Positions 1 through 49,801 of a DNA stretch of 49,801 nt are shown piece by piece (the stretch's first letter is position 1; the number at the start of each line of letters is the position of its first letter). The notes under the pieces were generated by a model, which did no database searches, was not told the DNA's origin, and saw nothing but the letters and a program-made list of their open reading frames with translations. Position numbers and translations under genes: made by a program. The stretch is from an uncultured archaeon (GTDB lineage: Archaea > Asgardarchaeota > Lokiarchaeia > Sigyniarchaeales > SOKP01), in contig CAYLZE010000028.1 of NCBI GenBank assembly GCA_964388035.1, forward strand, positions 1-49,801, in the 5' to 3' direction.

Positions 1-2409
1 AATTTGGGCACTCTCATCAATAAAGATAATAAGCATTACTTTCTCACCGAAGATGGCAAGCGCATTTTAAAAATTATGAATCTAAACAAGAGAATTCTCT
101 CTGGAGAAGAATTATCAGAATATTTAGATTCAAAGGGAAGTGAAATAAGCAGAGTTGGGGTGATTATTTGTAATTGCAATACGGAAATTTCAAAAGCCAT
201 TAATGTTGAGCTCTTAGAAAATTATGTTAGCAAACTAAAAAACGTTATTTCCGTGAAAGTCTTCAATAATCTCTGCCAACAAAAAAATTTTGAAAATATA
301 TCTCGTTGGGTAAAAGATAATTTTCTAAATAAAATTGTCATTGCAGCGTGTTCGCCTAAGACCCATCAAATTCTATTCGAGAGGATTTTCAAGGATGTCA
401 TCGATAAAGTCAATATTGAAATTGCAAATATACGGGAGCAATGTGCTTGGGTTCACTATTATAATGCAAAAAATCGCGATCCCATGAAAATTCTCGAGAA
501 GGCAAAACTCCTCATTGAGGCTGCAGTGGAAAGGGTAATATTACAGGAAAGCGTTAAAATAAAGCGGGTGGAAATAGAGAAAAGTTGTGCTATAATTGGA
601 GGGGGGATTGCTGGGATGATGGCTGCACTTAATTTATCTCGAGCAGGAATAAAAGTGTACCTTATTGAAAAATCTCCGACCTTAGGTGGGAAAGTTGCAC
701 GTTGGAATCGTATTTATGAGATGGGAGATTGTTCTATCTGTTTTATTTCAGAATTAATTGCGGAATTAGCTAAAGAAAAAAATATTAAAATTTTAACAAA
801 CACGACATTAGAAAACATCACGGGAGAAGTGGGAAATTTCACCATTAATCTCCTTCAAAAGCCACGCTACGTTGATGAGAAGAAATGTACCGGCTGTAAA
901 CAATGCATAAGCATATGCAGTATTGAAAAACCTGATCAATATGAATTTGGATTAGTTAATCGCAAAATAATTTACATTCCTTTTATTCATTCCTATCCGT
1001 ACGTTCCCCTAATAGATAATGAAGATATACAAAATTGTCTTAAGTGCAGGATTTGTGAACGAGCTTGTATTAATAAAGCGATAGATTTGGATCATACGGA
1101 AGAAAAAATCCAAATAAAGGTAGGAGCAAAAATAATTGCAATTGGAGCAGATTTTCCCTCGAATTTGAAGGAATATAACCATGATCCTCGCAATGATGTT
1201 ATTACTTCTCCCGAATTTGAACGAATTTTATCATCGGATGGGATAACTGAAGGGCAATTGATAAGATTATCTGATAATACTTCCCCCAAATCAATATCTA
1301 TTATTCAGGGAGTGGGAAGTAAAAATTGGTATTCATTGTATAATGATATTCTGGTTTTAAAATACTTAAATAGTATTTCGGGAAGACTTCCCAATGCGGA
1401 AATAAATGTTTTTTATGATTTAAATCGATTAGAAAATCAACATAATTTTTACTTGACTCCTATGGACTCGAGAATTCACTATGTTCATAACTTACAAATA
1501 GTGGAAAAAAATAAAGATAAATTCATCATTACGGATACGGAAGAATACCAAAGTGATTTAATTATTTTAAACCTGAACATGGTACCTAATAAAGATTTAC
1601 ATTCTCTGCGAAAAACTATGGACTTTACGTTGAATGATGATGGATTCATGAGTAAGGATACTTTAGCATCAGGAGTATATGGAATTGGAACAATTTTGGG
1701 CCCTTTAGATTATCAAAGTACCGTCAGCTCTGCTAATGAGGTTGCTCTTAAGGTGATATCATTATTATCTCAAGATTTTTTAGATGCAGAGTTCAGTGGT
1801 ATTGAAATTGATGAGACAAAATGTGGATTGTGCGGATTATGTTTAAATTCTTGTCCCTATAACGCCATTATTATGGATGGGGAAAAAATTAATATCGATA
1901 AGTTTAAATGCAAGGGTTGTGGAGTTTGTGTTTCAATATGCCCAACAAATGCCATTGAAATGAATATAGATACCAGTGCTAAAATTTTAACCTCCATTGA
2001 AATTTTTTCTAAACTGAAATCAAAACCCAAAATTATTGCTTTCTGCTGCAAATCATGCGGGTATGCCGCTGCAGATGATACTGGCTATAAAAAATTATGG
2101 TATACTCCTAATATTTTTGTTATAAGAGTTCCATGCACTGGAAGGGTTGATAGTAGGTTTATTTTAAAATCATTTGAGATGGGCTTTGATGGAGTAATGG
2201 TTATCGGCTGTAGAAGATCTGCGTGTAGGTTTATCGATGGTGTGGAAAAAATTGAGAAAAAAATTAAATTATTGAAAGAAATTTTAGGAGATAAATATAA
2301 AAATCGCATAATACTAAAACACATGAATGCTGTAGAAGGAAATAAATTTGCCAAAGCCATAAACGATTTTTACGAACAATTAACGGAGGAGATAAAATAT
2401 GAAGCCTAA
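1..2409 (+). CDS. hdrA: 5'-truncated HdrA-like flavoprotein fused to C-terminal MvhD, with a probable winged-helix tail at the N-terminus
   Basis: Frame is open from base 1. HdrA N-domain (VGVIICNC, CSPKTH, NIREQCAWVH), FAD motif GGGIAG, inserted ferredoxin (CTGCKQC...CLKCRICERAC), C-terminal 2x[4Fe-4S] (CGLCGLC, CKGCGVC) and MvhD motifs (FCCKSCGY, PCTGRV, GCRRSAC). Confidence 0.9.
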   Translation, partial: NLGTLINKDNKHYFLTEDGKRILKIMNLNKRILSGEELSEYLDSKGSEISRVGVIICNCNTEISKAINVELLENYVSKLKNVISVKVFNNLCQQKNFENISRWVKDNFLNKIVIAACSPKTHQILFERIFKDVIDKVNIEIANIREQCAWVHYYNAKNRDPMKILEKAKLLIEAAVERVILQESVKIKRVEIEKSCAIIGGGIAGMMAALNLSRAGIKVYLIEKSPTLGGKVARWNRIYEMGDCSICFISELIAELAKEKNIKILTNTTLENITGEVGNFTINLLQKPRYVDEKKCTGCKQCISICSIEKPDQYEFGLVNRKIIYIPFIHSYPYVPLIDNEDIQNCLKCRICERACINKAIDLDHTEEKIQIKVGAKIIAIGADFPSNLKEYNHDPRNDVITSPEFERILSSDGITEGQLIRLSDNTSPKSISIIQGVGSKNWYSLYNDILVLKYLNSISGRLPNAEINVFYDLNRLENQHNFYLTPMDSRIHYVHNLQIVEKNKDKFIITDTEEYQSDLIILNLNMVPNKDLHSLRKTMDFTLNDDGFMSKDTLASGVYGIGTILGPLDYQSTVSSANEVALKVISLLSQDFLDAEFSGIEIDETKCGLCGLCLNSCPYNAIIMDGEKINIDKFKCKGCGVCVSICPTNAIEMNIDTSAKILTSIEIFSKLKSKPKIIAFCCKSCGYAAADDTGYKKLWYTPNIFVIRVPCTGRVDSRFILKSFEMGFDGVMVIGCRRSACRFIDGVEKIEKKIKLLKEILGDKYKNRIILKHMNAVEGNKFAKAINDFYEQLTEEIKYEA

Positions 2410-3160
2410 ATTTCTCATTACATCCTTTACATCTTGTAGTGGATGTATTGTGGATATAATTTCCTCGGATATTTTTCCTGTATTCTTGGAAAGGGTAACT
2501 CTTACCCATTTTCCCTTCATTACAGATGATAATATTATTCAAGATTGTGACGTTGCTCTAATAGAAGGATGTATTTCTGAAGAAAACCAAATTGCAATGT
2601 TGAAAAGTATTCGCCACCATGCTAAAAAGGTCTATGCTCTAGGAACATGTGCGGCTTTTGGAGGAATATTGAGTTTATCTGAGGAGAAAAGGGCAGATCC
2701 CCTATCAGATTATATAGAAGTAAATGGAATTATACCTGGATGTCCTCCTCCTTCACAATTATTGGGAAACGTGTTAATTCGATTGATCGAAGGGAGAGAG
2801 CTTGAATTATCAAATAAAAACATGTGTGCAAATTGTCCCATAACAGAGAAAATCGACAAAAATAGTGCGACCAAAATTTTAAAATTTTATCCTGATTCCG
2901 ATGAGATTGAGCCAAAAGAAGAGACCACATGCTTTTTAAAAAGAGGTATTTTGTGCATGGGTCCAATTACTCGCGAAGGATGTGAATATGAATGCATTAA
3001 GCAAGGCATTCCCTGTGAAGGGTGCATGGGTCCCGTCTCTAAGGACTTTACTTCCAACATGGTTAATTTTTTGAGTATAATAGATATTTCAGAGAAATTA
3101 ATAAAAAATAATGCATTTTTCTACCGATTTTCAAAACCACGCTTATGGAGGGAAAAATAA
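2399..3160 (+). CDS. Group 3 [NiFe]-hydrogenase small subunit (MvhG/HydD-like)
   Basis: SCSGC, GTCAAFGG, PGCPP, and C-terminal CANC...CFL...CMGP...C...C...PCEGC. Overlaps the upstream gene by 11 nt. Confidence 0.9.
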   Translation: MKPKFLITSFTSCSGCIVDIISSDIFPVFLERVTLTHFPFITDDNIIQDCDVALIEGCISEENQIAMLKSIRHHAKKVYALGTCAAFGGILSLSEEKRADPLSDYIEVNGIIPGCPPPSQLLGNVLIRLIEGRELELSNKNMCANCPITEKIDKNSATKILKFYPDSDEIEPKEETTCFLKRGILCMGPITREGCEYECIKQGIPCEGCMGPVSKDFTSNMVNFLSIIDISEKLIKNNAFFYRFSKPRLWREK

Positions 3161-4465
3161 ATGATAAAAACTGTGGATGTATGCACGCGAGTAGAAGGTC
3201 ATGGGAGCATCAAGATCTATCTTAAACACGATTCTGTAGAACGGGCAATTTTTGAATTATCTGGATATCGCGGGTTTGAATCCATTCTTAAAGGAAAACA
3301 TCTATTTGACGTTCCCAGGATTATTTCGCGAATTTGTGGCGTATGCCATGCTGCCCAAACCATAGTAAGCTGTAAAACTATTGAAAACATGTATGAATTT
3401 GATTTGCCCCAACAATTCCTCCTCCTTCGCAAATTATTATTGACGGGAGAACTGCTTAAATCTCACGGGATGCACTTTATTTTTCAAGCCTTTCCGGATT
3501 TATTACACCTTTTAGGCATTCAAACCAAGATTTTAAGTCCTTATGATGTAATAAAGGAATATCCTAACCTAATTAGTAATTTTTTTGAGCTCGTGAATAT
3601 TGGAAATCAAATTGATAAAATTTTTGGAGGACGAGCCATCCACTTAATCACTCCGATTCCCTGCGGGGTTATTTACACCCCCTCTAATAAGAAAATAAAA
3701 TTAGCTCAAAAATATTTTGAAAGTGCACTTAATAATGTGGAATGGATTTTTCAAAAAATGGTGGAATTATTTTCTGATAAAACCCCTCCCGAAGCCTTTA
3801 ATCTTCCCAAAACGACTATGATGGCATTGCACGATCATGGCACTTATAATCGTTATGATGGTCTCATTAGAATAAAAAATCTTGATGATAAAGTGATTGA
3901 TTTTTTATCCAATAATTATACTTCTTATTTTAGTAAAAGTACTGATTTTAGGGGTATTGATTTTTATTCTATTGAAGATAATACCGTGCTGGTTGGACCA
4001 CTTGCAAGACATCATCTTGTAGAAACATATGGAAAGGATGAATACACAAATTATTTCGAATATTTTAATGATGCATGGAAGAATAACTTGCTTTTTGGCA
4101 ACTTCATACGACTCATGGAAATGTATGTCGAAATAATACATTCTCTTTCTGCTCTCCAAAATCCTGAACTAAATGAGGAAATTCCTCTTACTAAATTAAC
4201 GTCTTTGAAATCAAACGAAGGAATGGGTGCGCTCGAGGCCCCGAGAGGGTTATTGATGCACCATTATAAAATAAATGATGCCCGGATTATCACGGAAGCC
4301 AAATTATTCATTGCAACGGAATTAAACCTTCCACTAATTGATAAAATGATAACTAACCAGAGCAAATTACTATATGAACAGAAAGGTGATCTAAACCTTA
4401 TCAAGAAGGAAGCACAGAAAATGATAAGATCCTTCGATCCTTGTATTTCCTGTGCAACACATTAA
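3161..4465 (+). CDS. Group 3 [NiFe]-hydrogenase large subunit (MvhA/HydA-like)
   Basis: RVEGHG, RGFE, L1 RICGVC, GGRAIH, EAPRG, L2 DPCISCATH followed by the stop codon. Confidence 0.93.
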   Translation: MIKTVDVCTRVEGHGSIKIYLKHDSVERAIFELSGYRGFESILKGKHLFDVPRIISRICGVCHAAQTIVSCKTIENMYEFDLPQQFLLLRKLLLTGELLKSHGMHFIFQAFPDLLHLLGIQTKILSPYDVIKEYPNLISNFFELVNIGNQIDKIFGGRAIHLITPIPCGVIYTPSNKKIKLAQKYFESALNNVEWIFQKMVELFSDKTPPEAFNLPKTTMMALHDHGTYNRYDGLIRIKNLDDKVIDFLSNNYTSYFSKSTDFRGIDFYSIEDNTVLVGPLARHHLVETYGKDEYTNYFEYFNDAWKNNLLFGNFIRLMEMYVEIIHSLSALQNPELNEEIPLTKLTSLKSNEGMGALEAPRGLLMHHYKINDARIITEAKLFIATELNLPLIDKMITNQSKLLYEQKGDLNLIKKEAQKMIRSFDPCISCATH

Positions 4466-4718
4466 CCTTCCTTTATCTTGAAGAAATTCTATTTTTTTTA
4501 ATATTTCATCCTATTTTTTCTTAATACATTAAAAAGGAGAAAATGCAATTTCATGAGATAAAATCTTCAACTTACAATTTCATTGATCATTAAAGATTCA
4601 TAATAATGAAAAACAAATAACAATCCTACCTTTCAAGAACTAAGAATAAAATTAATTTTAAATGAATAGATAAAATAAGTATCAGAGAACCATATACCAT
4701 ATAATGTGGTGAAAAAAT

Positions 4719-5792
4719 ATTTTAAAAGAACACCAATCTTCAGTATATTTAACTGAAATAAGGAAACCTATCGAGGAAACGAGTGAAGAAATTAAAAATA
4801 CTTTTTACCATGACAGAGTTATTTTTAAGAGCTTTCTGAGACAAGGGAATAAAAAAGTAATTATTAAACCAAATATCTTACCAACAGAATATAAAAATGA
4901 AGGATTGGCATGCACTAATTCGAAATTATGTGCGTGTTTAGCTAAATTTTTGAAAGAAATCGGATTTGAAGAGATAATCTTAGCAGAAGGATCCACCCAT
5001 TGCTCTAATGGAAATCCTGATTCTATTCAAGCGATGAAAAATAATGGTTTTTCTAATTATGAAGGACTTTGGAGCCAGATCGATTGCAATAAAGACAATG
5101 CTGGCAAATGGTTTGAAATTTTTTCACCAGGAGATCAAGATTGTGAAAATAAGAATCCTTTTGACATTGAATTGGGTATTTCTGAGATCGCGACAAGATA
5201 TCCAATCATATCCGTGGCTAAATATAAATCCCACGATGTGTTGGGATTAACTCTTTCAGTCAAAAACCTGATGGGATGTTTATGTAAAGCAAGAAGGATA
5301 TCAACGGGAGAGATTATCGAGGAAGGTGCTCGAGTAAAATCTTACATGCATGGATTTGGACCACGTAATCCTAGCATGCTTACCGAAACAGAAAACCTCA
5401 CGATCTCTAAGACAGCTCTGGCGATAAATATAAATAGAATGGCAAAGATATTTTTGCCTCATTTCTCAGTTCTTGATGCTGCTCCAGCAATGGAAGGGAA
5501 TGGACCTTTACGTGGAAATCCAAATAATTTAAATTTAATTATAAGTTCAAGAGATTCTGTAGCACTAGATTCTGTAGGTTGTGCTCTCATTAACCTCGAT
5601 CTTAATGATGTTCCGCACATTAAGAACCTTGAAAGATTAGGATTAGGAGTTGCTACCCTAAGTAAGATTAAAATAATTAATAAAACGCTATTTCTTAATA
5701 TCCAAAAAGTAGCTAAATTTAAATTCCATCAACGGTTTGAATATGCAAGATTCAGTGTTAATGAAATTAGCTTGCTGGAAAAATATACCTGA
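4719..5792 (+). CDS. DUF362 family protein (probable Fe-S associated); start probably upstream of the ORF-track start at 4905
   Basis: In-frame KVIIKPN upstream of 4905, plus AEGS, KYKSH..LGLTLSVKNLMG, MEGNGP..G and DSVALD. Frame is open back to 4713. Confidence 0.75.
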   Translation: MLKEHQSSVYLTEIRKPIEETSEEIKNTFYHDRVIFKSFLRQGNKKVIIKPNILPTEYKNEGLACTNSKLCACLAKFLKEIGFEEIILAEGSTHCSNGNPDSIQAMKNNGFSNYEGLWSQIDCNKDNAGKWFEIFSPGDQDCENKNPFDIELGISEIATRYPIISVAKYKSHDVLGLTLSVKNLMGCLCKARRISTGEIIEEGARVKSYMHGFGPRNPSMLTETENLTISKTALAININRMAKIFLPHFSVLDAAPAMEGNGPLRGNPNNLNLIISSRDSVALDSVGCALINLDLNDVPHIKNLERLGLGVATLSKIKIINKTLFLNIQKVAKFKFHQRFEYARFSVNEISLLEKYT

Positions 5793-5803
5793 GGTGCGAT
5801 TAA

Positions 5804-6868
5804 ATTTCATATTATCTCATCACGATAGCATTCGGAATTTTTGGTATTTTCATGATTTATTTTTTGTATAGTACCTGGAATTTACCGAGTAAAACGAAAT
5901 ATAAAAAGATTAATGAGATTATATATATTATTATCACTCTAGGTTTTGGAATCTTATATCCCTTCTTGCTTTTATACTTTGCCGATAATCATCCCGGTAT
6001 CTTTTTGCCGACAGCAATCGAAGAATTTACTCTGATAGGGAATGTTTTCATTTTTGGATTGTTCGTAATGATCATTCTCGCAGGAATTCTAAATAAATTA
6101 AGACATGGTAAGAGCCAGAGGACTCCAAACTATCCGGATTATGAAAGTTTTAAAAAACAATTCTTAAAGGAATATGAAGTTAAAAACACGACGAGAAGAA
6201 AGTATCCCCATATTCTTCCGGCCTTTGTTGTTATTTTTATCATTCTTCTTTGTTATCTAATGAAAGGGATTTTAATGGATGCATGGAGTGATTATGCTTT
6301 TTTTATTATCATTGTAATTGGAATTGATTTTGCTTTTATGTTTATACTTGAAGATTTGATTCGACTTTTAGCATTCGATTACATGCCGCATTTTGTCATC
6401 AATCTTTGTAAAGCAGGATTATATTCGGATGAATTAGATACATTTTCAAGCACATTTGTCATGATATTTAGTTTTGGGCCTTTTATTGTTTTAAGTTTCC
6501 CGATCTTCTTTATAATATTATTAATAAGTTCAATCGCCGATGCCATGTCTTCAGTAGTAGGCATGCATTTTTACAATAAACGGCATTATTTTCCAAAAAA
6601 TTCACATAAAACCATCGAGGGTTATCTTGCCGGTGCTGGTTTCAGTTTTATTTGTTCAATTTTTGGTGCTGTTTTTTCTAATATAATGGGATTTTCGGAA
6701 TGGTCATTTTCTTTAATAATTCTAATAGCAATAATCGCTTCAATAATTTTTTTAGGTATTGATTTACTCACAAGCCGAATTAAATTACAAGATAACTTTC
6801 TAAATCCAATTTGTATTGGAATTGGAATCATTACATTCCTTTCTCTACTAAACATCCCTCTTTTTTAA
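5804..6868 (+). CDS. CTP-dependent polyprenol/phytol/diacylglycerol kinase-like membrane protein (cytidylyltransferase superfamily); first ATG at 5852
   Basis: Multi-TM protein with RRKYPH, ADAMSSVVG, HKTIEGYLAG and DN motifs typical of the dolichol/phytol kinase and DGK1 family. Confidence 0.7.
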   Translation: MSYYLITIAFGIFGIFMIYFLYSTWNLPSKTKYKKINEIIYIIITLGFGILYPFLLLYFADNHPGIFLPTAIEEFTLIGNVFIFGLFVMIILAGILNKLRHGKSQRTPNYPDYESFKKQFLKEYEVKNTTRRKYPHILPAFVVIFIILLCYLMKGILMDAWSDYAFFIIIVIGIDFAFMFILEDLIRLLAFDYMPHFVINLCKAGLYSDELDTFSSTFVMIFSFGPFIVLSFPIFFIILLISSIADAMSSVVGMHFYNKRHYFPKNSHKTIEGYLAGAGFSFICSIFGAVFSNIMGFSEWSFSLIILIAIIASIIFLGIDLLTSRIKLQDNFLNPICIGIGIITFLSLLNIPLF

Positions 6869-6903
6869 ATAAAGGGAATAGCTATTTTTTCATAAAAATT
6901 CGA

Positions 6904-7272
6904 TTAAAGTTGAAATTGGCGGTTTCGGAGGGTAGAAATCAATTCTCCTCTGGATAATAATTGAATCCCTACTTGTCTACTATAATCACGGGAAAAGTCA
7001 GATATAAGATTACAAATCAATACTCCTCCGCTCATTTCCGTGTCCAAACAAGCTTTATGCAATTGTCTAAGTTGGGTAATTGAAATTTCCCGCCTCCAGT
7101 CTCTGATAAACACCCCAAATTTATCCAAATTTTCATTTTTTATAATGGCATCAAATATCCATAATTTATTGGATCCCTTAATTTTGTGCGGTCCTTTGAG
7201 ATAACTATATTTTTGAGAGAAAATTAATTCCGTTAATTCATTCAAGTTCATATCAGTTAACTTCATGATCAT
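6904..7272 (-). CDS. Mrr-like restriction endonuclease-fold protein, stand-alone and probably inactive
   Basis: FDAII...GVFIRDWRREISITQLRQL...GGVLICN...GIQLLSRGEL follows the Mrr_cat pattern, but the (D/E/Q)xK motif is not retained. Confidence 0.6.
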   Translation of the reverse strand: MIMKLTDMNLNELTELIFSQKYSYLKGPHKIKGSNKLWIFDAIIKNENLDKFGVFIRDWRREISITQLRQLHKACLDTEMSGGVLICNLISDFSRDYSRQVGIQLLSRGELISTLRNRQFQL

Positions 7273-7439
7273 TTAACCTATTTTTCATGTTATTATATAA
7301 TATACAAATACTATTTAAACATATACCTATATGTTCTTTAATAATAAGTAATATGCAGAGGATATTATTTATTGTTTATTGCACCCTTTCAAACGTTAGG
7401 GTAAAAGGACTCTCCTCCGACAAAAAGAATTCTAATTTT

Positions 7440-8297
7440 TTAAGAAGAATTCTCTTTACTTTTTATGAACTCAAATAATTTATAAAAAGGATATTCTCCT
7501 GATGGGTCCGCTCCTTCTTCTAACATGAAGTCATAAAGATATTGCATTAAAAGGGAGATGATTACTTCAGAGATTTCCTCACAAATTGCCTTACATTCCA
7601 TGAAATTTTCGTTTAATATTGCACAATTGGGAGAAAACTTTTTACAAATTTTTTTTAATTGTAATGTATAGCCTTCTGCTTCGAGCAATTCCAAGCAAGA
7701 CCACGTGTCTTTAAATCCTGCTAACCGGTTTGGAGAAATATTTTTTAATTTAGTTTTCAAATTTTCTAACACAACTCTGGACTCCGCTTTATCGTGATTT
7801 CCTATTCGTTGCCTAATATTTTTAAGTTCTATTTGGGCTTCTTCCTTACTAACCTTTATATATTCTTTGAGTAATTTTTCAGCTCCTTGAGTTTTTTCGG
7901 GATGAATTATTTTCCATCCCCCGATTTTCTTACAAGATTTATTTATTTGAGAAGAGCTAGTAAAACCTGTCGGATATATCCAACAATGAGGCGGTTTTAT
8001 TCCTGAAAAATGGATAGAACATCCATTTATTTCCTTTTTAAATAAAAAGCATTTTCCCGTTTTTTCATCAAATCTTAATTTAAAACTAAAAGTATCTGTT
8101 CGCAAGAAATCCTCTTGTGTTGCTAAATTATTTGTGATATATGCAAGTGCTAGGGCTTTAGGAATTCCAATTTCAATTGAGCAGCATTCTCCACTACAAA
8201 TTGAGGGATTAGTGCAATCTGGTCCTTCAATACCATCCCGCATCAAATTGTTAAATTCTTTAACTATATCTAGAATTCTTTTTTCTTGTTCTGTCAC
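7440..8297 (-). CDS. YkgJ/FliB-like CxxCxxCC zinc- or iron-chelating protein
   Basis: C-x5-C-x3-CC, CFLF...GCSIH...KPPHCWIYP. Confidence 0.7.
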   Translation of the reverse strand: MTEQEKRILDIVKEFNNLMRDGIEGPDCTNPSICSGECCSIEIGIPKALALAYITNNLATQEDFLRTDTFSFKLRFDEKTGKCFLFKKEINGCSIHFSGIKPPHCWIYPTGFTSSSQINKSCKKIGGWKIIHPEKTQGAEKLLKEYIKVSKEEAQIELKNIRQRIGNHDKAESRVVLENLKTKLKNISPNRLAGFKDTWSCLELLEAEGYTLQLKKICKKFSPNCAILNENFMECKAICEEISEVIISLLMQYLYDFMLEEGADPSGEYPFYKLFEFIKSKENSS

Positions 8298-8502
8298 GGT
8301 GAAAAATATATTTTAATTTATGTGCAAAAATATATAGTAGTATTACTTTTAAAACTTAAAATTATATTAGTGTTTGAATTTTTTTTGTAAAAAAAAATTT
8401 ATATGTGTGAATTTATATTACAATTTCAGATTTTATTGTAAAAAAAAATATTGTGTTAATTTAATTTAACGCAACTTTAATAAAAATTAGGGTACAAAAA
8501 CA

Positions 8503-10602
8503 ATGACTGAATTAATCATCATTGATATAACAGACCATGAAAATATCATCCTTGATGCTAGGCAACAGATTAGCTCGATTAAATGCAATGGAGTACTTCT
8601 CGTGAAGAATAACTCTAAAAAAAGCAGGCTCTGGAATCTAACCTGTGATTTGAAAGAAGCAATGAATACTAATCTCTCTAAAGTACTAAATGTGGGATCA
8701 GTAAATCCGGAGCAACAATTTAAACAAGATTATCAAATCCAAAATGTTAAAGAACCCTCATTAAAAGTAGAGGAAATTTTCGATGTAGAACGAGAAGTGG
8801 CGAATGTTGTAAACAATGCATTTCTTTATGAAAATACCAATAAATGTGGATTAAAGATAATTCTTAGTAATCCTTTAGACAAACCATTTGCTGATATCAA
8901 GGTAACTAGAGAAATTCCCAAGTTATTTCAAGATATTGAAATTAAAGCGCCGAACTATGGGAGTGCTGAATTAAATGAACAAGAGGGTAAAAGAGTACTA
9001 ATCTGGAAAGTTCCTAATTTAGGTCCCAGAGAAAAAGCAACGCTGGATGTTACCCTTAAAGTAGTTCCAAAAGAAAGAGCAGATATATCTCTCGGTCCTT
9101 TAAAAGTGGATTATCTCATAAATAATCATATCTTAACCAGGTTCAATCCAGTAATACGTGGATTGACGGATTCAATGAGCGGCGTAGAACGAGAAGAGGG
9201 TGCCCGCCCTGGGACCTGGGATTGTAACGTGGAATTTATCAATGATTCGGAATTTAAAGTAAGACTAGAAAAAGTAATCGTATCTCATACCATTACAACG
9301 GGTGCTGAAGTTATTGTTTCAGAAACTCCAGATAGCGAATTAGGATCTAACCAATCTTGGAATCATAATTTTAACATTGAAAGTACAAATGTTCCCGAAT
9401 TAGAATCCGAAATTACGTTTACTCCCATGTTCAAAGTCATTACGAGAGTTATTGGAGTAATTAACAAAGATCCTACCTATTATCCCGTCTTGAGCGCTGA
9501 AGTTGCAAAAACTATTGATCCTCCCGAAGTTCCTGCCTATGCGAATACTGATATAAAGATAACTAATACCGTTCCTAATTTAGGAACCTCTGCAATTGAT
9601 ACCCTTGAATTAGTGGATATCATTCCTGAAGATTTCATCCCTCCCACCATCGCTGATATAAAATTGGTAATAAAAAATAATGTTGAAATAAAAGAATGTC
9701 AAGAAAGATCTCAATATTTTGAGAAAATGGCTATTGAACCTGATGATGTGAGTCCTGATGCTAAGCATACCATCACGATAAAGCTGAAAAGTTTAGCAAA
9801 AGAATTACCTCCCAATTCGCAACTATTGATGGTATATCCCATAAAATCTAAAAATCCCAAACCGGAAGTAAGATATAACACACCCGTGGTAATTAAAGCA
9901 AATGCACCAGTAAAGGGAAAAGAATTCGTAATATCTCCTCCCGAAGAACCCGTAATCGGCATAAAATACATTAAGCGAAAGTTGAAAACTCTGAAAAGCA
10001 TCAAACCGGGATTAAATGAAGGAGAATTTGATATTTCGATACGAATTCAAAATAATGGTGAAATCGAATTGGAAAATCTTGAAATACGAGAGATGATTCC
10101 CGGAGGATTCTCTTTATCAGAAACAAATTTTGATCTGCCTTATAAGATTGTTGAAGCGGGAAATGAAAAAGAATTGGTCTTGACCATGGAATTATTGCAA
10201 GGCAATGAATCCGTAAACATAAAATATACCTGTTCTGGACATGGAGATTATCCACGTGCTGAACCAACCGTCATCGTGAAAGGAAGAGAAAGTGCTGTTT
10301 CAGAAGAATCCAAATCGGAGACAAAACCTTCAGAAATCGCCAAACCCTCTATTCCAACCTTTAAAAAAGCCGTTTTGAATGATGTTTTCAGAGAAATTGT
10401 GAAGGCAATTGAAGATGGCATTGAAGGTACTAAATTAGCAGAATTGATAGAATCTAAAAGAGATAAATTTCCCCCCGGGCCAGTACTTCACCAATTAATG
10501 CAATATACTAAGGACCTGAAGGAACATTCCAAATTTATCGTGGGTAATTATAAAGATGAAGTCTTGAAAAAAATAGAGGAATTTCGCGAAAAATACGATT
10601 AA
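8503..10602 (+). CDS. Large cytoplasmic multi-beta-sandwich protein (DUF11/Ig-like repeats, possible mu-homology-like N-terminus, helical C-terminus)
   Basis: 699 aa, no signal peptide or TM segment. Three copies of an I.x.N.G...l.v.d.IP..F-type repeat. Confidence 0.55.
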   Translation: MTELIIIDITDHENIILDARQQISSIKCNGVLLVKNNSKKSRLWNLTCDLKEAMNTNLSKVLNVGSVNPEQQFKQDYQIQNVKEPSLKVEEIFDVEREVANVVNNAFLYENTNKCGLKIILSNPLDKPFADIKVTREIPKLFQDIEIKAPNYGSAELNEQEGKRVLIWKVPNLGPREKATLDVTLKVVPKERADISLGPLKVDYLINNHILTRFNPVIRGLTDSMSGVEREEGARPGTWDCNVEFINDSEFKVRLEKVIVSHTITTGAEVIVSETPDSELGSNQSWNHNFNIESTNVPELESEITFTPMFKVITRVIGVINKDPTYYPVLSAEVAKTIDPPEVPAYANTDIKITNTVPNLGTSAIDTLELVDIIPEDFIPPTIADIKLVIKNNVEIKECQERSQYFEKMAIEPDDVSPDAKHTITIKLKSLAKELPPNSQLLMVYPIKSKNPKPEVRYNTPVVIKANAPVKGKEFVISPPEEPVIGIKYIKRKLKTLKSIKPGLNEGEFDISIRIQNNGEIELENLEIREMIPGGFSLSETNFDLPYKIVEAGNEKELVLTMELLQGNESVNIKYTCSGHGDYPRAEPTVIVKGRESAVSEESKSETKPSEIAKPSIPTFKKAVLNDVFREIVKAIEDGIEGTKLAELIESKRDKFPPGPVLHQLMQYTKDLKEHSKFIVGNYKDEVLKKIEEFREKYD

Positions 10603-10831
10603 ATTTATTATTTAACTTATAATCTTTCTTTTTTATTTTTATCTTTTTATTTTATAAAAGAATCTAAACTAATTGAGTTCTTTTAGGATCTAAAGCAAGG
10701 AATTAATGTTGGGTAGGAATACGCATCATCGAATTGTGAAATTATCAAACCAAATAAATTTATCCGATAAGTAAATAGCTTAGAAAATATGAATTTTAAA
10801 TCCTAAAATAAAAGTATCTTTTAAATTTCTC

Positions 10832-11911
10832 TTATTGATAGAACCCGTATTGTTTTGACGCAGCAAGAAATGTTTTCACGTTTTCAAGAGGGATCTCTTT
10901 AAAAATGACAGTACTGGGACCAATTATAAAATGCTTGTTTTCTTTTAAAGCGGCCATCAGACTTTTAACATGCTTCTTGATTTCTTCTTCACTTCCATAT
11001 GGTAAAGTCTGTAACACATCTCCAAAGCCAATCACGACAAAATTAGGAAAATGCTCATTGATATAATAGGGATCACAGCCCCCCTCCCATCCTTGAAGTC
11101 CAAGAAATCCTGCTTCTTGTAAGGATGGAATTAATTCCGTGACATCTCCATCCGAATGAACCTGTGAAATCAATCCCGCATCCCGAATCATAGAATTAAT
11201 TTTTTGATAAGGCTTGAGATAGTCTCTCCTCCATTGTAAAGGGGATATCATTAAACTGTTTTTATATGCAACATCATCGAGTATATTTACCACTAAATCG
11301 GTAGAATCTAAAGCATTTATTAGACCCTCAATATTGATTTCACAAATTCTTGCATAGAATTGCACTATTTTTTGATAAAAGTTCGAATTTTTAGCGATAT
11401 TTTTGCTAAACAAGGACATTCCCATTGCACGCCATGTTTTATCAAAAATTCCGTCTACCATCAAGACCGGAAATATTTTAGAGGATAACTTCTCATAGTA
11501 CTTTAAAACTTTTTTGATATTCTCTTCGTTATCGATAATCTTAACATTATTTTCCACCTCTTCCAAGATATCGAGATCTTGTATGTATCCTCCCTCATAA
11601 TAAAATCCCTTCTTATGTATTGGTTCTCCATCGATTCCGATTCTAATTTCCTTGCCCTCTTTATTTTTAACACGTACACTCTCAAATTTTATGCTTGAAG
11701 GAAAAAGGGCAAAAATGGAATCGAACCCCAAGCTCATGGGAATATCAAAATATAAATTATTGAATAATTCCCCTCTAAAATCGTTTAAAATACTATTTTT
11801 ATGCAAATCAATAAACTCTTCTCGAATGTACTGCACAAAGCTAGGGACACGTTCTAATTTTTTTCTGCCCGTTTCTTGAAAAACCGCAATATAGCGCTCT
11901 TTAGCATTCAT
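10832..11911 (-). CDS. Uroporphyrinogen decarboxylase/methylcobamide methyltransferase (URO-D/CIMS-like) family protein
   Basis: MNAKER..AV, RVP, DDVAYK..LMISP, HSDG, FIIGPS, IPLENV. Confidence 0.8.
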   Translation of the reverse strand: MNAKERYIAVFQETGRKKLERVPSFVQYIREEFIDLHKNSILNDFRGELFNNLYFDIPMSLGFDSIFALFPSSIKFESVRVKNKEGKEIRIGIDGEPIHKKGFYYEGGYIQDLDILEEVENNVKIIDNEENIKKVLKYYEKLSSKIFPVLMVDGIFDKTWRAMGMSLFSKNIAKNSNFYQKIVQFYARICEINIEGLINALDSTDLVVNILDDVAYKNSLMISPLQWRRDYLKPYQKINSMIRDAGLISQVHSDGDVTELIPSLQEAGFLGLQGWEGGCDPYYINEHFPNFVVIGFGDVLQTLPYGSEEEIKKHVKSLMAALKENKHFIIGPSTVIFKEIPLENVKTFLAASKQYGFYQ

Positions 11912-12116
11912 TTTCTCTCTTAATTTTATAATATATTTTCATTTATATTTTTAACTTGGACCTCCTTTCACTTTTTTTCATGATTTATTAGGGTTCTTTG
12001 CATAATAATTTATAACGCAAAATCTAAAATATGAAATGGAATTACATTCTAACCAAATAATGTTAAATTCTCTTTAAACTAACGTAAAAAATTATAAAAA
12101 TTAGGGTCAAATTAAA

Positions 12117-12626
12117 ATGGGAAAAAAGATCGCGTTTATAGCAACAAATGGATACGAAGATTTAGAACTTCATTATCCTCGAATTAGATTGAAAGAAGCA
12201 GGACATGAAACCGAATTGATTGGGTTATCCATGGATGAAATAAAAGGAAAATGGGGATATCCTATCAAGCCACAATTAACAATCGAAAAAGCTAATCCTG
12301 ATGATTATGATGGTATTTTTATTCCGGGAGGAGCAACGAATCCGGATTATTTACGCAGGTATCAAAAAGTATTGGATTTTGTTGCCAAAATTAACGAGCA
12401 AGGGAAGTTAGTTGCTGCCATTTGTCATGCGGGATGGGTACTTATATCTGCAAGAATTGTAAAAAACAGGAAAGCAACTTCATATTTTGCTATAAAGGAT
12501 GATATGATAAATGCAGGGGTACAGTATATAGATTCTTCAGTAGTAATTGATAAGAATCTTATTACCAGCAGATCTCCCGATGATTTGCCGGATTTCATGA
12601 AAGCAATTCTTGAATATTTGTCTTAA
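12117..12626 (+). CDS. pfpI: PfpI/DJ-1 family protease/deglycase
   Basis: YEDLE, IPGG, AAICHAG, ITSRSPDDL. Confidence 0.92.
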   Translation: MGKKIAFIATNGYEDLELHYPRIRLKEAGHETELIGLSMDEIKGKWGYPIKPQLTIEKANPDDYDGIFIPGGATNPDYLRRYQKVLDFVAKINEQGKLVAAICHAGWVLISARIVKNRKATSYFAIKDDMINAGVQYIDSSVVIDKNLITSRSPDDLPDFMKAILEYLS

Positions 12627-12723
12627 TAATAAAAAAGTTGCGCTCTATTTACAGAAATCGGATTCATGTGTTTTTTTGTTAACCAAAAAAAAGTTTTAAA
12701 GTAATGCGAAAGAAATGATCTTA

Positions 12724-13938
12724 TTATTTTTGATTTTTAAGTTTTTTTAATTCCTTCTTGACAAGATTTTGCAGATTAGTAACAACCTCTAATTGTTTTT
12801 GAGCAATTTCTTTTTCCTGCTGATTCAACTGTTCGTTATCCTGTCCTTTTTCCTCTAATTCTTTTCGAAGTAGATTAAAACCAATTATTTGATTTATGGA
12901 ATATTGGAACTTCTTAATTTCAATATTGAACATTTTTTTATATTGCCTTAAATATTCAATCTTGGTTTCGATCTCATCAAGACAAACAAAACATGATGTT
13001 ACTTCTTCTGTTTTCTTAAGTATCTTGAGTTGGAGCTTAATATCTTCAAGGTCTGAGATAATTTTCTCTAAAATCTTAGGATCCGTAGATTTTGTTATCT
13101 CAATATGTTCCAGACTGATTTCATCCAAAATATCTGGAGCATATTTGATGTTTATTTTGTCTTCAGATTCCTTTTTCTTTCTTTCAAGTGTATTTTCAAC
13201 CTTCTGAGGATCATCAATAATTTCGATATCCTTGAAATCCATGATAAGTTCTAATTCATCCAATTCTAATTGGGTCACTAGGGGAGTAAACCTCACTTGC
13301 AATTGTTTTTTTCCAAAAAATTCATTTTCAATCTTCATGATCTGGGTGTATATTTGAATATATTCTTTTCCAATGGGAGCATATAACACGCCTTCATTGT
13401 CTAATTGTTTCAAAAGAGGAGTAATCCGCTCCTGTTCGATAGCACCAGTAACCAGTATTTTTTGCCATGGACTCAATTCTGCCATGCCTTCTAATGGATT
13501 TTTTACAATGACATTAATGTTGCCATCTAATTTCGTTTTTTTCAAATTTTCTTCGGTAATCCTTGCTATCTCTGTATTTGCCTCTAAAATATAAATCTCT
13601 CCATTATATGCTAATTTATGAGCAAGAGCGGCAATATACCCACTTTTTGCTCCTAAAATTAATAAGTCATCGTCCGGTTCTAATGATAATCCTTGTAGCA
13701 TTATAGATATCATGTGTGGAGCAGAAATTGTCCTGTAATTATCTTCACCTTTAAAATAGAATAAATTGGGAACGTCTTCGTATAGATTCACGGGGTTGAG
13801 ATATTTTTTTTCGATGAAATCTTGTAGATTAACTTCCAAGAATGCATCAATTAGCCGTTTATCCTTTAAAATATTATTTTTTACTAACGCATCTACCAAT
13901 CTTTTCTTTTTATTAAAATAATAATCTTTTATGCTCAC
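12724..13938 (-). CDS. pcm: Protein-L-isoaspartate O-methyltransferase-like domain with a long C-terminal helical/coiled-coil extension
   Basis: TISAPHM, LILGAKSGYIAAL, PWQKILVTGA, LLKQL..GVLYAPIG, VRFTPL. Confidence 0.75.
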   Translation of the reverse strand: MSIKDYYFNKKKRLVDALVKNNILKDKRLIDAFLEVNLQDFIEKKYLNPVNLYEDVPNLFYFKGEDNYRTISAPHMISIMLQGLSLEPDDDLLILGAKSGYIAALAHKLAYNGEIYILEANTEIARITEENLKKTKLDGNINVIVKNPLEGMAELSPWQKILVTGAIEQERITPLLKQLDNEGVLYAPIGKEYIQIYTQIMKIENEFFGKKQLQVRFTPLVTQLELDELELIMDFKDIEIIDDPQKVENTLERKKKESEDKINIKYAPDILDEISLEHIEITKSTDPKILEKIISDLEDIKLQLKILKKTEEVTSCFVCLDEIETKIEYLRQYKKMFNIEIKKFQYSINQIIGFNLLRKELEEKGQDNEQLNQQEKEIAQKQLEVVTNLQNLVKKELKKLKNQK

Positions 13939-14084
13939 GGAATAATTCCTTTGTCTTTAAATTTTTTACAAAGATTTAATTTAATCAATTATAAAAAATC
14001 TATAATAATAAATTTATTCTATTTAGGAAATAAGTAAATTAAGATATATCATTTGCTATTATAATAATAATATTATAGTCATCC

Positions 14085-14663
14085 GTGAAAATTATGTTTG
14101 TTTTAGATGAAAAATCTCTTAAAAATAGCAGAATAACGCAACTACTCATCATTTCCAACGTTATTTGTTTTATTTTTTTTTCTGTCGTCGACGTGCAATA
14201 CATCCTCTTGTTCGTTCAAATTAATTACAGAATAACTCAAGATTTTGAATTTTGGAGGCTTTTTACTGCCATGTTTCTGCATGCTGATGTGATCCATCTT
14301 TTTTCCAACATGTTAGCCTTATTTTTTTTTGGAGTTGTGATTGAGAATAATTTTACTCGAGGAGAATATTTCTTAATTTATTTCTTCTCGGGATTTCTGG
14401 GAAATGTATTTTCACTAATTTTCCTTCCTCCTTATGCAATTAGTTTGGGGGCATCAGGCGCCATTTTTGGATTAATAGGGGCTGCCGTCATCCTCATGAT
14501 TTATCAAGATCGTTCTTTAATCTTTTTAGCTCTTATCTACGTTGCTTACTTTCTTATTTCATCCTTATCTCCCGGAATAAACATATGGGCACACGTATTT
14601 GGGTTATTAGGTGGAATTTCTCTCGGGTATGTATATTATAAAAGAAAAGTAATACCATATTAG
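14085..14663 (+). CDS. Rhomboid family intramembrane serine protease
   Basis: [10 protein letters not shown]...HLFSNM, GASGA, AHVFG. Confidence 0.93.
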
Positions 14664-15358
14664 GATTTTTTTTTAACTCTTTTCTTTTTTTGCTTTTTCT
14701 TTTCCATGGAAAAATCCTTAGCGCAAATGTCTTCTATCGGGCATAGTTCGTGTCGAGGGTTATTTGGTAAGCAGATTTCTTGTCCAAACCTTACGAATAA
14801 CCTGTTTATTCTTAGCCAATATTTTTTTGGGATTCTTTCTCTTAATATTTTTTCTGTCTCTTCTGGGGTCTTAGTTTTAATAGAGGAGAAAATTCTATTA
14901 ATGATTCGATGAACATGCGTATCAACGGGAATTGCGGGAATTCTATAAGCATAAACCAACACGCAATTAGCCGTCTTTCGACCAACCCCGGGCAAGGATC
15001 TTAAATCATCAAAATTTTCGGGCACGATACCTTTATATTTTTCTGATATTATTTTTGATACTTCCTTAATACGTGCAGCTTTAACCGTATAAAAACCGGC
15101 GAGATAGACTAATTCTTCTAGTTTTTTTACATCAGCTTTAGCAATTTCCTGGGGAGTTTTATATTCAGAAAATAAAGCCCTTGTAGCTTCCCTCGTATTG
15201 GCATCCTTGGTTCGGGCGGAAAGTATGGTAGAAATTAGAATCTTGAAGGGATCTTGTTCTCTTCTCGCTAATCGATCTAGATGAGCTTCTCCTTTAAGAG
15301 TGCTTTCAATTTTATCTAAGATCTCCCCAAAGTCTTCTATAATATCTTCTGAGCTCAT
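14660..15358 (-). CDS. nth: Endonuclease III (HhH-GPD DNA glycosylase)
   Basis: [29 protein letters not shown], Fe-S motif C-x6-H-x2-C-x5-C. Confidence 0.93.
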
Positions 15359-16764
15359 TTTTCAAATACATATATTTTTCTGTTTACAATTTGATCTTTT
15401 TTAGCATCAATCATGGAATAAGTATCTTTAAGCGGGAATCTAAGACGGTCATTAGACTTATTAACGATCCTATTTGTTTCCATTAATGGAACTCTCTTCA
15501 AATTCATTCGATCAGCGATCGCATTTATATTTGGTTTGACCTCTCCTCCATCAAGAGTGTGTATGATAGGAGCAGTAATGCAGAGCTTCCCTCCCTTTTT
15601 TAATACTTTTAGAGATTCCCTAAACGTAAGTTCAAATAGAGGATTAATTTGAGTCTCAATAACTTCTTGGGCTTCCATGAAATACGGTTTTTCTTTGAAG
15701 AATGGACCCAAAAAAGGCTCCGTACAAATACCATCAAAAAAATTGGATGGAAATTGGATGGAAATTTGAGAAATATCCGAATTAATTATCTTTTTCTCCA
15801 AATTAGGGAGGGGAGGTTGATCTAATTCCTTGATAAGCCATGCTAGATTCTCACGGGTGTTTTTTACGCGATCTGCGCGAGCATCAGCTCCATATATTTC
15901 AAAATCGTGTAAAAAAGCAAATAGGAGAATGGTACCATTTCCTACAAAAGGGTCAAGTATTTTCTTATGTTGTCTATCAGAAAATAAATTCAAGAAATTC
16001 AATAATATGAGGGACAATTTAGGAGAAATTGAACTTTTAAAATCTTTATGCGGCCTTTCTTCATCGATTTTTTTCTTGAAATTCGGATCATCCGCAGTAA
16101 ACGTTCTTCCGAGATAAACTCCCTCTTCTGTAAACCCAAATATTAGTTCTGCTCGATTTTCAGTTAATAATTCATAAGTGATAACATGGTGAGGAAATAT
16201 GGGATTAAGGTTGCCACTTTTTATATTTTTCTCGGGATATTTGAAATAAAGCGCTTTTTTGGCTCCTTTTTCAAATAACAAGGACATTATTTTTTTATTA
16301 AGAAAAGGCAAGAAATGTTTCGTTAATACTTGAGAATAATATTCATCATCATAAAAATTGGGATAAATAGAAACGGCATAAAATAAATCTTGTCCTTGAA
16401 TATTAGGAAAAATATCATCCAAAGAAGAATTTAAAACGCTAAGAATTCGTTTCCTGGCTTTTTTCACGCGATTAAAATCTCCAACTTTTCGTGGAAATGC
16501 TTGCTGGATTGTTTGAATGTCAATAAAATTATACACCTTTGCGATCTTTTGAACTCCTCCCAATATGTATTGAAAATCTGCTAGCGAATTGACATAATAT
16601 TTTTCTTGATGGAGGGATTCAAATTCTACAATCGCTACATTTGCAGAATAATCAGCAATTCTTCCCTTGAAACGAGAATTTTTTAAACAATAATCCAATT
16701 CACCTAATGATAATTTAAAATTCGAACCCAAAACAAAAATGAAATAATTCATGGAAGATAACAA
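15355..16764 (-). CDS. Trm11/TrmG10-like SAM-dependent RNA methyltransferase
   Basis: [40 protein letters not shown] overlap with nth. Confidence 0.65.
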
Positions 16765-16848
16765 GGTAAAGAAAGCCCGAAAGAATTTTAACTTTATCTT
16801 TAAATATTTTTAAATCAAATAGAGCATTGCATCTCTAAGTTAGTGGCA

Positions 16849-18138
16849 TCACTTTTTATATTTTTCCTCAATCCATTCCTTAAATGCATTGGTAATCCGT
16901 CCTTGCCATATGGCTTTCTTTCCCGTTTCTTCTTCAAATAGGTGAATATCTTCTTCATAGTACTTATCTACGAGATCCACCTTATTATCTTCTTGAATGG
17001 AAAGGATCGAAATTTTTTTTTTCTTTGCTTTTTTTTCCAACTCTTTAAATTCTTCCGATAATTCATAGTTTTCTCCCGTAATGGCTCCTAAGGAGGAAAG
17101 GATATCTTCTAAATCCTCCTTTTTCCGCCCTGGAATTCTTCGAAGGATTTTTTCATCAATTTTAATCTCTTGATCATCTACTCCCTCATTTTCTAAAATT
17201 ATTTTTGTCTTTACTTTTTCTACTTCAATTCGTCTTAATTGATCCATGATGATTTTATAATTATCCTTAAAATATCTCAAGGCAACAGAAATAACATCTG
17301 AGACGGAAGCCCAATTATCCTTGGTAAGCAAATCATTTAACCAGGTATACATTTCCAGAGAAAGATTTAAATTAATTACTTTTTCTTCAGTAATGATATC
17401 AAGCGTTAACCATCTTAAGATGTTTGCAATCAAATTATTGTTGTTAAAAGCAGTAAAACCATACTCCCTTCCAAGAGAAGAGAAAATAGAAACCGTTCCA
17501 AATCCAACTACTCTCCCCTCATGATATTCACTTGCTACTAACAAGGGTATTTTTGGACAATCTTCTTCCACCCATTCTTTTTCTCGTAATACTTTTCTCC
17601 AACAATTCAATCCCCCACGAATTAATTCTTCTAGTTTAATTTCCTCCCGGAGTGTTACTTCCTCCAAAATCTCAAGGGAACAAGCATTCGAAAAGACGGT
17701 CTTATTCACCTGTTCTGTTATGGCATGAGGTGTAATGTCATCCAACACCATCCTTTTTTGAAGAACAACAAAATTCATGGAATCCTGCACTTCATCCGAG
17801 TTGAATCGGAATCCGAACTTTTTAGTCAAATCATTAAGGTTAGTATTGTTAGAAAAATCTCCTCCACTAGAACTAAAGATCAATAAACTTCCCCCAAATT
17901 TCACAAATTCTTCCAAATTTTCTAATTCTCGTTCTTCTAATTTAGAATTGATCGGAGTGGGTAGAATTAACACATCATACTGATCTAATATGTCAATTGA
18001 AAAAAAGCCCGTCTCAATCTTGCTTAATTGATAATTTGAAGTCATGAGAAATTCGATAAAGTCATTATAGCTAGATGTTTCAAGGATGAGGGGGTTATTA
18101 TGAGAATAGTCCAAACCAATAGTTATGCGCTCTGACAT
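16849..18138 (-). CDS. GIFT (GldG/IFT52)/DUF4350-like domain fused to a ribbon-helix-helix domain and an acidic tail
   Basis: IGLDYSH, YDVLILPTP, EEFVKFGGSLLI, TNLNDLTKKFGFRFNSD, HAIT, GRVVGFG, followed by the RHH-like KVINLNLS...SVSDVISVALRYF. Confidence 0.65.
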   Translation of the reverse strand: MSERITIGLDYSHNNPLILETSSYNDFIEFLMTSNYQLSKIETGFFSIDILDQYDVLILPTPINSKLEERELENLEEFVKFGGSLLIFSSSGGDFSNNTNLNDLTKKFGFRFNSDEVQDSMNFVVLQKRMVLDDITPHAITEQVNKTVFSNACSLEILEEVTLREEIKLEELIRGGLNCWRKVLREKEWVEEDCPKIPLLVASEYHEGRVVGFGTVSIFSSLGREYGFTAFNNNNLIANILRWLTLDIITEEKVINLNLSLEMYTWLNDLLTKDNWASVSDVISVALRYFKDNYKIIMDQLRRIEVEKVKTKIILENEGVDDQEIKIDEKILRRIPGRKKEDLEDILSSLGAITGENYELSEEFKELEKKAKKKKISILSIQEDNKVDLVDKYYEEDIHLFEEETGKKAIWQGRITNAFKEWIEEKYKK

Positions 18139-18246
18139 TTTCGTAAAACTTCTTGTAAATTAAAAGACAATTTTCCTATTTTTTATTCATAATTTGATTT
18201 CTATTTTCCTTTTATTTATAAATTATGGATATTACTCTATATTACT

Positions 18247-19131
18247 TTAGCTTTTTAATGAATTAGATATATCACGATGGACTAAAATATCCAAAACAAC
18301 ATGATAAAGTTGAGGACCATAGCTCTTGACAAACCTGTGTTGTTTTAATTCGCAATGAAATCCATTCGCTAAGGCAATCTCTTCGAATTCTCGAAATAAG
18401 GTCAAATAAGCATCTTGCTTCTTTTTCACGACTCCCTCATAATGATAAACCGTTCCACTATCCCTTGTTAATGTTAGGGCTTCTTTTATATAGTTTTTTG
18501 GTGCGGGAAAAACTCCCATTATCACTCTATCTGCTTTTAATCCGGAATTACTAAGTTTTAAGACCTCTTCGTGACAATCTCCATGAATGGGAATAATTCT
18601 TTCTTCTAAATGATTCAATCTTACATTTTCTACCAAGTAATTATAGGCTACCGGATTAATTTCAATACTATAAATCTTGTTAATAGGAGCGTGAATGGCA
18701 ATAGGTAAAGAAAAATAACCAATCCCGGCAAACATGTCAACAATCACTTCACCCGGTTGTATCAAGGTAGTCAAAAACTTGCGTTCCGTTAGGTTTCCCT
18801 TACTGAACATTATCTCGGTTATATCAAATTTATAGATTACGCCGTGCTCCTTATGTATTACGATCGGATCTTCCTCCCCCGCTAAAAATTCCACGTTCTC
18901 GGGAATTCTAAATTTCCCTTTTATAATCCCGTGATTTATATATATGCTTCTTACCGCTGGAAAAAGATTTAAATATGCATCAGCAATTTCGCGCTTTTTT
19001 TCCATGAGAAGAGGGTCCAGCTTGATTATTATAATTTTGCCTAAGGATTGGAATCCACTTGGGAGCAAAGAAAGTTGTTCCCTCGTCATTTTATCTTTCA
19101 ATTGTTCCTTAAGCTTATCTTTTATACCCAT
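18247..19131 (-). CDS. Trm5/Taw2 (TYW2)-family tRNA-modifying SAM-dependent transferase
   Basis: HKEHGVIYKFD, MFSKGNLTER, VDMFAGIGYF, EINP, ADRVIMG, HYEG, VKSYGP. Confidence 0.85.
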   Translation of the reverse strand: MGIKDKLKEQLKDKMTREQLSLLPSGFQSLGKIIIIKLDPLLMEKKREIADAYLNLFPAVRSIYINHGIIKGKFRIPENVEFLAGEEDPIVIHKEHGVIYKFDITEIMFSKGNLTERKFLTTLIQPGEVIVDMFAGIGYFSLPIAIHAPINKIYSIEINPVAYNYLVENVRLNHLEERIIPIHGDCHEEVLKLSNSGLKADRVIMGVFPAPKNYIKEALTLTRDSGTVYHYEGVVKKKQDAYLTLFREFEEIALANGFHCELKQHRFVKSYGPQLYHVVLDILVHRDISNSLKS

Positions 19132-19458
19132 GGGAATCCAACGTCGCTAATATTTAATCATAAATATTCTCTATCCACCACATCCATTAATAATGCATAA
19201 TCATGCATTCGTTAAAATAGCATTTACTATGTTCTTTGATCTTTTTATCTCATGGAATATATTCTCTTCTTTTCTTCATGAATAATTCTTGCCGGTTTAC
19301 CGTATCATTCTCAATGAATTTATTTCTACGCAAGTGGTATAAATTTTTAACGATTTTTTTAAATACTCATTAGAGTTTTATCTTGAGATTCATTAACCAA
19401 ATTAAAGATTAGCTTAAATCATTAATTAAAAATATACTAATATTAGGAGATAAATAAA

Positions 19459-20646
19459 ATGGATAATTTACTAAAGTCGGCTTATTTTGATGATTTAGGT
19501 CCTGAAAAAGTAGTCCTGGTTAGGAATCCAAGCATTAATTTGGAAGGATTCTTGGTAATTGATAATACCTCCATCGGTTGGCCGGCAGGTGGCATTCGCA
19601 TGGAACCAGACGTGTCTCTCGACGAAATCACGCGATTAGCCCGTGCCATGACCTACAAATTTGCTACTTATCGACTGAAAGTTGGAGGCGCCAAAGCGGG
19701 AATTAAAGCAGATCCTTTCTCAGATGATAAGGATTTATTAATCGCTGGGTTTGCAGAAGCAATTAAGACAAATATTATAGAAGACCGTTATGTCCCTGGG
19801 CCGGATATGAATACAAATGATCGCGATCTTGAGCGCATTTTCAACATTATTGGAAAACCGGGTCTAGCACCAAAACCATTAGGAATAAAAAAAAATAATT
19901 TTCCTGTAGAAGAACTTTTCACGGGATATGGCGTTTCTTATTGCATAGAAGCCGTTAATAATTACTTGATTAATAAGGGAGTTTTCAAACCAAATTATAA
20001 GCCCAAAATTTTATTAGAAGGGTTCGGCAAAGTAGGGATCGGGCTAGCGATGAGCTTGAAAGAATTAGGATATAATCTAACAGGACTTTCTACACTTAAA
20101 GGGGCTATTTTCGATGAAGATGGTCTCGATTTGGATGAATTAATGAAACTTAGACAACAATACGGAGATGATTTAATTAATCAGTACGAAAGCAAGAATT
20201 TAGTACGGGTTGAAAAGGAGAAACTTTTTGAGCTTTCCGGGCAATACGCGACCGATTTTCTCATCCCTGGGGCCCGACCGGATGCAATTAACAAGAAAAA
20301 CGTGGATAAAATAAATATAAAAGCCATCATCCCTGCCGCAAACATTCCCTATGAAACAGGCATTATAAGAGTTCTCCATGAAAGAAAAATCATCCCCTTT
20401 CCTGATTTTGTGGCAAATGCTGGAGAAATTCTAGCTATTGGTATTAATAAAATAGCAAAGAATGCAGATGAAATCTTCAATTTTGTTCGAGGACAAATAG
20501 ATGAAAAAGCAAGTGAAATCATAAAAGGAGCATTGGAAAATAATATTTCTGCATATGAATATGCCGTAAATGAAGCCCTCTCTTTCGTACATAAATATCT
20601 TTCCAGAAGAAAAAAGCATGTTGAAAAAATAAGCAAGCGTTATTGA
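19459..20646 (+). CDS. Glu/Leu/Phe/Val dehydrogenase family protein
   Basis: GGIRM, LARAMTYK, GGAKAG, GPDMNT, TGYGV, EGFGKVG, PDFVANAG. Confidence 0.9.
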   Translation: MDNLLKSAYFDDLGPEKVVLVRNPSINLEGFLVIDNTSIGWPAGGIRMEPDVSLDEITRLARAMTYKFATYRLKVGGAKAGIKADPFSDDKDLLIAGFAEAIKTNIIEDRYVPGPDMNTNDRDLERIFNIIGKPGLAPKPLGIKKNNFPVEELFTGYGVSYCIEAVNNYLINKGVFKPNYKPKILLEGFGKVGIGLAMSLKELGYNLTGLSTLKGAIFDEDGLDLDELMKLRQQYGDDLINQYESKNLVRVEKEKLFELSGQYATDFLIPGARPDAINKKNVDKINIKAIIPAANIPYETGIIRVLHERKIIPFPDFVANAGEILAIGINKIAKNADEIFNFVRGQIDEKASEIIKGALENNISAYEYAVNEALSFVHKYLSRRKKHVEKISKRY

Positions 20647-20840
20647 AGACTTTTTATTGGCTAATTCACTTTTTCACTTTTTCTTTTCTTTAATTTCTCA
20701 AATCTCTCTTACATTGTTATACTTTATTGCATGTCTAAAAATTCTTGAACAATTCAAAACTGGTCTGATGATAAAAAAGTAAATAAAAAATTTTATAGGA
20801 TTTAATTAAAAAGAATGGCTTGTTTTAACCAAAATGCACC

Positions 20841-22463
20841 TTAGAAATTTAATCTCTTGTAAATTTTACGTGTTTCCTTGTAAAGTGTGAGATATTCTTT
20901 AAAAATCCTGTTATATAGTTGTACATTATCCGGATTTGGGATGAATTCTTTTGTATATTCCATCAGGTTTGGGATATCCTCCCAATTTATATATCCCAGT
21001 CCTACAGAAGCCATGAAGGCGGCACCTCGAGCATTTGCTTGAATGGGATTTTTTTGCTTTTTGATTCTCCTGTTTAATACATCCGCAAAGATTTGGCACC
21101 ATATGTCACTTTGCCCACCCCCTCCAATAATGCTTAACTCGGGAATAATGGGATCATTCTTGCCCAAGTTCGGATTTTCCTTTCTCTTCCACTTTTCCAC
21201 AAATTTTTCGACATACATGAATAGCCATCTTACATTATAAGCGACTCCCTCAAAAATAGCCCTAATAATGTGTTCCCGCGTCATTTCCAGGGATAAATTA
21301 TACAATCCGCCTCGAATCACGTGATCTTCAACCGGTGTTCGTTCTCCTATTAACCATGGCGTAAATATTAAATTATTTGATCCCGCTGGGACATCTGCCA
21401 CGATTTTATCAAAGATCTTGTAAACATCCGGAACCTGCTCTTCCACGAGGAGTTCATCCTTATGATATAAAATTTTATCTCTAAGATATTGTAAAGCACC
21501 CCCTGCAATCTCTTGCTCATTCAATATAACGTATCGCCCGGGGATGGCAGAAGGTAAACTCGCCATGTTATGAGCTATATCTGTTTTCTTATAAGGAACG
21601 TGACAAGTTAACCAATCCGATGTCCCGATATAGAAGTAAGAATCATAATTTCTAATTGCTCCCGCTCCAATCGTCGCCGATAATACATCAGGGGCCCCCA
21701 TCACTACTTTTACATCCTTATTAAGCCCTAATTCATCCGCGACTTCTTTTTTCAGAGGACCTAATACATCAATGGAACTCTTCAATTCCGGAAATTTCTC
21801 GCGATCCACTTTTAAGGCTTTAATTAAATCCGGAGAATAATGAATATTGGCAATATCACGGACATCCGTGATCCAATGTACGGTTATTGAAGAATAAGAA
21901 GCGGCAAACTTACCCGTGAGTCTCTGGTTTATGTAATCTTGTGGCTCTAAGAATTTATACGATTTTTCATAAATCTCTGGCATTTCATTTTTTAACCATA
22001 AAATATGGGCAATTGGATCTTTCCCACTATGAGATGGAGCACCCCCCGTTATTTTAAGCCATTTTAAAATCTTGGTAAGAGAATATCCTGAAACATTAAT
22101 CAAACCGCGAAAAGCCTTATCAATATACTTGGCACCTCTTGTATCCATCCATATAACACAATTATACAGATTATTTCCATTCTTATCAACCGGTACGGTA
22201 CCGCTCCATTGACTCGTATTGCAAACACCAACGATATCCTCCACTTTAACTTTTCCGCCATCGATGACTTTTTTACATGTATTCATGATTGCCTTCCACC
22301 AATCATTCGGATCCTGTTCAGCTCCTCCCCCTTTAGTAATATGAATAGGAGTCTCTTCATAAGCCCAATCAACAACATCACCATGAGTAGAAACGAGTGC
22401 GGATTTGGGGCCTTGAGTACCGTGATCAATACAAAGGATATACTTTTTTTCTTCTTTTGACAT
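20841..22463 (-). CDS. FGGY-family carbohydrate kinase (xylulokinase-like)
   Basis: IDHGTQGPK, AEQDP..WW, WMDTR, GERTP, EGVAY, GGGGQS. Confidence 0.9.
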   Translation of the reverse strand: MSKEEKKYILCIDHGTQGPKSALVSTHGDVVDWAYEETPIHITKGGGAEQDPNDWWKAIMNTCKKVIDGGKVKVEDIVGVCNTSQWSGTVPVDKNGNNLYNCVIWMDTRGAKYIDKAFRGLINVSGYSLTKILKWLKITGGAPSHSGKDPIAHILWLKNEMPEIYEKSYKFLEPQDYINQRLTGKFAASYSSITVHWITDVRDIANIHYSPDLIKALKVDREKFPELKSSIDVLGPLKKEVADELGLNKDVKVVMGAPDVLSATIGAGAIRNYDSYFYIGTSDWLTCHVPYKKTDIAHNMASLPSAIPGRYVILNEQEIAGGALQYLRDKILYHKDELLVEEQVPDVYKIFDKIVADVPAGSNNLIFTPWLIGERTPVEDHVIRGGLYNLSLEMTREHIIRAIFEGVAYNVRWLFMYVEKFVEKWKRKENPNLGKNDPIIPELSIIGGGGQSDIWCQIFADVLNRRIKKQKNPIQANARGAAFMASVGLGYINWEDIPNLMEYTKEFIPNPDNVQLYNRIFKEYLTLYKETRKIYKRLNF

Positions 22464-22765
22464 TTTTTCTTCTCTTTGAAACTATTTTTTTAGTAAATTA
22501 CAAATCTAATAATAAGATTTTATTTCACTTATAAATTAACTTTGTTCTTACTTTAAGAAAAATTATACTGCTTAAAAGATATTATTTAAGCTTAAATGAA
22601 CGATAAAGTGTGAGATTAAAGATTTGAAAACATTTCTTAAATTTTTTATTATTTTTCATTACCAATTTAATTGTTTTAATTGTGAATTTTTTAAAGTTAG
22701 GAGTATTATATTACAAAAGAATGCTATTTTGAAAATTGATATAGTAAATTGATGTGTAAAAAAAA

Positions 22766-24178
22766 ATGAGTACAAATATGGATTATGCAGAACAGGTAAA
22801 AAAAGTAGATGTTATTGTTAGTAATCCAATGAAAAGATTTAAGCCGGACGAGTTCCGAGGGATAGTAGAACGATATGAAAAAAACCATGCTAAATCCAAA
22901 AAAGCTTTTGAGCGTGCTCAAAAGATAATTCCGGGAGGTGTGGAGCACAATCTCGCTTTTAATTTTCCTTTTCCATTAGAAAGTAAAAAAGTTTGGGATT
23001 GCTACATGCAAACTATTGATGACGTGGTACTCACGGATTATTTAATGTGCGGTGGTCCCATCATTTTGGGACATAATTATAAACCTTTGACGGAAAAAAT
23101 ATTACAACTAATTCAAGAGGTTGGACCTTGCCATGGGATCACTAATGAATATGAATATTTAGCAGCGGAACAATTACAAAAACATTTTCCTTCATGTGAA
23201 AAAATCCGTTGGCTTCAGAGTGGAACTGAAACAGACATGCTGGCAATTCGGGTAGCGCGTGTATTCACTGGTAAAAATCATGTTATAAAAGTTGGGGGAA
23301 GTTATCATGGTTGGTCTGATCAACTGGTATATGATCTTCATATCCCCGGAACAAAGCGCATGGAATCTCACGGTATTCCTAAGGATATTTTCAAATATAT
23401 AGATTCTATTCCACCGAATGACATAGAGGCTTTAAGACAAATGTTTAAAGAGAAAAGAAAAGTTGCTGCAGTAATTATCGAGCCAATGGGCGGAGAATCG
23501 GGTGCTATTCCCGTGAGACCGGGATTTAATAAAGAAGTAGAGGAATTATGCCGAGAAAATGAAACCTTATTAATTTCGGATGAAGTTGTGACTGCATTTA
23601 GATTACACATGGGCGGCGGTCAAGCCTATTTTGATTATACTCCGGACCTTTCTGTATTTGGAAAGATAGTTGGACACGGATATCCTTCTGCAGCGGCCCT
23701 TGGAGGGCGCTCTGACGTGATGGCGACCGTTGCTGCCGGAGTTGGCGGAGGTGCGAAAAGAGCCTATTGTGGAGGAACCATTGCGGCCAATCCTTTGACA
23801 TGTGCTGCTGCTTATTGGGCAATGAAATTTGTAGAAGAAACTAATGCCACGGAAATCGCAGGTAAAGCCGGCACGCGGCTATCGAATGGATTAAATGAAG
23901 TATTTGCTAAATATAATCTTCCATGGTTTTCTTACAATTATAATGCCACTGTTCACTTCCAAAGTAGTTGTGTTTTCGGGTTGGACATAACAAATCCACA
24001 GCAAGCTCCTCAAATCAAGGAAAGAAAGGAGTTCATGGAACGCATGGGAGCTGCTTTAGTTGATCAAGAAATCATCAGTGTAGCAGGGAGCAGGTTTTAT
24101 ACTTGCTTGAAACATACGGATGAAATTGTGGATCAAACCATCCAAAAAATGGATAATCTCTGCCAGAAAATAGAATAA
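22766..24178 (+). CDS. Class III PLP aminotransferase (glutamate-1-semialdehyde aminomutase-like)
   Basis: IPGGV, GPIILGH, SGTE, SYHG, IIEP, DEVVT.FR, FGKIVGHGYP, GTIAANP. Confidence 0.88.
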   Translation: MSTNMDYAEQVKKVDVIVSNPMKRFKPDEFRGIVERYEKNHAKSKKAFERAQKIIPGGVEHNLAFNFPFPLESKKVWDCYMQTIDDVVLTDYLMCGGPIILGHNYKPLTEKILQLIQEVGPCHGITNEYEYLAAEQLQKHFPSCEKIRWLQSGTETDMLAIRVARVFTGKNHVIKVGGSYHGWSDQLVYDLHIPGTKRMESHGIPKDIFKYIDSIPPNDIEALRQMFKEKRKVAAVIIEPMGGESGAIPVRPGFNKEVEELCRENETLLISDEVVTAFRLHMGGGQAYFDYTPDLSVFGKIVGHGYPSAAALGGRSDVMATVAAGVGGGAKRAYCGGTIAANPLTCAAAYWAMKFVEETNATEIAGKAGTRLSNGLNEVFAKYNLPWFSYNYNATVHFQSSCVFGLDITNPQQAPQIKERKEFMERMGAALVDQEIISVAGSRFYTCLKHTDEIVDQTIQKMDNLCQKIE

Positions 24179-24326
24179 GTAATTCTCTTCTTTTTATTAT
24201 TTTCTATCTTTTTTTATCTTTTTATTCTCAGAAATGAATATAAAATAAAATATATTAATTCTTACCATACTTGTTAATTTACCCTTAATTAAATTTATTT
24301 AACACAACCTTGATTATTTAATTCTA

Positions 24327-25838
24327 ATGGCTGATAAACCTAACATCCTTTTTCTATTAAATGACCACCAACTTTATTATGGTCATGGGGAAATGGCGGG
24401 AGGACCTAAAATTCAGCGACCTAATTTCGAGAAACTGGCAAATCAGGGAATAGAGTTCACACGAGCTTATACAGCTTGTCCTTTATGCGGTCCCGCCCGT
24501 AGAACAATGCTTACTGGATTATTTCCTCATAATCATCTCGAAATTCTAAATGAAGTCGATCATCCTTTTGATAAAGAAACTTATCTTGAACTTCTCGCAA
24601 AAATTGGTTATGAAAACTATTATTATGGGAAATGGCATGCTGGTTCGGGAACTGCTCATGATCTTTATTGTCAAGGTTTTAATTACCCCAAATTTGGAAA
24701 TCCTTATATCACGCCTGAATATAAGGAGTATTTAAAGCAGAAAAATCTCTCTCCTTTTCAAGTTAAAATTACTCACAGCTTCTGGGCACCTGAATGGAAA
24801 CGTACAAAAGAAGCGGGATTGACTGTCGGGGAAACTTACTCTCCTTGCCAAGATAATTATGATGAGTCTGCTCTTGGGGTAATGACAACACCGTTAGAAA
24901 CCCATGAAGCTATATTTTTAGCCCATTTAGCATGTGAACAGTTAAAACAGATAGCAGCTTCTGGTAATAAGAAATCATTCCACATGAGAGTAGATTTTTG
25001 GGGTCCTCATGCACCATATTTTGTTTCTGAAGAATTTTTAAATCTTTATAACCCTAAAGATATCCCCATGTATCCTAATTTCAATGATGACTTGAAAGGC
25101 AAGCCCACGACATATATTCATGACATGTATCATCCCATTAGCAATAATGGCAAATTAATCGTTCCTAATCCCATGAAGTGGTCAGAATGGCAAGACATTT
25201 TAGCACGTGCTTATGCCCATATTTCTTTAATAGATCACGCTGGCGGCCTTATCCTAAACACGTTGGAAGACTTGGGGTTAGCTGAAAATACCATGGTAAT
25301 CTGGACAACGGATCATGGCGATGGATTATCGTGTCATGGGGGACATTTCGATAAGGATGATTACTTGCCCGAAGAATTATTAAGAATTCCCCTTGTGATT
25401 AGATATCCAGAAAAGATAACAGCGGGACAAATCTGCAAAAAATTCGTTAGCAATATCGACCTTGCCCCGACCATCCTTGATATAGCGGGTACTGCATTCA
25501 GCGCTAAAGTCGACGGAGAAAGTTTAGTTCCTTTACTTATTAATATTAATTCCCAATGGAGAGATGATTTAATGATCGAAACTCACGGACACAAGCATCT
25601 TCATCTCGGAAGGGTTCTCGTTTGGGATCGCTATAAATTCGTCTCTAATGAAAAGGACAAGGATGAGTTATATGATTTAGTGTCAGATCCTTATGAATTA
25701 AATAATTTGGTTGATGATAAAGTGCATGCATCCCTTATCGAGGAGATGAAGTCAAAACTTGGAGCATGGCGTGAAAATACAAACGATCAAATGACAAAAA
25801 CAAAAATTCGCAAATTTGTTCTACAAGGAAAAATCTAA
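24327..25838 (+). CDS. Formylglycine-dependent (Cys-type) sulfatase
   Basis: KPNILFL..DH, CGPAR (CxPxR)..LTG, GKWH, PHAPY, TDHG, DLAPT, ELYDL..DPYE. Confidence 0.92.
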   Translation: MADKPNILFLLNDHQLYYGHGEMAGGPKIQRPNFEKLANQGIEFTRAYTACPLCGPARRTMLTGLFPHNHLEILNEVDHPFDKETYLELLAKIGYENYYYGKWHAGSGTAHDLYCQGFNYPKFGNPYITPEYKEYLKQKNLSPFQVKITHSFWAPEWKRTKEAGLTVGETYSPCQDNYDESALGVMTTPLETHEAIFLAHLACEQLKQIAASGNKKSFHMRVDFWGPHAPYFVSEEFLNLYNPKDIPMYPNFNDDLKGKPTTYIHDMYHPISNNGKLIVPNPMKWSEWQDILARAYAHISLIDHAGGLILNTLEDLGLAENTMVIWTTDHGDGLSCHGGHFDKDDYLPEELLRIPLVIRYPEKITAGQICKKFVSNIDLAPTILDIAGTAFSAKVDGESLVPLLININSQWRDDLMIETHGHKHLHLGRVLVWDRYKFVSNEKDKDELYDLVSDPYELNNLVDDKVHASLIEEMKSKLGAWRENTNDQMTKTKIRKFVLQGKI

Positions 25839-26071
25839 TTAAGTTATTATGAACGCTAAATAAGAATTGAATTCATCTTTCACTCCTTAAATTAAGAGAA
25901 TTCATCTCAATTGGTGCATAAAGATAAATAAATGTAAAAATCTGTATTTTAATTAATGATATTATCCCTTATGATATTTTATAATCAATTATATAAAGAG
26001 AAGAAAAAAAGATTTTTCAACTTAATTTTACCTGTTTGGTTAATTTTTTTTCTTAAATAGGTATTAATTTA

Positions 26072-26803
26072 CTAAGATTTCCCAAGCTTGTATAGATTCA
26101 CTCCCATGATTAATGACCAAATGCTATATGTAATGAGACAGGGACCCAATAAAATTGCAAAAATCGGAACCACCACATAAAGGCTCGCAAATATCCCTTC
26201 AATACTGAAAACAATTCCTAATAAAGCTATCCATTTTTTAAAAACTCCCTTAAGCATGACGATATTAATAATGAGAAATGCGATGCAAGATATAAAATAA
26301 CTAAAAAACGTGGCGAGAGGCAATGTTGCTAGCGCATAAAATGCTGCGGCTAAATATGCTGCTCGGGCACTGTCCGTGGTGGCAGATGCATATTGTTGAG
26401 TAAGCAAGACAAGTGTTAGTGAATTCATTTCAGTAACCGCTAAATCTATAAATATGTACGCAATCATGAGCTCAGTAGCTATGAGCATGGCATTTTTAGA
26501 AACATTCTTTAATGTGAGATAAAGAGCCACTACAACAAAAAGTAAGAGAAAATCCCCCACAACAAATAATCCAAAATTAATCTGTGATATGAGAGCATGC
26601 TCCGCTACACTTATTAAATACGCCTCACTTTCGCTTGGTGGAGGTCCAATGATAATAGATAGGATTTCGCCAAAGATAGTGCATAATCCAACGATAAATA
26701 AACCAATTCCCCCCACTTTATAGACGCCTTTCCAACTTCGATCTACATTTTTATTAATTTCTTTAACGGGTTCATTTTTTATATTCACAATTAATTCATT
26801 CAT
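26072..26803 (-). CDS. DUF4386-like membrane protein
   Basis: About six hydrophobic helices; GVFKKWIALLG-type C-terminal pattern. Confidence 0.55.
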   Translation of the reverse strand: MNELIVNIKNEPVKEINKNVDRSWKGVYKVGGIGLFIVGLCTIFGEILSIIIGPPPSESEAYLISVAEHALISQINFGLFVVGDFLLLFVVVALYLTLKNVSKNAMLIATELMIAYIFIDLAVTEMNSLTLVLLTQQYASATTDSARAAYLAAAFYALATLPLATFFSYFISCIAFLIINIVMLKGVFKKWIALLGIVFSIEGIFASLYVVVPIFAILLGPCLITYSIWSLIMGVNLYKLGKS

Positions 26804-27354
26804 GTCACATCTCCAAGCATGTAAAATTCATTTTCGAATTAAAAGATTTTCCCTCATTATTCTGGGTAATATAAGCTAAACTACCTTCATTATAAAAAAG
26901 GAGATCGACACAAAATCTGATAGCAAGCTATAAAAAAAGTAAAGTTATAAATTGATATTACTAATTTAGCTTTAAAAAAAGATTATTGCTTATTTGACTT
27001 TAATATTAGCGATAAGTTTTATAATCGGCTTGAGATAATAATTTATTATAGTTTATCAAAAATCTTTGTTAATTCATTAAGGAAATTAGAATAACATCGA
27101 AATGGGATACTATGAACGAATTAATCAAAACTTAAGATATTCTACATTTTCTTTAAAGCATTAATCTCTTGCAAGATTTGGGCACTTCCATCCAAACGTA
27201 ACAAAAAAATATCCTTTAGGAATAAAAATGATAATAATCTTGCAGCTGAAATTATTTAAATGAATATATTTGACAATAGAAAGGATTAAAATAGCTTTTA
27301 GAATATAAATATTGATAAAAACTTTACAAAAAAATGAAGAAAATAAAAAAAGAA

Positions 27355-28785
27355 TTACTCCTTAAGTTCCAGTTCCTTTAATTTTTGCCGATTCTCTTTA
27401 ACAATGGACGGTGTTAAATCAAAAAATTTCCAGAAGATAATAGCCGTTACTAACATTAGGATAGCTGGTACGATAGCAGTATGAATTCGAATTCCAAAAA
27501 CGGCTAAGGGTGTTTGAGTTGGAGAGCCCTCCACGTACCCCGTAAAAATATGGCTCAAGGCGATCGTCACAGCAATAAATGACGTACCAAATTTGATGAA
27601 AAACGATTGAAATCCATAATATATGCTATGTTGCATCTTACCTGTGCGCACGGATATATCGTCAAGAACATCTCCCATAAGTGGCGGATCAATGTACCAG
27701 TTGGCCCCGATCCCTACTCCAAAGAAGATTAAGCTAATCAACCATCCAACTAAATTACTCACAAAAATCATGGGCAGGAAGGTTAAAAAAAGTAAGAAGC
27801 AAGCAAAAATTGCAATCTTTCGATTATTTCCTATTTTATTTGCTACGAAATTCCAGATGGGAATGGAAATTAAGGCTCCTATTAGCATGGCTCCTAAAAG
27901 TAGTGTAATTCCGCTTGCTTCCATGAATAATATGTATGTTGTTATGTAAAAAGCGGAAGTTTGAATCATTATTCCACCGACTTGATATCCAAAAAAATGA
28001 ATTACCTTTAACATGAATCGCTTGTCTTTGACCACTCGTTTGGTAGACTGAATGAAAGGCTCTACCTCTTGACCAATTCCCGCCTCTTTTCTCTTAAGGT
28101 GTAACGCTCTTACTTTTTTATCCTCATATACTCCGGGAAGAATAAAAAGAAACATTAGAACTCCGACACCCACGGTCACTAAAGAGGCAGTCACGTAGCT
28201 GGTTGGGTCAAAGGTCTTTATAAACATTGGCGGTATAATTGCTGCTAATACTAATCCGGTTATTCCTAATATCGTGCCGAATCCTTGAACGGTTCTCCTC
28301 TCATCTAATCCTCTGAATTTATCGGGATACACGCTGATCACATTCACGTCATAAAGTGTTAAAAATGTATCGTATAAACATAAAGTCCCCACATACCAGA
28401 GGAATATTTGCCATTGATGGGACGCTACTATTTCAGGTGTACCATACCAGTCCGTAGGTACTAAATATATTAGTAAATAGGAGACAAGGTAAGGTCCAAC
28501 CCCGATTAGCATCCAAGGAAATCTTTTAAATCCTTTTTTCTGCCAAGAGGGATGCACTCTTTCCAATATCCATCCTGCTAAAGGATCATTAATTGCATTC
28601 CATATAGAATAAAGAACAAACGCGGTTGCTGCAATTGCAGTATCTAAACCAATCACATTTTCATAAAAGAAAAAAACGGAAAACCCAAATGCAGCTCCTA
28701 TCCATTGGCCAAACAATTCCCGCGAACCATAACTTGCCATTATACGTTTGGAATAGTTTTTGACTTCTTTTTCATTTTCTGCCAT
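27355..28785 (-). CDS. MFS glycoside-pentoside-hexuronide (MelB-like) transporter
   Basis: WNAINDPLAG, KRFPW, ERRT, 12-TM pattern. GGAG upstream of the ATG at 28785; the ORF track starts at TTG 28806. Confidence 0.88.
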   Translation of the reverse strand: MAENEKEVKNYSKRIMASYGSRELFGQWIGAAFGFSVFFFYENVIGLDTAIAATAFVLYSIWNAINDPLAGWILERVHPSWQKKGFKRFPWMLIGVGPYLVSYLLIYLVPTDWYGTPEIVASHQWQIFLWYVGTLCLYDTFLTLYDVNVISVYPDKFRGLDERRTVQGFGTILGITGLVLAAIIPPMFIKTFDPTSYVTASLVTVGVGVLMFLFILPGVYEDKKVRALHLKRKEAGIGQEVEPFIQSTKRVVKDKRFMLKVIHFFGYQVGGIMIQTSAFYITTYILFMEASGITLLLGAMLIGALISIPIWNFVANKIGNNRKIAIFACFLLFLTFLPMIFVSNLVGWLISLIFFGVGIGANWYIDPPLMGDVLDDISVRTGKMQHSIYYGFQSFFIKFGTSFIAVTIALSHIFTGYVEGSPTQTPLAVFGIRIHTAIVPAILMLVTAIIFWKFFDLTPSIVKENRQKLKELELKE

Positions 28786-29034
28786 CACGATATGACTCCT
28801 TTTCAAAAATCTCGTTGATCAATTTTCTTGTTATTAGATTAATAAATTCTCGTGCTATTCCCTTTTAAATAAGGAATTTAACAAAAAAACCTATACTTAA
28901 TTAATTAATAAGTTTAGCTTTGAACCTTATTAAAAGTTTCTAAAAAACCAAGTTATATTATATATATTTTAAGAGCAAAATGTTATTATAAAAAAATTAG
29001 TTTTGATGTTAATCAACAGAAAGCAGAATTTAAA

Positions 29035-30444
29035 ATGCAAAATGAATGGAATGATGAATTGATAACCAATAAGGATTCCTCTAAACTTTCCAGAAAAGAA
29101 AGATTCATTTATTCTTTTACAAATCTCCCGAATACCATCCTAGGTGGCATATTTGGATTAACTTATGTGAATTTTTTCTGGGATGATCTCGGACTCGCTC
29201 AGGTATTTTTCGTGTTAGGACAAGGCATCTATACTATAGTGAATTCATTAAATGATTTTTATTTAGGAAGGATTAGTGATAATACTGATTTCAAGAAATG
29301 GGGAAGCAGGCGACTTATTTATGTGAAGTGGGGTGGTCCCTTATGGGCTTTTATTTTTTTCATAACGTGGTTCCCTTGGAGCTATTCGAATCAAATCGTT
29401 ATTTTCTTTGACTTCTTATTTAGCATCTGTGCTTTTGACATGCTTCTAACCCTTGTTTTACTAGTGTGGTTAGCATTATTACCGGAGATGACCGAAAATG
29501 TAGAGGAAAGAAACCGTATGGCTTTATATGGCCAATATTTTCTTATTATTGGAGCACTTCCTGTACTAATTGCCTTTCTCATTTTTGAATCGGGACTACT
29601 AATATTTCAGATATTTTCGGGTGCGTGTGCCATAATATGTGGAGTTTCCTATTATTTTGTTGGAAGCAGGTTAAAAGAGCGTCCAGAATTGTATGCAAAT
29701 CAACCTAAAATACCTCTATTGAAAGCATTAAAAGATGTCTTGAAATCACGCTCTTTTACCAGTTATACCCTCTTCAGATCTTTTAATTCTTTAACAGGTG
29801 CTATGTGGTTTAGCTTTGTTTTTGCTTATTTTTATGTACTCGACGTGGATTTATTGACTGCCTCTTTATTGTTTTATTTCTTAGCTACATTCGTTGGTAC
29901 CGTCGGTTTTTTGATCTATAAGATACTTGCAAATAAATCTGACATGCGAACTCTAATAATTCGTGGAAGGGCACTTCAAATTATGGTGATGATCATTGGA
30001 TTCTTCGTTTGTTTGCCTCCTGAAAATAACCTTCTTATTTGGTTTTTTCTGATATTCAATGGAATATGTGGAGGATACATTTTATTTGATTTTCCTTGTC
30101 TCTATTTAGTGACGGACGATGATGAGGTAATTAACGGTGTACGACGGGAAGGATTAATACTTGGTACGAATGCATTTTTCCTCAAGATTGCAGAGAGCAC
30201 GGGACCAATACTAGCAACATCTGTATTATTAGCTTTTGGATTTATCCGTGATTCTCCATATCAAACCCTCCAAGCAACCATTGGTATTAAATTCTTACTT
30301 TTTGTTGTACCTTCCATTATAAATTTCTTAGGGCTTCTAACCATGCTTTTATTTCCTCTGCATCATGAAAACTTGAAGGAAATGCGAGAAAAATTGCTCA
30401 TACTTCATGAAAAGAAAATAAGGGAGTACGACAGAACCAAATAA
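29035..30444 (+). CDS. MFS glycoside-pentoside-hexuronide (MelB-like) transporter
   Basis: NSLND..GRISD, GSRRL, ALLPEMT..ER, DDDE..GVRREG. Confidence 0.88.
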   Translation: MQNEWNDELITNKDSSKLSRKERFIYSFTNLPNTILGGIFGLTYVNFFWDDLGLAQVFFVLGQGIYTIVNSLNDFYLGRISDNTDFKKWGSRRLIYVKWGGPLWAFIFFITWFPWSYSNQIVIFFDFLFSICAFDMLLTLVLLVWLALLPEMTENVEERNRMALYGQYFLIIGALPVLIAFLIFESGLLIFQIFSGACAIICGVSYYFVGSRLKERPELYANQPKIPLLKALKDVLKSRSFTSYTLFRSFNSLTGAMWFSFVFAYFYVLDVDLLTASLLFYFLATFVGTVGFLIYKILANKSDMRTLIIRGRALQIMVMIIGFFVCLPPENNLLIWFFLIFNGICGGYILFDFPCLYLVTDDDEVINGVRREGLILGTNAFFLKIAESTGPILATSVLLAFGFIRDSPYQTLQATIGIKFLLFVVPSIINFLGLLTMLLFPLHHENLKEMREKLLILHEKKIREYDRTK

Positions 30445-30635
30445 ATTTCTCTTCTTCTTTTTTTTAATATTAAAGCATTAAATAATATCTTATTAGGGGA
30501 AATTAGGTTTCAAACTCGTTCATTCGGCTTTTTGTTCTTTACAAGTGATTATAGGAAACAATTGATTTGATATAGAATACTACATTTTTTATTAGAAAAA
30601 TATAAATCACATAATCATTAAGTGAATTAGAAAAG

Positions 30636-31319
30636 ATGAAAATAATTCTATTTGAACCTCATCCCGATGATTTGCTGTTCGGACCAGGGCCCATACTTTT
30701 AGATTGGATTGCTGAAAAAAAGCATGACATCCATGTCATTACGGTTACCGACGGGAGGGCTTGTTATCGGTTTGGAGATGATTCATATGCCCCCGAGGTG
30801 GCTACTTTAACAGAAGATGACGTTGCCAACATGCGCATTAATGAAGCCAAGCAAGCCATGAAATTTCTCGGTCTTCCGGAAAAGAATCATCATTTATTAT
30901 ATTTTCACGATGCGGATGGTCAACAATATGTGAAACAAGGGATTGAAAAGGTTAAACCTTTAATAAAAGATGTGGATCGCTTGGTCTGTCCCAGCAATAA
31001 TAATAGACACGTGGATCATCAAGCTACTCACGATATAGCCATAGGTGCTGCGAAGGAACTTGGATTAAAAGATATCGAATATTTCATTTACTTTATTGCT
31101 TCTTATGGTAAATTTCAAGAGGATTCAAAAGATAAGCAATTTGAATACATTGTATCGGAAGAAAAAGCAGAGGTCTTGAAGAAATGGCTTAATATTTACC
31201 AATCACAAGCAAAAATCAAGTTTACATGGATGATGTATACTCGATTTCTTAAAAAAATCCGCAAGTGGACGTACGGCATCTATACCTATGAAGATATTGG
31301 AAAATATTACAATATTTAG
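30636..31319 (+). CDS. PIG-L/LmbE family N-acetyl-sugar deacetylase
   Basis: PHPDD, VTDG, R..EA..A, HVDH, YQSQ. Confidence 0.88.
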   Translation: MKIILFEPHPDDLLFGPGPILLDWIAEKKHDIHVITVTDGRACYRFGDDSYAPEVATLTEDDVANMRINEAKQAMKFLGLPEKNHHLLYFHDADGQQYVKQGIEKVKPLIKDVDRLVCPSNNNRHVDHQATHDIAIGAAKELGLKDIEYFIYFIASYGKFQEDSKDKQFEYIVSEEKAEVLKKWLNIYQSQAKIKFTWMMYTRFLKKIRKWTYGIYTYEDIGKYYNI

Positions 31320-31376
31320 AGAATTCTACAAGTTCAAAAACTTGCTATTTATAAGATAAAGAGGAATGCTCAAATT

Positions 31377-32159
31377 ATGAGAGAACACCATGAAAAAGCT
31401 ATAGAAAAACTTACTGAATTTGTAAAAAGAAGTGAAGAATATCTCGCATTAATTATTGCTGGTTCTGTTGCTAAGGGATTAGAGAGAGTTGATTCAGATA
31501 TTGATGTGATCCTGGTCATAACGGATGAATCTTATGAAAAGAAGAAGAAGAGAAAGCGTTTAATGTATGCGAACACGGAATTTTGCGATTATCCCGGAGG
31601 GTATATTGATGGAAAATTAGTAAACCTACAATTCCTAAAAGACGTGGCGGAAAGAGGAAGCGAGCCTGCCAGAGATGCATTCAGGGGTGCGTGGATTGCG
31701 TGTTCAAAAATACCGGAACTTGAAGAAATCTTAAAAAAGATTCCCGTTTATCCGGTAGGAGAAAAAGAGGATAAAATCACTAAATTTTATGCCCAATTCG
31801 AAGCGATGAAGTGGTATCACGAAGAAGCATTAAAAAGAAATGATACTTATCTCATTAATTATTCCGCTACTAATTTCATTTTATTTGCAGGAAGATTAAT
31901 ACTGGCTCATAATGAAATTCTTTTTCCTTATCATAAACATTTCATGGATGCACTAAGAAAAGCACCGGAAAAACCCGAAAATTTTATCGAATTAATAAAG
32001 GAACTATTAGAACACCCTTCAAAGGAGAATCTCGAAGCGCTCTACAATGCAGTTAGAACTTTTAAAAATTGGAAAATTCGGGGATTCTGGTCCAATCACT
32101 TTCTGATTGATACAGAATTAGCGTGGCTTGAAGGCAAAGCTTATATTGGTGATATATAA
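31377..32159 (+). CDS. Pol-beta superfamily nucleotidyltransferase with a helical C-terminal domain
   Basis: AGSVAKG...SDIDV, then RLILAHN...PYHK in the helical domain. Confidence 0.8.
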   Translation: MREHHEKAIEKLTEFVKRSEEYLALIIAGSVAKGLERVDSDIDVILVITDESYEKKKKRKRLMYANTEFCDYPGGYIDGKLVNLQFLKDVAERGSEPARDAFRGAWIACSKIPELEEILKKIPVYPVGEKEDKITKFYAQFEAMKWYHEEALKRNDTYLINYSATNFILFAGRLILAHNEILFPYHKHFMDALRKAPEKPENFIELIKELLEHPSKENLEALYNAVRTFKNWKIRGFWSNHFLIDTELAWLEGKAYIGDI

Positions 32160-32222
32160 CCTCCCATATTTTTAACCAGAAAAAGGGAAGATGTGCTTAG
32201 TCAACAAGTTTTTAGAATTAAA

Positions 32223-32543
32223 TTAAGTAAATAGCAATAAATCATTTCGAAACTTATCAATTTTGTTTTTCAAATAAATTTTATTGATCTTCTTATCAAC
32301 TACTAATACCAATAATACATCATCTTCTCGATATCCTATTATTTTCTCACTTGCTAATTCAAACGTGAATTGTTCAATAGCTAATTCTAAAATCCTTTCT
32401 CTTGAAATATTAATCAATTCTTGCATGAATTGGATAAATTTCTGATCTTCATTATGGATAATATGGATTTCCCCATTAATATCATGAATATCCTCTACCA
32501 ATCCAATGGAAATAATTCCAGAAATTTGTTTAAAATCATCCAA
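32223..32543 (-). CDS. Small roadblock/profilin-like protein
   Basis: 106 aa alpha/beta pattern (I.GI..IGLV...helix...EQFTFEL..EKIIGYR..VLLVLVVDK..N...L). Confidence 0.45.
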   Translation of the reverse strand: MDDFKQISGIISIGLVEDIHDINGEIHIIHNEDQKFIQFMQELINISRERILELAIEQFTFELASEKIIGYREDDVLLVLVVDKKINKIYLKNKIDKFRNDLLLFT

Positions 32544-32557
32544 GTATTTTTTATATT

Positions 32558-33328
32558 CTATAATTTAACACCTTCCCGCGTGCTTATTTCAGAAAATTTG
32601 GTTTGAAATTTGAATGGATCTTTTTTTCCAGGTAGAAAAAAGAATAAAGCTAAATTATTATCGTAAGTTTTGCTAAAAATGGAAAATTTACCATAATCAA
32701 TAAAATCGGAGAATATCTGTTCGGTATTTTGAAAATGCAAAATGCTGGATTCAAACTGCTCCTTTTTCTTCAATAATAAATTAAAAAATTGACTGGAAAA
32801 AAAAGTGGATAATTCAAAATCATTTGTATTTCTAAGGTTTTCCACCAAAATTTGGGAATTTTTAAGAATTTTATAACCATGTATCTCCGGAACAGCTTCT
32901 AACATTTTCTCTCCCAGCTTTTGAAGGATTTCAATCAAATCTTTCTCCGTTAAGGTGAGAATTTGACGTGCTTGCTCGATTTCTTGGGAAAATAGTTCAG
33001 TATCACCAGACCAAGTCTCCATGTCAAATTTTGAATTAAATAAATTAGTGATATTTTTGATTTTGGAAAAATAAAGATCAATATTGTCCGATTCATCACA
33101 AAGTAATGCGCTTAAGATTCCTTTCTCTTGATATAAACATACTTTCCTGTGATTTGTTATAAATGTCTTTATCTCGCCCATATCCAATTCTTTGAAAAAG
33201 GATTCGATTGCCTTGATAACTCCGGACATTAAATGTGAATCCCCATCATCCACGCCTTTTTCAGAAATCTTAATATTTGCGATGTTTACTCCTGACACCG
33301 CGTTGAGTATTAATAGATTGTATATCAT
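32558..33328 (-). CDS. Longin-domain protein with a second roadblock/profilin-like domain
   Basis: MIYNLLIL..SG...LMSGVIKAIESFFKE..G.I...SALLCD...F...F...W.GD..LF, a typical Asgard longin pattern. Confidence 0.7.
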   Translation of the reverse strand: MIYNLLILNAVSGVNIANIKISEKGVDDGDSHLMSGVIKAIESFFKELDMGEIKTFITNHRKVCLYQEKGILSALLCDESDNIDLYFSKIKNITNLFNSKFDMETWSGDTELFSQEIEQARQILTLTEKDLIEILQKLGEKMLEAVPEIHGYKILKNSQILVENLRNTNDFELSTFFSSQFFNLLLKKKEQFESSILHFQNTEQIFSDFIDYGKFSIFSKTYDNNLALFFFLPGKKDPFKFQTKFSEISTREGVKL

Positions 33329-33406
33329 TAGAAAATGCTTGAAAATATTCTTATTATTGAATTTATTATGAATTAGAATTAATTATAATTATCCTTTTAT
33401 TACAAT

Positions 33407-34453
33407 CTAAAAATAGGCATATTTTAATGCTATTGAAAGTAATTCGGCAATTTTCTCAATAGAAATACCGTGAGGTATCATGTGTTGCGTTGCTAAAACA
33501 AACTTCCGATATTCTTTTCCTATCTTGATTGTATTACTAATAACCTCTTCCATGAAATTCCTTGACCATTCTCCAAATTCTAAATTATTTAAATTCCCTA
33601 ATAATGCATAATTTCCGTTAGCTAGGGATTTGAAAGCCTCCAAATCATCATTAGCTGAAGGGAAGACACCAATTGCACCCGTCTTCCCTAAAAGTTCGGC
33701 AAAGGGTAATAATTCTCCTCCCGCAGAGTAAAAAACCAATGGTGCTTTTATATCTTGGGTTAATATCTGATAGCAAGGAATCACATAATCTTCAAAAATA
33801 TCTTTAGGAATGCTCGTTGCGGTAGCAAGCCCATCCACTAGGACGATTGCATCCGCTCCTGCCTCTATTTGACCAATAGCCCATTCCTTGACGAATTTTA
33901 TTGAATAATCCAAAACACTTTTTACTTTTTCCGAGTAAACTAATATCGATTCGAACCAGGCTGAAGTTCCCATTAACAAGGAAGGAAATGAAAAAGGACC
34001 GCTTTGAACTGACAATATTGGCTTTTTTCCCTTGAAAAGGTTTGAAAGTCCTTTTGTAGTGGATAATACTTTCATATAGGAAGGATGAGCATTGATATTA
34101 GGAATATCATTATCTAAAAAGAAATCAAGAGAGTCCACTATAGGCTGCCCCGTATTTGGCGAGCTTTCTTCAAAAAATAAGGTGTTCATTCCAAAAATCT
34201 CCGACTCAATCGCCAAATAAAAAAAGTTGGATACATAGTCAAGATTCAAGAGTTCCTGCAACAGTTTTTGGCCTTTAATTATGTTATCGCTTTGTGAATA
34301 ATAATCTTGAATTGAGATATTTAGCAGTTCAGAAGGAATACTATCTATCAGTGGGAATATGGGAACCCTATCCGTTATTTTTCCCGTAACTGTTGAGATT
34401 AACCTGTCAACCGCATTCATTTGATCCTTTTCAAACCCTTTTACTAAAGACAT
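33407..34453 (-). CDS. MtaA/MtbA-like (URO-D superfamily) protein lacking the canonical Zn ligands
   Basis: DRVPIFP, ESEIFG, GPFSF, QIEAGADAI, LLGNL. The HxC position reads YSA and the C-terminal Cys is absent. Confidence 0.8.
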   Translation of the reverse strand: MSLVKGFEKDQMNAVDRLISTVTGKITDRVPIFPLIDSIPSELLNISIQDYYSQSDNIIKGQKLLQELLNLDYVSNFFYLAIESEIFGMNTLFFEESSPNTGQPIVDSLDFFLDNDIPNINAHPSYMKVLSTTKGLSNLFKGKKPILSVQSGPFSFPSLLMGTSAWFESILVYSEKVKSVLDYSIKFVKEWAIGQIEAGADAIVLVDGLATATSIPKDIFEDYVIPCYQILTQDIKAPLVFYSAGGELLPFAELLGKTGAIGVFPSANDDLEAFKSLANGNYALLGNLNNLEFGEWSRNFMEEVISNTIKIGKEYRKFVLATQHMIPHGISIEKIAELLSIALKYAYF

Positions 34454-34456
34454 TTT

Positions 34457-35161
34457 TTATTTTTCCCTCTTAAAAAATCTTTTAATTTTTCTCATGCTAA
34501 ATCTTCTTTTTGGGGTAATTCCTTTAAGCTTATTAATTAACTCATAGATATCTTCTGCAGTATCGTCTGCTCCTACTTTTTTAACGTAGCTATAATTGTA
34601 ATTAAAAGGTGCACCACCAACAAAGAATTTGACTTTCTTTGCTAACCCTTTTTGATTCAGATGTTCACTTACTTGTTTAATTCCTAAAATGTTATTCAGC
34701 ATCATGGTGCTAATAAACAAGTATTTAGCATCTAATTTCTCGACTATTTCTACGAATAGTTCGGGGTCCACATTTACACCAAGATTTATAACCTCAAAAT
34801 CTTCTCTTTCTAAAAATAAATGTAAAATTTTTAATCCAAGCCCATGGAAGTCATTTTTAATAGTACCTATTACTATTTTATCTTTCTTTTCTAGTTGCTG
34901 TCCCGTGAGATGTGGTTTAATCTTTTCAATGCTATCTTCGGCTATTTTGCCAATTGCTAATAATTGAAATGCTGAAACTTTGGTATACCCATCATCAGAA
35001 AATTCTTGGAATTTTTTAAGACTTTCAGCAATTCCTTGAGTTATCAATTGATCAGGAGGAATCTTTGTCTCTAAAGCACTCTCAACTAATTTCAAGGCTT
35101 CTTTATATTGTCGATTTTTCGAATATTCATAAAAAGAATCTCTAAATTGAGTAATATTCAT
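34457..35161 (-). CDS. Corrinoid (B12-binding) protein, MtaC/MttC-like
   Basis: Cap helices plus IVIGT...DFHGLG (DxHxxG), NLGVNV, S.MM, VGGAP, VGAD. Confidence 0.9.
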   Translation of the reverse strand: MNITQFRDSFYEYSKNRQYKEALKLVESALETKIPPDQLITQGIAESLKKFQEFSDDGYTKVSAFQLLAIGKIAEDSIEKIKPHLTGQQLEKKDKIVIGTIKNDFHGLGLKILHLFLEREDFEVINLGVNVDPELFVEIVEKLDAKYLFISTMMLNNILGIKQVSEHLNQKGLAKKVKFFVGGAPFNYNYSYVKKVGADDTAEDIYELINKLKGITPKRRFSMRKIKRFFKREK

Positions 35162-35435
35162 ATTCTTAACTTTTAACCCTAATTAATCTTATAAAATTTT
35201 GCGTTTAACATAAATTTTTAAGTAATAAATTAAAAACTAGAACTTATCATTTTTTGGTTTGAATAAATCCGATTTTATGGAGCTTAGATCATGAGGGAAT
35301 TACATATTAGATCTTGATCTTACAATATTAGAAGTGCTTTATCTTCATTATTTTTGCCTTAATTTCTTCTGTATATAAACAAAAAAGTCATATTTAATCC
35401 GACATTCATGTACATGGTACTCCAAAAATCTTACA

Positions 35436-36197
35436 ATGAAGGAAAAAAAAATTGAAAAAGCCGTAAAGATCATACAAGAATCACGAAACATCGTGGTTTT
35501 TTCGGGAGCAGGGATTTCTACAGAATCTGGTATTGCAGATTTTCGAAGTGAGGGAGGTTTATGGACGCGGTATGATCCTTCGATATTTGCGAATTATTAC
35601 TATTTCATGCAGGATCCAGAACCTTTTTGGACCATGCATAGGGAAGTGGAGTCACTCATGAAAGATGCCAAGCCAAACCCTGCTCATTATGCCATCGCAG
35701 AATTAGAAAAAATGGGGAAGGTAAAAGCCATTATAACTCAAAATATTGATATGCTCCATCAAAAAGCAGGAAGCGGTTCCTATTTTAATGTTCAAATTTT
35801 TGAATTGCACGGATCTTATGGCAAATATCATTGTATTAAATGCGGAAAAGAATTTTCGATTGATGAAATAGACACTAAGAGCGTGAAATATCCGGTTTGT
35901 GAATGTTCAGGGTATATAAAACCAAAAGTAGTATTGTTTGGAGAGGTTTTGCCCAAAGGAGTTTTAGAATTAGCAATTAAATCTTGTCATGCTGCAGATT
36001 GTTTTTTGATGGTGGGGAGTTCGTTGTCGATATCTCCTGCAAACCTATTGCCTTCTTTAGCAAAACAAAATGGAGCGAAAATAATTTTCATTAATAAAGA
36101 AGAAACTCCTTTAGACAATTTGGTAGATGTATTTTTGAAGGGAAAAGCAGGAGAGATTTTCACAATATTAATGGCACGAATAAAATCTTCTTTATGA
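35436..36197 (+). CDS. cobB: NAD-dependent protein deacylase (Sir2/CobB)
   Basis: GAGISTESGIADFR, TQNID.LH, ELHG, CxxC...CxC, KP.VVLFGE, GSSL. Confidence 0.95.
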   Translation: MKEKKIEKAVKIIQESRNIVVFSGAGISTESGIADFRSEGGLWTRYDPSIFANYYYFMQDPEPFWTMHREVESLMKDAKPNPAHYAIAELEKMGKVKAIITQNIDMLHQKAGSGSYFNVQIFELHGSYGKYHCIKCGKEFSIDEIDTKSVKYPVCECSGYIKPKVVLFGEVLPKGVLELAIKSCHAADCFLMVGSSLSISPANLLPSLAKQNGAKIIFINKEETPLDNLVDVFLKGKAGEIFTILMARIKSSL

Positions 36198-36347
36198 TTT
36201 ATTCTGGATTTCAATATTATATTAATTAGCATTTCATAATTACATTTCATAATTACATACTAAAAATTCTTAAATTAATAATAATATTTGAAGACTTTGA
36301 ATAAAATAAGTATTTTAAAATTCTTTTACGGGTTTAAATTATAATGG

Positions 36348-36710
36348 TTATTTAGGCAAATAAAACTTACATACATGGCATTGATATACATTTATTCTAC
36401 GATCCGGGCCAATAATAAGGAATTTATCTGTCATGGTGCCCCCACATTTTGGACAACTCCGAATAAACGTTTCCTTTATGCTTTCAAGTACTTTTTCTAT
36501 TCCCATCTCGAGATTTAGGATTTCTTTAGCGTTCCTTATCATCTTTTTGGCAGATGTAGTTCCAATCCCTTTCACAAACGCTAAATCCTCTGGTTTTGCG
36601 GTGGCGAGCTCTTCAACAGTACGTATTCCTGACTTTTGTAATCTCTCTGCTGCGGTTTTTCCTATACCCCTGATTCGCTCCAACTCGTGCTGCAATGCCA
36701 CCACTACCAT
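36348..36710 (-). CDS. Tandem helix-hairpin-helix protein with a C-terminal zinc ribbon
   Basis: IRGIGKTAA, VKGIGTTSA, CPKC...CHVC. Confidence 0.8.
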   Translation of the reverse strand: MVVVALQHELERIRGIGKTAAERLQKSGIRTVEELATAKPEDLAFVKGIGTTSAKKMIRNAKEILNLEMGIEKVLESIKETFIRSCPKCGGTMTDKFLIIGPDRRINVYQCHVCKFYLPK

Positions 36711-36869
36711 TTAAAACTCCTTGGATTAATAAAAAAACAATAATAGGTTAATTTTACCCTTTGACAATATATACAATAGGCTTTCGTTTTACATTACTCA
36801 TGCGATAAATATATGTAATATAAATACAAGAAAGAAAAAAAAATTTGATATTAAAAAAAATAAATATAA

Positions 36870-37613
36870 TTAGTTTGCGATTACGTTTTCTTCTTTTCTA
36901 ATTTGACGTCCTACACCATAATACATCAAATTTGTTCCAATAAGGGCCAATATTAGTCCAATTGCACCTATTAATGTTCTTATAAGACTAATATTTAAGA
37001 AGTTCGATGTAAATACTCCATACACAAAGAAATACAATAAAACCATCCCTAAAAAATAGTACTTCCACTTCTTTTTTAATATCGCATCTTGAAATTGGGT
37101 ATATATTTTATATGACAAATATACGGTAGGCACGAATACTAAGCATGTCATGACGATCATCACGTATAAGTAAAATGGTAAGCTCCAAACGGGTTTCCAA
37201 TCCGTGGAAGTCCCGATTTGGACGCCCCAACCTGGAATGTATAAAAAGACCACTAAAACGAGACAAATAATGCCATATCCTATTATGATCATGTTTTGCC
37301 TTTTTGGGGTAATAATCTTTTCAGATCTTAATAAGATTAAATCGAACACTAATAAAAATACTAAAGAAAACAATATACCAAAATTGGTCAAGTAATTCAT
37401 TATTAAAACCACGTTCGGGTTGGTTAACGGAGCATATATGAAATTTACGAACAAACCTGCAGCAGACGATATGAAAAAGGAAGCAAAAATAAGGTTAAGT
37501 CTTTTTCTGTCTCTCTTAAGGACTTTCCAGGCAATATAAACGAATACCGCAAAACCAATACCTTGTGCGATGTAAATCGTGATGAATCGCGTGAAATCTA
37601 ATTGTAATAACAT
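36870..37613 (-). CDS. Approximately 7-TM membrane protein (HisKA_7TM-like sensor fold, no fused output domain)
   Basis: Seven hydrophobic segments, RLNLIFASFF, PVWS.PF. Confidence 0.5.
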   Translation of the reverse strand: MLLQLDFTRFITIYIAQGIGFAVFVYIAWKVLKRDRKRLNLIFASFFISSAAGLFVNFIYAPLTNPNVVLIMNYLTNFGILFSLVFLLVFDLILLRSEKIITPKRQNMIIIGYGIICLVLVVFLYIPGWGVQIGTSTDWKPVWSLPFYLYVMIVMTCLVFVPTVYLSYKIYTQFQDAILKKKWKYYFLGMVLLYFFVYGVFTSNFLNISLIRTLIGAIGLILALIGTNLMYYGVGRQIRKEENVIAN

Positions 37614-37914
37614 TTTAATTCACTATTTTTTTTTTTAATTTTTATTTATATTATTAATCATATGGGAATCTTATAATTTAAATAACCAATGAATTGCAAG
37701 ATATTAAATACTTATCCTCCTTTCCTCAGTCTTAAATAAATCTGGGAGAAAAAAGGTCATTCATGTCAGATTAATATAATGTTAAATAAATGGCTTATAT
37801 TAATTATATAATCGTTTTGCTAATAATGTTTTATGAGAAAAAACATTAAGATTTAGATAATTCAAATACTTTATATCATCAATAGATTATATTTAGATTT
37901 TACCTCGTGTAATC

Positions 37915-39147
37915 ATGACAGAAGCCCGAAAAAACAAGCAAGAGACGGAAGTGTCTGAAGAGAAGAAAAATGAGATTCTTAAAAGAATTTCTTCGGCTGT
38001 CAATTATTGCTTGGACTGTAATAGATGCGAATCCATATGCCCTTTATCTCAATTAGGGGCATTTTCTCCCAGAAAATTGATAAATGACTTAAATTTTTTA
38101 CCCTTAGAGGAAGCATTAGAAAGGAATAATATATGGGACTGTTTAACGTGCGGGGCATGCATGAGCTATTGCCCCATGACTAACAACGAGGAGGGTGTCC
38201 GAATACCCGAATTAATATTAGAATTAAGAATGCTTTCTGAGCAACAAGCTGACCAGCTGGAAAAGCTACAACAATGCGAAACTCATGACGGGATGTTCAC
38301 GTTAATTCCTAAACTCATGGCAGAAATCCCTACTCCCCCAAATAAATTGGATTTTATTTCAGAAAGTAATCTGAAAGTTAATCAAGAAGGAGAATTAGCT
38401 TATTTCGTTGGTTGCTTACCCCTGATGAATGATGTCTTATATCGTTCTGATGTAGATTATATTGGAACCAGTATAAGTATCATCTCTATTTTAAATGAGG
38501 CAGGAATTACTCCCGTTGTTTTGAATGAAAAGTGTTGCGGACATGATATATTATGGGGAAAAGGGGATATCGAGAATTTCAAAAAGCTAGCGAATTACAA
38601 CGTAAATCTCTATAAAAAAGCCGGTGTGAAAACTATTCTTGTGAGTTGTGCAGAAGGTTACCGGACGTGGAAGATAGATTATCCCAAATATGTGAAGGAT
38701 TGCGATTTTGAAGTACTATATTTTGCAGAATATTTTCTAAAAAACAATCTCCTCGAGAATATTCGATTTCCCATGGATAAAAGGATTAAAGTGACCTATC
38801 ATGATGCTTGTCGCTTAGGGCGCTTAGGTGATAAGCTCTATGATGCCCCCAGAGAATTGATCCGCCAACTTCCTAATGTTGAATTGATTGAAATGAAAAA
38901 CATTAAAGATGATGCGAATTGCTGCGGAGTTTCAACTTTTACGGGATGTAATGAGTATACCCGATTACTTCGACAAGATAGGTTAAAGCAAGCAATCGAT
39001 ACTGGTGCGGAATATCTACTCGTTCCTTGTCCTAAATGTTTGACCCATTTTACCTGTTTTTTGAGTGAGCCAAGCAGTTCCATGGGAGAGAAAATAAAAG
39101 TAATGGATCTGGCTAATTTTATTGGACATTTACTTTTTATAAGTTAA
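37915..39147 (+). CDS. hdrD: HdrD-like Fe-S oxidoreductase (HdrC-type 2x[4Fe-4S] plus two CCG domains)
   Basis: CLDCNRC..ICP, CLTCGAC..CP, YFVGC, CCGH, SCAEG, YHDAC.LGR, CCG, CPKC. Confidence 0.85.
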   Translation: MTEARKNKQETEVSEEKKNEILKRISSAVNYCLDCNRCESICPLSQLGAFSPRKLINDLNFLPLEEALERNNIWDCLTCGACMSYCPMTNNEEGVRIPELILELRMLSEQQADQLEKLQQCETHDGMFTLIPKLMAEIPTPPNKLDFISESNLKVNQEGELAYFVGCLPLMNDVLYRSDVDYIGTSISIISILNEAGITPVVLNEKCCGHDILWGKGDIENFKKLANYNVNLYKKAGVKTILVSCAEGYRTWKIDYPKYVKDCDFEVLYFAEYFLKNNLLENIRFPMDKRIKVTYHDACRLGRLGDKLYDAPRELIRQLPNVELIEMKNIKDDANCCGVSTFTGCNEYTRLLRQDRLKQAIDTGAEYLLVPCPKCLTHFTCFLSEPSSSMGEKIKVMDLANFIGHLLFIS

Positions 39148-39157
39148 GATGATAAAA

Positions 39158-39185
39158 AGATGGAGATAAACTCCTCTATTTTTTA
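39158..39185. terminator. Possible small bidirectional hairpin between the convergent hdrD and frhB-like genes
   Basis: AGATGGAG-ATAAA-CTCCTCT flanked by A-rich and T-rich runs. Confidence 0.25.
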
Positions 39186-40300
39186 TTATTTTTGCATTTT
39201 AGAGAAATCATGCGATTCAAATTTTTAACTTTTTTCTCCTTCCAATCTGAAGCTTCTTCTGCAGGAACCATGAACTGCTGAATTAACTTGTTGGATATTA
39301 AAGAATTAATTAATTTTTCTCCCGTTTCTGTGCGTGTAATTATCATCGAATATCCTTGAGGTGCTCCAGAAGCACCTATACTCACATCAGAAAAGCGTCC
39401 CGTGAATTCATCGCAAACATGACAATGATTCCTCACCGCATCATTTAATTTGCGTATGCCTATTTGATATTCATTTTCTTTATTGTCCTTAAGAAAAAAA
39501 TCTTTTTTGATCCATGTTTTTTTAATATCGTCACTTGGTACTTTGGTTTCTTGCTCTATGATTTTATATAACTTGGTGTAATCAAAATTTTCATAGCAAA
39601 ATAGACTCAAAATATATTTAATCACGTGAGCGGGTTTAATGTGAAGTAATTTCATCTTTCGAACGGCTCGAACTTGACATGGCGTGCCAACAAATGCTAA
39701 TCTCATGGCATCAATGTCATATATCCCCTTTTCTTCAAGCACTTTTTCGGGCAGATTGTATAGATCTTTTAAAGGTAAAAGTTGAGAAGAGATTGTATAG
39801 CGCGTGCCAGCAGAATTCAATAATTCTTCTTCTTTAAAAATAATTTTGGGAATGGTATGAAGTTCTTCATCGAATTCGGAAACAATAGCGCCATCAATCT
39901 TATTGGTTCGAAACAAGTACGATAAAATCGTGGTCACAATTCCTCCGTCTTGCCCTAGTTTCTCAATTGCTTCATTCGTAGTTTTACCCGCAAAAATATT
40001 GATAACAGGCCCTAACGGGTCGGTAACTTTACTTGCTTCATCTAACTTCTTGTTAAAAACCTCTGTTTGAGGACAAATAAAATAACATAACCCACATTCC
40101 TTACAATTCTCAGCATTTTTATCGGATTTGAATCTGGGAGTAAAATCATCCATTTGAATCACATCAAATGCTTGGCTTTCGCAATATGACACGCACGCTC
40201 CACAAGAACAACAGATCTTATTCTTTATGACCTCCTCCTCCAAGTTTTTAAAGGTTTTAACTACAATATCTTGATCCCTGCTACTTTTGGATTCTGTCAT
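39176..40300 (-). CDS. frhB: F420-reducing hydrogenase/dehydrogenase beta subunit (FrhB/FdhB/FpoF-like) with an N-terminal ferredoxin
   Basis: CCSCGACVSYC, CKECGLC..IC, QDGGIVT, AGTRY, VGTPCQ, LFCYENF, CHVC.EF, DVSIG. Confidence 0.88.
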   Translation of the reverse strand: MTESKSSRDQDIVVKTFKNLEEEVIKNKICCSCGACVSYCESQAFDVIQMDDFTPRFKSDKNAENCKECGLCYFICPQTEVFNKKLDEASKVTDPLGPVINIFAGKTTNEAIEKLGQDGGIVTTILSYLFRTNKIDGAIVSEFDEELHTIPKIIFKEEELLNSAGTRYTISSQLLPLKDLYNLPEKVLEEKGIYDIDAMRLAFVGTPCQVRAVRKMKLLHIKPAHVIKYILSLFCYENFDYTKLYKIIEQETKVPSDDIKKTWIKKDFFLKDNKENEYQIGIRKLNDAVRNHCHVCDEFTGRFSDVSIGASGAPQGYSMIITRTETGEKLINSLISNKLIQQFMVPAEEASDWKEKKVKNLNRMISLKCKNNKK

Positions 40301-40305
40301 TTCTT

Positions 40306-40791
40306 TTATTCACTCTTTAGTTTAGCATTTAATTTATATTCAATTATTCCCGGTTTTTTCGGGATTTTAGAAGGTCCCAGTTCCTTAATCTTGCGGGTAA
40401 AATCCGTTATTAATTCCGCAAATTGTTTTCCTTCACTCGCCGAAATCCAGTGCAACCTAAACCTTTCCTCTTCCAAACCAAGTTTTTTAATTAACTTCTT
40501 AAGATGATCCATTCGAATTGCTGTTTGTTCATTCCCAGAAATATAATGACAATCGCCAATATGACATCCGGTCACCAATACTCCATCAATACCATTTAAA
40601 AAGGCATTCAAGATGAAAGAAGGCTGGACTCTGCCCGAGCACATGACTCTTACTATTCGAATGTTAGGAGGATATTGAAAACGTGAAACTCCGGCGAGAT
40701 CTGCTCCTGCGTAAGAACACCAATTACAGCAAAAAGTAAGAATCTCAGGTTCCCAATTCGTTTCTTTGGTCTTCACGCTTGATTTAGCCAT
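40306..40791 (-). CDS. mvhD: MvhD/VhuD [2Fe-2S] subunit (Cys form)
   Basis: FCCNWCSYAGAD, MCSGRV, GCHIGDCHY, WISASEG. Confidence 0.95.
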   Translation of the reverse strand: MAKSSVKTKETNWEPEILTFCCNWCSYAGADLAGVSRFQYPPNIRIVRVMCSGRVQPSFILNAFLNGIDGVLVTGCHIGDCHYISGNEQTAIRMDHLKKLIKKLGLEEERFRLHWISASEGKQFAELITDFTRKIKELGPSKIPKKPGIIEYKLNAKLKSE

Positions 40792-40803
40792 GTGTTTCTC
40801 TCC

Positions 40804-43800
40804 TTAACTTTGTTCTTTTTCGCAAGATTGTAAATTCAACCCCGTTAATAAATCAATTTGCTTGATAATTTGATATTTACTATAATGGCGTTGATCTATC
40901 GCTCCTGTGGGACATTCCGCCACGCAAGTGCCACAACCTTTGCACATTGCGCTAATAATTCTTGCTTTTTTAACGGTTACTGTATAAATTCCAAATTCTT
41001 GAGCTTCGGTTTCAATTATATCAATAGCACTATAGGGGCATACTTCACGGCAACGTCCACACCCAACACATTTTTCTTCATCAACGGAGGAAGTAATTCC
41101 TTCGGTTTCCACTTCTCCTTTTACCATGATCATGGATGCTCTAGCGGCTGCCCCGTATGCCTGCGTGATGCTCTCATCAATCCATTTTGGCCAATGAGCT
41201 CCTCCACATAAAAAGATTCCCTCCGTGGCAAAATCAATGGGTCTTAATTTAACATGAGCTTCTAAGAAAAAACCATCTTTAGTCGTTGGAACTTTAAGCA
41301 TTTTTGCCAAATCTTTTGTACCGCTTTCGGGAACATTTGGAGTTGCCAGGATGATCAAATCGGAATGATTCTCTACTTGAACTCCCGCTCCGAACAAGTC
41401 ATATTTTAAATGAAAGCGTCCTTTATCATCTATAATCAGAATGTCATCAATCGAGCGATATCGCTCGAAAGAGACCATCTTTCGCAGCTTTCTCCATAAA
41501 GTTTCAGCATATAAATCTGAAAATTGAAGTTCCCTGTAGAGAACATGAACATTCGCATCTGGATTCACAGCTAGTAACTTCTCAATATTTTTTAACGCAA
41601 CTCCGCAGCAAATATTTGAACAATAAGTTTTTACTCCCTCTCCTTGATTTAATTTATTTTTTCTCTGATCCACGCATAAAATAATGGTTGCATCTTGAAA
41701 GCCCGGAATATCTACATCATTTGTAGATATGAATTCCGTTTGAGTCATGATTCTATCCGGATATTTCTCTTTCAAGTCTTTCCAGCGAGTAGACTCAATT
41801 TGACGACTACCTGTGGCTACAATAATGGTGCCCACCTTGAACTCTTGCAGTTCTCCCGTACTACCTTCAGTGTTGATCATGTAGTTTCCCACAAACCCGC
41901 GTATGTCCCTTATTTTTGAGTTTAATAAAAGGTGCACGTTAGGTCTATTTTTTAATTCATTAATTTCCTTTAAAATTTCCTGCTTGGTAATTGCCACGTA
42001 ATACAGATCAACAAATTCAAGAGCTCTCCCCCCTAAATTGGGTCCTCTTTCAACCAAGAATACTTCAAACCCTTGTCGCGCTAAATTATGAGCGGCTATA
42101 ATCCCCGTGATTCCACCGCCAATAACCAAGCTGGCCTTTTGGACCGGGACTTTAATCTTCTTTTGGGGGTTAAGATTCACAACTTTAGCCAAATACATGC
42201 GAATTAAATCGCAAGCTTTTTCGGTAGCTTTATCCGGTTCTTTTTGATGTACCCAGGAATCTTGATCTCTTATATTTACTAATTCAAATAAAAAGGGATT
42301 AAGTCCTGCTTCTCTCAACGTATTTTGGAATAAAGGCTCGTGGGTTCTTGGAGTACAAGATGCAACGATAAACCTATTTAAATTATATTCCTTGATCATT
42401 TCTTTAATTCTTTCTTGGGAATCAGAACTACACGAATACATGTTTTCTTCACATCTCGCCACGTAAGGTAAGCTCGAGACATAATCCACCACGGCACTCG
42501 TATCCACTACACCTCCGATATTAATTCCACACTGACAAACAAGAACGCCTACACGGGGCTCTTCATTATCAAGAATTGGTTTTTCTTTAGGATATACGAT
42601 ATCTTTAATATTCTCAAATCGAACGGGATATAATTTTTCACTTATTCTTGCCGCGCAAGCGGATCCTTCCGCAACTGCATTGGGAATATCTTTTGGCCTG
42701 CGAGAATATCCCGTGAAATATATATAACCCTCCTCGCAGTTATTCACGCCTTCTTCATTAATATATCCCAGATCATCATGCCCTACTTCCAAGCAATCTA
42801 ACAATTTGTAATATCCTTGATTTGGAAAGAGGGCACTCGCGAGAACAACCATATCAAATTCGGAAGTTTCTACGATTCCCTTATCCATGTTTTCATAATG
42901 CAAAATCAATTTTCCGTTATCTTCATTTTCTTTAACAAAAGCTACTCTCCCATTCACATAATTAACGCCATACTCCTCTTGGCTGTTGACTATGAATTCA
43001 TAAAAATTCTTTCCTTTTGCCCGTATTTCTGTATTAAAAATAGAACATTCCAGATCTGGCGAATGTTCTTTTGCTACGATTGCTTGTTTAGCAGAAGACA
43101 TACAACAAATTGCCGAGCAATACTTTTTAAACTCAGGATGATGGAAATCTCGAGACCCTACACATTGCAAGAAAGCAATTTTATGAGGATGTTTTTTATC
43201 ATCCAAGCGTAATAACTGTCCTCCGGTAGGACCATTTGCAGACAATAGCCGCTCAAATTGCATGCTAGACACCACATTAGGATTGCTCCCTGCTAATCTC
43301 GTGTAATAATCCGGCATGTGCTGTTCATATCCCGTAGCAATAATGATTGCTCCCACTTGAATCGTTTTTATTTCGGGTTTTTGAGAAAAATCAATGGCCG
43401 ATGCCGAACAAGCTTGTTCACATAACCCACATATACCAAGATTCAATTTTAAACAATAATTTTCATCTATTAAATATACGGGCGGTACGGAAGAAGGAAA
43501 GGAAATGTAAGCTGCGCCGTGCGTCTTTAAATTCGCATCAAATTCGCTGGAAATTTCCTTAACGGGACAAATTTTAGCGCAATCCCCACAACCTTTACAG
43601 AGGTCTTCTTTAACATACCGGGGCTTTTTAACAATCTTGACCGTATAATTTCCCCCAGATCCCTTTATGTTTTTAACGTGTGAATAGGTTAAAAGTTCAA
43701 TATTTGGATTCCTAAAGACCTCTACCATCTTAGGAGCAAGAATGCAAAGACTACAATCCAAAGTAGGAAAGGTCTTGTCAAGCTGAGCCATTGTCCCACC

Positions 43801-43923
43801 AATGGTGGGCTTTTTTTCAACTAAATATACCTTGAACCCGAGTCCCGTTAAGTCCAAGGCGCTTTGTATGCCGGCAATGCCTCCCCCGATAACAAGGACG
43901 GAGCCGTGCAGAGTGTCTGACAT
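40804..43923 (-). CDS. hdrA: Large two-flavin-domain heterodisulfide reductase subunit A-like protein
   Basis: GGGIAG, LDKTFPTLDCSLC, QCVGSR..YCSAICCM, internal N-domain (VCQCGINI, CTPRTH, NIRDQDSWVH), second GGGITG, EAHVKLRP, C-terminal 2x[4Fe-4S]. Confidence 0.93.
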   Translation of the reverse strand: MSDTLHGSVLVIGGGIAGIQSALDLTGLGFKVYLVEKKPTIGGTMAQLDKTFPTLDCSLCILAPKMVEVFRNPNIELLTYSHVKNIKGSGGNYTVKIVKKPRYVKEDLCKGCGDCAKICPVKEISSEFDANLKTHGAAYISFPSSVPPVYLIDENYCLKLNLGICGLCEQACSASAIDFSQKPEIKTIQVGAIIIATGYEQHMPDYYTRLAGSNPNVVSSMQFERLLSANGPTGGQLLRLDDKKHPHKIAFLQCVGSRDFHHPEFKKYCSAICCMSSAKQAIVAKEHSPDLECSIFNTEIRAKGKNFYEFIVNSQEEYGVNYVNGRVAFVKENEDNGKLILHYENMDKGIVETSEFDMVVLASALFPNQGYYKLLDCLEVGHDDLGYINEEGVNNCEEGYIYFTGYSRRPKDIPNAVAEGSACAARISEKLYPVRFENIKDIVYPKEKPILDNEEPRVGVLVCQCGINIGGVVDTSAVVDYVSSLPYVARCEENMYSCSSDSQERIKEMIKEYNLNRFIVASCTPRTHEPLFQNTLREAGLNPFLFELVNIRDQDSWVHQKEPDKATEKACDLIRMYLAKVVNLNPQKKIKVPVQKASLVIGGGITGIIAAHNLARQGFEVFLVERGPNLGGRALEFVDLYYVAITKQEILKEINELKNRPNVHLLLNSKIRDIRGFVGNYMINTEGSTGELQEFKVGTIIVATGSRQIESTRWKDLKEKYPDRIMTQTEFISTNDVDIPGFQDATIILCVDQRKNKLNQGEGVKTYCSNICCGVALKNIEKLLAVNPDANVHVLYRELQFSDLYAETLWRKLRKMVSFERYRSIDDILIIDDKGRFHLKYDLFGAGVQVENHSDLIILATPNVPESGTKDLAKMLKVPTTKDGFFLEAHVKLRPIDFATEGIFLCGGAHWPKWIDESITQAYGAAARASMIMVKGEVETEGITSSVDEEKCVGCGRCREVCPYSAIDIIETEAQEFGIYTVTVKKARIISAMCKGCGTCVAECPTGAIDQRHYSKYQIIKQIDLLTGLNLQSCEKEQS

Positions 43924-44257
43924 TATTTTCTCGCGTATTTTTTATAGAGGAATTAGAAGGATAAACAACTTATTAAATAGAAAAAAGATTCCTCCTTTTT
44001 TATTTCTACTATTTAACTACTATTTGATGCAATTGTCAATGCTTATAAAAAGCGATTTTTATTTAAATTCAAAAAAACTCCCAGATTAATTATATTTTAT
44101 ATGCCGGGAAAATATTTGGGCTTTTATAAGTAATTTCCTTGAAATAACAAGCATGAATAAAGGGTTCGAAAAAAAGGTAAAAAAGGAGGGATAAAAATTA
44201 TAATTTAATTCAATTTTTTTTTTCAGGTTGTTTAATAAATCGAAAATATTTGTCTAA

Positions 44258-44458
44258 TTAAATTTCTTTCCACATTGTACCGCATTCGCCGCATAAATAT
44301 TTTTTACCATAGACTCGGGGGTAATCCATTATAATTTGGCTCTTATCTACCGATTCGTGAATCATGTGCGGGTTATCTGTCCCACATTTTGGACATTTAC
44401 GCCGTCCTTCGTGCTTTTCGATACTCAAAATCTCGCCCGAAGTTTCTTCTTCTCCCAT
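44258..44458 (-). CDS. Small zinc-ribbon protein
   Basis: CPKC...CGECG..W; GGAG upstream of the start. Confidence 0.75.
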   Translation of the reverse strand: MGEEETSGEILSIEKHEGRRKCPKCGTDNPHMIHESVDKSQIIMDYPRVYGKKYLCGECGTMWKEI

Positions 44459-44639
44459 TATTAGATCAACTCCTTTAATTTAAAATTAAATTAACTTATG
44501 GTTAATAATATTGCGTTCCCTTTTTATATGTATGGTTTTTTAAATAATATATTTGACTAACATGGGGAACATTTATAAGAGGTATACATGTCCTATTTTT
44601 TTTAACTTTATTGGGTTTTCACTAGCTTGGTTTAAAAGA

Positions 44640-45251
44640 TCACGATTTTCCTTCCAAAGACTCTCCATATTTAAGAGCAAGATCGAATAAATCTGGAGAA
44701 CTTGTTGTTTTAAATTTAAATAGAAAAAATCTGAATATTTTGTCCAAAATCTCTTGAACCTCCTGCTTATTGTTTGTAATTTTAAAGCAGTACAATACCC
44801 CAAGATTCATGGCTTTATTTATCAACTCTTGTTCCCTGATAAAACCCTTCTTATCTTCTTCAGTCTGAGAGTTTTCTTTCAAATCCATCCCGAGTAAAAT
44901 GCTCACACCCTTGAAATCATAATGATCAGCAACATTACTGAGACTATTTCTCTTATAGTGTTCCAATTCCTGCTTTTGGCTAATATCAATCAAAAGAATT
45001 AATGCATCTAATTTAGTTATTTCTGAATATTCATTAAGAAAAGCTTCCAAGTTTATTTGTTCAAATAATTTAACTTTTATAGGGAGGGAGGAATACAAAA
45101 TTAAATATTCAATTTCTTCTAAGGGAAGACGTGGATTTTTTCCTTTTGAGGTTTCAATACTAAGTTCATTGAGATAATTTTTGAACATGGTTCTCTCCTT
45201 ATCTGATTTTCCAATGAGTCCCAACGTGAGGCTATAAGTTATTTTTTTCAC
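44640..45251 (-). CDS. Ras/Rab-like small GTPase fold with degenerate G motifs (pseudo-GTPase)
   Basis: LGLIG (beta1), IKVKLF, LDALILLIDIS, SILLG, AMNLG..YCF, VQEILDKI match the Rab secondary-structure spacing. GKT, DxxG and NKxD are absent. Confidence 0.6.
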   Translation of the reverse strand: MKKITYSLTLGLIGKSDKERTMFKNYLNELSIETSKGKNPRLPLEEIEYLILYSSLPIKVKLFEQINLEAFLNEYSEITKLDALILLIDISQKQELEHYKRNSLSNVADHYDFKGVSILLGMDLKENSQTEEDKKGFIREQELINKAMNLGVLYCFKITNNKQEVQEILDKIFRFFLFKFKTTSSPDLFDLALKYGESLEGKS

Positions 45252-45374
45252 TCTAATTTTCCCTTGAATTTTGTAAAGAATAACTTCTTACTTTAATTTG
45301 GATATTTCACTATCCTTCCACATCTATTGTTTTAAAATCACTAATCTAATTAAAACCAATATATTTAAAACATC

Positions 45375-46316
45375 ATGATATCTGTCTATATATTATTAAC
45401 TATAATGATTGTCCTATGGGCATTCTCTTTTATTGTAGTGGACGTTTCAATTACCTTTCTTACTCCTTTATCCGTAGCGTTTTATAGGTTTTTATTTGCT
45501 TCTTTATCATACATGATTATCGATATCATCATTAGAGTTAAAAAAAAGCGCTCTAATTCAAAGGAAGATTCCAAGCAGAAAAGTACCCCGTTTAATTGGA
45601 AAGATTGGCTCATTCTCTTTTTAGCCACCCAATTTGGCGTCGTGTTATTCTTTTACACCCAATATAATGCGATTCAATCAATAGGGCCATCATTGCCCGC
45701 CCTATTCGTATGCTTACTCTCCCCCATTTTAATTGCCGTGTTCGCATTAGCCTTTTTTAACGAAAAGTTGAATTCTCTAAAAGTTATCGGTTTTCTCATT
45801 GCGACAATTGGAGGATTTTTTCTTGTTACGGGAGGAGATATTAACACATTAAATCCCACAACACCAAATTTCTTGGGACTTATCTTTGCACTATTCACCC
45901 CCTTGTTTTGGGCACTTTATACTATATTGACAAAAATATTAATGAAAAACCATTCCACTAATACCCTCCTAAAAGATATTGCATATTTGGGAACGTTAGA
46001 ATTATTTCTTATCATTTTATTTAATGGAGATATCTCGAATTTTTTAAATAATGCTTTAAATTGGGTAGTTTTGATAAGCGCCCTTTATTTAGGGCCTGTT
46101 TGTTATACCTTAGGATATTATATATGGCAGGACTCTCAAAGAAACTTGAATTCCTCCAACGTTGCTTCCTTTTTATACGTAGAACCATTTATTACTCTAG
46201 TCTTATCTTATCTTTTTCAAATTAAAGAAACTGTATTAATTGGCAACATTCTTGGAGGATTTGTAGTATTAATTGCAGTAGTTATTATTAATTATAACTT
46301 TAAAAAAAAGATTTGA
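45375..46316 (+). CDS. DMT/EamA family transporter
   Basis: LWAFSF, PLSVAFYRF, P..IA.FA..F.NEK, WALYTI, EPFIT..LS..E; two EamA repeats. Confidence 0.9.
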   Translation: MISVYILLTIMIVLWAFSFIVVDVSITFLTPLSVAFYRFLFASLSYMIIDIIIRVKKKRSNSKEDSKQKSTPFNWKDWLILFLATQFGVVLFFYTQYNAIQSIGPSLPALFVCLLSPILIAVFALAFFNEKLNSLKVIGFLIATIGGFFLVTGGDINTLNPTTPNFLGLIFALFTPLFWALYTILTKILMKNHSTNTLLKDIAYLGTLELFLIILFNGDISNFLNNALNWVVLISALYLGPVCYTLGYYIWQDSQRNLNSSNVASFLYVEPFITLVLSYLFQIKETVLIGNILGGFVVLIAVVIINYNFKKKI

Positions 46317-46653
46317 TGATTTAAATAACCAAAAAAAGGGATATAAAGGCATATGCCTCTTTTATTGATCCACCGATCATGAAACGAGTTCTATTTATAC
46401 TTCTTTTAAGCTTCTCTCCTCTGAAGAATAGAAAAAATGTTGATTAGGAATATTTCTGTAAAAAGTTTAATATTAGCTGGGAAATCTATCATAAAATATC
46501 TCCTTTTCCTGTCGTAGGTTTTAAAGCAATTTAAATGAAAAACGATATGGATCTGATTAATTAAAATAAACTTTAAATAGTAAATTCCGTTAATAGTAAG
46601 TAGCAAAAGATAGGATCAATTCCCTATTAAGTATCTATTAATGAGTTAAATGG

Positions 46654-46875
46654 TTGAAAGTGGGAAAAAAAGTGAGTGATGAATTCAAAATTTCAATTCC
46701 AGAACATTTTTACGTTAAATTAAAAAAAATTGCAGATAAATTAAATACGTCCATTAATAAACTAGTAGAATTAGCACTTACCGAATTATTTGGGTTAATC
46801 CAACAGGAGCCAGAAATTTTTCTAGAATCTATTGGATTTACGGAAGAATTGAGAGATGTTGTTAAAAGTAATTAA
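46654..46875 (+). CDS. Ribbon-helix-helix (CopG/Arc-like) protein
   Basis: FKISIPE...KLKKIA..LNTSINKLV..AL. Confidence 0.7.
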   Translation: MKVGKKVSDEFKISIPEHFYVKLKKIADKLNTSINKLVELALTELFGLIQQEPEIFLESIGFTEELRDVVKSN

Positions 46876-47592
46876 AAGCATCTTTATATGGTCTTAAATT
46901 GGAGCTTGATCCCACAGCATTCCCATTTTAAGATAGGATTTTCAGGTAACATATTTAGTCTATAAAAATATTTCCTTTATATAACCTAAATTCGTGTAAA
47001 AAACCATTAAATATGGTTTTTACCCTCTTTTCTCTTAAATGTACTCAAAATTGAAATCAATTTTGTTTTAATTGTATTGTTTTATTTTACTTTTTTATTA
47101 AAAATAGATATCTTTTTAGGATTTTTTCTACTTTTTCATCGAATTGTTTGACAATGCTGATCGAAAATTTGTGACTCTAATATCCTCATTGGCACATATA
47201 ATTTATGAATGAATTATCATATTTTTATACTTAATCGATAGTGTGGGATTTTAGACTCTAATACTCGAAGATATGGGTTATTAATTGAACTTTCGCAACC
47301 CTTTTTTGAACCACTTTATTAAAAGAACATTTTAATTGCTTTAGATCAAAAATTATTTCATTTTTTATAAAAATAATTATTTTCCAATCATATCTAGCTC
47401 ATTTTCGTCAAAGATAGGTGCATGCAAAAATTTTAAATTAGAAATTTTTGTCTATAAATTAAAAACCGAAAGTATTAATTTGTTACATAAATCCCTATAC
47501 TTAATACGGGATATAGCTACAAGCTTGATTAATAAGTGTCAGCATGGTAGCAAAATATGAATATATTCCTATAAAATGGCTTTCTTGAAATT

Positions 47593-47760
47593 ATGAGTAA
47601 ATATCGAACAGTTAGGATCCCTGAGGATTTAGTTGAAACTATACTAAAGATTATTAAAGAGAATAAAGAGTTAGGATATCGTTCGCATTCTGAATTTATC
47701 ATTGATGCTATACGCCGACGTGTAGAAGATTTTGTTCATTATCGAAACAAAGACGAGTAA
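47593..47760 (+). CDS. Ribbon-helix-helix (CopG/NikR N-domain-like) protein, 55 aa, absent from the ORF track
   Basis: Manual translation: MSKYRTVRIPEDLVETILKIIKENKELGYRSHSEFIIDAIRRRVEDFVHYRNKDE. Confidence 0.85.
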   Translation: MSKYRTVRIPEDLVETILKIIKENKELGYRSHSEFIIDAIRRRVEDFVHYRNKDE

Positions 47761-48122
47761 CTTACCTTGGAGATCATTAAAAAGAGCGCAGATTTCCAAT
47801 TTTATTCTTCTTTCCAAAATAAAAATAATAACTTGAAAATATTCAATATTTTCATCTTCTCTCTTTAATAATATTATTCTAATCCAATTTAATTAATAAA
47901 TACGGGAGTATATTCTTGCTAATTCTGAAAAGAGGAAAGATATTCTCAGCATTTTTCACAATACATTAATGATCAAAAAAAACCACTAAAAAAATCCTTT
48001 AGTTATTAAGTAAGCTCCTAACCATGGTTTTAAAATAATCCCATAAACATTTATATCAAGATTATCATATTAAAATTAAAAAAAAATTTATAACGTAATT
48101 AAATACATGAGGTAGATAAAGC

Positions 48123-48611
48123 ATGCCACGCAGATATTATGCGAAAAGTAAAAAAACTACGGCTAAAGATCAAAACTTTGAACAAGACAATGTAGGAAAA
48201 GAAAAAGAGCGCTTTCAAATCAGCATCGATTTAATGTCTCTCAAAACCTTGAAGGATTATGATGCATTTGGAAGAGTAGGAGAGTTTTATTTCAAGATTG
48301 AGGGAGATAAAGTGCTGAAATCCCGCTTTCCGGACAAGGGAGTTATCAAACTTCAAAAGAATCAGTCATTTACCAGCAAAGCCGATATGAATCTCTGGAC
48401 ACAATTCGAAACCATACGCACCAATGAAGAAAACGTCCTAACAATAAAAGTGGAAATGAGAGAGCAAGATCATTTGAAGAAAGACTCCGTTATTGCTGAG
48501 CAAGAGTTTGAAATAAAAATGCCCGAACCTACAAAGTATATCATCCTTCAAGATAAAGACGAGAATACCAAGGCTAAATTAAGAATCCAATCAACCAGGA
48601 CGCGATATTAG
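48123..48611 (+). CDS. C2-domain-like protein with a basic N-terminal tail
   Basis: KDYDAFGRVGEFYFKI...LTIKVEMREQDHLKKDSVIA...AKLRI; GAGGT upstream of the ATG. Confidence 0.55.
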   Translation: MPRRYYAKSKKTTAKDQNFEQDNVGKEKERFQISIDLMSLKTLKDYDAFGRVGEFYFKIEGDKVLKSRFPDKGVIKLQKNQSFTSKADMNLWTQFETIRTNEENVLTIKVEMREQDHLKKDSVIAEQEFEIKMPEPTKYIILQDKDENTKAKLRIQSTRTRY

Positions 48612-48852
48612 CATGGTTTTATTTTTATTTTAATATTAAAAATCTCTTTTTTTCTCTTAACTACAAGAATTATAATCTCTGTATTAGATATAATTCTTCA
48701 TGGATAGTGTTGAGTCAATGCTTAAAACATCTAATAATAAGTTTAATTCAAATTTTTAATGAAGATCAGCTAAAAATATGACTTGCAAAATAGAGATTGG
48801 AGTATCAAAAGAAGGGAGAAATATTCTGAGATTTGAATTACTCGTTAATTAT

Positions 48853-49125
48853 TTAGCGCTTTTTTTGTTTTTCTTCTGCTTTTTCAATAGAGTCAGCAAG
48901 ATAATCAAAATTTAGACTCTTTGCAAGGTTAAAACCGGTTTCGAATATGAGTTTCACGGAATTATAAAATAAATCGCTTATTTTTTCATCTACTTCGAGG
49001 TTAGAAAATAATTCTTTCATTCCCGTGGAAGCCATGACTTCTTCCTTTTTTTGTTCCAATTTTTCATTTATTTCAGAAATACCCATCCCGGAATCATTTA
49101 ATTCCGGATCTGATTTTTTTTCCAT
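48853..49125 (-). CDS. Hypothetical small helical protein
   Basis: 90-aa ORF co-oriented downstream of the PlsC-like gene; GGTG upstream. Confidence 0.55.
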   Translation of the reverse strand: MEKKSDPELNDSGMGISEINEKLEQKKEEVMASTGMKELFSNLEVDEKISDLFYNSVKLIFETGFNLAKSLNFDYLADSIEKAEEKQKKR

Positions 49126-49170
49126 GGTTGCACCAATCTAACTAATTTAACATTATTTATTTTATACAAA

Positions 49171-49800
49171 TTATTCCTGTTCTTCGGGTTCCTCTTCAAG
49201 TGATTCGATTATATTGAGGACATCTGCTGCGATTTCATATCTTTGAGTACGATATTTATCTCTATTCAATTTTTTTTCCATGGGCAAGGGAGTACCTACT
49301 TTAACTCTAAACCCATTACTATCAATTAAATTTAAAATCTTCGTCTTTTTTTTAACTATAGCAATGGGAATGATGGGTGCATCAGCAGCAACAGCAAATT
49401 TTATTATGGCCGCTATGGTTTTAACCTTAGCTTCCCGATCATACTTTGCTTCGGGAGTCATTGCAACTAAATCACCCATTTCATTAAGAATTTTAAATAC
49501 GTTATCAATTGGTTCAGTATCGTCCTTATTCTCGGTACTTCGGATCATGCCCAAGGATTTTAACACGGGACCTGCTATTTGATGTTTCATTAATTTGGGG
49601 CTTAGCATGAAATGCACTTTTCTGCCCGTGACCTGACTCAAAATTAACATGTCTCGCATGATGTTTTTACTAACCGTTGTCAATATCGCTTTACCGCGTA
49701 ATGGAACATTTTGCTTTCCCTCAATATCTAGATTCGTGAATAATTTAAGAGCTAAACCTCCAACCCCTTTAACAGCTCCGTAAAAAACATCATTTAACAG
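49171..49800 (-). CDS. PlsC/LPLAT acyltransferase-like protein, 5'-truncated by the window edge, catalytic His missing
   Basis: Frame is open to the window end: IEGKQNVPLRGKAIL, MTPEA, APIIPIAI, VKVGTP. Confidence 0.7.
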   Translation of the reverse strand: MLNDVFYGAVKGVGGLALKLFTNLDIEGKQNVPLRGKAILTTVSKNIMRDMLILSQVTGRKVHFMLSPKLMKHQIAGPVLKSLGMIRSTENKDDTEPIDNVFKILNEMGDLVAMTPEAKYDREAKVKTIAAIIKFAVAADAPIIPIAIVKKKTKILNLIDSNGFRVKVGTPLPMEKKLNRDKYRTQRYEIAADVLNIIESLEEEPEEQE

Positions 49801-49801
49801 T

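Follow-up and report, generated by a model that had tools for sequence, protein, structure and literature searches.

The three-gene operon at the start of the DNA analysed here (a stretch of 49,801 nucleotides from an uncultured archaeon of the Lokiarchaeia, hereafter the window) probably encodes a one-component, hydrogenase-coupled, H2/redox-responsive transcription repressor complex, made up of an HdrA-MvhD flavoprotein with a winged-helix (wHTH) domain and two dedicated hydrogenase subunits. The combination of a DNA-binding domain on a flavoprotein and a matching palindrome at its own promoter and at a few redox genes points to a direct route by which hydrogen or redox status is probably passed straight to gene expression in many Asgard archaea. 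All of the parts are known folds, and it is the function, DNA binding and H2 sensing included, that we infer from comparative sequence evidence.

Locus and gene layout

The window begins at base 1 of contig C28, where gene 1 is open at its 5' end; alignment to full-length orthologs indicates that ~47 N-terminal residues are cut off by the contig start, and the sister-genome ortholog is 80% identical. All three ORFs lie on the + strand: gene 1 (1-2409, 802 aa, 5'-open), gene 2 (2399-3160, 253 aa, overlapping gene 1 by 11 nt) and gene 3 (3161-4465, 434 aa, abutting gene 2), confirming the tight coupling described in the original prediction. Neither the missing N-terminus of gene 1, with its recognition helix, nor the operon's own promoter was found in this assembly; contig C94 very probably joins C28 at base 1. 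The features are as follows.

1..99 (+): C-terminal part of an ArsR-like winged helix, DUF7347 (wing and last helix); ortholog alignment, Pfam, AF2 model, HMM match
148..549 (+): HdrA N-terminal Fe-S domain; C57, C59, C92 and C117 invariant; ortholog alignment
580..1790 (+): HdrA thioredoxin-reductase-like FAD domain; GxGxxG at aa 200-205, C244/C247, E407, K454; alignment
within 580..1790 (+): ferredoxin insert, 2x[4Fe-4S], C296-C356, inside the HdrA FAD domain
1294..1374 (+): HA4 segment; four cluster Cys in canonical HdrA, none in the gene 1 protein; alignment
1801..1953 (+): HdrA C-terminal 2x[4Fe-4S] ferredoxin; domain match and ortholog alignment
2032..2409 (+): fused MvhD; [2Fe-2S] ligands C683, C686, C712, C737 and C742 conserved; FlpD E 7e-35
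2399..3160 (+): MvhG-like small subunit; three clusters, to which 12 Cys are assigned as ligands
3161..4465 (+): group 3 [NiFe] large subunit; E12, C59/C62, Q66, R362, C428/C431, H434-stop; PDB match, tree

Distribution and evolution

The three genes stand together, in single copy, in 88 of the 90 fusion-bearing genomes of the window's Lokiarchaeia family, and the set recurs in four other Asgard families and in Bathyarchaeia; the hydrogenase and fusion proteins each form a single clade in trees. Conversely, the hydrogenase clade, which might have been expected mostly apart from the fusion were the original prediction wrong, is found with it in 88 of 91 family genomes, the three exceptions being fragmented genomes.

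The wHTH fusion, the Gln of the L1 motif and the lack of a C-terminal extension do not always occur together. Gln replaces His in 120/120 of the closest large-subunit homologs, none of which (0/120) has an extension, whereas His is found at that position in families f3, f19, f21, f28 and f31 and in Bathyarchaeia, and tails of 5-15 residues persist in f4, f5 and outside Lokiarchaeia. The wHTH is already present in f19, f28, f31 and Bathyarchaeia, which keep His, tails and all four HA4 cysteines, and f21 keeps His and tail. Since deep-branching members keep these features, the sensor-like losses are not required, and the loss of His, tail and HA4 is, as the alignments read, a set of late Lokiarchaeia changes rather than of defining traits.

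The HdrA-MvhD core and its enzymatic relatives

The fusion of MvhD in cis to HdrA is borne out by an FlpD match at residues 678-795 of gene 1. The HdrA core had been called decayed, a description that fits the HA4 cluster segment and two deletions close to it but not the rest: across 81 orthologs the cysteine ligands outside HA4, the GxGxxG motif of the FAD site, E407 and K454 vary little or not at all, with GxGxxG, E407 and K454 present in 81/81. By alignment E407 and K454 correspond to Glu356 and Lys409 of 5ODC, of which Lys409 lies near the flavin N5 (PMC13514486). HA4 cysteines number zero in 36 of the 81 orthologs and four in 14 deep-branching ones, and an 8-residue deletion in a conserved loop before the C-terminal FAD segment marks all members shown.

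This retention of the FAD motif, E407/K454 and every cluster outside HA4 weighs against a pure sensor and also fits residual catalysis. The operon could thus encode a functional hydrogenase-flavoprotein, one that shuttles electrons between H2 and either ferredoxin or the F420/Mtd modules while repressing its own and partner genes, much as PutA does; the Mtd-like protein and the c4 family (see below) could then be metabolic partners, and the c4 gene is indeed co-distributed with the fusion in 87 of 90 cases. That HA4 is intact in deep branches, and that in a few genomes the fusion-linked large subunit is the only NiFe large subunit found, would suit an enzyme too, but two of the Vhu-lacking genomes also lack a linked hypD, a pattern that fits assembly gaps. 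A separate Vhu-type hydrogenase occurs in 106 of 135 family genomes (in this genome, at a contig edge), and it drifts more slowly than the fusion-linked large subunit (79-90% identity for most full-length matches versus 43-62%), so that bulk H2 turnover has another enzyme. Moreover, the f31 members examined have lost the canopy motif and most of them also the proton-transfer Glu, and hdrBC is absent from the operon, with no hdrBC pair recognised adjoining it in the loci examined. On balance we regard such an enzyme-repressor as unlikely.

The genome also holds other Hdr proteins. The HdrA/MvhD set at 40306-43923, previously taken to be canonical, comprises a double-flavin HdrA of 1039 aa, not the canonical 650-aa form, with MvhD and an FrhB-like gene and with no operator. 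Short HdrAs are encoded on contigs C5 (directly after hdrC/hdrB-like genes) and C175, and hdrB/hdrC-like genes lie elsewhere in this genome beside other hdrA genes. The contig C5 carries a further observation, namely another redox protein with a weak C-terminal HTH-like match.

The hydrogenase subunits

The large-subunit residues described originally (C59, C62, Q66, C428, C431 and H434 followed by a stop) are confirmed; Q66, four residues after the second L1 Cys, aligns with Q67 of HoxC. Less can be made of them than was proposed, given that only derived Lokiarchaeia show the Gln and the tail loss. In the tree the large subunits form one clade inside group 3 (support 100/99) with HoxC outside (100/100), separate from the Mvh, Vhu and HoxH rows and nearest to group 3b or 3c/3d (86/45); the best PDB match is MvhA (5odc_F, E 3e-52), and the scores of the NCBIfam family HMMs are all far below cut-off. 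The Gln and tail loss shared with group 2b are, judging from this tree, convergent and limited to a subclade, and in the regulatory hydrogenase literature the Gln apparently has no part in H2 sensing (PMC5665086). The small subunit has a clade-wide deletion of ~30 aa after the proximal-cluster segment, while the MvhD and MvhG cluster ligands and the four Ni cysteines are conserved.

The four Ni cysteines alone never vary; catalytic outer-sphere residues drift in several lineages, some of which alter the L1 Arg, the terminal His or the catalytic Glu. This pattern counts in favour of the hydrogenase-coupled regulator. It would also suit a regulator that responds to cytoplasmic redox poise, to the supply of nickel or cofactor, or to an inhibitor such as O2 or CO instead of H2, with a large subunit that acts as a metal-binding or electron-bleed module, as would the failure to find hypD in 14 of the 90 fusion-bearing genomes. 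However, hypD is missing at a similar rate from fusion-free genomes, which looks like incompleteness, hypD and hypE- and hypF-like genes are present in this genome, and the window's own clade retains E12 and R362; we consider this reading improbable. Independence of the Hyp machinery is, on the same comparison, unsupported.

The winged helix and a candidate operator

Residues 1-33 of gene 1 make up the wing of a winged-helix domain together with its last helix, residue 2 aligning with ortholog residue 49. As the window holds only the last third of the domain, fold tests were run on the sister-genome ortholog, which scores above cut-off for HTH_24 and HTH_20. The orthologs start with a complete ArsR-like winged helix (DUF7347, E 3e-14), so that the possibility that no HTH lay upstream, raised with the original prediction, is answered by a full domain in the orthologs. 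The AF2 model (pLDDT 91) has wHTH regulators such as YodB, CadC and NolR as its closest Foldseek matches (TM 0.7-0.78), and A. fulgidus ArsR (1y0u) is an HMM match (E 1.6e-6). No other segment measured is as well conserved as the recognition helix, whose column identity is 87% against 52% in the HA4 region.

A palindrome, TGA(C/T)AA-N6-TT(G/A)TCA, was found de novo by EM at the fusion operon promoters (log-likelihood 187 versus 34-43 in shuffles). It is present in 40 of the 63 ortholog operon promoters, which constituted the training set, and, among promoters held out from training, in 13/13 of the c4 gene (mtd-like operon) and 6/7 of an 86-aa gene, as opposed to 5 of 642 other genes and a genome background of 0.7%. 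The best and third-best intergenic matches in this genome, C94:15420 and C94:20571, lie at the orthologous positions. Genome-wide enrichment is marginal (7 sites at >=16 bits against a null mean of 2.3 and maximum of 8), implying a small regulon, and the frequent location of the palindrome directly 3' of a TATA-like box suggests that control is probably by repression. Besides the fusion's own operon, the candidate targets are the divergent operon, which encodes an Mtd-like methylene-H4MPT dehydrogenase and a Cdc48 along with two unknown proteins; a small related gene; and an frhB-like gene that lies opposite a Sec-hdrA in some genera. Two further candidates were rejected: the hdrD-hdrA2-mvhD-frhB operon (window 37915-43923) as a target, given that the neighbouring site in relatives is that of the divergent c4 promoter and that none occurs upstream of hdrD in this window or in 13 further fusion-positive genomes, and Sec read-through between c6 and mtd, where the stops are TAA/TAG.

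The motif might instead be that of a different, co-inherited factor. That the wHTH serves only for structure or docking, with a different protein reading the palindrome, seems very improbable: the Foldseek E-values of so small a domain (at least 0.003) and the HTH-like match on contig C5 would allow it, but the recognition helix is better conserved than the enzyme part, and the motif accompanies the fusion from Lokiarchaeia to f19, f21, f31 and one Bathyarchaeia locus and is absent beside the mtd homologs of five fusion-free genomes.

Proposed mechanism

Of the proposed H2/redox sensor, what stands is the complete wHTH, the almost exclusive pairing of hydrogenase and fusion, and a candidate operator with a small regulon; support from the group 2b traits is weakened, and the choice of H2 over general redox state as the signal is conjectural. 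The operon structure itself is evident from sequence. By analogy with the solved Mvh-Hdr complexes, the three proteins would assemble as in MvhAG-MvhD-HdrA, probably around an HdrA dimer, with an electron wire that starts at the NiFe site and passes the small-subunit clusters, the HdrA ferredoxins and MvhD to reach FAD. Loss of the HA4 motif would remove the exit towards HdrC/HdrB, leaving H2 electrons no high-potential outlet, so that the cofactors may report the H2/redox level. In cryo-EM structures the HdrA N-terminal domain is part of a mobile arm, which rotates together with the hydrogenase module from one state to another (PMC12350162); a wHTH attached to it would be part of that arm, whose motion could reposition two wHTHs. 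The pair would recognise the palindrome, a statistical motif, and the cell would thereby tune C1/F420-linked electron routes to H2.

The fullest version of this proposal, which we judge evenly balanced between right and wrong, is that the complex is the first archaeal direct H2 sensor, uniting a group 3 [NiFe]-hydrogenase with an HdrA-derived transcription factor, in which H2-driven reduction moves the HdrA mobile arm and thereby switches operator binding, with a single origin before the Asgard class split and later convergence on the bacterial Gln/tail-less state.

Relation to known systems

The complex resembles MvhAGD-HdrABC of methanogens (PDB 5ODC; Elp-Hdr 8RVU; Fdh-Hdr 7BKB) in its HdrA fold (Foldseek E 1e-58 to 1e-62), MvhD adaptor, MvhG- and MvhA-like subunits, FAD motif, Glu356/Lys409 equivalents and ferredoxin and N-terminal cluster ligands, but differs in the N-terminal wHTH, the loss of HA4 in Lokiarchaeia, the 8-residue loop deletion, the lack of hdrBC in the operon, a shortened small subunit and a tail-less large subunit. 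With the group 2b systems HoxBC-HoxJ-HoxA (Cupriavidus necator) and HupUV-HupT it shares Gln, the absent extension and a proposed H2-to-transcription role; in contrast to these, the archaeal large subunit is of group 3 and the DNA-binding domain lies inside the complex. We found no histidine kinase or response regulator in the operon and no conserved kinase gene in its neighbourhoods, although in one locus the operon is followed by a HATPase gene. HdrA2 of Methanosarcina (NF040770) and other archaeal fusions (PMC11237513) likewise join HdrA and MvhD in a single chain, but gene 1 scores 594 against a cut-off of 1100 for NF040770, and these fusions lack an HTH, none being mentioned in PMC11237513. 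The large-subunit clade may already be labelled among the Asgard group 3 subgroups 3e-3l, for which the section consulted describes neither gene context nor an HTH or a regulatory role (bioRxiv 10.1101/2024.07.04.601786).

In the open-access literature we found no description of hydrogenase-wHTH-HdrA wiring and no papers on DUF7347. SurR of Thermococcales also ties an ArsR-like wHTH to hydrogen and redox genes, but as a stand-alone disulfide switch; PutA is likewise a flavoenzyme with a built-in autorepressor domain, but lacks both a hydrogenase and an Fe-S wire.

Models of Asgard partner life and of eukaryote origins give H2 exchange a central place, yet we are aware of no archaeal pathway that leads directly from H2 sensing to transcription. 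Bacterial sensor hydrogenases signal through a kinase cascade and HdrA is the textbook electron-bifurcating subunit, whereas here the putative DNA-binding domain sits within the redox complex itself and HdrA becomes a candidate transcription factor. These findings offer a testable protein, operator and regulon, and they imply that the genes of this operon, annotated as hdrA and hydrogenase, may inflate metabolic reconstructions of Asgard archaea.

Results

The window forms the start of its contig in a genome of 5.5 Mb whose close homologs are labelled Promethearchaeota or Lokiarchaeota. The three tightly coupled genes of the original prediction are present, genes 1 and 2 overlapping by 11 nt and genes 2 and 3 abutting. 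They and the other features discussed are:

1-2409: gene 1, winged-helix (wHTH)-HdrA-MvhD fusion (Pfam: HdrA-type FAD and ferredoxin motifs, MvhD)
2399-3160: gene 2, hydrogenase small subunit (Pfam)
3161-4465: gene 3, NiFe hydrogenase large subunit (Pfam)
4905-5792: DUF362 protein downstream of the operon, not a conserved neighbour
37915-43923: HdrD-like gene (+) converging on double HdrA-MvhD-FrhB-like genes (-)
44258-44458: 66-aa zinc-ribbon protein upstream of the double hdrA, not a conserved neighbour

The frame of gene 1 is already open at base 1, and its key domain, the winged helix, is therefore cut; the full-length orthologs all start 47 residues earlier with a complete wHTH, which bears out the reading of the truncated N-terminus as the end of such a domain. 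The sister-genome ortholog has 849 aa and is 80% identical. The orthologous N-terminal domain matches DUF7347, HTH_24 and HTH_20 in Pfam and, by profile, the Archaeoglobus ArsR-like repressor 1y0u; AlphaFold models it confidently (pLDDT 91), with YodB, CadC, NolR and BigR-type regulators as best structural matches, and the full-length model (pLDDT 88) places a flexible linker between it and the HdrA N-terminal domain. The recognition helix, at 87%, has the highest conservation among the segments measured.

The fusion occurs in 120 of 400 Asgard genomes, in single copy in nearly all, and the order fusion-small-large is constant in all intact loci read, including those of families f19, f21, f28 and f31, and is also found in Bathyarchaeia; genome G045 has the fusion apart from its small-large pair. 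When 1.8 billion representatives were searched by profile, only about eight clusters spanned both the wHTH and HdrA parts, those named being from Asgard archaea or Bathyarchaeia. Within the window's family, the matching large subunit was recovered from 88 of the 90 genomes with the fusion, and the fusion from 88 of the 91 genomes with that subunit, the other three being fragmented assemblies; since related genomes are not independent, these counts reflect inheritance as a unit rather than repeated selection.

All fusion-linked large subunits (22/22) form one branch (100/99) inside group 3, as predicted, apart from the Mvh/Vhu/HoxH and 3b-like rows, and the HdrA parts of the fusions form one branch in their tree. 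Because the clade lies within group 3 and HoxC and HoxG fall outside it, the window hydrogenase is not a group 2b enzyme. The clade may be one of subgroups 3e-3l, named without gene context in bioRxiv 10.1101/2024.07.04.601786. HdrA-MvhD fusions without a wHTH also lie beside hydrogenase genes (L118:6895-9255, L122:1051-3471), outside this clade.

Compared with the MvhAGD-HdrABC structure 5ODC, the gene 1 product retains the N-terminal cluster Cys, GxGxxG, C244/C247, four ferredoxin clusters, the MvhD ligands and, as E407/K454, the equivalents of Glu356/Lys409; all of these are invariant or near-invariant in 81 orthologs. It lacks the four cysteines of the HA4 cluster, the high-potential electron's exit from FAD towards the heterodisulfide (PMC12350162); deep-branching orthologs have all four. 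In the large subunit, Q66 aligns with HoxC Q67, and the 120 closest homologs share this Gln and the absence of a tail; f19, f21, f28, f31 and Bathyarchaeia large subunits have His and tails, and those of the Lokiarchaeia families f4 and f5 have Gln with tails kept. Clade-wide traits are the wHTH, an 8-residue HdrA deletion and a small-subunit deletion of about 30 residues. The trees suggest that the wHTH fusion came first, followed by HA4 loss and Gln and finally by tail loss, so that the 2b-like traits are convergent refinements. According to work on regulatory hydrogenases, the Gln seems to play no part in sensing H2 (PMC5665086). The parallel with group 2b holds here, both traits being present, but it is confined to a subset of the clade; co-occurrence likewise stands for fusion and large subunit (88/90) but not for the Gln and tail-less state, which is limited to that subset. 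The four Ni cysteines are intact in f31 large subunits with an altered catalytic Glu segment and canopy motif (L095, L097, L098, L102, L104) and in f28 ones with altered L1 Arg and terminal His (L110-L113).

Expectation-maximisation on 41 dereplicated upstream regions recovered the motif TGA(C/T)AA-N6-TT(G/A)TCA (log-likelihood 187 vs 34-43 in shuffles). Of 63 fusion promoters, 40 have a scoring site, in many cases, by eye, directly after a TATA-like box and followed 21 nt further along by a second site. Among held-out promoters, none used in training, it precedes c4, a 205-aa gene of undefined family heading an operon with an Mtd-like dehydrogenase (13/13), a related 86-aa gene (6/7), nine mtd genes that begin their own unit and an frhB-like gene inserted ahead of the fusion (6/8), vs 5/642 for other genes; it is absent at mtd homologs of five fusion-free genomes. 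The distribution of this 205-aa gene follows that of the fusion (87/90). One identical 20-mer of operator form occurs twice in Bathyarchaeia locus L134 (2312, 13069), ahead of two neighbours that flank the operon, a GcvH-NuoEFG-like cluster and a gene for an MFS transporter. In the window genome, contig C94 carries the intergenic sites ranked first and third, one preceding the 86-aa gene and the other preceding c4, where the contig ends; given that c4-c6-mtd-cdc48 stands head-to-head with the fusion in the sister genome, C94 very probably joins base 1. Genome-wide enrichment is marginal, and hence the regulon is small.

Locus L206 (C94:15052-20463) encodes three related proteins (205, 251 and ~90 aa) with no Pfam family; in many relatives the 251-aa protein and the Mtd-like enzyme form a single fused chain. 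The sole lead for this protein family is TraB/GumN-like (score 0.82). The hdrD-hdrA2 cluster at the window's other end was rejected as a target. The HdrD, double HdrA, MvhD and FrhB-like genes form one operon in relatives, often adjoining the wHTH-hydrogenase operon; in the window hdrD is inverted.

Of 135 family genomes, 106 carry a Vhu-type enzyme, in most cases with 79-90% identity vs 43-62% for the fusion-linked large subunit, the query genomes differing. At the edge of contig C46 the window genome encodes vhuG and the initial 17 codons of vhuA, close to hypD and hypE/F-like genes; contig ends interrupt vhuA (C46:1-54; ends of C90 and C114), so the assembly hides the likely metabolic hydrogenase. 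Some clade lineages have lost the proton-transfer Glu or altered the canopy motif, the Ni cysteines never being lost, and the fusion-linked enzyme is probably not the cell's working hydrogenase. Elsewhere in this genome, four hdrA paralogs (C45:2721-2723, C32, C57, C4) have an in-frame TGA at the second Cys of a DCxxC motif, consistent with selenocysteine, and an 820-aa FrhB/GltD-like redox protein (L229:2395-2754, contig C5) has a weak C-terminal HTH-like domain, below cut-off.

Discussion

The fusion-hydrogenase fails the defining features both of group 2b and of MvhAGD-HdrABC, and full-text searches of open-access literature found no description of a wHTH-HdrA-MvhD hydrogenase system. The original observation is confirmed; its H2-sensing interpretation is partly supported, by the wHTH, the co-inheritance and the motif, but the group 2b-like traits are convergent and found in a subclade only.

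The architecture, co-inheritance, selective losses and motif are observed steps of the mechanism that we propose. In cryo-EM structures the HdrA N-terminal domain is part of a mobile arm that turns with the hydrogenase module from one state to another (PMC12350162), and the wHTH is tethered to this arm. If, as we infer, the complex assembles, binds DNA and has H2 as its signal, electrons from H2, lacking the HA4 exit, would load the clusters and FAD, which would shift the arm and change the fit of two wHTHs on the palindrome. The position of the site suggests that the fusion would act there as a repressor. On this reading, the system would unite the role of a regulatory hydrogenase and that of its transcription factor in one complex.
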